From a virus (Duplodnaviria > Caudoviricetes): 64,000 nt of DNA. The position numbers and the translations under genes were made by a program. Below, piece by piece: positions 1 to 64,000 of the stretch. The stretch covers positions 224,001 to 288,000 of the IMG/VR virus record IMGVR_UViG_3300021514_000002, one strand, 5' to 3'. The notes beneath the pieces were generated by a model. That model was not told where the DNA came from and did not search any database. It saw nothing but the letters and a program-made list of their open reading frames with translations. Position 1 is the stretch's first letter. The number at the start of each line of letters is the position of its first letter.

Positions 1-602
1 TCTATAAGCTGTCTGCGTACGTTTACCTTATCGAAAGATGAAGTGTCAGATAGTGCTTCACTTTTTATAGTTGTTAAAGTTAAAATCTCTGCTTTCAATT
101 CAACAATCTCATCTTTAAGTTTACAAATGGTATCCTTGTCGTCCCTCATGTCGACTAAATCATCATAACTATACCCAAACGCCGTGTTATAATGCGTATG
201 GTCAAAAGACCCATAAGGTATATTCATTAATGTATTTGTTGTAATATTATTAATTTGCGTTTGCACATCATCTGTGATTTTTGCTGTATGCATTATTGGA
301 ACGTGAACGTCTTCGATATGTTCGGAAGATGGTTTTGGCATACAACCACGTGATGATACACCGAGACTAATCGGTTTATTGAGCAATTTCATTGCTTCGT
401 GTATTGTTTCTATATTTACTTCTGGTGCTGGGGTATTAGAATAAGTGCAGGGCGAAGCTGGATAATCAAACATATTTAAAAATGAAAAATTATCATCTAT
501 AGCCGATACACATGGACTTTTTAGTTTTGGTTTGGTTTCTTTTTTGTTAATCTCTGGTAAGAACTTATCGAACTCGTCTAAGAAATTTTGATTTTTTATC
601 AT
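1..602 (-). CDS. Hypothetical protein, runs off the left edge (not in ORF track)
   Basis: ATG at 602 preceded by GAGAACAATA; frame stays open to position 1 (MIKNQNFLDEFDKFLPEINKKETKPK...LGVSSRGCMP...). Confidence 0.6.
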   Translation of the reverse strand, partial: MIKNQNFLDEFDKFLPEINKKETKPKLKSPCVSAIDDNFSFLNMFDYPASPCTYSNTPAPEVNIETIHEAMKLLNKPISLGVSSRGCMPKPSSEHIEDVHVPIMHTAKITDDVQTQINNITTNTLMNIPYGSFDHTHYNTAFGYSYDDLVDMRDDKDTICKLKDEIVELKAEILTLTTIKSEALSDTSSFDKVNVRRQLI

Positions 603-612
603 TATTGTTCTC

Positions 613-1545
613 TTATACTTGTGATAGCCGTATGAACATCGCGGCGGCGTTTATTTCCTGGTCTGCAATGACGGCGTTTTTGTAAAGATGATCGGTAAGT
701 ATAACAATACCAGCTTCCCAATTATCTTCGTTGCTATATTTTTTTGATTTGTGTAGATTTTCATATAGGAATCTATATAGATCTTCCCATTCTTCTGTTG
801 CAACATTCGCACACGTGAGTGATCTGGCACCTTTCCAATTATCTGCGCTAATCATATCCAATAACTTAAATTTATAATCACCTGATTCACTTTCCATGAC
901 AAGGGATTGAAGACTACCATCAATTGAATTCTGTTGTAATAGATTTATAATTTTTCGGATATCGGGATATCCGACTGCAATATACTTGTCTAATAAATCA
1001 ATACCGAATTTTATTTTTTCAGATAACAATATTGTTGCACAATATTCTGCGATCTCATCGCGATCTGAGGCTTTAAATCTAAATTGCTGACTGCGGGATT
1101 TAATTGCTGGCATTATTTTATTTTCATAATTACAAGTAAGTATGAAACGTGCTGGACAATCTGGATCTTCCATGTACTTTCGAAGAACAGCTTGAGCGTT
1201 TTGTGTAAGGTAGTCCGCTTCTTCTAATTGTATAACCTTAAATTCGCCCATTGCGAAAGTGGTTATAAAACTTTTGATTCTATCGCGCATGAAGTCAACA
1301 GAATTATCGTCACTTGCATTAATAAGAAGAACGTCTGTTGGATCAACATCGAGTTCCTTTATTAAGATTTGAGCTATTGTAGTTTTACCACTGCCCTGCA
1401 CGCCAGATAATAGTAAATGTGGAATAGTTTTATTTTCGACCATTTGTTGAAATGCTTTCTTATGGGATTCGTCATGAAAAATATACTCGTTGAGAGTAGC
1501 AGGTCTAAATTTTTCAACCCATAATACGTGTTTATTGGATTTCAT
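613..1545 (-). CDS. gp44: Clamp loader AAA+ subunit (RFC / T4 gp44-like)
   Basis: LWVEKFRP, Walker A GVQGSGKT, Walker B-like LEEADYLT, AQAVLR, FILTCN, IMPAIKSR (SRC-like). Confidence 0.93.
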   Translation of the reverse strand: MKSNKHVLWVEKFRPATLNEYIFHDESHKKAFQQMVENKTIPHLLLSGVQGSGKTTIAQILIKELDVDPTDVLLINASDDNSVDFMRDRIKSFITTFAMGEFKVIQLEEADYLTQNAQAVLRKYMEDPDCPARFILTCNYENKIMPAIKSRSQQFRFKASDRDEIAEYCATILLSEKIKFGIDLLDKYIAVGYPDIRKIINLLQQNSIDGSLQSLVMESESGDYKFKLLDMISADNWKGARSLTCANVATEEWEDLYRFLYENLHKSKKYSNEDNWEAGIVILTDHLYKNAVIADQEINAAAMFIRLSQV

Positions 1546-1575
1546 TATAATTATTATTCTCCGTATTATGGATGA

Positions 1576-1604
1576 ATAATACTATAATGGGTAACCGTTG
1601 TCAA
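1576..1604 (-). promoter_or_regulatory. Sigma70-type promoter upstream of the clamp loader
   Basis: TTGACA-17nt-TATTAT on the minus strand. Confidence 0.6.
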
Positions 1605-2609
1605 CTACTTTTGTTTATTAAAATTAATTTGTTCAGTGTTGCTTGGTTGCTTGGTTACTTTTTCATGAACTGTTCTTTGTTTTGTTAATCCTTCTTCTAC
1701 CAATTCAGCAATTTGCCATTCTTTTAATGTTGGGTTTGGGATATTACCTACTGGTTCAGTTTTATTAGTTGCAGGAACATCAGCGGGTCGCTCAGATTTA
1801 ATAGGCGCAATAGGTTCATCAAGGGTATCGTCATCTGATAACGTATATTCAACAATCTTATGTTCATGTTCTACATGTCCAAATTCTTTCTTGCGCTCAC
1901 GTATTGCATGATTCACCCCTAACGTGAGGGCAACAGCTAATGGATCAAATGCAAACATTATTAATATTATCATCCATTTAGTTGCATCATCTGTTTCAGT
2001 TGAGAATGCTTTGGCAATGAAGATAATTGGACCAGTATGAACTTCGTTTATTAGTTTTTTCTGCTTAAGTTCAGAAATTTTTATTGTTTTTTCACTAATC
2101 TGTCTGGTATATAATTGAATATCATTGCGCAAGCGATCATATTCCGCCGCATTTGCGGCGATAAGTCGTTCTCTACCCTTAATATAATTATTTGGCAGAG
2201 ATGCGATGTCAGCATCTATTTGTTTTCTTCGGACAAGTCTTTCTCTCTTAAAGGTTTGCAACTCATTACGTTCTGTTTCCAATAATAATATTTGCTGTTC
2301 TTGCTGCTTTAATGGTAGCGCATCTTGTTGGTAACCCATTGAAAGAAATCCGAATATACCTGCAGAGGTAATTAACATCAATACCAAAATTGCTAAAATA
2401 AGGTACCATTTCATTGCTTGTGAAATACTATCACGATATCGATAAATATATGATACTGCAACTAACTTACCGGCTTCAAGCGATGTCCCCATTGTGACAA
2501 CAGGCCAAAAAATTCCTGAAAATATGGCAGCTAGGCCGTATATACTAAAAAATGCGGCAGTTCCCGCAATTGCAAGTGTGGTTAATATAAGAATGACGAT
2601 AAAACCCAT
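1605..2609 (-). CDS. Multi-pass membrane protein with coiled coil
   Basis: N-terminal hydrophobic helices (AAFFSIYGLAAIF, LEAGKLV, ITSAGIFGFLS), coiled coil, then IMFAFDPLAVAL; stop is TAG. Confidence 0.7.
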   Translation of the reverse strand: MGFIVILILTTLAIAGTAAFFSIYGLAAIFSGIFWPVVTMGTSLEAGKLVAVSYIYRYRDSISQAMKWYLILAILVLMLITSAGIFGFLSMGYQQDALPLKQQEQQILLLETERNELQTFKRERLVRRKQIDADIASLPNNYIKGRERLIAANAAEYDRLRNDIQLYTRQISEKTIKISELKQKKLINEVHTGPIIFIAKAFSTETDDATKWMIILIMFAFDPLAVALTLGVNHAIRERKKEFGHVEHEHKIVEYTLSDDDTLDEPIAPIKSERPADVPATNKTEPVGNIPNPTLKEWQIAELVEEGLTKQRTVHEKVTKQPSNTEQINFNKQK

Positions 2610-2652
2610 AAAAATTCTCCGATTTTAGATATATTTATGGGTTTAGAAAAGT

Positions 2653-2982
2653 TTACACCAAATAATCTTCGTCGATTGCCATCAACTTAGAATCATCTGT
2701 GCCCCAATAAGATATACCATCAACTTCTAACGATTCTGTCCATTGGAGTGCTTCTATTAAAACTCTTGAGCCAACTTTAATATCTGACATTACTTCATTG
2801 CCAATTGATACAACTATTCCCCATCTTGGACCTTTTGCGCTTTCATCATAACTAGACATCTCAAATCCCCAGTCAGTTTTTTCTTCAAATTGTGAACGAC
2901 TTTGGCCGAAATCTGATTTTCTTACAATACTATCTTCAAATTGGAAGATGATACGATTGCGAATAGCTCTTAATGTTGACAT
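2653..2982 (-). CDS. groES: GroES/Cpn10-like co-chaperonin
   Basis: LRAIRNRII..., GIVVSIGNEV, IKVGSRVL, EVDGISY pattern; 109 aa. Confidence 0.75.
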   Translation of the reverse strand: MSTLRAIRNRIIFQFEDSIVRKSDFGQSRSQFEEKTDWGFEMSSYDESAKGPRWGIVVSIGNEVMSDIKVGSRVLIEALQWTESLEVDGISYWGTDDSKLMAIDEDYLV

Positions 2983-2984
2983 TA

Positions 2985-3305
2985 TTATTCCTTATTTTTT
3001 ATAGTTTTTTTCTTTCTTGCTTTCTGTTTAGTTGTTGGTGGTGTATCCGCTACCACGTTGTTTGTTACTACTGCTTCGGTGGCAGGTAAATTTTCTTCTG
3101 CCGCTGGAAGTATTGGTGCAACCTCAACAGCCAATTGTTCAACAACAGGAAGCTTCTTCTTCAATCTACGCTTTAATCGATTTTCGATAAAGTTTTGACG
3201 GTTCTTAACTTCTACTGGCGTTGGGGCAGCTGCAAGTTGTGCTTTGATTTTCAAGTAATCAAAATCAATAATTTCGCCTTTTGCGCTTTTAACCTTCTTT
3301 CCCAT
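2985..3305 (-). CDS. Hypothetical protein
   Basis: Intact ORF with Shine-Dalgarno site (AGGAG), co-oriented in the operon. Confidence 0.7.
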   Translation of the reverse strand: MGKKVKSAKGEIIDFDYLKIKAQLAAAPTPVEVKNRQNFIENRLKRRLKKKLPVVEQLAVEVAPILPAAEENLPATEAVVTNNVVADTPPTTKQKARKKKTIKNKE

Positions 3306-3326
3306 TTTAATCTCCTATTAAACTGA

Positions 3327-3884
3327 TTAAGTTCGTAAAAAATCTTTTATATCTAGGTCATAGTAGAAACTGTCAACATCATGAACACCAATGACGTATA
3401 ACACGTACGAAGATACACTACTTCCACGTCCTACTCCCCAAACTATATTTTTTTCTACTAACGTATTTATAATATATATCACGGCTTTAATAGTGTCAAA
3501 AAGTCCCATTTTGTCGTAAAGTACTAATTCTTCGGCACATCGTTGCTCACGAAGCGTAATATCATCCTCTGAACCCGATTGTTCTAATAATTTATCTGCA
3601 ACATACGTGACAACATTTAATGTTTTGTATTTTTCAGGCATATTCCAATCAAATGATAATTCACTGACGTTGGTTTTAACTGAAATCTTTTCCGACGCTG
3701 GAACCAACTTATTATATTGTACAATATCGTCTGTTAAACTCTCAACGAATAAATGTTCAATACTGTTACCATTCGTAATATTATTGATTATATTATTAGC
3801 ATCAACGGTAGAATCTCCATCAAACCATAACGTGCGATTCTTTAATTTGATGCTATTATTCGAATGGGCTTGAAACATTTCCAT
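3327..3884 (-). CDS. Stand-alone DNA polymerase III alpha (DnaE) fragment
   Basis: VWGVGRGSSVSSYVLYVIGVHDVD matches the DnaE GPGRGS-x-GSLV-Y-LGIT-D motif; only 185 aa. Confidence 0.75.
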   Translation of the reverse strand: MEMFQAHSNNSIKLKNRTLWFDGDSTVDANNIINNITNGNSIEHLFVESLTDDIVQYNKLVPASEKISVKTNVSELSFDWNMPEKYKTLNVVTYVADKLLEQSGSEDDITLREQRCAEELVLYDKMGLFDTIKAVIYIINTLVEKNIVWGVGRGSSVSSYVLYVIGVHDVDSFYYDLDIKDFLRT

Positions 3885-4251
3885 CCGACGTATCTATATT
3901 TGGTGTTACTGCCTTACCGCCATTTGCCGCAGGATCTAATAGTTGACGAGCAGCCGGTGTCATTTCCACGTTGGTTGGGATAAAACCACCAACAGGTGGT
4001 GGTGGCTGAAACCCCTGCGGAGGTGCGGGTGCAGGCGTTGGCGTATTATATACGGGTGGCATTGGTTGTGTTGTTTGTACTTTTTCGATTACAATTTTCT
4101 CTTCTATAATTCCATCAATTTTATCACGGATTAATTTCCATTGATCAAAATTAGGACTCCATTCATCGGATTGTAGTTCTTCAACGCCCTGTAACCACGC
4201 TCTAAATTCTTTTAAACTTTGTTTAATTTTTCTTCTTCTTGTCGCTGCCAT
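3856..4251 (-). CDS. Hypothetical protein with Pro-rich linker
   Basis: Intact ORF in the operon. Confidence 0.7.
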   Translation of the reverse strand: MAATRRRKIKQSLKEFRAWLQGVEELQSDEWSPNFDQWKLIRDKIDGIIEEKIVIEKVQTTQPMPPVYNTPTPAPAPPQGFQPPPPVGGFIPTNVEMTPAARQLLDPAANGGKAVTPNIDTSDGNVSSPFE

Positions 4252-4292
4252 TTTTATTATTATCCTACATTTATTAATTTATTTCATGTTAC

Positions 4293-4778
4293 TTATATTA
4301 TGTCGCCGACAACTTTATCTTTAAGATACTTATTGTATGAATCAGACGGTGAGATATTTATCCACGCATCTGGTGATATTGGGTGACATAGCATTTGATA
4401 TTTATTTAAAGATGGTCCAATGTTTTGGAAGTTTGGATAATAATCATTTACCGTAATCGTTTCCAGTTCTGGTAATTTCATATTCATGCCATATATCATC
4501 GCTTTAAATTCTTTGCCTGCCAATTCAGCAACTTCTACAACATCCAATTGGTAAGTTTCATCATCTGAAACCAAAATATTCCAATTTGCGGGTAAATTAA
4601 AAGTAAATCCTCTAATTGTAACCGAAATAGTTGGACAATTGATTTCTTCAAATACTAACAAGGGCGCGAGCGTGAAGTCCATCAAGGTCAAATCAAGAAC
4701 ATACATATATTCAGATAAGGTTGGACCTTGAATACTATCGAGAATTATTGGATCGTTATTTTCATTAAATATTAACAT
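4293..4778 (-). CDS. Hypothetical protein downstream of UvsW
   Basis: Intact ORF, 161 aa. Confidence 0.7.
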   Translation of the reverse strand: MLIFNENNDPIILDSIQGPTLSEYMYVLDLTLMDFTLAPLLVFEEINCPTISVTIRGFTFNLPANWNILVSDDETYQLDVVEVAELAGKEFKAMIYGMNMKLPELETITVNDYYPNFQNIGPSLNKYQMLCHPISPDAWINISPSDSYNKYLKDKVVGDII

Positions 4779-4831
4779 TATTATTCTTATTCTTATTTTA
4801 TAGTTATTATATTATAATACACTAATATACT

Positions 4832-6337
4832 TCAATAGTCAATCTTTCTTTTATTATGAGGGTATTTAGCTTCAGAATAATATCGTATGCGTTGTCTTAG
4901 ATGTTTTTTACTATATTTTAAATCTGAACATATATCGCTAATATTAACAAAATCCTTATCATGTGCTTTTCTTAGACCGCGACCAATCGCCTGTATTACA
5001 CGAATGAACGATTTACCAATGTCTACTAAGACAAGATTAAAGATCCTTTTAATGTTTAATCCTGTGCCTGCGATATTGACAGTAGCAATAACAACAAGAT
5101 TATCATTATCGTTAAAAGATTGGTATATTTCTTTTCTAACATCGTTGTGATCTTTACCATGTAGGAATACTGCTCCAGGTATTTCTTTAGCCAGTTTTTT
5201 ACCAAATGGAACCCCATTGACGAGACATAACACATTTCCCTTGTCCAACAAACTCTTAGACGCAATATGGTTTGCAATCCAACGTAAACGCGATTTTTCG
5301 GAATGCAGAAATGCTTTTTCAGCGGTAAAATCTGGAAAATATGAATCTTTAAATTTCGTATATGTTAACTTTGGTACATCTGGATCATCTTTCGTATCCT
5401 CTACAAATTGGGCATATTGTGCTGTTAGATTGACTTCCAATTGTACTATATCGATTTCTAAATTAGATAAATGTCCTTGAGCAATTAGTTCATGGGCAGG
5501 TATCGTATATTGTACGTCACCAACCGCGATTCTTATTGACATTGCATCGTTTTCATCTTCAGGCAATGTACCAGTACAACCAAATCTAATCGGAATATGT
5601 TTTCCATGATCAATTAATAATTCATTTAATACCGGACCACGTAAGCCCTGACATTCATCAACGATTATCATATCAAACTGGGATATAACAATAGGATTAT
5701 TTTTTAACGTCTGCCATGTCGATACTACATGGGTATGATTCAAGTCTTTAGAAGTACCACTATATTCGCCAACGTCTACGCCAAAAAATTCATACTCAGT
5801 TTTTGTTTGATCGGTTAATGTAGTATCAGGAACAACGATAATAGAACGATAATTCATCGCCCTTTCATATGACAGTGCCAATGCCGCACACATAGATGTT
5901 TTACCACCGCCTGTTCCCGCGATGCCAATTCCACCGCCGTTATTTATAAGGGCATTAACCATATCCACTTGATAATCCCTGACTTCCCATGGTTTATCTG
6001 TATCAGGATCGATAACATGAGAAAAGAAATCTTTAGTTATCAGAGGGATAGAAACAGGCATCGATTTACGATGATCTTCAAGTTCTAATTTATACCCAAG
6101 GTTAGCAACCTTGGGTATAATTTCACTAAGAAGATTAATAAATGTTTTGCCGCTTTTATGAAAATACCGAATTTTACCATCCCATGAACCTAATTGAAAT
6201 TTGGGATTGAAAAAATGACTAGCTGTAAAAATACCATACATTTCATAAAAATAAATAATATGATCAGGATGCATCCCTACAAATATACAGTTTACTTCAT
6301 CTAATAGTACTATTTTACATTTTTTATTTTTTATCAT
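4832..6337 (-). CDS. uvsW: UvsW-like SF2 DNA helicase
   Basis: VRDYQ Q-motif, GTGGGKT, IVDECQ, GCTGT, TGLNIKR, QAIGRGLR. Confidence 0.92.
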   Translation of the reverse strand: MIKNKKCKIVLLDEVNCIFVGMHPDHIIYFYEMYGIFTASHFFNPKFQLGSWDGKIRYFHKSGKTFINLLSEIIPKVANLGYKLELEDHRKSMPVSIPLITKDFFSHVIDPDTDKPWEVRDYQVDMVNALINNGGGIGIAGTGGGKTSMCAALALSYERAMNYRSIIVVPDTTLTDQTKTEYEFFGVDVGEYSGTSKDLNHTHVVSTWQTLKNNPIVISQFDMIIVDECQGLRGPVLNELLIDHGKHIPIRFGCTGTLPEDENDAMSIRIAVGDVQYTIPAHELIAQGHLSNLEIDIVQLEVNLTAQYAQFVEDTKDDPDVPKLTYTKFKDSYFPDFTAEKAFLHSEKSRLRWIANHIASKSLLDKGNVLCLVNGVPFGKKLAKEIPGAVFLHGKDHNDVRKEIYQSFNDNDNLVVIATVNIAGTGLNIKRIFNLVLVDIGKSFIRVIQAIGRGLRKAHDKDFVNISDICSDLKYSKKHLRQRIRYYSEAKYPHNKRKIDY

Positions 6338-6345
6338 TAGTTTTA

Positions 6346-6804
6346 TTAAATTTCTACAAATTCTAGCTGTGCGACTCTAATTTTAGTAATATTAGATAAC
6401 GCATAATTACGTGAAATAAATGCATTCACTGTACTTTGATATAATTCGTATCTTTCTTCGACTTCAAGCAACAACGAATGAACGTATATATACGCGTCTT
6501 CATTGTCAATATATTTGTTAATTTCGCGTTCACCTAACGCTCTTGAATAATTTTCTTTGTATGATTTAAACAGACTGCCGCGTACGCGTTCTTCTTCAGC
6601 CGCGAAAAATTTAACCAATGTATGTAATTCAATCTTGCGCTGATCATAATAATGCAACCATGCAGAATTCTCACTGTTCGCAATTTCTAATTTCTTACCT
6701 CTTATTTCCAATTGTTCACGTGCGTGTAGAAGATCGTTTTCATATACTTCTAATAACGCGGGTAAATTTTTATAATCCTTACCTACATCGGCTATTCTAC
6801 TCAT
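6346..6804 (-). CDS. uvsY: UvsY-like recombination mediator
   Basis: Helical ~150 aa protein with INKYIDNE and C-terminal LSNITKIRVA, adjacent to UvsW as in T4-like phages. Confidence 0.65.
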   Translation of the reverse strand: MSRIADVGKDYKNLPALLEVYENDLLHAREQLEIRGKKLEIANSENSAWLHYYDQRKIELHTLVKFFAAEEERVRGSLFKSYKENYSRALGEREINKYIDNEDAYIYVHSLLLEVEERYELYQSTVNAFISRNYALSNITKIRVAQLEFVEI

Positions 6805-7301
6805 TTAACTGCTGCCTTCATGTTGTAAAATTTTAACGATTGGAGTTGTTTATCTGATAACTGGGTTAAATCAAATTCCGTGGCAACAGGGTTGGAATTG
6901 TCTATTGTTTCCGAAAATTCCTCCATGCTTTTTTCTTCATGCATAGTATATAAAAAATCCATAATAGCATCTTCATCATTGGTGGTTGCCAGCTCGAGAG
7001 GAATATTCATATGCACTACCCGCTGAAAATATTCAAGATTTTCTTCTGTAATAGTAATCTCGTTGCCATCTGATTCAAATGTAGTACCTGGCGCATAATC
7101 TACCGAGCCCATGACAACTAGCAAGTCATCTACTATATTAGCGTCTTCCCACGTAAACGTGCCTGCACCACAGAGGGGATCGATATCTGATAGGAATGTT
7201 GTAACACAAACAAGTGTTGTGTTGATTAGTTTAAATATTTCTAATGTTTTTTCTTCGAAAGCAGAATTCCTTGCTTTTAACATTTTCTGTAAATCTTCCA
7301 T
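6801..7301 (-). CDS. Hypothetical acidic protein
   Basis: Intact ORF; ATGA overlap with the next gene. Confidence 0.65.
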   Translation of the reverse strand: MEDLQKMLKARNSAFEEKTLEIFKLINTTLVCVTTFLSDIDPLCGAGTFTWEDANIVDDLLVVMGSVDYAPGTTFESDGNEITITEENLEYFQRVVHMNIPLELATTNDEDAIMDFLYTMHEEKSMEEFSETIDNSNPVATEFDLTQLSDKQLQSLKFYNMKAAVK

Positions 7302-7339
7302 TGTTAGTTACCTTATTATTATTATTATTTATGGTAATT

Positions 7340-8374
7340 TTATGAGTCACAATAGTTCCCTAGTTGTGTTATTGCTTCAAAACCTGTAGCTTTGTTTTCC
7401 ATAATACTTTTTAAAACATACATCTTACCATATTTTTTAACAGCATCGCTCATATCTTTACAATTTGATCCAATATCTGGTGTAGATATACTCCATCCGA
7501 ATTCAAGTGCTTGTTCTGCTGGTCTTTTACCATCACCAAACTTATCTGGAATATATATTTTTTCGCGGGACGAACGATTTAACCATTGTTCTTGATATGG
7601 TGTTATAACATTACCCAATGTAGCCACCCCATCAATCGCATATCCATCAAACCATCCTTCAGTTATTAATAGCGGCGATTCAACATGTTCAAACAATCTA
7701 TCGAACCCATATAATACGCGTTCTTTTGGTGAAGCGGGGGTTTCGTACTTTTTGGCGGCATCGTATAATGCTCGACCAACATAATATATTAACTTATTAT
7801 TTTTATATATTGGCATAATAACACGTCCAAGCCATTTATGCAACTTAGGATTTTCGGCCTTAGTGGATAGCATAAAGGGATAACTATCAGGATCAACGCC
7901 GCGCTCATCACGAAGATATTCGCGGGCTGCATCTGCAACATAATCATCTGGTTTGGCATCTTTTAATAGATAAAATATTTCAGGCAATTTTAATTCTTTT
8001 GGTTCAATGTTAGTAAACTTGGAAGTTTTATTGTTGGACTTTCTTGCGCCGTTAATGTAGGCATGGCTTGTTAAAATAACCTGTTGCCATTCATCCGCAG
8101 GAATGCCAAAAGATTCCAAAGTTTTGATCATTTTCTTTGGCATATATTCATGTTCATATGAATCATACACGGATGTATGGCCACAATTCCAACATTTGTA
8201 TACTACTTTATCGTTATCGAATAAAAATGCACCACGTAACCCTTTAAGAGTGTGATCGTTACAAACAAGACATCTAACTGCGTGCCAGCCTTTGTGATTT
8301 GGTGTTTGAAGTTGAACGTATTGTCTTATTATTTGTTCAAGTGTTGGTAAATCCATTTCAACAGCATAACACAA
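7340..8374 (-). CDS. DNA primase-like protein (zinc finger + TOPRIM)
   Basis: CLVCND...YKCWNCGH zinc finger; RVIMPIY, YYVGRAL, ITEGWFDG, YIPD, KDMSDA. Confidence 0.85.
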   Translation of the reverse strand: MCYAVEMDLPTLEQIIRQYVQLQTPNHKGWHAVRCLVCNDHTLKGLRGAFLFDNDKVVYKCWNCGHTSVYDSYEHEYMPKKMIKTLESFGIPADEWQQVILTSHAYINGARKSNNKTSKFTNIEPKELKLPEIFYLLKDAKPDDYVADAAREYLRDERGVDPDSYPFMLSTKAENPKLHKWLGRVIMPIYKNNKLIYYVGRALYDAAKKYETPASPKERVLYGFDRLFEHVESPLLITEGWFDGYAIDGVATLGNVITPYQEQWLNRSSREKIYIPDKFGDGKRPAEQALEFGWSISTPDIGSNCKDMSDAVKKYGKMYVLKSIMENKATGFEAITQLGNYCDS

Positions 8375-8392
8375 GTACGATATTTTAGCAAC

Positions 8393-8989
8393 TTACTTTC
8401 GTTGTTTTCCCTTATGCGCTTTCGTCATCATTTTAACCATTTTATTTAGGCGCTTACGAATATCGTCTGCTTGTAACCATAAATCTTCACCCTTTAAAAT
8501 ATCTACAAGCTCAGCTTCTGTTATGAATGGGATATAATAATCGCGCGTTAAGGTATTGAACCATTTAATAGTTGCTTCAAGTTGCTGTACTTGCTCATTT
8601 CCCTTGCCATATATTCCACCACTAAAATTATGAATCATCATAGTGCTATGGTCATGTATAAGAAATTCATCAGCCGCTAAAAATATTAGTGAACCAAGCG
8701 AATAGGCTTCACCTTCTAAGCTACAGACAATGTGCGCTTCTGAGTATTTCATAGCATTGATAAGTTGGATACCTGTGGATAAATCGCCACCTTGTGTATT
8801 TAGATGAATAATTACGGTTTCATCTGAACTGGCAAGGCGAATTTTGTGTATCATGTCAACATACAAGGCGGGAATATCAATATAACCACTTAAATAATAA
8901 TGCTGAATCTTTGAAACTAACGTCTGTTCATAATATTCATATGCTTTTATTTCACTTTCTACTTCTTCTTCCGCGATTTCTGCTTTCAT
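8393..8989 (-). CDS. clpP: ClpP-like (S14) protease
   Basis: IHLNTQGG, AYSLGS (catalytic Ser), MMIHN (catalytic His), DLWLQA. Confidence 0.8.
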   Translation of the reverse strand: MKAEIAEEEVESEIKAYEYYEQTLVSKIQHYYLSGYIDIPALYVDMIHKIRLASSDETVIIHLNTQGGDLSTGIQLINAMKYSEAHIVCSLEGEAYSLGSLIFLAADEFLIHDHSTMMIHNFSGGIYGKGNEQVQQLEATIKWFNTLTRDYYIPFITEAELVDILKGEDLWLQADDIRKRLNKMVKMMTKAHKGKQRK

Positions 8990-9022
8990 ATATCGACCCG
9001 TGTTAAATTAGTATAATAAATG

Positions 9023-9030
9023 TATTTATA
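9023..9030 (-). promoter_or_regulatory. T4-like late promoter (TATAAATA) upstream of clpP
   Basis: Exact TATAAATA; also seen upstream of genes at 12664, 15954, 18543, 28609, 41807(+) and 59332. Confidence 0.65.
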
Positions 9031-9104
9031 CACTAGCGAGTAAGGGGTTTAATGCTTTTTTAGGTTATTTTTTAAATAAATTATGGTAAATAGTTAGGCT
9101 GCTA

Positions 9105-9890
9105 ATGCAATATACATATATACATCAGAGGGAATTAACTATGGAAAAGTATTATGGCTATGTCTATATCTGGAGAGATTCTAAATGCAATATGTATTGC
9201 ATTGGATCGCATTATGGAACCATTGAAGACAGTTACATTACATCTACGGGGTGGATGGTAGCCGCTTATAAGAAACGACCAAACGATTTTAAAATGCGAG
9301 TTTTAGAATATTTAAACGAGGACGATAAATCGCTTTTATTGGATATTGAACAAAAATACTTAGATATGATAAAGCCAGATGAATTAGGGAAGCGTTACTA
9401 TAATCTTAAAAAATATGCATCAGGCGGCGGAAGGATAATTGGTCAAAAAAATAAACAAGACCATTTAGCGGGTGGTTGGAATAGAGGTTTAGATAAAGAA
9501 ATGATGCAGTTGCGTAAAACTGGCAAATTTTGCATTTTAATAGATAATCCAAAAAGGAAAGCACCAGTAAGGCGAAAGAGTGGATGGCAACATACAGAAG
9601 AAACTAAGCAAAAAATATCGAAGGGGCTTAAAGGAAAGCGAGCGTGGAATAAGGGAATATCACTGACTGATATACAGCGGGCTGCATTGTCTGCTTCATT
9701 AAAAGGCAGAACAGCATGGAATAAGGGCAAATCTAGTTCCGTATCTGCGGATAATGGTAAAAGTGGTGCAAAGAAAATGAGTAAAACCGCACAGGGAAGA
9801 AAACGGCATTATAAAGAGGATGGTAGCTGGACATGGATTTATAATGTTAACGGCGAGTGGAGATTAACCCCACCCACCAATAACGATTAA
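9105..9890 (+). CDS. GIY-YIG homing endonuclease (Seg-like) with NUMOD3-type repeats
   Basis: YGYVYIW...YCIGSH...Y-TS; HTEETKQKIS and repeated AWNKG; opposite strand to its neighbours. Confidence 0.88.
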   Translation: MQYTYIHQRELTMEKYYGYVYIWRDSKCNMYCIGSHYGTIEDSYITSTGWMVAAYKKRPNDFKMRVLEYLNEDDKSLLLDIEQKYLDMIKPDELGKRYYNLKKYASGGGRIIGQKNKQDHLAGGWNRGLDKEMMQLRKTGKFCILIDNPKRKAPVRRKSGWQHTEETKQKISKGLKGKRAWNKGISLTDIQRAALSASLKGRTAWNKGKSSSVSADNGKSGAKKMSKTAQGRKRHYKEDGSWTWIYNVNGEWRLTPPTNND

Positions 9891-10195
9891 CTATTCTGTT
9901 GCCAGGTCGTCAAACCCCGAATCGATCACGCCGCGAGGCGAGTTTCTTCAAAAAAAGCGTCATTAGCTGCTTTTAATTTAATTTATGCCATTTACGATGG
10001 TCATCTGTCGTATCATCCACTAGCCGTTCTTAACCACGTCGAATCCATTTCATCCCCGTTGTACGTCGGCTGAGCCTTTTACAGCGTCGTAAGGCTGGAA
10101 GCCGTTCCAGTCCCCTTACCAGTTGTTCGGTGGAGATGTGGGCGTCGAAGCCCAGTCCGCAATTCTTACTAAATTCGCTTCATATGATAGTATTC
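9885..10195 (-). ncRNA. ssrA: Circularly permuted (two-piece) tmRNA; tag (A)ANDAFFEETRLAA
   Basis: Acceptor half ending CAUCUCCA at 10131 lies upstream of the 5' half GGGGAUG...GAUUCGAC starting at 10057. The 7-bp acceptor stem has G3.U70. P2 pairings CGUGGUU/AAUUGCG and AUGAUA/UAUCAU. Tag reading frame 9970-9926. Outer ends are approximate. Confidence 0.9.
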
Positions 10196-10717
10196 TTATT
10201 TATCATCCTTCGTATTATCTTTTGCCCAATCTAAATTAAGGTCTTCGGCATATTCTTCCACGATTTCAATAGGTTCTTCAAATTTAGGAAGATCTTTACA
10301 TTGTAAACTACCAACATCATAAGAAAGTGTTACATGTGGCTTATAGTCAGGAAAATCGTATGTTGCCTCGTGCTCTTTCATTAATTCCTTATGTCTTTTT
10401 GATAAAGCAGTGCAAGTATACTTCAAAACCAAACACATTGCAACCTTTCCATCATCATCAGGTTGCGACGGCCATTTTTCGAAGCCCGATGGTGTACCTT
10501 CTAATATATCATCATACTTACCTTTGGCCTTATAGTCTGGTAAATATTTTCTACTGTATAATAAAGTGGTATGCATTTTTTCGGGTTCTATGGGATTTGG
10601 TATATCATTATCTTTAATAAACTTTTTAATCGCATTGATAGTTTTGTTACTTAGTCTTACTCCAGCATAAGTTCCTTTTTGTATTTTTTCTTCAATAATC
10701 TCGGTCAATTTCATCAC
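10196..10717 (-). CDS. acb1: 2H phosphoesterase, Acb1 / T4 gp57B-like anti-CBASS nuclease
   Basis: GTYAGV, MHTTLLYSRK and PHVTLSYD (two HxT motifs), YAEDLNLDW. Confidence 0.85.
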   Translation of the reverse strand: MMKLTEIIEEKIQKGTYAGVRLSNKTINAIKKFIKDNDIPNPIEPEKMHTTLLYSRKYLPDYKAKGKYDDILEGTPSGFEKWPSQPDDDGKVAMCLVLKYTCTALSKRHKELMKEHEATYDFPDYKPHVTLSYDVGSLQCKDLPKFEEPIEIVEEYAEDLNLDWAKDNTKDDK

Positions 10718-10919
10718 TCTTTTCTTCTATTTTTATTATAGTGTTATTTACCCAATCATGGGCAGCTTGCCAACAATTACATTTTATTTTATGTATTTCA
10801 GTTGGTGTAGTTACTGTGGCATTAAATTCAATACCGTGTCTTGCGTCATATCCAGAATCTTGTGGAAATATCAAAAATCGTGCAAATTTGACACTTCCAA
10901 CACTTACCAGTTTTGTCAA
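10692..10919 (-). CDS. Small hypothetical protein, in frame with the DHFR TAG stop
   Basis: TTG start two codons after the DHFR stop; protein-like composition. Confidence 0.4.
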   Translation of the reverse strand: MTKLVSVGSVKFARFLIFPQDSGYDARHGIEFNATVTTPTEIHKIKCNCWQAAHDWVNNTIIKIEEKSDEIDRDY

Positions 10920-10925
10920 TATATT

Positions 10926-11528
10926 CTACCTTTTCTTATAAGTTACAAAATATAATTTTTCAGTTTCTTCGCCATTTACTATCCTATACTCTTTATTTAG
11001 TATTTCTATAGGAAATTTCTTATCACATTGATATCTTTCATTTTTTATGATAGTTAAATATATTGTGGTTGTCCATGATAACGCCTCAATGAACATTCTG
11101 TGGCCACCAACCACAAAAATCTCACGATTATCTTGTTCATCTAGTTGCTGGATTGCTCCCCGAATGGTTTGTACGGCAGTTGCACCTACTGGCGTATATT
11201 CAGCATCGCTTGTTACAACAAACGATTGCCTACCATGTAGGATTGCATCTGGTGGTATCGCAGATTGTTTTATATTTACTGTATTCTCAATAGTTTCTAC
11301 CTCTTCGTCGACATCAATAATTTTTGGCTTCTTCCTATCCATAAACATGGCGTGCATATCTTCGTATGTCTTTCTCCCCATAATACAAACACCACCAGAC
11401 GTAACTTCTTTGAAATGTCGTAGATCTTCGGGGATATCCCATGGGATTTTTCCATCTTTGCCAAAACCACCATCCTCGTCGACTGCGACTACAATTGATA
11501 AAGATGGTATTATTGTTTTATTATTCAT
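10926..11528 (-). CDS. folA: Dihydrofolate reductase with an internal insertion
   Basis: IVVAVDEDGGFGKDGKIPWDIPEDLRHFKEVT, IMGRKTY, LHGR, FVVGG, CD-KFP; stop is TAG. Confidence 0.92.
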   Translation of the reverse strand: MNNKTIIPSLSIVVAVDEDGGFGKDGKIPWDIPEDLRHFKEVTSGGVCIMGRKTYEDMHAMFMDRKKPKIIDVDEEVETIENTVNIKQSAIPPDAILHGRQSFVVTSDAEYTPVGATAVQTIRGAIQQLDEQDNREIFVVGGHRMFIEALSWTTTIYLTIIKNERYQCDKKFPIEILNKEYRIVNGEETEKLYFVTYKKR

Positions 11529-12045
11529 ATTTTTGTGCCCGCATTGCTTCTTCTATTCTCTTGTGATTTTGGAAATACTTTTCTGATGTTAAATCCACTA
11601 TAATTCTAGCATACCTCATGGCACGCGTATTCACACGATCTGCTGTTGTAAAGTAAAAATTAACTGCGGGGATGGCTGTCGGTTTTTTAAAGAATGCAAC
11701 CAGTTTACCTATAATGGACGTAGGGGAAGGGGGTAATGGAAACTCTGCATTAAATGTCAACGTGGATGGGGAATATTGGCAATAAGCGCCACTATCCAGA
11801 ATCCAATGGTGGAACGTATGATAAATGTCACGTACATGGTTTTGATTTTCCCCAATAAAAAGATATTTATTGCCACCGTGGTGTGGTTGTAAATAGGAAA
11901 GCAACGTCACCATTTTTTCTATGGTTTTACCACAACCACGCCCGTATAACTTTTCGTCACGGACAAGCTTAACGCGTGCTGGATCTACTTCGTATAGAGG
12001 TATCATCCTGTAATCGTGTAGCGTAGCACTGTAACGTTGTAACAA
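11521..12045 (-). CDS. Hypothetical protein
   Basis: Intact ORF; GRGCGKT is P-loop-like but has no further support. Confidence 0.55.
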   Translation of the reverse strand: MLQRYSATLHDYRMIPLYEVDPARVKLVRDEKLYGRGCGKTIEKMVTLLSYLQPHHGGNKYLFIGENQNHVRDIYHTFHHWILDSGAYCQYSPSTLTFNAEFPLPPSPTSIIGKLVAFFKKPTAIPAVNFYFTTADRVNTRAMRYARIIVDLTSEKYFQNHKRIEEAMRAQKYE

Positions 12046-12323
12046 TTACGTTGACGATAATATACGTCAAGATGTGTTATTTTTTTGTTAATATCAGATT
12101 GTTTATTATTTCTAGTATCACAAATTATATTCCATTGCTCTATTTTATTTTCATTAACCATATATTCCATGTGGTCATCAAGAATTCCCAATACAACAAT
12201 GCGGTGCGGATCACTATCCCATATGACATTAAAATCTACAATCAACACTTCAATAAAACTGGATATGTTATTACATAATTGTTTGCTATTGACATGTTGT
12301 GTTTTTAAAATAAAATCGGTCAT
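12003..12323 (-). CDS. Small protein resembling a tail-sheath C-terminal domain (paralog 1)
   Basis: IICDTRNN...I....DVYY....C-N-T-L-YTI shared with the neighbouring ORF. Confidence 0.5.
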   Translation of the reverse strand: MTDFILKTQHVNSKQLCNNISSFIEVLIVDFNVIWDSDPHRIVVLGILDDHMEYMVNENKIEQWNIICDTRNNKQSDINKKITHLDVYYRQRNCYNVTVLRYTITG

Positions 12324-12328
12324 TGCAA

Positions 12329-12649
12329 TTACTTCTGTATAGTATAAGATAAGTGCGTTGTATTAAAACAATTTTTATGTTTATAGTAAATGTCAATAAT
12401 GAATTTATTTTTTTTAAGTTCTGAAAATTTATTATTTCTCGAATCGGCAACTACATTTAATTGTTCAAGTTTATTACTTTCCGCTTCGTCTTCCAACATC
12501 ATTTCAATTAAATTAATCGCAGAGTTCATATCTATCGATAAATCAAATAACATTACCACCGCACGCATATGTTCATCAATGCTTTCAAAAATTGATTTAC
12601 TATGTACGTTTTTAGTTGTTGATGTAATTTTCACGTTATAAGGTTCCAT
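12329..12649 (-). CDS. Small protein resembling a tail-sheath C-terminal domain (paralog 2)
   Basis: VVADSRNN...DIYY...NCFNTTHLSYTI; late promoter at 12664-12671. Confidence 0.5.
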   Translation of the reverse strand: MEPYNVKITSTTKNVHSKSIFESIDEHMRAVVMLFDLSIDMNSAINLIEMMLEDEAESNKLEQLNVVADSRNNKFSELKKNKFIIDIYYKHKNCFNTTHLSYTIQK

Positions 12650-12666
12650 TAAAAATATACCTATAT

Positions 12667-13518
12667 TTATACACTAAATGCATACTTAATTGCAGGGTGG
12701 TGTTCATACCCCTCAAGTTCAAAATCTTCTAATGTTACCCATGTTTCCAAGTCTTCAAGACTTTTAATATCTGGATTAATTTTCAGAGTCGGCAATGCCA
12801 GTGGTTCTCTATTAAGTTGAACTTCTGTTAATAATTCAAGTTGGTCTTCGTAAATGTGAGCATTTACAATTTTATGAAATGCCTTTGCAGGTTTAAGTCC
12901 TGTAATCTGTGCCATAATAATAAGCAACCATGCGACTTGCACTTGGTTGAAACCGTGTCCTAACGGAATATCATCACTACGCTGATAACTGGTAAGATAT
13001 AAGTTACCGTCTAAGATACTAAAAGTGTGCGTATGCATACAAGCTGCAAGACATGCCCTGTTTATTTCGGCAGGATTCCAAAATGTCAAAATTTCACGCC
13101 GATCATCATAGCCTTTACTTAGGTTATTTACAATCTTTTTAAGTTGGTCAAATGGCTTGCCGCGGCGATCCATAAACCTACGGCCTTGGGCACCATAGCA
13201 GTCGCCCATGTCATCTTCGCCCTTTCGGTAAGGATTATTAAGCCATGCTTCATTGTCGTTAGCGTTAGCGTTCCATGTATTACAACCAAGAGCGCGAAAT
13301 TGTGCTGCGTTGGTATACCCACGCAGATAACCTAACATTTCTGCGATTGCTGGTTTCCAAAATAATTTTTTGGTTGTTAAAACAGGTAATTTTCCTTCAC
13401 TAACATCGTAAGTGAAGTTTGCATCAATGACAGTTAAACAACGCTTGCCCGTGCGTTTATTTGTTACCCATTGACCTTCATTTATTATTCTATTGCATAG
13501 GTTAAGATATTCTTTCAT
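12667..13518 (-). CDS. thyA: Thymidylate synthase
   Basis: [22 protein letters not shown] (catalytic Cys), [14 protein letters not shown]; 283 aa, resembling the Vibrio/Haemophilus-type ThyA as I recall it. Confidence 0.96.
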
Positions 13519-13524
13519 TTATTA

Positions 13525-13719
13525 TTATTCTTCTATTTCATATAAATCTGTTAGGCGAACCCATTTCTTCCATGAACCATGTTCCGCATTGGCAGGTTTT
13601 ACTTCGTGCCGTTCATCTATTCTATTATTTTTTAATTCGCGCTTAGCAGTTCTTCCCGTAAAAACAACTTCAATATCATCCAATAGGTATGTCTTTGTCT
13701 GCTCTGATGAGTTTGGCAT
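13525..13719 (-). CDS. Small hypothetical phage protein
   Basis: EVVFTGRTA...WKKWV motif, 64 aa, in operon. Confidence 0.65.
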   Translation of the reverse strand: MPNSSEQTKTYLLDDIEVVFTGRTAKRELKNNRIDERHEVKPANAEHGSWKKWVRLTDLYEIEE

Positions 13720-14032
13720 ATTTCATCCCCTTTTTCTGTACTGCTGCAAACAATTCATCTGTTAGTTCGCGTGGTGTTTTATCGGGATTATGCATGGCCA
13801 ACGTACCTATTAACACATTTATAATATCCGCTGCTTCTTCGGCAGGCGTATCTTTCCATTCTTTATCTTTGTGGCGAAGGTATCCCATTTCATGAAGCAT
13901 TATTTCGCTAAACTCACCAACTTCTTCTGCCAATTTAATCGTCAATGCTTGTGGCGGCATGGTTTCATATGCGTGCGTCATTTCAAATAAATCACCAATT
14001 AACTTATTCCAATCTTGTGTTGTATCAGTCAT
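13676..14032 (-). CDS. MazG-like NTP pyrophosphohydrolase
   Basis: KLAEEVGEFSE and EEAADII motifs; start reassigned to the ATG at 14032 (MTDTT). Confidence 0.75.
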   Translation of the reverse strand: MTDTTQDWNKLIGDLFEMTHAYETMPPQALTIKLAEEVGEFSEIMLHEMGYLRHKDKEWKDTPAEEAADIINVLIGTLAMHNPDKTPRELTDELFAAVQKKGMKYAKLIRADKDIPIG

Positions 14033-14237
14033 CGTCTTTTTCTCCGTCACCATTTCTATATATTTCAAGCATATTTTCAAGCTTGTACAGTAAGTCTATC
14101 TGTTCTTCATCGTAACACCCAATATGTAAATCGTCGGCGTTATTAGTTAGAAAAAATATCGCTTTTTCAAGATTATATAGATGCCATTCAAGTTCACGAA
14201 AACCTTTTTCTGTAAATACTTCTTTAGGATTCCGCAT
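14025..14237 (-). CDS. Small hypothetical protein
   Basis: Probable start MRNPK at 14237, overlapping both neighbours. Confidence 0.45.
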   Translation of the reverse strand: MRNPKEVFTEKGFRELEWHLYNLEKAIFFLTNNADDLHIGCYDEEQIDLLYKLENMLEIYRNGDGEKDDD

Positions 14238-14520
14238 CTTCGTTTCCTCTGAAATTGCGTAACGCCACGCTAATATCATGCCACCAATCTGCTTCAATTT
14301 GAAACTCTAAAGAAATTCCATCTTCATATGTGGTGCCTGGTTCTTCGCCATATTCGCTATCAATTTCCGCGCAGAATCTTGATTTGTAATATCTGTCTAA
14401 CTTTTCACAGGCTTCCATTAATTCGGTAATGTTTGCTTTTTCAGGTGCGTTCTTCAAATCTTCTTCAACAGTCGATAATAGTCGCTTAGCTTGTTCAATG
14501 TTCCATAATACGGTAGTCAT
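14224..14520 (-). CDS. Hypothetical protein
   Basis: Intact ORF overlapping the Thg1 stop (ATGA). Confidence 0.55.
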   Translation of the reverse strand: MTTVLWNIEQAKRLLSTVEEDLKNAPEKANITELMEACEKLDRYYKSRFCAEIDSEYGEEPGTTYEDGISLEFQIEADWWHDISVALRNFRGNEDAES

Positions 14521-15227
14521 TCATCCGCTCCCAGTAATTGTTCAATGTAATTTCTATCCTTCGTAAATATAGGAATATCCTTATCATATCCACTAGTAGT
14601 GACACAAAATCCGCGTTTTTTCCAAGTATCCACATCGTTCCAATTTTGTTGATGTGATTTCATTAACATGTCTTGTACTTGCGAGACATTCTTACCGTGT
14701 AATTGTTTATGCGAAAAATAAAACTGACCAAGCATATTAATACTATTACGTGTAGCATCTTGTTGACGCCAAACGAAGTAATTAACCACTTCTTCTTTAG
14801 GAACATTAAACACTCGTGCATCAAATAACGCTGTACTTAAATCTGTGTCTTGGTTAAAAGATGCAGTTGCCAAAGAAGATGAAATGGAAGTAATTTTTTG
14901 GATATTACCATCAAACCATTGATCTGTAGCCAATCGTTTCCAATCGTTTAATAAAATTGATATTTCGTCACTTTGTGAATAGGCCAATACCGCATTCTGG
15001 ATATTGTCCATTAGGTACTGTGTAGTCTTGCGCATTAATCTATACATTACACCACTATATGGTTCATTATTCAATGATTCATCCACAGAAAATAATTGCC
15101 GCGTCCATGTATGAAACGCCTTACCATCCAAGCGAATGATGACAGGGGTACGGCGAAGCAATTTAGATTTTGAAACTGCTTCATATCCCTTCATACGCGA
15201 TCCTAAATTATCTGATTTGTGGCTCAT
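14517..15227 (-). CDS. thg1: tRNA-His guanylyltransferase (Thg1-like)
   Basis: IIRLDGKAFH, YSQSDEISI, WFDGNIQK, FDARVF, YFVWRQQDATRNSI. Confidence 0.93.
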   Translation of the reverse strand: MSHKSDNLGSRMKGYEAVSKSKLLRRTPVIIRLDGKAFHTWTRQLFSVDESLNNEPYSGVMYRLMRKTTQYLMDNIQNAVLAYSQSDEISILLNDWKRLATDQWFDGNIQKITSISSSLATASFNQDTDLSTALFDARVFNVPKEEVVNYFVWRQQDATRNSINMLGQFYFSHKQLHGKNVSQVQDMLMKSHQQNWNDVDTWKKRGFCVTTSGYDKDIPIFTKDRNYIEQLLGADE

Positions 15228-15933
15228 GACTCCCCCAATTTTGATGTATTTTTTTGTGACATGTTCTGCATAATGTTAACCCATTTTTTAAATCTTTATC
15301 TGCAATTTCTGGTTGAATAATCAACCAATCAATTTTTTCTGATTCCGTTACAAATGTATTTTCTTTTAATAAATTTACTATAATCGTAGATATTGGTGAA
15401 ATATGGTGTGCATCAAGATTCTTAGTTGCACCACAATGTTGACATATACATTTATCTCTATCCATAACTTTGTGAAACCATTTATTTTTTCTTTGTAATG
15501 CGCTTTTAACCCTTTGGTTGAGACTCTTTTTGCCGCCCTTCCATGCTGTTGCATTTTCGCCAGTTTTACCAATTCGCGATTTTGACATTTTATTCTTTGT
15601 TTTTTCTGTGTGTCTTTTCCCCCACATGGGATTATTTTCGCCTTTAAGGGAAGGCCGGTTCGCAATAGCATTATAGTATAGAACACTCGATTTAATGCTC
15701 TTACTATGATTTCTCTTTCTTTCTTCGTTTTGCCAAAAATCTTTACCACATTGTGGATTTTTTCTCGATGCAATTTTCGCAGCACAGTTGACACAATAAT
15801 CTTTATCTATTTCTCTTTTCTTTCTACTTGCTTTTACTGACGATATTCTTCTATTATTAATTTTCCCACAATCGTCACATTTTACTGCAACTTTGATTTT
15901 TACCTGCAGGCCTTCAATATTGATCATAAACAT
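15208..15933 (-). CDS. HNH homing endonuclease with zinc finger and NUMOD3 motifs
   Basis: CDDCG...CVNC; NPMWGKRHTEKTKNKMS; CQHCG...LDAHHI...NGLTLCRTCHKKIH. Confidence 0.85.
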   Translation of the reverse strand: MFMINIEGLQVKIKVAVKCDDCGKINNRRISSVKASRKKREIDKDYCVNCAAKIASRKNPQCGKDFWQNEERKRNHSKSIKSSVLYYNAIANRPSLKGENNPMWGKRHTEKTKNKMSKSRIGKTGENATAWKGGKKSLNQRVKSALQRKNKWFHKVMDRDKCICQHCGATKNLDAHHISPISTIIVNLLKENTFVTESEKIDWLIIQPEIADKDLKNGLTLCRTCHKKIHQNWGSHEPQIR

Positions 15934-15995
15934 TATAGATCTCCTTCTTATAATATTTATAAGTTATATTAATTCAATTACCAACAAATGTCCGT

Positions 15996-16220
15996 TTATA
16001 AGTTATCTTTGAGATATAACCATCGTGTTACGGCAAGGGATATAAAATATGCCCATCCCAGTAAAGATATAATGGCAGCATCTGCGGTTATTAATAATAA
16101 TCCCACAAACATTACACCCCATAGCGGCCAAAACTGTGAAACTTTGCCTTGATCATCGTACCATTGGTTATATTTCTTTAAGTTATTTTTTATTGTCTTC
16201 CACATAATTTCTCTTCTCAA
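15996..16220 (-). CDS. Small membrane protein
   Basis: Two hydrophobic segments. Confidence 0.5.
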   Translation of the reverse strand: MRREIMWKTIKNNLKKYNQWYDDQGKVSQFWPLWGVMFVGLLLITADAAIISLLGWAYFISLAVTRWLYLKDNL

Positions 16221-16467
16221 AACAGAATGTTGAACCTTTATTTGTACCTACGATAAAAATGCATTGCATATAATGTGCAGTCTGCAGTGTAAATTCATAA
16301 AGGCGCATATCGCCACCTGCGGCGGCGAGACGTGTTACACTGTCGGCGCTAACCGTAGCGGTCGTAAAAACACTACCATCATCAAACCATTGCTTTTTCA
16401 CATAGTAAAGACCTGATAGGATAATTACTGTTGCTACAATATAAAAAGTTATTTTAAATTTGCTCAT
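16183..16467 (-). CDS. Small membrane-anchored protein
   Basis: N-terminal transmembrane helix; MRLYEF...C..C pattern. Confidence 0.55.
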   Translation of the reverse strand: MSKFKITFYIVATVIILSGLYYVKKQWFDDGSVFTTATVSADSVTRLAAAGGDMRLYEFTLQTAHYMQCIFIVGTNKGSTFCFEKRNYVEDNKK

Positions 16468-16952
16468 TTTGCCATCCCAAATGTGTTAAGTTTATTCATG
16501 AATTTTGCTTCCCATTTAGTATATTCTTCTACACGCGCAAAACCTGTGTCAGAAAAAAGAGTAATAGTACCATCTTCTGTTAAACTTTCTGACGCCAATT
16601 GTGAGAATCCTGAACGAAGAACCGCTGCCCCTTCATAGATCTTCTCGGGAAGAACGATACCTGCACAGGTTAACGCCCCATCTAGCGCTTCGTGAGATTC
16701 ACAGAAATCTGTCCATGGGTATGGGTTTTGAGGATCATCTAGATCTACCAATAGATTACGAATGTTATCACCGTATCCACCATTTAACAAAATCATAGTC
16801 TTGTGATTTTTCGCCCAATCATATAATATTTCGGTTTTTTCCTGATGAAAGGCGATATTATATTTTACGAACATGTCAGAAATGACATGTGCACTTTGCA
16901 ACCCAACCTGTATTGACGATAAATACATATTAGAAAAAGAATAGAATCTCAT
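16464..16952 (-). CDS. Possible PTH2-fold (peptidyl-tRNA hydrolase-like) protein
   Basis: LQSAH, W..NHKTMILLNGG, F-E, LTCAGIVLP parallel the PTH2 motifs Q-x-x-H, K-x-V-L and T-x-x-G-I; by-eye match only. Confidence 0.5.
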   Translation of the reverse strand: MRFYSFSNMYLSSIQVGLQSAHVISDMFVKYNIAFHQEKTEILYDWAKNHKTMILLNGGYGDNIRNLLVDLDDPQNPYPWTDFCESHEALDGALTCAGIVLPEKIYEGAAVLRSGFSQLASESLTEDGTITLFSDTGFARVEEYTKWEAKFMNKLNTFGMAK

Positions 16953-16985
16953 ATTTTACCTCTTAATTTATAGTGATAGCATAAC

Positions 16986-17849
16986 ATGAAACCTTTAATA
17001 GGTCAACAAGAAAGTAACAGAAAACACCAAGAAAAACGCAGACGTGCGGCAGGAATTCCAACAAGAGAACAAATACGTGCAAGAAATATGCAAATATTCG
17101 TTCAAGTATCTGAAAAGGTTCATAAAAACAAATATAATTATTCGGATGTTGTTTATGTTAATAGTTTAACAAAGGTAAAAATTAAATGTCCTAATCATGA
17201 CATCTTCCATCAAATCCCGCACGCACATAAAGATGGACAAGGGTGTCCAGAATGCGCATTACGAAAAAAACATAATGGTTTTAGAAAATCATTAAAAAGT
17301 TTTATTAGTGAATCTAATATAGTACATGACAACAAGTATGATTATTCGGAAACATTCTATGTTAATAATAAAACTAAAGTTGATATCATATGTCCTGAAC
17401 ATGGAAAATTTTCACAACAAGCCAAAGCACATCTACATGGGCAGGGTTGTCCTTGCTGTGGTGCGGCGGCGAGAATATCCATAACAATGTCAAAAGGCGA
17501 GACAAAAATCTTAAACTTTTTAAAAAACCACCATGTTGATTTCATACCACAACAAACTTTTAAGGATTGTAAATATTAAAGCTTTCTCAGCTTCGATTTT
17601 TACTTACCAGAACAAAATATGTTAATAGAGTTCGATGGCAAGCAACACTATGAATTTGTTAAGAAATTCCATGATAATATAGAAGGGTTTAAAATACAAC
17701 AGGCGAGGGACAAGATAAAAACACAATATGCCCTTGATAATAATATCACGTTAGTAAGAATACGCTGGGATGAAGAGAGCGCGATCCATGATATTCTTTA
17801 CAAATCAATATTTTTCCATTCCAAACAAGCGTCGTTATCTCAAGTCTAA
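16986..17849 (+). pseudogene. Zinc-binding repeat + Vsr/DUF559-like endonuclease interrupted by one in-frame TAA
   Basis: ORFs 16986-17579 and 17619-17849 are in the same frame: FKDCKY*SFLSFDFYLPEQNMLIEFDGKQH; TAA at 17577-17579. Confidence 0.85.
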
Positions 17850-17855
17850 TAATGC

Positions 17856-18218
17856 CTACTTATGAAAATGGACTAACGGGATAACAGATGATTGTTTGGG
17901 GGATATTTTAATATTACAAACTGGCTGCTGTGCTGGCGCATATGATACATGATATAAGAAAGTAGCATACCAAATTTCAAGAAATATAATGGTCGACATA
18001 TGAAATGCCGCGAAGGTAGTAAAAACGAACAAAATAAAAATAAGGGAAATGGCAATAACGGCGATTAGCAACATGCACCACCCGTTTGTAATCTTTATTG
18101 TTGGGTCAGTGGTTTCTGAATCACCAGTGAGTTTATATAATAAATATGTACTCCACGCGATCAATATTCCACTCATAAAACTAAAAATCGTAGGTAATAG
18201 TAAAAGTACTGTTTCCAT
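17856..18218 (-). CDS. Membrane protein
   Basis: Three hydrophobic stretches; stop is TAG. Confidence 0.5.
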   Translation of the reverse strand: METVLLLLPTIFSFMSGILIAWSTYLLYKLTGDSETTDPTIKITNGWCMLLIAVIAISLIFILFVFTTFAAFHMSTIIFLEIWYATFLYHVSYAPAQQPVCNIKISPKQSSVIPLVHFHK

Positions 18219-18229
18219 GATAGTTCCTC

Positions 18230-18508
18230 TTATTGGTTTTCATTATTTAATCGACGCTTAACTTGTGTTAAATTTTTTTTAATGCCGACAATGTTTTTTT
18301 CTATATCACTAAGTTTTTTCAATATTTTAATAGTATTTTGATCATGTGTGTTATTTTGTTCAATTAGTAGCACATTGGGGGGTAATTCAACAACACGCAA
18401 TGCCGCGAAGCCGATTACGCTTCCAATAATTATAATAATCATAATCTTAAAACCAATACCATGAGCACAAGATTTACACTTTTCGGTATTATTTCCAAAA
18501 TGTAGCAT
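18230..18508 (-). CDS. Single-pass membrane protein with coiled coil
   Basis: Transmembrane segment followed by heptads; late promoter at 18543-18550. Confidence 0.55.
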   Translation of the reverse strand: MLHFGNNTEKCKSCAHGIGFKIMIIIIIGSVIGFAALRVVELPPNVLLIEQNNTHDQNTIKILKKLSDIEKNIVGIKKNLTQVKRRLNNENQ

Positions 18509-18650
18509 GTATTCCTCCTGATGAATATTGTGATTGCAATTATATTTATAATAGTTGTATTTTTAACCCAAAAAATATTATGTATCAAGGTTAAAAATGT
18601 CCATAAAGAATGTAAATGAAATAAATAATATCAAGTACGCAAAGGAGCAC

Positions 18651-18992
18651 ATGATGACCAACCCGAACCAATTAGAAAATAACGATAGCGATCACGATAA
18701 GGCTCCTATGACGTTGACTCTTCGTGATGTGGTACTTATTATCGCTGCGGTAATATCAATGGCGACAGCATGGGGAATGTTTGGAACGCGACTATCTGTG
18801 GTTGAGCAGAAAGTTATATCTATCGGCGGGAATTTGGTACAAATAAGACAAATAATTAAAGAGCTGAGAGTGGAAGATATAACCGATCATACAGGATTGC
18901 ACCTAGAGTTAGAAAAACTCGAGGCCAGGCTGCGAGCGATTGAGAATGAGCAGGCAGAACTAAAAGGGTTATTGCATTTAAATAAAATATAA
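18651..18992 (+). CDS. Single-pass membrane protein with C-terminal coiled coil
   Basis: Shine-Dalgarno AAGGAG before the ATG at 18651; VVLIIAAVISMATAWGMF transmembrane segment. Confidence 0.65.
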   Translation: MMTNPNQLENNDSDHDKAPMTLTLRDVVLIIAAVISMATAWGMFGTRLSVVEQKVISIGGNLVQIRQIIKELRVEDITDHTGLHLELEKLEARLRAIENEQAELKGLLHLNKI

Positions 18993-19008
18993 ACCCCAAG
19001 TGGGGTTT
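18991..19008. terminator. Hairpin between convergent genes
   Basis: AAACCCC-AAGT-GGGGTTT. Confidence 0.6.
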
Positions 19009-19027
19009 ATATTTTATTTAATAACCG

Positions 19028-19786
19028 CTATGAAGTTTCTTCTGATGCAACAATCCAAGATTTAACAAATTGACTTCGTACAATATCATGTTTCGTGAAT
19101 TGTACTGATTCAAATTCCGTCATCCTATCAAAGACATTAAGAGCGTGGCGCATACCAGACACGCCATTTTTCTTACCATCTAAATCAGATTGTTTTATAT
19201 CACCAGTGAAGATAATACGCGTATTTTTGCCAATTCTCGTCATAATAGAATCAATTTCATGGAACGTCATATTTTCACCCTCATCAACAATGACGATTGC
19301 ATTATCCCATGTTAATCCACGGATAAATGATGTTGTCATGAATTCTATTAGTCCGGCTTCTTTCATATCATGATAGGTAGAATTTCGTCCAATAAGTTCA
19401 TACATAATATCATGGTATGGTAATTCGTATAGGGCAGTTTTTTCTTCAAGGGTACCAGGAAGATATCCGACTTCCCTTGTAGGAACTGCCGAACGAACTA
19501 TTATTATTTTATTTTGATGTTTTCCGAGGATTTCGTGTATTGCTAGATATAGTGCTAAGAATGTTTTTCCTGTCCCTGCTGATCCGTGAGCACAAATGTG
19601 TTTATCATCATACCAAGCGTGGAACATGTCTTCCTGCGTTGGTGTGAGTGGTTTTACTGCCTTTACGTCGTGTTTTGACCAATGTTTCCTTTTGCTTCCT
19701 TCTTCCATTGCTCTCCCATTTTGAACTAATGCTAATGATATTGTTTCTAACTCAGCCTGTCGGCCATTGCGATGCTTCTTTCTCAT
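19028..19786 (-). CDS. phoH: PhoH-like ATPase
   Basis: GSAGTGKTFLA, IVRSAV, GYLPG, RGLTW, VDEGEN, GDIKQSDL, DIVRS. Confidence 0.95.
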   Translation of the reverse strand: MRKKHRNGRQAELETISLALVQNGRAMEEGSKRKHWSKHDVKAVKPLTPTQEDMFHAWYDDKHICAHGSAGTGKTFLALYLAIHEILGKHQNKIIIVRSAVPTREVGYLPGTLEEKTALYELPYHDIMYELIGRNSTYHDMKEAGLIEFMTTSFIRGLTWDNAIVIVDEGENMTFHEIDSIMTRIGKNTRIIFTGDIKQSDLDGKKNGVSGMRHALNVFDRMTEFESVQFTKHDIVRSQFVKSWIVASEETS

Positions 19787-19852
19787 AAAGTTAACCCTCC
19801 GGTTTTGTTTTAAAGAAGATTATACTTATTTATGTTCTTTTGCTACAAAACG

Positions 19853-19880
19853 AAAAAAGGACGCCATGTGGCGTCCTTTA
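19853..19880 (-). terminator. Rho-independent terminator after spoVR
   Basis: GGACGCC-ACAT-GGCGTCC followed by a T-run on the minus strand. Confidence 0.75.
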
Positions 19881-19917
19881 TCGGATTTATTAAATAAATA
19901 ACAAGATTGTATTACTA

Positions 19918-21459
19918 TTAATCATCTTCTTCTAAGAAAATATCAAGGACAGGTTCATCCTTCTCGTCAACGTAGTACACTGCTCTAACTTCTTCAGATT
20001 CATCAACAGATTCAAGAACTACCTTATAACCCCATAAATATTTCATATACCGTAGGGTATCTATTGTTGTTTCAGTCTCCAATGGTCGCTTATTAACCAT
20101 ATAATGACGAAGCGTTAAAGTACGGTCACCCCATCGATCAACATCATATACCTGAATATCAGGTGTCTGATATCCAATATTATATTGTTTCGAAAGTGCA
20201 GAACGTATAGTGGCGTAGCCTTGTTTATTATGAATTCCGCTAATAGTCAATTTTGGATCTTGTTCATCATCATGGACAGCAAACATTCTAAAATTACGCA
20301 TCACCTTTGGGGATAAAAATTGTTGGATAAAACTTTCATCTTTGAAATTTTCAACTGCCCATTTCACATTTTTCAACCAATCGCCATTACCAACCCATTC
20401 TTGGTTACCAAACCACTCGCGGTCTTCTTCTGTTGGTTCCATTGATATGCGTTCAATATCTTGATACATGGCGAAGCCAAGTGCATATGGGTTAATTCCA
20501 CTAAAATAATCATCATCAAAATCACGTTGATGAATTACACCAGTATGTGAAGTATAGAATTCAAGCATAGCTCCATCATCCAAAATCCCCTTATCATATA
20601 AGTCATGTACAATTTTATGATGAAAGAACGTAGCACACCCTTCATTCATGACTTGTGTCTGACGTTGTGGATAAAAGTATTGTGAAATTTTCCGAACAAT
20701 GCGGATAATTTCACGCTTCCAATCATCTAAGCGTGGAGCGTTTTTTTCAATAAAATAAAGGATGTTTTCATGTGGTTCTTTTGGAAAACGATCTTCTTCT
20801 TTTTCATCTTCTTTTTCTGTTGTCCCTGGAACCGTCTTCCAGATATCGTTTAATTGTGATTGGATGTAGGCATCGCGTTCTTTTCTAAGTTCTTCGCTTT
20901 TTTCAAAAGAAAGATGATTAGGACGACTATACTTATCAACCCCATACACTTGCAAAGAATGTGTAGCATCAATTAAAGCTTCTACTTCATCTGTGCCATA
21001 TCGTTCTTCACAATCACGTATGTATTTTTTAGCAAATACAAGATAATCAATAATACCTTCTGCATCTGTCCATTGTTTGAATAAGTAGTTATTAGCGAAG
21101 AAATGATTATGTCCAAACGATGCGTGCGCAATAACTAGCGTTTGCATCATCATGGTATTTTCTTCCATTAAATACGCAATACAAGGGTTAGAATTGATTA
21201 CGATTTCATATGCTAATCCCATACGGCCACGCTTATAAGCTTCTAATTCTCGCACAAATTGTTCACCAAACGACCAATGGGGATAGTATAGAGGCAATCC
21301 TACAGCAGAATATGCATCAAGCATTTGTTCTGAAGAAATAATTTCCAATTGGTTAGGATAATAATTTAATCCGTATTTCTCGTTGGCAATTTTCTGAATT
21401 TCAACATAGATTTCATCTATTTTATCAAAATCCCATTCTTGTCCTGATGTAATTTTCAT
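19918..21459 (-). CDS. spoVR: SpoVR / YcgB family protein
   Basis: YPHWSFG, GLAYEIVINSNPC, AHASFGHNHFF, QTQVMNEGCATF, NPYALGF. Confidence 0.95.
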   Translation of the reverse strand: MKITSGQEWDFDKIDEIYVEIQKIANEKYGLNYYPNQLEIISSEQMLDAYSAVGLPLYYPHWSFGEQFVRELEAYKRGRMGLAYEIVINSNPCIAYLMEENTMMMQTLVIAHASFGHNHFFANNYLFKQWTDAEGIIDYLVFAKKYIRDCEERYGTDEVEALIDATHSLQVYGVDKYSRPNHLSFEKSEELRKERDAYIQSQLNDIWKTVPGTTEKEDEKEEDRFPKEPHENILYFIEKNAPRLDDWKREIIRIVRKISQYFYPQRQTQVMNEGCATFFHHKIVHDLYDKGILDDGAMLEFYTSHTGVIHQRDFDDDYFSGINPYALGFAMYQDIERISMEPTEEDREWFGNQEWVGNGDWLKNVKWAVENFKDESFIQQFLSPKVMRNFRMFAVHDDEQDPKLTISGIHNKQGYATIRSALSKQYNIGYQTPDIQVYDVDRWGDRTLTLRHYMVNKRPLETETTIDTLRYMKYLWGYKVVLESVDESEEVRAVYYVDEKDEPVLDIFLEEDD

Positions 21460-22739
21460 TGTGCTTCTCTTTTCTCGAATAAACTTCTAAAAATAGGATA
21501 TATTTCAGTAACATCCCGAACATTTGCCATTTCAAGGTTTTTAAATTCGCCTTTTAGTGCTTCATAGTGCGGCCACAAATCACTTTCTTCACCATTGCGC
21601 CACTGGTCAACTTCAACGTATGCAAAATATTGGCTTTGTGGTAAAAGATATTTTCTCATAATATCACATGCTTCAATATTATCGCGACCCCAATTATCGC
21701 CGTCAGAAATCTGACAACCAAAAATATTCCATTGGTTTGTTGGATATCTTTCTGCTATAATTTCTTTCATTAATAACAACGCAGAGGATACAACAGTACC
21801 ACCTGTTTCATGTGAATGAAAAAATTCATCTTCATCAACTTCCGAAGCACGTGTATGGTGGCGTATCCAAACAATATCAACACGTTCATAATTATAATGA
21901 AGAAATAACAACATCAACATAAAGAAGCGTTTTGCCATTTCTTTTTCCCATTCACCCATACTTGCCGATACGTCCATAATACCGAACATGACCGCTTGCG
22001 TAGTAGGCGTTGGAACTTTTTCCCAGCGATTATAACGAAGATCCATATCATCAATAAATGGCACTGCTTTAATCTTACGCTTGAGTGCATTGATTTGATC
22101 GTTTAACTTCTCAATACGAGACATGTTTTGTTCAATAACATCAATACCAGCTAGTTCCGCAAGAAGCAATTTTAATTTTTTCTTCTTCGGAGAACGGAGA
22201 GCTAAACGTCTACCCTTTGCACGCTTCATTGATTGTAGAATATTTAAGCGACTAGGGTTACCATCTACGGAAAATCCCGCCCTGTGATTTTCATATTCTT
22301 CTATCTTGGTGATAGTCTTTTTTACCATATCTGGTAATTCAAGGTCTTCAAAAAATAAATCAAGAAATTCTTCTTTTGTTAAATGAAAAGAAAAATCGTC
22401 TTCGCCTTCACCTTCTGGTGTACCTTCTTTACCAGCACCAGCACCACCTTCGGGCGGGCGGGCATGGCGATCACCTTGATTAAATTTTTTATTTCCTGGA
22501 GCAACAAAATCTTTAATACCACCTTTTTTGTCGTGGTGAAACGTAGGTTGATCTAGCCCTTTTCCTGGAATTTTAACTTTCTTTTCTTTACTATTAACGA
22601 TATCGCCAATACTTCCATCGCGAATGGTATCTTTAACAGCATCACGTACTTGTTGTTTTACGCGCTTAACAAACCGACGACGATTATCGGTACTTTTACC
22701 TTTATCGTTCTTTCTTCTGTCTATTATAATATGTGCCAT
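21456..22739 (-). CDS. yeaH: YeaH/YhbH family (vWA domain) protein
   Basis: IIDRR...NRRRF, MDVSASM (MIDAS-like), ETGGT, ISDGDNW, YVEV. Confidence 0.95.
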   Translation of the reverse strand: MAHIIIDRRKNDKGKSTDNRRRFVKRVKQQVRDAVKDTIRDGSIGDIVNSKEKKVKIPGKGLDQPTFHHDKKGGIKDFVAPGNKKFNQGDRHARPPEGGAGAGKEGTPEGEGEDDFSFHLTKEEFLDLFFEDLELPDMVKKTITKIEEYENHRAGFSVDGNPSRLNILQSMKRAKGRRLALRSPKKKKLKLLLAELAGIDVIEQNMSRIEKLNDQINALKRKIKAVPFIDDMDLRYNRWEKVPTPTTQAVMFGIMDVSASMGEWEKEMAKRFFMLMLLFLHYNYERVDIVWIRHHTRASEVDEDEFFHSHETGGTVVSSALLLMKEIIAERYPTNQWNIFGCQISDGDNWGRDNIEACDIMRKYLLPQSQYFAYVEVDQWRNGEESDLWPHYEALKGEFKNLEMANVRDVTEIYPIFRSLFEKREAQ

Positions 22740-22764
22740 ATAAACTCCTAGTTTATTAATAGAA

Positions 22765-22780
22765 GGGGCATTGCTGCCCC
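22765..22780 (-). terminator. GC-rich hairpin between yeaG and yeaH
   Basis: GGGGCA-GCAA-TGCCCC on the minus strand; weak U-tail. Confidence 0.45.
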
Positions 22781-22788
22781 GAATACTA

Positions 22789-24744
22789 TTAATTGTTCTT
22801 AGTATATCGCATATACCATTCTACGGCTAAGCGGACTTGCTTTTGTGTATAACCTTTTTCCATCATACGACTTACGAAATCGTTATGTTTGTCTTCTTCT
22901 TCGGCAGTCGATTTGGTATTAAATGAAATTACTGGAAGAAGTTCTTCTGTATTAGCGAACATCTTCTTCTCGATTACTTCACGTAACTTTTGGTAGCTCT
23001 TCCAATCTGGGCTTTCGCCATTATTGTTCGCTTTTACACGAAGAACAAAACCAACCACTTCATTACGGAAATCTTTCGGATTTGTGATTCCTGCAGGTTT
23101 TTCCATTTTTTCTAATTCAGCATTTAATACTTCGCGATTAAACATACTACCAGTATCAGGATCACGATAATCTTTATCTTGTATCCAGAAGTCAGCGTAT
23201 TGAATATACCGTTCAAATAAATTCTGACCATATTCGTGGTAAGATTCGAGATAAGCTTTTTGTAATTCATCGCCAAGGAATTCAGCATATTTTGGTGCCA
23301 ATGTACCTTTAATAAAGCTGATACGTGCTTCTTCCTCGTCTGATTTAAGTTGTTCTTGTTGAATCTGTTTCCCTAACACGTACATTAAGTGGATTGGATT
23401 CGCAGCAACTTCGTCAGAATCATAATTAAATACTTTAGATAAAATCTTAAATGCGAAACGCGTAGACGAACCATTCATTCCTTCCGAAACACCACCGGGT
23501 ACGTCACGATATTCGTCTAGTGATTTTGCTTGCGGGTCTTTGTCTTTTAGATTTTTACCATCATAGATTTCCATCTTTGAAAATAATTTACTATTTTCAG
23601 GTTCAATTAATCGCGTAAGTACAGAATACTGTGCCATCATTTCAATTGTTCCGGGTGCGCAAATTGCATCTGATAATTCTGAACTAGAAATTAATTTTTT
23701 ATAAATTTCTGCTTCTTCTGTGACACGGAGACAATAAGGGACTTTAACAATATAAACACGGTCTAAGAACGCTTCATTGTTTTTATTGTTGCGGAAAGTT
23801 GTCCATTCTGATTCATTAGAATGTGCAACGATAATGCCTTGGAACGGAATAGCACCAAATTGTTCAGTACCATTATAATGGCCTTCTTGTGTGGCAGTTA
23901 ATAATGGGTGGAGCATTTTAATAGGGGCTTTAAACATTTCAACGAATTCCAAAATACCTTGGGTAGAAACGTTTAAGCCACCTGCCCAATTATATGCATC
24001 TGGGTCATGCTGCTCATGATCTTCTAATTCGCGAATGTTGACCTTACCAACCAAAGATGAAATATCTTGATTATTTTCATCACCAGGTTCTACTTTAGTA
24101 ATACCTACTTGTTTTAAAATCGATGGCCAAACTTTAACTACTTTAAATTTAGAAATATCGCCTTCTGCTTCTTCAAGTCGTTTAACTGCCCAAGGCGACA
24201 TAATGTGTTTGATATAGCGCGGTGAAATATTGTATTCTTCTTTTAAAGTTTTAGCATCGTCAGTAGAATCAAATACATTAAGTGGTGATTCATAGATAGG
24301 AGAAATTTCCCATTCATTTGTTTCATGGTTCAATGCCTTTAATGCAAATACGGGAATATCTTGCATAAGTTCTTTAAGACGTTCTGCTAAGGATGACTTA
24401 CCGCCGCCCACAGGACCGAGTAAGTAAAGGATTTGTTTTGATTCTTCCAAGCCTTGTGCGGCATGGCGAAAAAATGCCACAATCTGTTCAATGGTTTCTT
24501 CCATGCCATAGAAATCGGTAAATGACGGATAAATTTTGATTTTGCGATTAGTAAAGATACGACTTAAACGATCATCTTTGCGGGTATCAACGATAGTGGG
24601 GTCGCCGATTGCCATTAACATCCGTTCTGCTGCTGATGCATAGTAACTTTTATCATTCTTACAACCTTCAAGATATTCTTCAATAGACATCTCTTCGGTT
24701 TGTTTTGTTTCATAACGTTCGTGATAGTTGGTAAATATATTCAT
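22789..24744 (-). CDS. yeaG: YeaG / PrkA family AAA+ protein
   Basis: FYGMEE, YLLGPVGGGKSS (Walker A), EPGDENNQDIS, EFVEMFKAPIK, AFLDR. Confidence 0.96.
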   Translation of the reverse strand: MNIFTNYHERYETKQTEEMSIEEYLEGCKNDKSYYASAAERMLMAIGDPTIVDTRKDDRLSRIFTNRKIKIYPSFTDFYGMEETIEQIVAFFRHAAQGLEESKQILYLLGPVGGGKSSLAERLKELMQDIPVFALKALNHETNEWEISPIYESPLNVFDSTDDAKTLKEEYNISPRYIKHIMSPWAVKRLEEAEGDISKFKVVKVWPSILKQVGITKVEPGDENNQDISSLVGKVNIRELEDHEQHDPDAYNWAGGLNVSTQGILEFVEMFKAPIKMLHPLLTATQEGHYNGTEQFGAIPFQGIIVAHSNESEWTTFRNNKNNEAFLDRVYIVKVPYCLRVTEEAEIYKKLISSSELSDAICAPGTIEMMAQYSVLTRLIEPENSKLFSKMEIYDGKNLKDKDPQAKSLDEYRDVPGGVSEGMNGSSTRFAFKILSKVFNYDSDEVAANPIHLMYVLGKQIQQEQLKSDEEEARISFIKGTLAPKYAEFLGDELQKAYLESYHEYGQNLFERYIQYADFWIQDKDYRDPDTGSMFNREVLNAELEKMEKPAGITNPKDFRNEVVGFVLRVKANNNGESPDWKSYQKLREVIEKKMFANTEELLPVISFNTKSTAEEEDKHNDFVSRMMEKGYTQKQVRLAVEWYMRYTKNN

Positions 24745-24782
24745 AGTAACCTCTTTATTGAGTTGCTCTTCTGTTAGCAGGG

Positions 24783-24811
24783 ACTATATAACAAAAGTGT
24801 TGTGTTGTCAA
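24783..24811 (-). promoter_or_regulatory. Sigma70-type promoter of yeaG
   Basis: TTGACA-17nt-TATAGT. Confidence 0.7.
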
Positions 24812-24838
24812 GATGTAACAAATAAATTTATATTAAAT

Positions 24839-25408
24839 TTATTTAACATCCATCCGCTCAAGGACTTCACGTTCTTTATCTAAATCTCGATTGATTGCGT
24901 TTTCGGAAGTAAAATTTTGTGGATATCTAGCTTTTAATTTTGCAATAACGGCTGCAAGAATTGAATCCCATTCAATATCTAGTTCATCAACACCAATTGC
25001 CTTATACCAGTCTATGTCACCAAATTCTTCAGCAATATTTACATTATCCATAGTTGAGCCTGTAACATCAAGAGCTTCTAATAACTCAGTTGATTCGGTG
25101 GCAATGCCAACAACAGAATGAAATATGCGTGGGTTAATATCCAATTTTGTTTTATCGTTAACAGTATTGTCCAACTCAAGGCTGTCAAGAGAAGCTACGG
25201 AATCTTTCAACCCCGTGATGAGAAGTTTCAATTTAAAAATATCATACGGTTTATCGTAAAATACATTCTTCTTTATTTGATCGAGAATATTACCGGCATC
25301 TATTAATGCATGAAGGGTGTTTAAAAGAAGTTCTATATTTGCATTAACAGAATCAATCCTGCTTTCTGTTTTGATCGCGTCTTCGACGAATTGGTCTAAT
25401 TGTGTCAT
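24839..25408 (-). CDS. MazG-like NTP pyrophosphatase
   Basis: HSVVGIATESTELLE, NIAEEFGDIDWY, KLKARYP. Confidence 0.8.
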   Translation of the reverse strand: MTQLDQFVEDAIKTESRIDSVNANIELLLNTLHALIDAGNILDQIKKNVFYDKPYDIFKLKLLITGLKDSVASLDSLELDNTVNDKTKLDINPRIFHSVVGIATESTELLEALDVTGSTMDNVNIAEEFGDIDWYKAIGVDELDIEWDSILAAVIAKLKARYPQNFTSENAINRDLDKEREVLERMDVK

Positions 25409-25447
25409 TTTTTATCCTTTATTATTATTTTTTATATTTTTATATAG

Positions 25448-25519
25448 TGGCCTCAGATAGAATCGAACTATCATCTGTAAGTTAGGAACAAACTATGTTA
25501 TCCGTTACACTATGAGGCC
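25448..25519 (-). tRNA. tRNA-Arg(CCU) with a weak anticodon stem
   Basis: GGCCUCA/UGAGGCC acceptor stem, GAUAG-UUCGAUU-CUAUC T arm, loop UUCCUAA; two U.U mismatches in the anticodon stem. Confidence 0.7.
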
Positions 25520-25528
25520 AATAGGTAA

Positions 25529-25819
25529 TTACTTACGTTGTTTTTTGCGAGCTTGTTTTTGCGCTTTGCGTTTTGATTTGCGTTTCACATTAGAAACTTT
25601 TTTTCTAGTAAAATCGCTTTGAAAAATGCCCATTTCGGTACGCATCTTCGTTACCTGTCCTTGGCCAATATGGCCTCTATCAACAGCTTCGCTTAGTGCT
25701 TTAATGATTTCACTTTTTGATAGTTTAGGGGCAGTTGTGGATACTTCTTCATTTTCTTCGGCTTGTACATTGTCGTCAATTTCTTCAAAATCAGCATCAA
25801 CGATATTTTCTTCTTGCAT
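25529..25819 (-). CDS. Hypothetical protein (acidic N-terminus, basic C-terminus)
   Basis: Intact ORF. Confidence 0.65.
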   Translation of the reverse strand: MQEENIVDADFEEIDDNVQAEENEEVSTTAPKLSKSEIIKALSEAVDRGHIGQGQVTKMRTEMGIFQSDFTRKKVSNVKRKSKRKAQKQARKKQRK

Positions 25820-25848
25820 CTGTATTATCCTTTTTTATTGTATTAATT

Positions 25849-25882
25849 ATAAATGTGCCTTATTAAAATAAGGCACATTTAT
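25849..25882. terminator. Perfect 16-bp inverted repeat
   Basis: ATAAATGTGCCTTATT-AA-AATAAGGCACATTTAT. Confidence 0.65.
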
Positions 25883-25948
25883 CTACCTCGCCATCTACAG
25901 AACCGACAAGTTTGGTTAAACCATAAACCCTTACTCGCCGTTGTCCTT

Positions 25949-26533
25949 TTATCCATTAGAATCATGCAAACGGCTAACTTTTGGTACACGCTTCATTAAA
26001 AATTCCATTTGATCGGCAAGTACTTTACGGTTTTGTAATAACAACCATTCTGCGCGATTTGGAACATATGGAACATAAAGCAATTGCATATTAGTATCAG
26101 CGAGTAACTTATCGTCCTTCGCTTTATTACATCCTGCACATGCAGTTACAACATTCGTCCACTTATTAAGACCACCACGTGATACAGGGTGAATATGATC
26201 ACGAGTTAAACGTGCAGACGAAAACGTAGTTCCACAATACGCGCATAAATTCTGGTCACGACGAAACAATGTCTTGTTCGTTAACGGAACTCTGTTGTAG
26301 TGCTTCATTGCCTTTGGATTAGGATGACCTTTAATAGCAATAATGGTATTAATCGTCAATATGCTTTTGATTCCTGTTGCAGCACAAACACCACCATGGA
26401 GATCAAAATCCACTTCACCCATTGACCATGCAATATTACCTTTAGAGTAATGATAGGCAGAATCCTGGAATGTAATCCATTGTTGTGGGTTACCTGCAAC
26501 ATCAAGTTGTAATATGGTGGGGAATTCGTTCAT
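25949..26533 (-). CDS. HNH endonuclease (McrA-like)
   Basis: RRDQNLCAYCG, LTRDHIHPVSRGG, NVVTACAGCNKAK. Confidence 0.9.
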   Translation of the reverse strand: MNEFPTILQLDVAGNPQQWITFQDSAYHYSKGNIAWSMGEVDFDLHGGVCAATGIKSILTINTIIAIKGHPNPKAMKHYNRVPLTNKTLFRRDQNLCAYCGTTFSSARLTRDHIHPVSRGGLNKWTNVVTACAGCNKAKDDKLLADTNMQLLYVPYVPNRAEWLLLQNRKVLADQMEFLMKRVPKVSRLHDSNG

Positions 26534-27462
26534 TTCAATCTCCTATTAATATATTTTAGAATTTTATCTTTTGTATTTATGGTAAAGCATTCAGTATAAC
26601 CACCGAATTTTATATTGGGCGTATGTTTATCCATAACGAACATTTCTAGAATTGCATTTTCTATTGAAGCAGCGGTTGCCATTGGCAATTTTTCTTCAAA
26701 TAAGTTATTAATTTTATATCCTCTGTGGGTAGTACCAAAGCGCGTAATTACACCAGCACCTGTCGTTATTCCTATTTTTACGAATTTTTCATTTTCTTGA
26801 CTAAATTCGGCGAGATATATTATACCACTTTCATTCTTATTTGCAAGCCTTATTTCTCTACCAGCGTTATATGTTTTCGATCTGTTAAAATTTGCACATA
26901 TTGGGCATCCACTACCATTACGCATATGATTTTCTGGAGTTTGCCAAAAACTTCCATGTTTATCACAAACTATTTCAATTTTTTTCTTTGAATTTATATA
27001 CTTAATTTTATGATATTTATATAAATTATCATGACGAAGATTTGCTTCAATTATAAATTTTGATGCGATTTTAGTTCTATTTGATATATCGCATTTTGGA
27101 CAACCAACAACAGATTTTAAATGTACTTGTGGTATCTGCTCAAAAATCCCATGATTTTGACATATAATTTTTATCTGCGTATAACTATTTACGTATACAA
27201 CTTTACTATAATCATAAGTATCACCATGTTGTTCCTTTGCCCTGTCAACAAATACATTTGCACCAGATTGTGCTTCTCTGCTACATGTTGGACATCCACT
27301 ACCATGATAAATGTGATCATGTATGCGCGTCAAAAACCTCCCGTGCTTGTTACAAATCGCAATAATTTTATCTTTTACAATAACAGTATCTTCGTATATT
27401 TCATATTCGTATAAGTTATTATGAATTTCTTTTGCACGATTAATAAATTTTAACGTTAACAT
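26530..27462 (-). CDS. Putative homing endonuclease: repeated C..H..F...H....GCP.C domains + GIY-YIG-like C-terminus
   Basis: Three zinc-binding repeats; IIYLAEF...FVKIGITT...RF. Confidence 0.75.
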   Translation of the reverse strand: MLTLKFINRAKEIHNNLYEYEIYEDTVIVKDKIIAICNKHGRFLTRIHDHIYHGSGCPTCSREAQSGANVFVDRAKEQHGDTYDYSKVVYVNSYTQIKIICQNHGIFEQIPQVHLKSVVGCPKCDISNRTKIASKFIIEANLRHDNLYKYHKIKYINSKKKIEIVCDKHGSFWQTPENHMRNGSGCPICANFNRSKTYNAGREIRLANKNESGIIYLAEFSQENEKFVKIGITTGAGVITRFGTTHRGYKINNLFEEKLPMATAASIENAILEMFVMDKHTPNIKFGGYTECFTINTKDKILKYINRRLK

Positions 27463-27514
27463 AAATCATCCCCATAATAAAGTATATATGGGGATTGTTA
27501 TTAAGTTATCCAAT

Positions 27515-28054
27515 TTATACCCTATCTTGTAATGCTGCGTGAATCTGCGTAAAATTACTAGGTTTAAACTCCCCATTGATGATTTTATCGGCAACCTGTT
27601 TACTTTTACCATAATTGGAATAAAGTGGTGCCACGGTTGGCAATTCAAGGGTTGCTAACATATTTACCATATCAGCAACCATATCGTCGGTAATGCTATC
27701 ACTTAATGGTGCAAAAAATTCGCGCAAGCGGTCAACTTCATAATCTGCTGCCTTCTTGCCAAAAAATTTATTACCTGCACCAATTTTTTTAGCAAGTGAT
27801 TGCATATATGTAAGATCAACCATGGCATAATATAACCCATGGTTAAGATATGTACCATTTTTTAGTTTGTTAATATTTGTTATCGGCGTAAAACCATTAT
27901 CAAATGGTTTGTTGCAAAGAAGATTGAATAATATATGATGGCTCGCATGTAGCCAAGCAACGGGTGGTCTCGCCTTGTTGTTATTGACGGCTGAAGCCCA
28001 TGATTTGCGGAAAGTAAAGTATTGTTCTTTAGTTTTAAAAATTGATGTAGTCAT
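27515..28054 (-). CDS. Hypothetical protein downstream of the amber-containing leader
   Basis: Shine-Dalgarno AGGAG; 179 aa; in frame with the upstream ATG at 28183. Confidence 0.75.
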   Translation of the reverse strand: MTTSIFKTKEQYFTFRKSWASAVNNNKARPPVAWLHASHHILFNLLCNKPFDNGFTPITNINKLKNGTYLNHGLYYAMVDLTYMQSLAKKIGAGNKFFGKKAADYEVDRLREFFAPLSDSITDDMVADMVNMLATLELPTVAPLYSNYGKSKQVADKIINGEFKPSNFTQIHAALQDRV

Positions 28055-28183
28055 TGTAATTCTCCTATTAAATGTGTTGTATTTGACTATTAAATTTGAT
28101 TTAAATAGAAATACACACGGAGGATCGTGACCACTATGATGGGGATATACCTATGTGTGACTTGTTGACCATTCTTTAGTCAT
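28052..28183 (-). promoter_or_regulatory. Leader ORF with a single in-frame TAG: MTKEWSTSHT*VYPHHSGHDPPCVFLFKSNLIVKYNTFNRRIT-M
   Basis: ATG at 28183 (GAAAGG 8 nt upstream); TAG at 28153-28151; no other stop before the ATG at 28054 (43 codons apart). Confidence 0.6.
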
Positions 28184-28270
28184 GGGTTTTACCTTTCTAA
28201 TTGTACCAGTGTCAACTGGATCTGTTAATATTGATTGTATCATAATTGTATATATCATCTGCGCAAAAAC

Positions 28271-35944: not shown

Positions 35945-38587
35945 ATGGGATATATCGGCACAATAAAAAAAAATAACGATATTTTAGTCTGGGAACGAAA
36001 CAACGGAAAACGCGAAGTAGTTAATTATAGAGCACCTTATTATTTCTATACAAAATCCAAGACTGGTACATATACCAGCATGTATGGTGATAAATTAGAA
36101 CGTCATGATTTCGCAACAAGTAAAGAATTCAATACGGAACGGGCAAAATGTAATAGCATGGGGATTGAGATGTTTGAATCGGATATCCCTCCCGAACTGA
36201 AACTATTATCAGAAAAATACTATAATAAACCTGTTCCAGTTCTTAATGTAACCTTTTTCGATATTGAAGTAGATTACGACAAGCAACGCGGTTATTCGTC
36301 AATTGAAGATCCATACGCCCCGATTAATGCTATTGCATTATATAATACTTGGCAGAAGCGAATGTTGGTATTAGCAGTACCACCCGAAGAATATGATGGA
36401 CCGACAGACGAAAAAACTATCATTGCATTAATGAATGAAATCGCCGAATTATCAACAGATTATACCATTGAAGTAGTTTTGTTTGATAGCGAACGTGAAT
36501 TATTAATTCGTTTTTTGGAAGAAATTGAAGATAGTGATGCTCTTTCGGGTTGGAATAGTGAAATGTACGATATTCCAATGATGGGTAAACGGTTGGAGTT
36601 GTTAGGGAAACAATATTTCAATAAATTATCGTTCCCAGAAGGCAGACCCCCAAGGTTCAGAGAAGTTGAAGATCAGAATAAAAGAATTAACTGGGTATTA
36701 GATTTATCTGGTAGAATCAGCGCGGATTACATGCTTATATTTAAAAAATATGAGGTAGTTGAAAGGCCGACTTATCGCTTAGAAGCAATTTCCGATGAGA
36801 TATTAATTGATGCAAAAACTAAAGAACCTATTCTACCAAAATTAGAATATGAAGGGTCGTTGGCTAGTCAATACCGTAAGGATTTTATTTGGTTCTTACG
36901 ATATAATCTCCGCGATACTGAAATCTTGAAAGGTTTTGAAGACCGTTTAGGATATGTTGAACTTGCAAATCAAATGTACCATCTTTCAACTGGCCAATTC
37001 AAACACGTAACAGGTACATTAAAATTATCAGAGCTTGCAACGATTAATTACTGTCATTATGAATTAAACGGCGTGGTTGTTAATGATGTACATGTTCCCG
37101 ATCAAACAGAAAAAGCTAAAGGTGCGTTTGTATTACTTCCACAAATTGGGGAACATGAATGGATTGGAGCAATTGATATCAATTCATTATATCCGTCAGC
37201 CATTCGTTCAAACAACATTAGTCCAGAAACTATCATCGGACAATTCATTGAAAACGAACGAGCTTTTGTAGAAATCAAGAAACGGTCTTTTGTCCAATTG
37301 ACCCTTGAGATGGATAGTGGTGAAAAACTAACTGCAAGTGCCGACGAATGGCGCGAGGCATTGTTGAACAAAAACTGGTCAATTTCTGGTTACGGAACTG
37401 TATTTTCCCAAGAAAAACAAGGGATTATGCCAGCCATTCTCGAATATTGGTATTCTAGTAGAAAGAAATATCAGAAATTGATGATAGAAGCTAAAGAAAA
37501 CGGCGACCAAATAAAAGCCACATATTATGATAAATTACAATACGTTTATAAGATTAAACTGAACAGTTACTATGGTTCATTGTTGAATGGATATTTTAGA
37601 TTTTACGATAAGCGCCTTGGTGAAAGTACAACTGGTACTAGTCGTGCTATACTTTTACATCAATGCGCAAAGGTTGCCGAACTTCTTGACGGTGAATATG
37701 CTCAAACCGACAGATTGGAATATGATAAGCACGGTAAACCGCATATTGGATATTCTGATAAATGGTCAGTTCTATATGGCGATACTGATTCAACTTACTT
37801 TGAAACACATGCCACATGTGAAGAAGAGGCAGTTATAATCGCAGACGCTGTTGGCGAAAAGACAAGTGAATCTTTCCCAGAATTCATGCGCGAAACTTTT
37901 CTATGTGCCCATGGATTCGACGACATCATTAAAACAGGACGCGAGATCGTTTCAGACAAAGGAATCTTTGTTGATAAGAAACGTTACTTCTTACACATCG
38001 TTGACAATGAAGGATTTAAATGTGATAAGATTAAGGTCATGGGATTGGACACGAAAAAGACTACACTACCAAAAGAAGTATCTAATACATTAAATGGATT
38101 TGTTGAACGGTACTTAAAAGGCGAAAATTGGGATACGATTGCAACCGAGATTGTTGATTACAAAGATGTACTTTTTAACACAAAGAATGTTATGTTTATT
38201 GGGTTACCAAAAGGCGTTAAAAATGTTGAGAAATACACACAAGCATATGAGGATGATAAAACTACTAGACTTCCTGGTCATGTGGCTGCTAGTATATTTT
38301 ATAACATTTGTCGTCAATTATATGACGATAAGGAAAGTTTTGAAATTAAATCAGGCATGAAAATAAAAGTATTCTACTTGAATAAAATGTATGGTAGATT
38401 TAAGAGTATTGCAATTCCTGTTGACATTGAAAAAGTCCCTGATTGGTTTATTGAAGACTTTACTATTGATAGAAAAGCACACGTTGATAGGTTAGTAGAT
38501 AATCCTATGAATAATATAATTAAAGCAATAGACAAGGTATCACCATCACACCAAAGTCTATTGACGGATTCACTGTTGGATTTTTAA
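35945..38587 (+). CDS. gp43: Family B DNA polymerase (gp43-like)
   Basis: FDIEV and WNSEMYD exonuclease motifs; DINSLYPS, KIKLNSYYG, YGDTDS. Confidence 0.97.
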   Translation: MGYIGTIKKNNDILVWERNNGKREVVNYRAPYYFYTKSKTGTYTSMYGDKLERHDFATSKEFNTERAKCNSMGIEMFESDIPPELKLLSEKYYNKPVPVLNVTFFDIEVDYDKQRGYSSIEDPYAPINAIALYNTWQKRMLVLAVPPEEYDGPTDEKTIIALMNEIAELSTDYTIEVVLFDSERELLIRFLEEIEDSDALSGWNSEMYDIPMMGKRLELLGKQYFNKLSFPEGRPPRFREVEDQNKRINWVLDLSGRISADYMLIFKKYEVVERPTYRLEAISDEILIDAKTKEPILPKLEYEGSLASQYRKDFIWFLRYNLRDTEILKGFEDRLGYVELANQMYHLSTGQFKHVTGTLKLSELATINYCHYELNGVVVNDVHVPDQTEKAKGAFVLLPQIGEHEWIGAIDINSLYPSAIRSNNISPETIIGQFIENERAFVEIKKRSFVQLTLEMDSGEKLTASADEWREALLNKNWSISGYGTVFSQEKQGIMPAILEYWYSSRKKYQKLMIEAKENGDQIKATYYDKLQYVYKIKLNSYYGSLLNGYFRFYDKRLGESTTGTSRAILLHQCAKVAELLDGEYAQTDRLEYDKHGKPHIGYSDKWSVLYGDTDSTYFETHATCEEEAVIIADAVGEKTSESFPEFMRETFLCAHGFDDIIKTGREIVSDKGIFVDKKRYFLHIVDNEGFKCDKIKVMGLDTKKTTLPKEVSNTLNGFVERYLKGENWDTIATEIVDYKDVLFNTKNVMFIGLPKGVKNVEKYTQAYEDDKTTRLPGHVAASIFYNICRQLYDDKESFEIKSGMKIKVFYLNKMYGRFKSIAIPVDIEKVPDWFIEDFTIDRKAHVDRLVDNPMNNIIKAIDKVSPSHQSLLTDSLLDF

Positions 38588-39004
38588 ATGAAAAAGATAT
38601 ACACCTCAAATTATGCAAGGCATGGAAATAATCCCAACGCGTTCGCTATAAGTTTAACCATACCTGAATGGTATGAAGGTAAGCGACTTGAATATCTCGC
38701 ACCAAAAAGTGACATGGTTGGTAAAATTAAAAAAGATTCTGCAAATTACAATCAACGAAAATATACAAGAGATTATCTTGATATTTTGAGGGCACGTAAT
38801 GTAGATCCAAAAAAATTAATCGAATCTTTACCAGACGGTGCTATTCTGTTATGCTACGAATCCCCTGGTGAGTTTTGCCACAGAAGAATTCTAGCAGATT
38901 GGATTGAGCGGCATACAGAAGTTATTGTACCCGAGTGGAAAAACGAAAAAGAGATTGAAGCAGAAACGCAAAATAAAGTAGTTGACAGTATATTAGATTT
39001 TTAG
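38588..39004 (+). CDS. DUF488-like protein
   Basis: IYTSNY, LAP, LLCYESPGEFCHRRILA; stop is TAG. Confidence 0.65.
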   Translation: MKKIYTSNYARHGNNPNAFAISLTIPEWYEGKRLEYLAPKSDMVGKIKKDSANYNQRKYTRDYLDILRARNVDPKKLIESLPDGAILLCYESPGEFCHRRILADWIERHTEVIVPEWKNEKEIEAETQNKVVDSILDF

Positions 39005-39053
39005 TATACTATGAATATAACATAAAAATAATAAAAATAGGAAATAAATAAAA

Positions 39054-39755
39054 ATGAAACTTACTCAAGATCTCATTGATTTCATCGAAACCGTAGTTAA
39101 AACTGGTCAAAGTGTTAACATTGATAATGTTATCATCGAACCTGATATGGTAAGAGCAATTGATGACGCTCGCACCGTAGTTCTATATCAAAATACTAAT
39201 GTACCTGAAATGCCATTTGGTTCTGTTGGCTTAAACCGGATTAGTGTTTTATTATCACGACTTGAAATCGCAAAATCACAAGACAATTTCACGCTCAATG
39301 TTGTTGTTGATAATGATAGTGAATACGCCCGTTCTATTACTATGAAGAGCACAGGAACAAAGATTGATTACCGCTGTGCTAATCCTTCAACTATCCAAGC
39401 TCCTCGTCAAATAAACGATAATCTGATATACAGCATCCAATTAAATGCCGAAGCGGTTAGTTTGCTTCAAAAGGGGCAAGCTGCAATGGGTTCAGAAACC
39501 GTAACAATTGTGAGTGCAGATGGTATTTCTTTTGAATTAACCGATATAAACAGTGATGTTTTTAAACACACTTTCGCGCCTGCAGTTGATGTATTAGATG
39601 AAGATGCAAATCCTAATTTTTCGCATCGTTATCCTGTAAAAACGTTACTAGCATTGTTTAAACAGAACCCAGATGGCCAATTTAAAATTGGTGAGAAAGG
39701 TATTCTTAATATTAATGTCAATGGTCTTGACATTTACGTTTTGCCACAAGTATAA
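39054..39755 (+). CDS. gp45: Sliding clamp (gp45-like)
   Basis: 233 aa, downstream of the polymerase, clamp-like beta/alpha pattern, ends YVLPQV. Confidence 0.65.
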   Translation: MKLTQDLIDFIETVVKTGQSVNIDNVIIEPDMVRAIDDARTVVLYQNTNVPEMPFGSVGLNRISVLLSRLEIAKSQDNFTLNVVVDNDSEYARSITMKSTGTKIDYRCANPSTIQAPRQINDNLIYSIQLNAEAVSLLQKGQAAMGSETVTIVSADGISFELTDINSDVFKHTFAPAVDVLDEDANPNFSHRYPVKTLLALFKQNPDGQFKIGEKGILNINVNGLDIYVLPQV

Positions 39756-39770
39756 ACAATACATGACATA

Positions 39771-39986
39771 ATGCGAACCATTGAACGACTTATAGATAAC
39801 GATTGGTATGTTTGTCGATTGTCAGAGTTAAATAAGGGTGACGTATTTAGAATGCATGAACCCACAGGTGAATTAGTCGGAGGTCAAAACTGGATCGCAG
39901 AAAGCGAGCCAAGCCCCGACTATTCCAATGATGTTGGGTGACCCATATGGGGCATTAGAGCAAAAGGAGAAAATGATAATGACTAA
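39771..39986 (+). pseudogene. Small phage gene with one in-frame TGA (not in ORF track)
   Basis: MRTIERLIDNDW...KGDVFRMHEPTGE...DYSNDVG*PIWGIRAKGENDND; TGA at 39939-39941; distal stop overlaps the next start. Confidence 0.5.
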
Positions 39987-40506
39987 AAAAAATACAAAAT
40001 CTAATCTAGATGAACCGATAATTGATATCGATGAAAAACCTAATCTAAACATAGAAGCACCAGAATTTGATATAACCACTGAAAGTTTTCCACCAACGAA
40101 AGTAGATGATTCTGAAAAAAAATCAACAAGCTCGCTTCTTTCAGGGGATGATTTAGCTGAAATAAAAAAACAATTAATGGAACAGGTCGTTGATGAACTC
40201 AAAGACGACAGAACGCGAAAAATAGAAGAAGCAAAGTTTCGCCGCGAAACAGAAGATACTGAACAAAAAAGATATATTGAAAAGATGAAACAATCCCCAG
40301 ATCCATGGGTCGATATTATTGGTTGGGTTCGCACCGATGAAGGTGTAAAAGTTGAACTTGAGTGGAACGAAGCATTTGTTGATTACTTGCGTGGCAATGG
40401 AATTAAAGGTGCTGACGATGAGCAGGTTGTTCAGAAATGGGTAACATTATTACTACGTGACATGGCCGATGAAATGGAAGAACGTTACGGTAGCGATTAC
40501 GAATAA
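39973..40506 (+). CDS. Hypothetical protein
   Basis: Start reassigned to ATG 39973 (Shine-Dalgarno AAGGAG); PWVDII...ELEWNEAFV..L. Confidence 0.7.
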   Translation: MIMTKKNTKSNLDEPIIDIDEKPNLNIEAPEFDITTESFPPTKVDDSEKKSTSSLLSGDDLAEIKKQLMEQVVDELKDDRTRKIEEAKFRRETEDTEQKRYIEKMKQSPDPWVDIIGWVRTDEGVKVELEWNEAFVDYLRGNGIKGADDEQVVQKWVTLLLRDMADEMEERYGSDYE

Positions 40507-40522
40507 AAATAGGTAACATATA

Positions 40523-41434
40523 ATGAAATTTCTATTATTAGATATTAGCAATCTACTATATCGAGCGTTTTATGCAAATAAAAATGAAGACGATATTACA
40601 ATTGCTGGTCTGGCAATGCATTCAGCCCTCTTAACATTAAACAAATACTATAAAGCACATAAACCAGACAAAGTAATTATGGCGTTTGATCGTCCGAATT
40701 GGCGTAAGGGATATACCAAGTCCGATAAATGCGTATCTGGTAAATTGTATAAGGGTAATCGTCGTAAGGATATGACGCAAAAGGAACGTGAAAAATATCA
40801 AATATTCATGGATCACTTAAAAGAATTTGAAGTATTAATGCAAAAACATACTAGTGTTATATGTTTGGCAGCTGAAGGATTAGAAGCGGATGATTTAGTC
40901 GGTGGATTTTGTCAGATGCACGCCAACGAAGACAATCAAATTGTTGCTGTTAGTACAGATAAAGATTATATTCAAATTCTTGGGTTCCCTAATACCAAAC
41001 TTATTAATCCAGCGGACGATAAAGAACGTACATTAGATGAATGGAATGGTGATGCAGAATTATTCATGTTTGAAAAATGTATTCGCGGGGATGCTGGGGA
41101 TAATGTTCAATCAGCGTATCCGCGTGTTAGAAAAACAAGAATAATGAAAGCTTGGGAAGATCCATTAGAACGCGTCAATATGATGCACGAAACATGGACT
41201 AATCATGAAGGCAAAGAACTCATGGTTAAAAACGTGTTCAAAGAAAATGAAATATTAATGGATTTACGTAAACAGCCTGATAAGTATCGTGAGTTAATTA
41301 AAGATACAATAAAAAAGGAAATGGAAGATCCCGGTGAATATTCCTATTTCCATTTTTTAGGTTTCTTGGGAAAGTACGAGATGAAAAAAGTTGCAAGCCA
41401 AGCCGAAGTATTTGCTACCATGTTAAGTAGGTAG
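40523..41434 (+). CDS. rnh: RNase H / 5'-3' exonuclease (T4 rnh-like)
   Basis: LLDISNL, AFDR, YKGNR, LEADDL, STDKDYIQ, GDAGDNV; stop is TAG. Confidence 0.9.
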   Translation: MKFLLLDISNLLYRAFYANKNEDDITIAGLAMHSALLTLNKYYKAHKPDKVIMAFDRPNWRKGYTKSDKCVSGKLYKGNRRKDMTQKEREKYQIFMDHLKEFEVLMQKHTSVICLAAEGLEADDLVGGFCQMHANEDNQIVAVSTDKDYIQILGFPNTKLINPADDKERTLDEWNGDAELFMFEKCIRGDAGDNVQSAYPRVRKTRIMKAWEDPLERVNMMHETWTNHEGKELMVKNVFKENEILMDLRKQPDKYRELIKDTIKKEMEDPGEYSYFHFLGFLGKYEMKKVASQAEVFATMLSR

Positions 41435-41785
41435 CTATTCGCTACCTTTTGAGTTTTCTACATCCTGTTCGGGTTTCTTTTTCCATGAAGTAAACCCGTT
41501 CCAGTTCTTACCAGTCCCAACATATAAACCAAATACTGCTGCCGCAATCCCTACTACAGCTGTAACTACCGCGACATGTTGGTTGGTAGGTGCTTGTACG
41601 ATACAATCTGTCACTGTTGGCGATGAACACTTTTCCAAAATATATGGGGCAAGATCCATATACCACACAACAACCTTATAAAGCAAATAACAATATCCTG
41701 CTGCCAATGCACGAGGGATAATGCGCCAAGCATCTAAGCTTTCGGCCATTGCCAAATGAATCCGTCTAAATTTATCTATATCCAT
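41435..41785 (-). CDS. Small two-pass membrane protein (possible holin-like)
   Basis: WRIIPRAL...; VVTAVVGIAAAVFGLY; stop is TAG. Confidence 0.55.
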   Translation of the reverse strand: MDIDKFRRIHLAMAESLDAWRIIPRALAAGYCYLLYKVVVWYMDLAPYILEKCSSPTVTDCIVQAPTNQHVAVVTAVVGIAAAVFGLYVGTGKNWNGFTSWKKKPEQDVENSKGSE

Positions 41786-41846
41786 AGTTACACTCCTTGT
41801 AATCTGTATAAATATTTATCATAAATATGTTAAAATAGGAGAAATT

Positions 41847-42161
41847 ATGACACTTGCAGTTGCTAGGATCGGCGATACGTTTACTGATACTGATGTTATT
41901 AAGGAGGGCAGTGGAAATGTTTTCGTCAACAATATCCCTGTCGCAAGATTGGGTGACCATACAACAGGACATACCTTGCCATTTCATACTTTTTATCCTT
42001 CTGTCCCAATTAATACTGGTTCGGGTTCTGTTTTTGTAAATAATATATCAATCGCTAGGCTTACTGATACGCATATAATACATTGCGATTCACCACATCC
42101 TAGTTCTGATTGTCATGATGGCGTAATTAATAGCGCATCAGGTAACGTTTTTTCGGGGTAA
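41847..42161 (+). CDS. PAAR-like spike tip protein
   Basis: VARIGD, GSGNVFVNN-PVARLGD, HC..H, SASGNVF; late promoters at 41807 and 41820. Confidence 0.85.
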   Translation: MTLAVARIGDTFTDTDVIKEGSGNVFVNNIPVARLGDHTTGHTLPFHTFYPSVPINTGSGSVFVNNISIARLTDTHIIHCDSPHPSSDCHDGVINSASGNVFSG

Positions 42162-42164
42162 TTT

Positions 42165-42944
42165 ATGAGTATTTGTGTTCCAAGACATATAGCGTGTGGG
42201 TGGTATGAACCTAATTTTATCGCAGGTAATGAATCCTGTGAATTGCAGATATTTACTGAAAGTAGATCAAGATTATTGGAGGGTGGTACATTTTTTCGCA
42301 GCATTGAAATTGGCCAACATACAGAGAATATACAAATTGGTTGTAAATGGCAAGTTGCCACAGGAGGAAGTCCTGCGTGGAGATATTATGGTGGTGGGGA
42401 TACACTAGCGGATGTTGGACAAGTTGAATTAACAATTACCAACGGCACCACAACTGAAATCTTTTTTGCTGCACAGCAGATAGTAGGTAGTCCTAATGGT
42501 AGTCCTATTATTTGGGTGAATGCAATTCCCAATCTTCGGGCGCAACTAATAGGTTCTCCTAGTGGTTCGCAGCTTGTCGACATGCCCGAGGATGACATCC
42601 AAACTATAATGGGTGGGAGTCCTACAACGTGGAAAGCTTCATTATATGACGCAGATTACATTGGTGAATTTTTATTGAGCAATTTGGTAGGTGGTTCAGG
42701 TGGACCAACGACTGAAACAGAATTGGATAAGATTCGTACTGGTTCAGTAATGACAATGTTGTACATCGATCAAAGCGAAAGTGATAACCCAGATGGTTCA
42801 TTATCCGATGTTAAAGAAACAAGATACTGGAATGGTGCTTGTTGGAAATATTATGACCCCATAGCCATAGCCCCCGACTGCGATGGTTTATCTTTATGTG
42901 GTTCACCATTAGGATCGCCTTTACCACTTCCAACCTGTCCGTAA
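42165..42944 (+). CDS. Hypothetical Cys/GSP-rich protein, probably virion-associated
   Basis: Follows the PAAR gene; 7 GSP tripeptides in 259 aa. Confidence 0.7.
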   Translation: MSICVPRHIACGWYEPNFIAGNESCELQIFTESRSRLLEGGTFFRSIEIGQHTENIQIGCKWQVATGGSPAWRYYGGGDTLADVGQVELTITNGTTTEIFFAAQQIVGSPNGSPIIWVNAIPNLRAQLIGSPSGSQLVDMPEDDIQTIMGGSPTTWKASLYDADYIGEFLLSNLVGGSGGPTTETELDKIRTGSVMTMLYIDQSESDNPDGSLSDVKETRYWNGACWKYYDPIAIAPDCDGLSLCGSPLGSPLPLPTCP

Positions 42945-43025
42945 TTTTGATTGGTAACTCTCTAAATTTTAATGGTAAATAATAATAGAAATTTTGTTTA
43001 CAATATGAATTAAGGAGATAATAAT

Positions 43026-43517
43026 ATGGCTATAACAAAAAGAGCAGGTGGACATCAGCATGTTTACTGGATGGATTTAAAAGGAAATGGCGTATTAACA
43101 GAATGTGCTGTTTTTAAAGAAGATGGATTTGGTAACATATTCTATCTTGAAATTCCAACCTTGGATGGAATTGATAAAAATCGTTTATTGCGCATCATTT
43201 CTAACCGCAATGCGTCAAACTTTGAACTATGGGATTTAATGAGTCAAATAACACTTAACAATGGTCTTAATGCTCTTGAGTATTTCCATCAATTAGTTAA
43301 AGTTATTACACCAGATGGTGTTGTTATGAATCCTAAATCTGGTATTGTTGGTACCGGTTCTGTTGATACTACATCAGCGACCCAGATGGCTTCCATTGCA
43401 TTAAACAATGCACCAGTTGAAAGTGTATCGGAAAGTGTAGCACTTACCCCTGCCCAGAAACGAGCAGCCACTATAGCAGCCAAAAAAGAGTTGCAAAAGG
43501 AAGCAGCAGCTAAATAA
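43026..43517 (+). CDS. Hypothetical phage protein
   Basis: Shine-Dalgarno AAGGAG; LWDLMSQITLNNGLNALEYFHQLVKV. Confidence 0.75.
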   Translation: MAITKRAGGHQHVYWMDLKGNGVLTECAVFKEDGFGNIFYLEIPTLDGIDKNRLLRIISNRNASNFELWDLMSQITLNNGLNALEYFHQLVKVITPDGVVMNPKSGIVGTGSVDTTSATQMASIALNNAPVESVSESVALTPAQKRAATIAAKKELQKEAAAK

Positions 43518-43538
43518 TATAGTGATATATTAAAACAT

Positions 43539-43564
43539 AAAAAACCCGCTTTCGCGGGTTTTTT
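43539..43564. terminator. Bidirectional terminator
   Basis: AAAAAACCCGC-TTTC-GCGGGTTTTTT between convergent genes. Confidence 0.85.
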
Positions 43565-43582
43565 ATGTTTATTATTTTCTTA

Positions 43583-44770
43583 TTACGTTTGTGTTCTTGC
43601 TACGGAAATTGTAAGCGTATAGGTAATCGTAAGAGTCCTATTTGCCGCTTTCAATACTGGCGCAAAAATTAAATGGGTAAGAAGTCTTTCTTGTTCTGTT
43701 GCGGGCGTTATTGCATTATTCTGCACGCCTTTATCTGAACCATCTATTGCTGGTGTTACTATTACGCCCGGTAAATTCGCAAAAAGGTCACTTGCGGGTG
43801 GTGAACCAGCACCACCTAAACCAAGACTAATTGAAGATGTTGCTCCAGAAGTACCACTTGTAAATCTCACAAATCCATATGTTTGTAATCCTTCAATTGA
43901 TGGATATGTTCCAAATGTAGTATCCGTGATAGAAATAGTTGCACCACCCGGCAACGGTGCTGACACAAGCCATGCAATACCTGCAGCAGTTGTTGCATTA
44001 TTTAACGCTTCACATAATTCACCATAGGTAGGATTGTCTGCAGGTGGTGTTAAATAAATAACAGTTTCTGAACCACCATCAACGGTAATTCTGAAATTAT
44101 ATTCCGTCCCACCAACTAAAACAGTTTGATCCGTTGAAGATTTATCACTAACATCAACATCCTGAACACCAGCCGAAGCTGCGGCAGGTTTGCCTGTTGT
44201 AAAAAGCCCAAGTTCATCAAACGTAAAAGTACTATTAATATTATTTGGGGTTTGGTCATTCTCTAATTGCCCTGCGGGTTCAGTCGGGTTAAGCACTGCA
44301 ACAACCACGACTTCCGAAGTTAAACCAAGTTCTCTGCTGCGAGTGCCCGGTCCTGAAACATGTTCGACAGTAGCAGGATCACTGGAAGGATCACCACCGC
44401 CGCCGACTCGTGTTCCAACACTTGGACCTGCTGAACCAGGATCTGTTCCTAGTAAAGAAGAATTAGAATCATCTATTACTTCTGAATACGTTTCATTGTA
44501 TAGGCGAGATTCCCATGTTTGTGTATCTGGTGGCTGGCCATCATTTGGGGTTTTAAATGTGATGGTAAACGCCGCATCGATTTCTGTACCGCCGTTACCA
44601 AACGCTATCCTATGAATAAGATAATTATTTTCATTAGAAAGGGCTCTAGCAATGATCCGTGCCATGTTTTGCGGATGTACTGCGTTCCATTTATCTACAT
44701 ATACTTCGCCAAGGTCATCTTCGATCTTAACATGTCCATCTATTTCAAATGGTGAATTCGTTGAATACAT
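43583..44770 (-). CDS. Virion structural protein (baseplate/tail region)
   Basis: GHVKIED...NAVHPQNM...IAFGNGGT; FDELGLF; CATAAATA late-type promoter at 44796-44803. Confidence 0.7.
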   Translation of the reverse strand: MYSTNSPFEIDGHVKIEDDLGEVYVDKWNAVHPQNMARIIARALSNENNYLIHRIAFGNGGTEIDAAFTITFKTPNDGQPPDTQTWESRLYNETYSEVIDDSNSSLLGTDPGSAGPSVGTRVGGGGDPSSDPATVEHVSGPGTRSRELGLTSEVVVVAVLNPTEPAGQLENDQTPNNINSTFTFDELGLFTTGKPAAASAGVQDVDVSDKSSTDQTVLVGGTEYNFRITVDGGSETVIYLTPPADNPTYGELCEALNNATTAAGIAWLVSAPLPGGATISITDTTFGTYPSIEGLQTYGFVRFTSGTSGATSSISLGLGGAGSPPASDLFANLPGVIVTPAIDGSDKGVQNNAITPATEQERLLTHLIFAPVLKAANRTLTITYTLTISVARTQT

Positions 44771-44806
44771 TAATTTAACTCCTGTTTATTCCCTGTATTT
44801 ATGTAA

Positions 44807-45067
44807 TTAGTTGTTACGATTAAACGACACATTGGTGTTATCTCTGGTCATTCGTCTAACGCTCGTAGTTAACTGTTTAATCATATTGTTAAATGCTACA
44901 GGTTCTACCAGACATTTTCCAAGATCGTATTGGCTAATAAAGCCATCATCTATATTAGTGAATACAAATGTACCCTTATTACCTACAACTTCTATATTTA
45001 TTAATTCAACATCTGTTAGGCGTAAAGTAGCTGCCAAAATAATGTCTGACGTTCTAAACGATTCCAT
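44807..45067 (-). CDS. Small hypothetical protein (DUF5659-like)
   Basis: FRTSDIILAATL...GTFVF pattern. Confidence 0.55.
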   Translation of the reverse strand: MESFRTSDIILAATLRLTDVELINIEVVGNKGTFVFTNIDDGFISQYDLGKCLVEPVAFNNMIKQLTTSVRRMTRDNTNVSFNRNN

Positions 45068-45109
45068 CTTATTTCCTTTTTATATCATTTATATTATTTA
45101 TATTAACTA

Positions 45110-48100
45110 TCATAAAGACTCTACCCAACCACCCGTATTACCTGTATTTGGTATAGTTTCAATAGTAGTTATTGTAGTATTTCTACCATCATACGTCGGT
45201 GTTACCGAAACAGTATAAATCCCATCGTTATTTATTTCCGGCGAGCCAAATATAGGCGAGCCGCCCGCATTAGTAGAATGTGATATTCTAATGCTATCAC
45301 TCGGTGAGCCGCCAGTAATATCCCCAGTAGCATCGCCCAGTACGACAATTGTATTTGCCGTAGTACCGACAATTAAATATTGGAACCATTGTTGGTATAG
45401 GGCTTTGCCGCTTTCTGTAAGTGGTGAACCACCGAAAATGCCGGTATTGAGGAGGATTTCTGCCACTGTTAATATTACATGGCTATTTGGTGAACCATAC
45501 TGCGTAGCGTCTAATATTGTATAAATTCCATCATTGTTTGGGGAACCTATAGAGTTCGTTATTTCGATTACTGTATCGGCCAATGTGGGTGGTGAACCAG
45601 TCTGCGGTTTAAAAATATTAAACACATCACCAGAAGCGGTATCTGGAATGTATATCCTATTCACTAATGGTGAACCTATTGATTCCGTCCCATCAATGTG
45701 AAACTTATACCCTTTTAACATATCAAAGGTTTCAGCAATGGCCGCGTTTGTATCAAATGCACCAATGAATGTATTACTAGGATCAGCAGTACTGTCGAAA
45801 ACACGGGCTTCAATAAAATCATCTATACGAAGTCTTGGACTTAATATTTCAAAAGAAGTAGTAGATAATATATTAACACTCGCAGGCGCGCTATTTACAT
45901 AAACTTCCAACATTAGGGGGTTCGGAAGTATAGGCGAGCCAACTAGTGGAATCGTTAATGTAGTTAAATTGAATACTGTTTCCGCTACAAATATACTCGA
46001 TTCTGTCGCAAAAAACGTTTCAATTCCAATTCGTTCTCTAGACGAGTTTCCTGTAAGAAGATCATTATAACCAGGAATTTTAGTATATTCCAAAACCCAG
46101 CCAGTATCGAGATTGTTTCCAATTGTTGGCGATGGATATTCTGGAACCGAATTATCATAATATTGATATATCATTCTATAATACATATATCCTGTATCAG
46201 TATCAACCCAATGTGCTGTGTTGCGCGGGATTTCTACCCAACCTTCCGACGGCGAACCTGTAAGTAAAAAACTATATTGTTTTAAAATACCGGGGGCTGA
46301 CAATACATCATCATTCGGTGAAGTATCAAACCACATGGTATCTTCTACGGGTGATATTGGTGCGGTATCTGATACCGTTACAGTTGGTTCACTACCACTT
46401 GTAAAAATTGTGGATGGTGGAAGATCAAACCCAGCATGGGAATCTTCTATACCATGTGCTATAATATCATCAGAAGCCCATACACCAATATTGTCAATAT
46501 ATAACCTATCTTTAATTCCAATCTTTATGAGTGTTTCAGGTACGACTTCACACAATTCTGGTGTTTGTCCGAAACCAGGCGATAAATATGTTAGCACGCC
46601 TTTTACAAATTCGTGGAGTTCACCTGTAGTATCCGTATCGTCATATGCCTCAGCAACTGCAATTGTTGTGCTGTTTGTACTAGAGCAATATATTGAGTCT
46701 GTTGCAGTATATGAACCATCATTTCTAATAGAAGATGTAACATTAAATTGCGTACCTTGTTTAAATATTGTTTGTACGTTTCCTTCAACAATAAAACCAT
46801 TTAATAATGGACTACCACAAGCAGAGGCACCATTGCCAATAATTAATCTACCACGTACGTGGCCTATAATATCTTCGTGTACGCGAATGTGAGTTTCATT
46901 ATTTGTAAATGTTGAATATAATGTTGTATAATTGCCGACTTTGCTTCCTGTAATTACTTTTATTCTGACGCCTTGTTTAAAGAAACTAATATAATTACCA
47001 TCGACGATAAACACATTTGATGGTATTTTTAATTTTACGAAACCATCAACAGAGGAATCGTGAATACTACCTACACCAAATGTAGTGATGGGATATTCTG
47101 GTGAACCTAAAACACCATGGGCGATGGATTTTATTATATAAGTCGTATTGTTATCTGTTGATTTAACAACAGAAATCTCATCACCTACAAAAATATTACT
47201 ATTTTCATAATTTCCTTCTACTACAAAATATGTTGGCGAGCCCTGTGAAAGTCCTACAATAGTAGCATATGCGACACCTTCATTTGGTGTCTGTAATAAA
47301 GTGGCAGGCGATGTTGAATTGTAATATCGCAATGCGTTACTATATGATAATATCTTTTTGTATTCAATTGCGACAATAGAAATCAACGATACATATCGTT
47401 GATTCTCCGTAATATTTGCTACAACAGGTGGGACTAAAACCATTCCTGTAATAAACACGGTAGTATAAGCACGGACAGAATTAGTGCCTTTGGTAAATAC
47501 CGAACTAACGATCAACACAGATCCATTATTATTAACATCTACGGTTTTTATAAATCCACTAACATCATCAGAATTTACAATTTGGCCGTCTACTTCTAAC
47601 GTTGTTGATGGAATCGGTGACCCAACATTAGGCGTGACTGCGGTAATTTTATATCCAGTATCATTATATAATGATCCTGAAACGGTAAAAATATCATTTA
47701 CACTATATTGTGCAGTTTTATCACCTAACACTGTAAATAATCCACCTGTAACAGGCGAGCCTGAACTTGCTGTCACATCAATTATTCTATCTTCAATAAA
47801 GCTCGTTATTTTAAATGTAAGATTAGAGGATGGTGTAAATAACGCACGTTGATCGCCAAGAACAATAAAAGAATTACTAGTAATTGCAGGAAATTCAGGA
47901 ACTGTTTTTGACGGATCAGGTGATAATATAGCTATAACATCTGGATCGTCATATGGCAATGAGCCAAATCCACCATCAGAACATCCAAGTTTATTAATAT
48001 CATATAGGTACTCCATTTCAATATCGAGTAAATAGTTTTCTAATAAAGTAACATCAACCAATTCTTGACTGACGTATTCAACCAAAGACTCAATCACTTT

Positions 48101-48178
48101 AGTATGATATGGTTTTATATCATTTACGTAATCTACGAGTCCTTGGACTGGATCTAAACCTTTAATATTACTTGCCAT
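45110..48178 (-). CDS. Large virion structural protein, GSP-rich
   Basis: DYVNDIKPYHTK N-terminus; beta-rich; 15 GSP motifs. Confidence 0.75.
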   Translation of the reverse strand: MASNIKGLDPVQGLVDYVNDIKPYHTKVIESLVEYVSQELVDVTLLENYLLDIEMEYLYDINKLGCSDGGFGSLPYDDPDVIAILSPDPSKTVPEFPAITSNSFIVLGDQRALFTPSSNLTFKITSFIEDRIIDVTASSGSPVTGGLFTVLGDKTAQYSVNDIFTVSGSLYNDTGYKITAVTPNVGSPIPSTTLEVDGQIVNSDDVSGFIKTVDVNNNGSVLIVSSVFTKGTNSVRAYTTVFITGMVLVPPVVANITENQRYVSLISIVAIEYKKILSYSNALRYYNSTSPATLLQTPNEGVAYATIVGLSQGSPTYFVVEGNYENSNIFVGDEISVVKSTDNNTTYIIKSIAHGVLGSPEYPITTFGVGSIHDSSVDGFVKLKIPSNVFIVDGNYISFFKQGVRIKVITGSKVGNYTTLYSTFTNNETHIRVHEDIIGHVRGRLIIGNGASACGSPLLNGFIVEGNVQTIFKQGTQFNVTSSIRNDGSYTATDSIYCSSTNSTTIAVAEAYDDTDTTGELHEFVKGVLTYLSPGFGQTPELCEVVPETLIKIGIKDRLYIDNIGVWASDDIIAHGIEDSHAGFDLPPSTIFTSGSEPTVTVSDTAPISPVEDTMWFDTSPNDDVLSAPGILKQYSFLLTGSPSEGWVEIPRNTAHWVDTDTGYMYYRMIYQYYDNSVPEYPSPTIGNNLDTGWVLEYTKIPGYNDLLTGNSSRERIGIETFFATESSIFVAETVFNLTTLTIPLVGSPILPNPLMLEVYVNSAPASVNILSTTSFEILSPRLRIDDFIEARVFDSTADPSNTFIGAFDTNAAIAETFDMLKGYKFHIDGTESIGSPLVNRIYIPDTASGDVFNIFKPQTGSPPTLADTVIEITNSIGSPNNDGIYTILDATQYGSPNSHVILTVAEILLNTGIFGGSPLTESGKALYQQWFQYLIVGTTANTIVVLGDATGDITGGSPSDSIRISHSTNAGGSPIFGSPEINNDGIYTVSVTPTYDGRNTTITTIETIPNTGNTGGWVESL

Positions 48179-48195
48179 TCTATATTGCCTTATAG

Positions 48196-51100
48196 TTAAT
48201 CATCGAAAATGCCACTAGTTTGAAAAGGTCTGATTCCGTGAAGCGATATCATTGACGTTTTAAATATTTCAACATATTTTGACTTTGTGGTAAATGCGTC
48301 TTTTAATACAGAAAAATACATTCTATTTACGTTCGTAAACGTAAACGTGTTATATATTTCATCCATTGCTTTAATTATATTGTCTGTCGTGTTGAAATTA
48401 TTATTTTCAAAGAAAATATCAATATCAATTGGAGTAAAATCAATATTAGGATCAACAAGATAACTAACGATAGTATTTAGTGCTAAGTTACCATTCACAA
48501 ATGACTGTCCAATATCTAAACCATATTGTGTGTCTGTGTCATATTTTTCATCATATAATTCGCGTTCATATGAAGGGACACGAACAGACGGATCTGTTAA
48601 TTTATATCCAACTATAGATTCTGTTATTTTATCCCACTGCCATCTATCTATATTAAACTGTTGTTCTTGTCTAAATATCTTCCATTCTTCATGTAAGTTT
48701 TTTAAACCAAGGTTGCTAACATTTTCATTCTCAACATCTAATGTATCACGCAATGTAAAGTTTCTAGAAAATCTAACAGTATAGCGGTTGTCTGCATTAA
48801 CAATTCCCTGTAGACCACGAATAACCGTCTGTGTAAAGCGGGTTGGTACATCTACACCTTTATTATCTATGCCAGTATATGTAATCGTAATATCGTTGAG
48901 TGGGCTACCTGTAGCTACAAAAGAACTCGGGCTACCTACCTCAGACGTAAATGGTGGCTCATGAAGTCTTACAAATGTTTGTAGGGGTGAGCCGGTATTA
49001 TAAACATCATATTCCGTTGATGGGATATTCACCCCATTGACTTCTACTATAATATCATTTTCAAAGTCAGGTGATATCAATAATGTTAGCGCGAAAGCAT
49101 CTGGTGAACCCGAATGTGCAAAAAATTCCGTACGTAATACGTTTATATTATCCGTTGGTATTGTTGCTGCTGGTTTCACTTCTTGGAAGAACATATGAGC
49201 AGTTGGAATACTTACTAATTGATGTTGTGTTTCTAAGATCGACATAGTTCTATTTTTACCAGATGGTTTAGTTCCTTTATTTCCTACCCAGAAGTAGTAC
49301 TTATATGTAATATTTCCCAATTTATCATAATATGGAACCTGTGTATATTCATATTCTTGACGATGTGTTTCTGGAGAGCCTGCTAATAATAAATCAATTC
49401 CTGTTTGTGATTTTGGAACTAATTGTACAAATCTTACAATATCCGCCACGTTTGCGGCAACAATCGTACTAGAAGTTAATGGACTTCCAATTGGTGAAGT
49501 AAGAGGCATGTTCTCTACGAGAAGTGAGCCATTGACGTATACGTTCACTAAGTATTGAAGAGGTGAGGCAGACTGTACAAATTGTGACACAGGAACATCG
49601 AAAGTAAATGTTCCATCTAAATTATCAATCCCATCTGTTGCTGCGTATAATTCTTCGAACTTATTAACTGATTGTATCCAATCAACTCCATCTTTTTCAA
49701 GTAATACCTTCCGTGCAATACCTGCCTTACGAAGATGTTCAACAATTGTTTTATCACCTTCTTCTTTCGCAGCTAATGCATCCCATTCTGATGGTGGTAC
49801 GTCGGATTCTACCCATTCAAAGATTTCAATATCAGCCCAGTCAGTAAGTTGTCCCCAATTACGGAAACGTTCTGTGGTATCTGTAAAAACTTCCTTACTG
49901 TAATACGGAAGGTAATCTTGGTTTTTTGTGTTTAACCATGTAGTTCCCACGAACGATTCTTTCCAGATTATAGTATTCGTAATTGTTTTTGATGTATTAC
50001 CATAAAGTGCAGGATCATTATCATTTTGCAAATCTACATTATGTATCGCATTACTGTAGTGAATGCCACGCGCTGGATCCCAATATTGTATAGGCGAAAT
50101 ATGTGTTGCTGATTTTCTATCAATTATTCTTGCAGGATCTTGAGCATCATTGTTAAATACCATACCCCAAATAGTAACATCATCAGTTAAAGACATCGTA
50201 GGTGAGCCACTGAATAACATTTCAATTATATTATTATTAATAATCCTATAATGAATTCCTTCCTTAAGGGTTTCTGTTGTTTGTGTAGCACTTACATATT
50301 GGGTGAGTTCAATCGCATCTGCATCCAAATCATGTCTAATATAATTAAGCATAGGCGAACCAGAAATACTAGCAACCATTTTATTCTTTACTTTCAGCGC
50401 AAAGTACAAGATCTTACCATTGTTACGCAGTACACGTGACTGATCCGGTTGGTTGTACCAACGATCAGTATTTGCCATTTTTATCGGCGTGAATGTATCT
50501 TCAACAATAGAATCGTCGTCTTCGTTGCTAATAAATTCTAAACGAAGTTCATTAGATCTCGCATCCACAGTAGTAACGTACATTTCAGGAAATTCTTTCT
50601 CGGCAATAGAACCAAAGCTGCCAAGTTTAATTGCCCAAAAATCATCAATCTTCGCATCAATAAATCTTCGCGAATTAATAAATGCATTAACCGCGTTTAT
50701 GGAACCTTTACTTTGGATTTGACCTCTCCAAAATAAGAACTGTGATTTTTGTGATAAATTCAAATTAGATAGATATTCTACTGGTCCGTCATAGCCTAAC
50801 GTTTTACGTGAATATTGCGTCATTAAATTACTTTCAAGAGTGTTATGCGTATCATAAGCATTTCTTAAATTTTCGACTCCGGCTTCAATATTTTCTTTAA
50901 TATTTGCGCCTTGATTAAAGAACGTTTCGAGGTAATAACCACCAACATTTGGTCGTTGCGTAAACTCTGGCTGTCTATTAAATAACATTTCATATTTAGT
51001 TACATTTAATCCGATAAATGGATCGTATAATAGATTTCCATCTGATGTATAATTGCTTAATATCATAGCATGTTCATAGGCATCAACAAATAGGTGTAAT

Positions 51101-54100
51101 CCACCAAGATGTGTAAGCGTATATTCTGGTGATATTAGTGGAATCGTAGGTGTAGCATTAATCGCATCAATTACACTGACCTTGGTTTGCGTATCTTGAC
51201 GAAATACACGAAGTTGATCTATATTAATACGATTACCATCTTGATCGAATATCAATTGCGAAGTTCTAATATCTTCTGATGGACCTGTAATAATATTTGA
51301 AACTATACCACGCGATGGATTGAACCACGCAGCATTTCTAAACGGATTGATTTCAAAATCTTTAATGATTGCACCGTATTCAGTAGGACTAGAAACAGAT
51401 AAACTACCAACGCTTGTAATTGATGTTATGTCGATGACGATGCCATCTTTTGCATCTTGTTTAGATGCTGCTAATCTAAACGTATACATGTCGTCGCGTA
51501 TTAAATAATAACGTATACCACGTGATAATGGTGTTGGGTATATTGAATTTGAGGATATGATAGTAACAGGCTCGCCTGTTATAAAAGTTTTATTATCGCT
51601 CACAAATGTCCATATATTAGTTGCCGCATCGACAGTAACAGGATATCTATCATTAACCTGTTCTCTTACAACTCGTTGCGAATATGCATAAGTAATAAAC
51701 CGTTCTATTTCAATCTGCCAATTAACAAGGCGGCCACTATCAGGATCTTGTAATGAACTATCTTCATTTATCTTCCATCCACTGTCTTCAATATATGCAT
51801 CGTATCCATGAATGACATTAATAAGCGTTTGCATTCCCTGTACTGCTCTTGGAGTAATCGCCTGCAAGACATGGGATTTATCTATTGAATAAAATCTCCA
51901 ATTATTTGTTGTTCTTTCGCCTGCGTTTACTAAGAATGTATTTAAAATTTCACCAATAAAATGATCTTTGTTGCCAGTTGAAGTTATATCAATTGCGAGA
52001 TTCGTGTTTGCATCTTCTAATGTTTCAGAAAGAGCAAAAGTATTATTAGATAATCGTATAATAAAATACTTCGTTAATCCATTTACCGTATCACCTTCTA
52101 ATGGTATTGGAAGTACTTCTGCGGTTGATAAGTATACACCATCCCCCGTGCTCCATGGAAGTGAACGATAGTCCGCTGTAATTGTTCCGTCTTTAATATT
52201 AGACAATAATGCCGCATTAACAAATATTGTAGTGTTTTTTGTTATACTATCGTATGTTGATAACACAACAACATAATCGCCATTATTACCTGTAGAATTT
52301 GCCACAACAAATTGTCGTCCTGCTGAAAATACATACGTCTGGTCACCCTCAACAGTAAACGTTTTATTAAAGGTATCGAGGTCAGAGATTTCCCAAGTAT
52401 ACATTGTACATACATTGGTTGTAGGATTTGTGTAAAATTGGTAATTATGTACATCATAATACTTAATGGTTCTACTAATCGGCAAATTTGTTTTTAATTC
52501 AAATCTCCAATCAAGTTGATTATCATACCGAGCAATATTATAAGGGATATTAGTAATTCCAATTTTAAGGGCATCTAACCAAAAATCATCAACGCCTGGA
52601 GCTCGCTTTGAAGTTATATTATAATCAAAATTAGTAATATTAACATATCTATGTGCGATATTTAATGATGGGGTATCGACAAATGATGCAAATTGATACG
52701 TTAATGGTGCTTTCCAACCAGTCCACAATTCACGGAAATCAGAGAAATTTGCATCGTAGCCCGTGTACCTATTGTAGTTTACATACCATTGATTTAATCC
52801 ATTACTCTTAAATTGTGTGTTATTTACAATTTCACCATGAAAGGTAATTCTATTATGACTAGGTGTATTTTTTGCATCTCTATCAACTTGCAAACCACCA
52901 ACCTTAGTAAAGTTAAATCCAAATGTTGAAGACACATATCTTACAGGATCGATACGATATGCTACAGTTAATTGGTCATATAAAAATTGTGAACTTACTC
53001 TCCAATTCCATTCAACATTACCAGAATCCCCGAACGCGTAACTTGAATTTGGTGCGATAACTTCTGTACTATAGTCAAAATAAATCGACCGTATGATACG
53101 ATCAAGAAATAATGGCACTGCTGTAAACGCACCAACAAAATCCCAATAAGGCGGGAATACGCTATCAGGTTCATATGTTGTTGTACCGCCGTCGGCGCTA
53201 ACAGCAAGGTTGCTTATATTAACACTAAAATAATTAAACGTAGGTAACTCTGGAACGGATAAGAAATATGGCGAGGCGCTATCCGTTGCAGGAATGCCCG
53301 TAATACCAACAACCCCATTAGGATATGCTCTACCTTGTGGAATTTTACCAATACGAATATTCTCCCACATACCGTAGGCTTGCTCTATTCTTCCTGAAGG
53401 AATATCATTTGCAACCAAACCCACAATTTTTATTTCTGTTAAGTTTGTGGTTGGATTATATAACGTACCATTAATAAAACTAACACCTGTCGTAATATCA
53501 CCAGTTACTATTTCTTCTTCTACTGTAATAGTGAAGGCGTTTAACACATGATTCACATTTTTGATAGTATATGTTTTTATAATCTCGTTCGTACTAGAGA
53601 ATCCTATTGGCTCCGCAATAGAGAAAACCATTCCAGGAAAATATATTCCAGCAGCAGGATCTGGTGGGAAATCATCAATAATAATAGAGGCGGTGCCCGC
53701 TATTCCTACGCTTACCGCCGTAATTATATCATGTGCACCAACTGTATATTGTCCAGTATGTGATGGCGAGCCTGTTGCACTATCTATATTAAACGTGGCA
53801 TTTGAAACGAAGTTAGCATGATAATCCCCTTTAATTGCGAAGATACCGTAGGTGCTTGGACTTCCACTACCAATGTTATTGTTGTCCAATGCAATAATTT
53901 CAAACCCGTGTTTATATTTCCACGTTCTAATACCCCATTGATTGATATCATCGTTATAGTATTCAGCATCCCACCAGTCAGGTTTATCGCTATACCCTTG
54001 AAGTATCCATGGCTCAGCATGTGGATATGGTGTACCATATATCTTGGTGTATAAATCTTTCCAGTATCCACCAGATTCAGAACCATCATTTAAGTTATTT

Positions 54101-57100
54101 GGTTCAGATGATAATATTGGACTTGGAAGGATTCCTGCGTATATTGTTCCTTGAAGTGCGTCTAATACATCGCCTTCTACAAATACATATGTAACGTCAT
54201 TTATAGTATCATAATATGTAGCGGGCTTCGTTGGGGTAGAAATGAGAGTACTCCAAGAACCATCGTTGTTGCCTGAATCTTTAACGTAAAAATCAACTTG
54301 TGAGTTACAACTAGCAAAAGCGGGTGAACCAGTTCCTGATGCCGTGCACGGATCGAAGAACCCAACACGGTCACCTGAAACAACAAATGCGTTAGTAAGT
54401 CCATCGGCTTCTAATATACTAATCCCACCACCTAATACAGAACGGGAATAATTCCACGTAAATGCATCAGTTGATGAATACTCAGAATTGCTATATGGAT
54501 TTGATATTTCAGCTTGCGAAACATAATCTAAAAACGCTTGTTCAAGATAAGTCAAATATTTAGTAGGATTATTTTCTTCCATCTGCGTAAAATCATATGC
54601 TAAATTAGGAAACGATGGAACGTTATCATAAAGACGGTTTTCCAATTCAAATACAGTATCAGCGAGTAATTTATCAAGATCTATTTTTTGCCAAGCAGAT
54701 ATTGTGGCAGTTGTTAAATCACTTGGGTCTGTTCCATTGTGTAGTCTACCATCACCGATTGTTACACCATCTACAATATCCCATGTAATATTTCCAAGAA
54801 AATCAGTATCCTTTATGCGCAACGTTTCAGTACCTGGCGTTAGATCCATCCACAACGTTCCGTCAGGATATGCTGGTGATGGTATAATGATGCCAGACTC
54901 TGCTACAACATAACGATATAATACATTAGTGCTGCTAGCTGCCATGTGATACCAATAAACGCCTTCTCTGCTTAACGTAGTATCAAAATTGGCATCAAAT
55001 TCGCCAATATTGTTGGGCGGTAAGTTTGATGAAGTTCTGCCAATATCACTAGACGACGATCTTGAATCAGGGGATTTTATTATTAATTGTGAAATAATGT
55101 CTTTTGTCGCAGTAGTTAATGTATATTCCTTACGATGTCCGTCATGATGAACAACTTCATTAACCGATAAATTATCATCTATAATACGATCTGGAACATA
55201 TCGGTTTACAAGATTGACATACGGTAATGTTGCGATCCAGTTTCTTACGCCAATATCATCTGATCCAACAACATCTGTAAGTGTCGTAGAATCGCCGTAT
55301 ATGAACTCGGCTTGATCGTTTAATTCATGTATATTAATAACATTAGTTGCAACATAATCGGATAAGTTTAAAATATTATCTGTTTCTATATTAGTAAGAA
55401 AAGCTATAGCATTTTTACGATAAATTTCACTAAGGGAATTTAATAATCCTTCATACTGATCATGCGCGAATTCTATTAACGAGCGCGGTGTTACGTTATT
55501 AACAAACACAGATGATAAAAACGTATCAAACCCATCATTGAATTCTTTTATCGTTCCACCATATCCATAATTAATTTCATTTATTGGCAATAAATTAAAC
55601 ATTGCATCTTTTGCGCCAATAAATCCTGGTATTCTTGGTTGGTCTTCAATAATAGTATTGAAATGTGTTAGCAATTCACGCGTATCTAAGTATTTACGAT
55701 TTTCATGTAAATGATTGAAATATAATGGATCGGGAATTTCCCAGTCACCAGTCCATACACCCGATGGTGATAAATTATTGGATTGATCGTCGAGCCATTC
55801 TTGTGTTGCTGTTGTTGTTGCTTGTGATTCAGATAATGTTGGATCTGTAGTGCGTAATTCTATTACACGAGCAATAATATATGTACTTTTTTCATCTTCA
55901 TAAACTTCACTAGAACGACGTTCCCAATCAACCTTATTAGGAATATACAATTCATTATTGAGTCCTATTTTCCAAATTGTTTGTAAGTTTATATCAGTCA
56001 CAAAATCATCAATTGGGGTGATTTCATTCCATGTCCCAATAAAAGTATTAGGGTCAATGAATCGTTTAAATAATTTATTTAATGTTGTATTATACCAATA
56101 CACTCCATCTATTTCACGCTCACGTATGGAAGGTTCAATATTACTGATGACGGCCTTCCGATACTGATTAGACATTTCAGTCTTATTGCCCCATTTAGTT
56201 CCGTGCCAGAAATTTAACGTATTGGTTTCTGGGTTATACCAATAATCCTCTTGCTTATTAGCATAATCGCGGTAAGCAAGCAATTCCCCATTATCTTCGG
56301 TTAATAGAAATTGATCAAACTCGTATATGACATCAACTGGGTCAAACACAATTCGCAAACCCGTATTTAAATTAACATCATATTCTGATGATGTTCTATA
56401 CCCGAAAATAGGGTTTGCTTTATATGCTGGGTCGCCGTTAACGGTAAATATATCAAATAATGGATATTGGTTAATTTTTGTTTTTACTTGCTCTACGCGC
56501 CGATATTGTATTTGGCTTACAGTAGTATTGCCGTTAATAAGATACAATTCGTCGTCTGGTTCCATTCTAACTTTACTGAAATTATTTTGCAATTCGTTCA
56601 TCGCAGCAGGACCAACTTCAACCGTTACGTTAAGTCCCGCAGGTATCAAATCAAAAAATTCAATACCCATTACATAAACAGTTACATTTTTTGTATTTGT
56701 AAATTCATCGCCCTGTAATGGATTAGTAACATTGGATAATTCACCATCAACAGCAACATCACTAAAGGTATCTGGGCTGCTAATTGGATTTACCCTAATT
56801 CTGGTAGGATGGGTTGGTGCTGTTGAAGAAACAGTAAAGTCTAACGTACCGACAGCAGTGTTCCCATGTAAACGAATAGTATCACCAGCAGTGAAATAAG
56901 ATGTCCAATCGCCGCCGACAAGAAATTCATTAGTACTATAATCTATACCAACAACATCTAATACTGCTTCACCAATTTCATCGTAGTTACCAAATTGCCG
57001 AGTGTATTCTTCCCCTGCAGCGTCGCTGATATAAACACGAATATCATCAAATCCATATAACGCTTTGCGGCGTAAAGATCTTGTGGTTATTGATGTAGTA

Positions 57101-64000: not shown

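Follow-up and report, generated by a model that had tools for sequence, protein, structure and literature searches.

Does a jumbo phage of hydrothermal vents carry its own two-piece transfer-messenger RNA (tmRNA), and would that RNA rescue ribosomes? The question arises from a locus in a 64,000-nucleotide stretch of DNA, hereafter the window, for which an earlier note based on the letters alone had proposed a phage-encoded, circularly permuted tmRNA. The window comes from a 363.5-kb virus contig that represents a T4-like jumbo phage from hydrothermal-vent metagenomes. Its major capsid protein is of the T4 type, with that of Xanthomonas phage XacN1 the closest (61%). The genome encodes 45 tRNAs, two amber-suppressor tRNAs and an enzyme of the CCA-adding family. 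Genome-wide recoding of TAG was considered and is unsupported, code 11 already covering 84%. Our analyses favour, with a probability of about 0.8, the reading that this lytic T4-like phage possesses a genuine permuted tmRNA (ssrA) gene whose product works as a ribosome-rescue RNA.

Detection of the gene and of its relatives

ARAGORN called a circularly permuted tmRNA on the minus strand at 9835-10219, with the tag AANDAFFEETRLAA in the frame read in the earlier note. The Rfam model tmRNA_permuted (RF04321) was matched over its full length (model positions 1-213) at 9926-10189, with 105.8 bits (E 1.3e-19) for a curated cut-off of 47 bits. The proposal of a permuted, two-piece tmRNA is thus borne out by two independent methods. 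Among the subtype models, alpha_tmRNA (RF01849) was passed at 9885-10243 (62.9 bits, cut-off 50) and beta_tmRNA (RF01850) scored 54.9 bits, under its cut-off of 84, but the subtype is uninformative here because the label flips inside the clade: the relative L135 scores as beta (94.8 bits), L139 as alpha (84.1 bits), and L128 and L129 as neither.

Permuted tmRNAs in the same gene order (Acb1 – tmRNA – ClpP-like – primase) were found in at least six uncultured relatives; L128, L129/L130, L139 and L080 retain the succession tmRNA-ClpP-primase. The flanking proteins are only 53-83% identical among the tmRNA-carrying phages. Given the E-values and this conservation, a chance origin is excluded, and the locus is a phage-encoded, circularly permuted tmRNA gene, present as one copy in the phage genome. 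Nucleotide searches with the tmRNA and 22 kb of the window yielded no match among 50,697 phage records. The viral contigs searched contained no exact copy of a 24-mer from the tRNA-like 5' core, and a loosened core pattern retrieved beta-type or standard tmRNAs only, and no relatives.

Could the gene be bacterial DNA misjoined to a phage contig, through chimeric assembly or host contamination? Its GC content, 45-47% locally against 36% for the genome, might suggest so, but structured RNAs are normally GC-richer than an AT-rich genome. Moreover, the entire locus lies within one 137-kb contig of run X1, and identical pieces of its flanks (the homing-endonuclease gene on one side, and from 10182 at the tmRNA 5' edge into Acb1 on the other) recur in X2, another vent study. 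Phage replication genes flank the locus, and at least six independent viral contigs share the gene order. We consider the probability of such an artefact to be practically negligible.

The earlier note warned that one-piece-only scanners could miss this gene, but it is not hidden from standard tools: both ARAGORN and Rfam found the window's copy. Among the uncultured relatives, ARAGORN missed the gene in five (L128, L129/L130, L135 and L139) and found it in L080. Permuted tmRNAs are also present in the cultured jumbo phages XacN1, RsoM2USA and Xoo-sp13, and those of XacN1 and RsoM2USA are absent from the annotation in their GenBank records and genome papers.

Two pieces, a spacer and a tag frame

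As proposed earlier, the acceptor half precedes the coding half: acceptor piece (10190-10129), spacer and coding piece (10057-9885) follow each other on the minus strand. The acceptor piece, which is the 3' half of the tRNA-like domain, was delimited from the RF04321 alignment and by reading the sequence, with a putative 5' end. It begins with the 5' strand of helix P2 (UAUCAU, 10189-10184). The 3' strand of the acceptor stem (CAUCUCC, 10138-10132) pairs with GGGGAUG at the start of the coding piece (10057-10051), and is followed by the discriminator A (10131) and an encoded CC (10130-10129). As the next letter in the DNA is G, the gene does not encode the final A of CCA. The seven acceptor pairs include an intact G3.U70, in agreement with the earlier reading, which together with the discriminator A makes up the alanine identity set at sequence level. 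The G3.U pair is kept in all five relatives checked, even in L129, in which three other stem pairs are changed, with compensatory replacements of G2-C by U-A and of A5-U by G-C.

The T-arm consists of a 5-bp stem (UGGGC, 10154-10150, with GCCCA, 10143-10139) and a UUCGA-type loop, UUCGAC (10149-10144). The loop had been called atypical, and indeed one deletion in the Rfam alignment leaves it with 6 nt instead of the usual 7, closed by C-G. The same 6-nt loop is found in L135 and L129, and its closing pair covaries across the three members (C-G, U-A and C-G). Two other relatives have GGCAG-type T-loops. Given these loops, contacts with the D-loop analogue and SmpB could depart from the textbook case. 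The 6-nt loop was also considered as a marker of the bacterial source lineage. We rejected this idea, since such loops occur in 28 scattered genomes of many phyla, none of them alphaproteobacterial.

The coding piece was delimited from the ARAGORN tag and the Rfam alignments, with a putative 3' end. Downstream of the acceptor strand come the D-loop analogue AAAUGGAUUCGACG (10050-10037) and the 3' strand of P2 (AUGAUA, 10016-10011). P2 shows compensatory changes in the clade, AUCAU/AUGAU being replaced by CACAG/CUGUG, CGCUGU/ACAGCG or CACUGU/ACAGUG. In the window's copy, two pairs of the Rfam consensus segment P2b are non-canonical. For pseudoknot PK1 two putative stems can be drawn, CGA/UCG (10010-10008 and 9997-9995) and UG(A)CCA/UGGCA (10003-9998 and 9990-9986). 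By inspection their counterparts in relatives are CGG/CCG and CAAU/AUUG; the Rfam stem includes one non-canonical pair. Of five members folded as single sequences by minimum free energy, all but L135 formed the acceptor stem and the T-arm, and none reliably formed the long-range P2.

The tag frame (9970-9929) starts at the Ala resume codon GCA (9970-9968), finishes with a hydrophobic residue and two alanines, and is closed by the stop UGA (9928-9926). A hairpin, CGCC/GGCG, spans 9940-9929. An AAND start and an LAA end are the parts of the Escherichia coli tag that are read by SspB and ClpX. The tags of the relatives are all in frame and end in [LIM]AA, with 14 codons in five relatives and 12 in L080. 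No ORF of at least 50 aa ending in [LVI]AA was found in the phage genome. The piece ends with a 3' hairpin (UUGAC/GUUAA, 9913-9909 and 9891-9887), whose loop holds ACCUGGCAACAGAA, identical over 14 nt to the alpha consensus in the Rfam alignment. Inspection of the clade members shows that its stem covaries (GAC/GUC, UGAU/AUCA, AAC/GUU).

Between the two pieces lies an intervening sequence of 71 nt (10058-10128), presumably removed by an RNase P cut before G10057 and 3' trimming after C10129. The nested hairpin described earlier is present (GUAAGG/CCUUAC, 10119-10114 and 10094-10089; CUGGAA/UUCCAG, 10110-10105 and 10100-10095), but the limits given for the segment, 10127-10058, needed correction. 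Its folding energy is not unusual compared with shuffled sequences (z = -1.3). Spacers measure 17-71 nt in five relatives and approximately 95 nt in L080, and their sequence is not conserved. In contigs of relatives from run X6, the stretch from 10058 to about 10125-10129 is exactly replaced by 12-16 unrelated letters. Judged from these comparisons, the spacer varies freely, and the limits of this variation coincide exactly with the predicted mature ends. We rejected the ideas that it is a repeated element or a gene for a protein, as it contains no ORF and has no second copy anywhere in the genome.

Candidate promoter and neighbouring genes

An GATAAATA box at 10197-10204 on the minus strand, which matches the T4 late-promoter consensus TATAAATA at 7 of 8 positions, is a candidate T4-late-type promoter. 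Transcription from it is predicted to start close to 10190, at the acceptor piece's first helix. Genome-wide, TATAAATA occurs 56 times, with 42 copies not fully inside ORFs and 31 preceding a start in the same orientation by at most 60 nt; more abundant control motifs gave 5-8 such placements. In its distribution over the genome, TATAAATA behaves like a promoter signal. In five of six clade members, a box matching at 7 or more of 8 positions precedes the first helix by 4-7 nt, and the GATAAATA box probably serves as the promoter of the tmRNA.

The upstream gene (10196-10717, minus strand) codes for a 2H phosphodiesterase of the anti-CBASS Acb1 family (Pfam PF23474, 127.8 bits, E 3.4e-37). Its stop codon (10198-10196) is located 6 nt ahead of the first helix of the tmRNA, and an Acb1 gene also precedes the tmRNA in relatives. 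The PHROGs annotation of this protein as an 'RNA ligase' raised the possibility of a tRNA or tmRNA repair ligase, which we discarded because the protein corresponds to Acb1 in Pfam.

On the opposite side, a free-standing homing-endonuclease gene (9105-9890, plus strand; phrog_314 and Pfam NUMOD3) converges with the tmRNA, and its stop codon (9888-9890) overlaps the 3' hairpin. It was found in no clade relative whose locus spans that interval; in the contig of one relative, 365 nt instead of 1,001 nt bridge 8971 to 9973. The gene sits where relatives carry an intrinsic terminator. We found no terminator-like site on the minus strand at the 3' end of the window's tmRNA, which lacks the relatives' terminator because the homing-endonuclease gene occupies its place.

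This insertion, the missing terminator, the 6-nt T-loop and the unencoded terminal A could be read as signs of erosion, and the Rfam subtype scores are low (alpha 62.9 bits, beta 54.9 bits). The tmRNA might then be a functionless, decaying passenger, captured from a bacterium or left behind as an ssrA attachment-site remnant. The gene is nevertheless complete. At least six diverged relatives have it at the same locus, its helices changed in a compensatory manner and its tag frame preserved, and the 6-nt loop itself is conserved in three members with a covarying closing pair. Furthermore, no integrase was found in the phage genome, and the phage, being T4-like, is lytic. A decaying passenger is therefore a very improbable explanation of the locus.

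The next gene downstream of the tmRNA (8393-8989, minus strand) codes for a serine protease of the ClpP family (Pfam CLP_protease, 47.9 bits; phrog_1827, E 4.5e-52). Among solved structures, the protein's best matches are ClpP without exception, with the Ser motif (GEAYSLG) and the His motif (MIHNF) preserved in the alignment. Beyond the clade, a tmRNA adjacent to ClpP was found at none of about 120 other viral tmRNA loci. A weak ClpP-family match lies 1 kb from the tmRNA of RsoM2USA. One might imagine that in this clade the tmRNA is no stray translation accessory and that it and the ClpP-like protease, co-expressed late, form a phage-run 'tag and destroy' unit that clears the read-through and truncated products arising from the phage's own amber-suppressor tRNAs and host-mRNA decay, with clade-specific T-loops (6-nt UUCGAC/UUCGAA or GGCAG-type) adapted to the host SmpB or ribosome. 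We regard this scenario as unlikely. As a general pairing, a suppressor tRNA with a viral permuted tmRNA was observed at only 1 of 74 loci.

Proposed working and relation to known tmRNAs

If the gene works as a ribosome-rescue RNA, the minus strand would be transcribed, probably from the GATAAATA box (10204-10197), into a single precursor comprising the acceptor half, the 71-nt spacer and the coding half. Among the public runs listed as containing the locus none was an RNA data set, and the single run marked 'RNA?', probably DNA, contained relatives only. By analogy with two-piece tmRNA biology, host RNase P would cut before G10057 and 3' trimming would end after C10129, with the missing A of CCA supplied by the CCA-adding enzyme of the phage or of the host. 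The products, an acceptor piece of approximately 62 nt and a coding piece of approximately 173 nt, would be joined by the 7-bp acceptor stem and helix P2. The alanine identity set is consistent with charging by host AlaRS. Neither SmpB nor ClpX turned up in the phage genome. Delivery would, for want of a phage SmpB, depend on host SmpB and EF-Tu. On stalled ribosomes, translation would resume at GCA (9970) and append AANDAFFEETRLAA. Since its AAND start and LAA end match those of the E. coli tag, tagged fragments would be passed on to Clp-type proteolysis, with recycling of the ribosomes. The phage would probably gain added rescue capacity during heavy late translation. This would fit with the 45 tRNAs and the two amber-suppressor tRNAs, as suppressors raise read-through to mRNA ends.

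The absence of a phage SmpB also means that the phage tmRNA must compete with that of the host for this partner. It could thus act as a competitor or modifier. By occupying host SmpB, AlaRS or stalled ribosomes, it would switch off or divert the host's trans-translation, for instance to overcome a host response that relies on this process; alternatively, it would tag nascent host proteins so that their amino acids become available to the phage. In E. coli, the tRNA-like-only tmRNA of mycobacteriophage DS6A reportedly inhibits the cell's own tmRNA (PMC11915505). Buchholz et al. (PMC9004378) mention the selective tagging of host proteins as an option, and the non-canonical T-loops of the clade could reflect altered partner use. 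Yet a pure competitor would need no tag, and in all relatives the complete tag frame is kept, with a canonical ending of the degradation type. The probable late promoter is also easier to reconcile with help for phage translation than with an early shut-off of the host. We consider a competitor or modifier unlikely.

Phage tmRNAs, including two-piece forms, were already on record: the latter represent 53 of 133 unique phage tmRNAs, and XacN1 is listed as 'Permuted' in Table S1 (Buchholz et al. 2022, PMC9004378). The window's gene adds one more to this documented kind. Like the aquatic Methylophilales phage Melnitz and pelagimyophages and others in that study, its phage is a lytic T4-like myophage with a permuted tmRNA and no SmpB. 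The tag frames are complete in both, and the form of a phage tmRNA need not match that of its host. In contrast with those phages, the window's gene has no attached glutamine riboswitch or other Rfam element, belongs to an XacN1-like jumbo lineage, lies between acb1 and the clpP-like gene and has a 6-nt T-loop. Mycobacteriophages of cluster C carry one-piece tmRNAs and DS6A a tRNA-like-only form without a tag frame (PMC11915505). They are phage-carried and depend on host SmpB as here, but are not permuted.

XacN1, RsoM2USA and Xoo-sp13 are related jumbo phages (capsid proteins 50-61% identical) with large tRNA sets, and XacN1 and RsoM2USA have amber-suppressor tRNAs, as does the window's phage. 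XacN1 also carries a GOLLD RNA. Unlike the window's gene, the tmRNAs of XacN1 (108 bits) and RsoM2USA (92 bits) score as beta type, and that of Xoo-sp13 passes the general permuted model only (65.7 bits). XacN1 has the tag ANANTFDYALAA and a canonical 7-nt T-loop, and the other cultured tags that were read also differ from AANDAFFEETRLAA. In all three phages the gene is found at other genome locations, that of XacN1 in the terminal repeats among tRNAs, and BLAST similarity to the window's tmRNA is limited to the shared core.

Among bacteria, the alphaproteobacterial two-piece tmRNA was reportedly described in Caulobacter by Keiler, Shapiro and Williams in 2000. It has the same order of acceptor half, spacer and coding half as the window's gene, and its tag has the same 14-residue AAND...AA style. 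Nevertheless, the window's score is low for that family, its pieces are shorter, it is phage-borne, and its nearest relative, L135, passes as beta. The betaproteobacterial form, said to have been reported by Sharkady and Williams in 2004, is likewise permuted, and a CCUUGuuACcaAA-like 3' hairpin loop occurs in L128, L129, L135 and L139, but the window's gene is below the cut-off of that family.

As one more phage with a two-piece tmRNA, the window's gene carries modest weight by itself. Permuted tmRNAs are a recurrent cargo of XacN1-like jumbo phages, among them phages of plant pathogens in soil and a phage of a deep-sea vent, even though Xanthomonas and Ralstonia, the known hosts, use one-piece tmRNAs. 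The alpha and beta labels of Rfam break down in phage lineages. Given the records of XacN1 and RsoM2USA and the failure of ARAGORN in most uncultured relatives, annotation pipelines should add RF04321. The cultured relatives offer a tractable system for asking what a tmRNA of its own gives a phage.

The permuted tmRNA gene and its conservation

ARAGORN detected a single permuted tmRNA in the window, on the minus strand at 9835-10219, with the tag peptide AANDAFFEETRLAA. Using Rfam 15, the general permuted model RF04321 (tmRNA_permuted) matched positions 9926-10189 with 105.8 bits (cut-off 47, E 1.3e-19). The permuted two-piece gene and the tag proposed in an earlier note, from sequence reading, were thus both recovered. 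Of the Rfam subtype models that the note had pointed to, RF01849 (alpha_tmRNA) accepts the gene (9885-10243, 62.9 bits, cut-off 50), whereas the beta model rejects it (54.9 bits, cut-off 84).

Reading of the minus strand gave the parts of the gene. The acceptor stem pairs GGGGAUG (10057-10051) with CAUCUCC (10138-10132) and includes the intact G3·U70 pair that had been claimed, followed by the discriminator A at 10131. The next two encoded bases are CC and then G, so the final A of the CCA end must be added. The T-arm, UGGGC-UUCGAC-GCCCA, has the atypical 6-nt loop already noticed, which appears as a one-base deletion in the Rfam alignment. The resume codon GCA is at 9970 and the UGA stop at 9928-9926. 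The 71-nt spacer (10128-10058) does contain the nested hairpin described earlier, which is statistically unremarkable (z = -1.3 vs shuffles); no ORF lies in the spacer, which is present only once in the phage genome.

We searched for relatives with the Acb1 protein, the 3' RNA motif and the alpha 3' signature. A permuted tmRNA within the same gene order was found in the uncultured viral contigs L128/L137, L129/L136, L130/L138, L135, L139 and L080, with RF04321 scores of 87.7-125.2 bits for those run through Rfam, the L080 gene being an ARAGORN call only. Their ClpP and primase proteins are 53-76% and 47-83% identical to those of the window, and in L135, the nearest relative, the acceptor and coding pieces are 86% and 74% identical. 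The tags of five relatives have 14 in-frame codons and a single style (ANDAFYDEELRLAA, ANDAYYGEDLRLAA, AANDSFYGDFAIAA, ANDDYYMDTYALAA), and that of L080 has 12 residues (ANDESYAYAMAA). The P2 helix, which joins the two pieces, shows compensatory changes: AUCAU/AUGAU in the window and L135, CACAG/CUGUG in L128, CGCUGU/ACAGCG in L129 and CACUGU/ACAGUG in L139. The closing pair of the T-stem also varies compensatorily (C-G or U-A), and two pairs of the L129 acceptor stem are altered on both strands with G3·U kept. The relatives' spacers, of 17 to about 95 nt, are not conserved, and in contigs of relatives exactly the predicted spacer is swapped for 12-16 other letters, as would be expected of a linker that is removed when the two mature RNAs form.

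The locus could be an assembly chimera, the gene could be a decaying passenger, or its product could compete with or modify host trans-translation. Evidence against all three comes from a tag that stays in frame across relatives, covarying helices, shared synteny and the bridging contigs. The phage two-piece tmRNA gene in the window is genuine, complete and conserved, and the best-supported reading is that it would yield a working tmRNA dependent on host factors. The sequence features and their conservation are direct observations; transcription start, processing, charging and tagging are inferred. Host RNase P, AlaRS, SmpB and EF-Tu would be needed, with a CCA-adding enzyme supplied by the phage or the host, and the RNA would add a degradation-type tag to nascent chains. 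The E. coli tag starts with AAND and ends with LAA, the parts read by SspB and ClpX; the window tag matches it at both ends. Among the ORFs of at least 50 aa in this phage genome, none encodes an ssrA-like C-terminal tail.

The window shares its 6-nt T-loop with L135 and L129; L139 and L128 have a 7-8-nt loop of GGCAG type, and the loop is canonical in L080 and the cultured Xanthomonas phage XacN1. The D-loop analogue is UAGG/UAGU rather than UGGA in the GGCAG-loop members, an observation on few sequences. In bacteria, sampled at one genome per species, the 6-nt geometry is rare and scattered (28 matches, none alphaproteobacterial). L135 passes the beta model (94.8 bits), L139 the alpha model (84.1 bits), and L128 and L129 neither. 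The 3' loop follows the alpha consensus ACCUGGCAACAGAA in the window and is beta-like (CCUUGUAACCCAA) in four relatives. Since the alpha and beta calls flip among clade members, the curated subtypes do not partition this phage lineage.

Neighbouring genes and probable late promoter

On the minus strand, the genes are ordered DHFR, a small ORF, an Acb1-family phosphodiesterase, the tmRNA, a ClpP-family protease, primase and helicase. The anti-CBASS Acb1 gene (10196-10717, minus strand; PF23474, 127.8 bits), labelled 'RNA ligase' in PHROGs, is kept in all clade relatives and in the cultured phages XacN1, Xoo-sp13, RAS14 and RsoM2USA (38-44% identity). The ClpP-like protein retains the ClpP Ser and His motifs. 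Only clade members have ClpP next to the tmRNA; RsoM2USA shows a faint version of this arrangement, about 120 other viral tmRNA loci lack it, and it is indistinguishable from inherited gene order.

The tmRNA and clpP are separated by a NUMOD3 homing-endonuclease gene, free-standing and on the plus strand (9105-9890), whose stop codon overlaps the 3' hairpin of the tmRNA. It is absent from every clade relative whose locus spans this interval, and in a contig of one relative 365 nt span the site, vs 1001 nt in the window. The relatives have a clear intrinsic terminator there, and none was found downstream of the window tmRNA. The insertion, unique to this phage within the clade, replaces the relatives' terminator. 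L129 and L130 carry another insertion, a different ORF on the reverse strand, which lies on the opposite flank of the tmRNA from the endonuclease site (about 3670-4340 in L129). A 36% homologue of the endonuclease is found in an unrelated viral contig (IMGVR_UViG_3300032516_000242), which harbours a beta-type permuted tmRNA (2138-2507) with an unusually long 26-residue tag and, 2.4 kb from it, a tRNA-CUA (4907-4981).

The T4 late-promoter consensus is TATAAATA. Of its 56 copies in the phage genome, 42 do not lie wholly within ORFs and 31 have a co-oriented start at most 60 nt downstream; composition-matched control motifs reach 5-8 on the latter count although they have more copies. The motif is thus a real signal in this genome, and its strong enrichment in intergenic, co-oriented positions makes the late promoters of this phage mappable by motif. 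A box matching at 7/8 positions or more precedes the first tmRNA helix by 4-7 nt in five of six clade members; the window's copy reads GATAAATA (10204-10197, minus strand). The tmRNA therefore probably has a late promoter, from which the 5' end of the precursor would nearly coincide with that of the acceptor piece.

The carrier phage and its suppressor tRNAs

The window represents bases 224001-288000 of a 363,531-bp IMG/VR virus record (36% GC) found in hydrothermal-vent metagenomes, where one run may be its source and one run of another study has identical pieces. Its major capsid protein is of T4 type (Pfam Gp23, E 7.8e-97) and closest to those of XacN1 (61%), Xoo-sp13 (59%), the Stenotrophomonas phages CM1/RAS14 (55%) and the Ralstonia phage RsoM2USA (50%). 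The genome harbours 45 tRNAs, two with anticodon CUA, a single tmRNA and a CCA-adding-family enzyme; SmpB, a ClpX-type AAA+ domain and a tyrosine integrase were not found in it. Two adjacent large minus-strand proteins, phrog_35217 (19918-21459) and phrog_19072 (21456-22739), the second of which matches a SpoVR-like 'sporulation protein', have homologues at 51-54% identity in 630-640-kb uncultured huge phages (LR745206, LR756502, LR756504) and RsoM2USA.

Suppressor tRNAs accompany the tmRNA in the window phage, XacN1 and RsoM2USA. A general pairing was not supported, with 1 case among 74 viral tmRNA loci. One amber-suppressor tRNA-CUA (28952-29023) is embedded in the variable region of a GOLLD RNA (28630-29088, minus strand; RF02032, 199.3 bits), and the second (28271-28344) lies 300 nt downstream. 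XacN1 has the same set within about 3 kb: two tRNA-Sup, the tmRNA and GOLLD (227 bits). Under code 11, ORFs cover the whole genome well (0.84), and TAG terminates 33 of 286 long ORFs. Outside the window, TAG read-through lifts stop-to-stop ORF coverage from 0.57 to 0.71 (genome positions 120001-140000) and from 0.61 to 0.76 (160001-180000). Suppressor tRNA use may be regional.

Cultured relatives and published phage tmRNAs

RF04321 also identified permuted tmRNAs in XacN1 (123 bits; two copies in the terminal repeats, AP018399.1 37231-37530 and 356026-356325), RsoM2USA (97 bits; MG752970.1 331728-331923) and Xoo-sp13 (66 bits; MN047793.1 39030-39373), and none in RAS14. The first two score as beta type; Xoo-sp13 passes the general permuted model only. 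ARAGORN detects those of XacN1 and RsoM2USA, the latter with an implausible tag, and misses that of Xoo-sp13. In the GenBank records of XacN1 and RsoM2USA the genes fall in unannotated gaps, and the genome papers of both phages nowhere mention a tmRNA. XacN1 is listed as 'Permuted' in Table S1 of Buchholz et al. 2022 (PMC9004378), where two-piece genes make up 53 of 133 unique phage tmRNAs, and the 2025 tmRNA database, from which RF04321 was built, has 79 phage sequences. As phage two-piece tmRNAs are already published, this kind of gene is known. The points of interest are modest: a T-loop that departs from the canonical form, alpha and beta subtypes that break down, a probable late promoter, a homing-endonuclease gene that replaces the terminator, and the under-annotation in cultured relatives.
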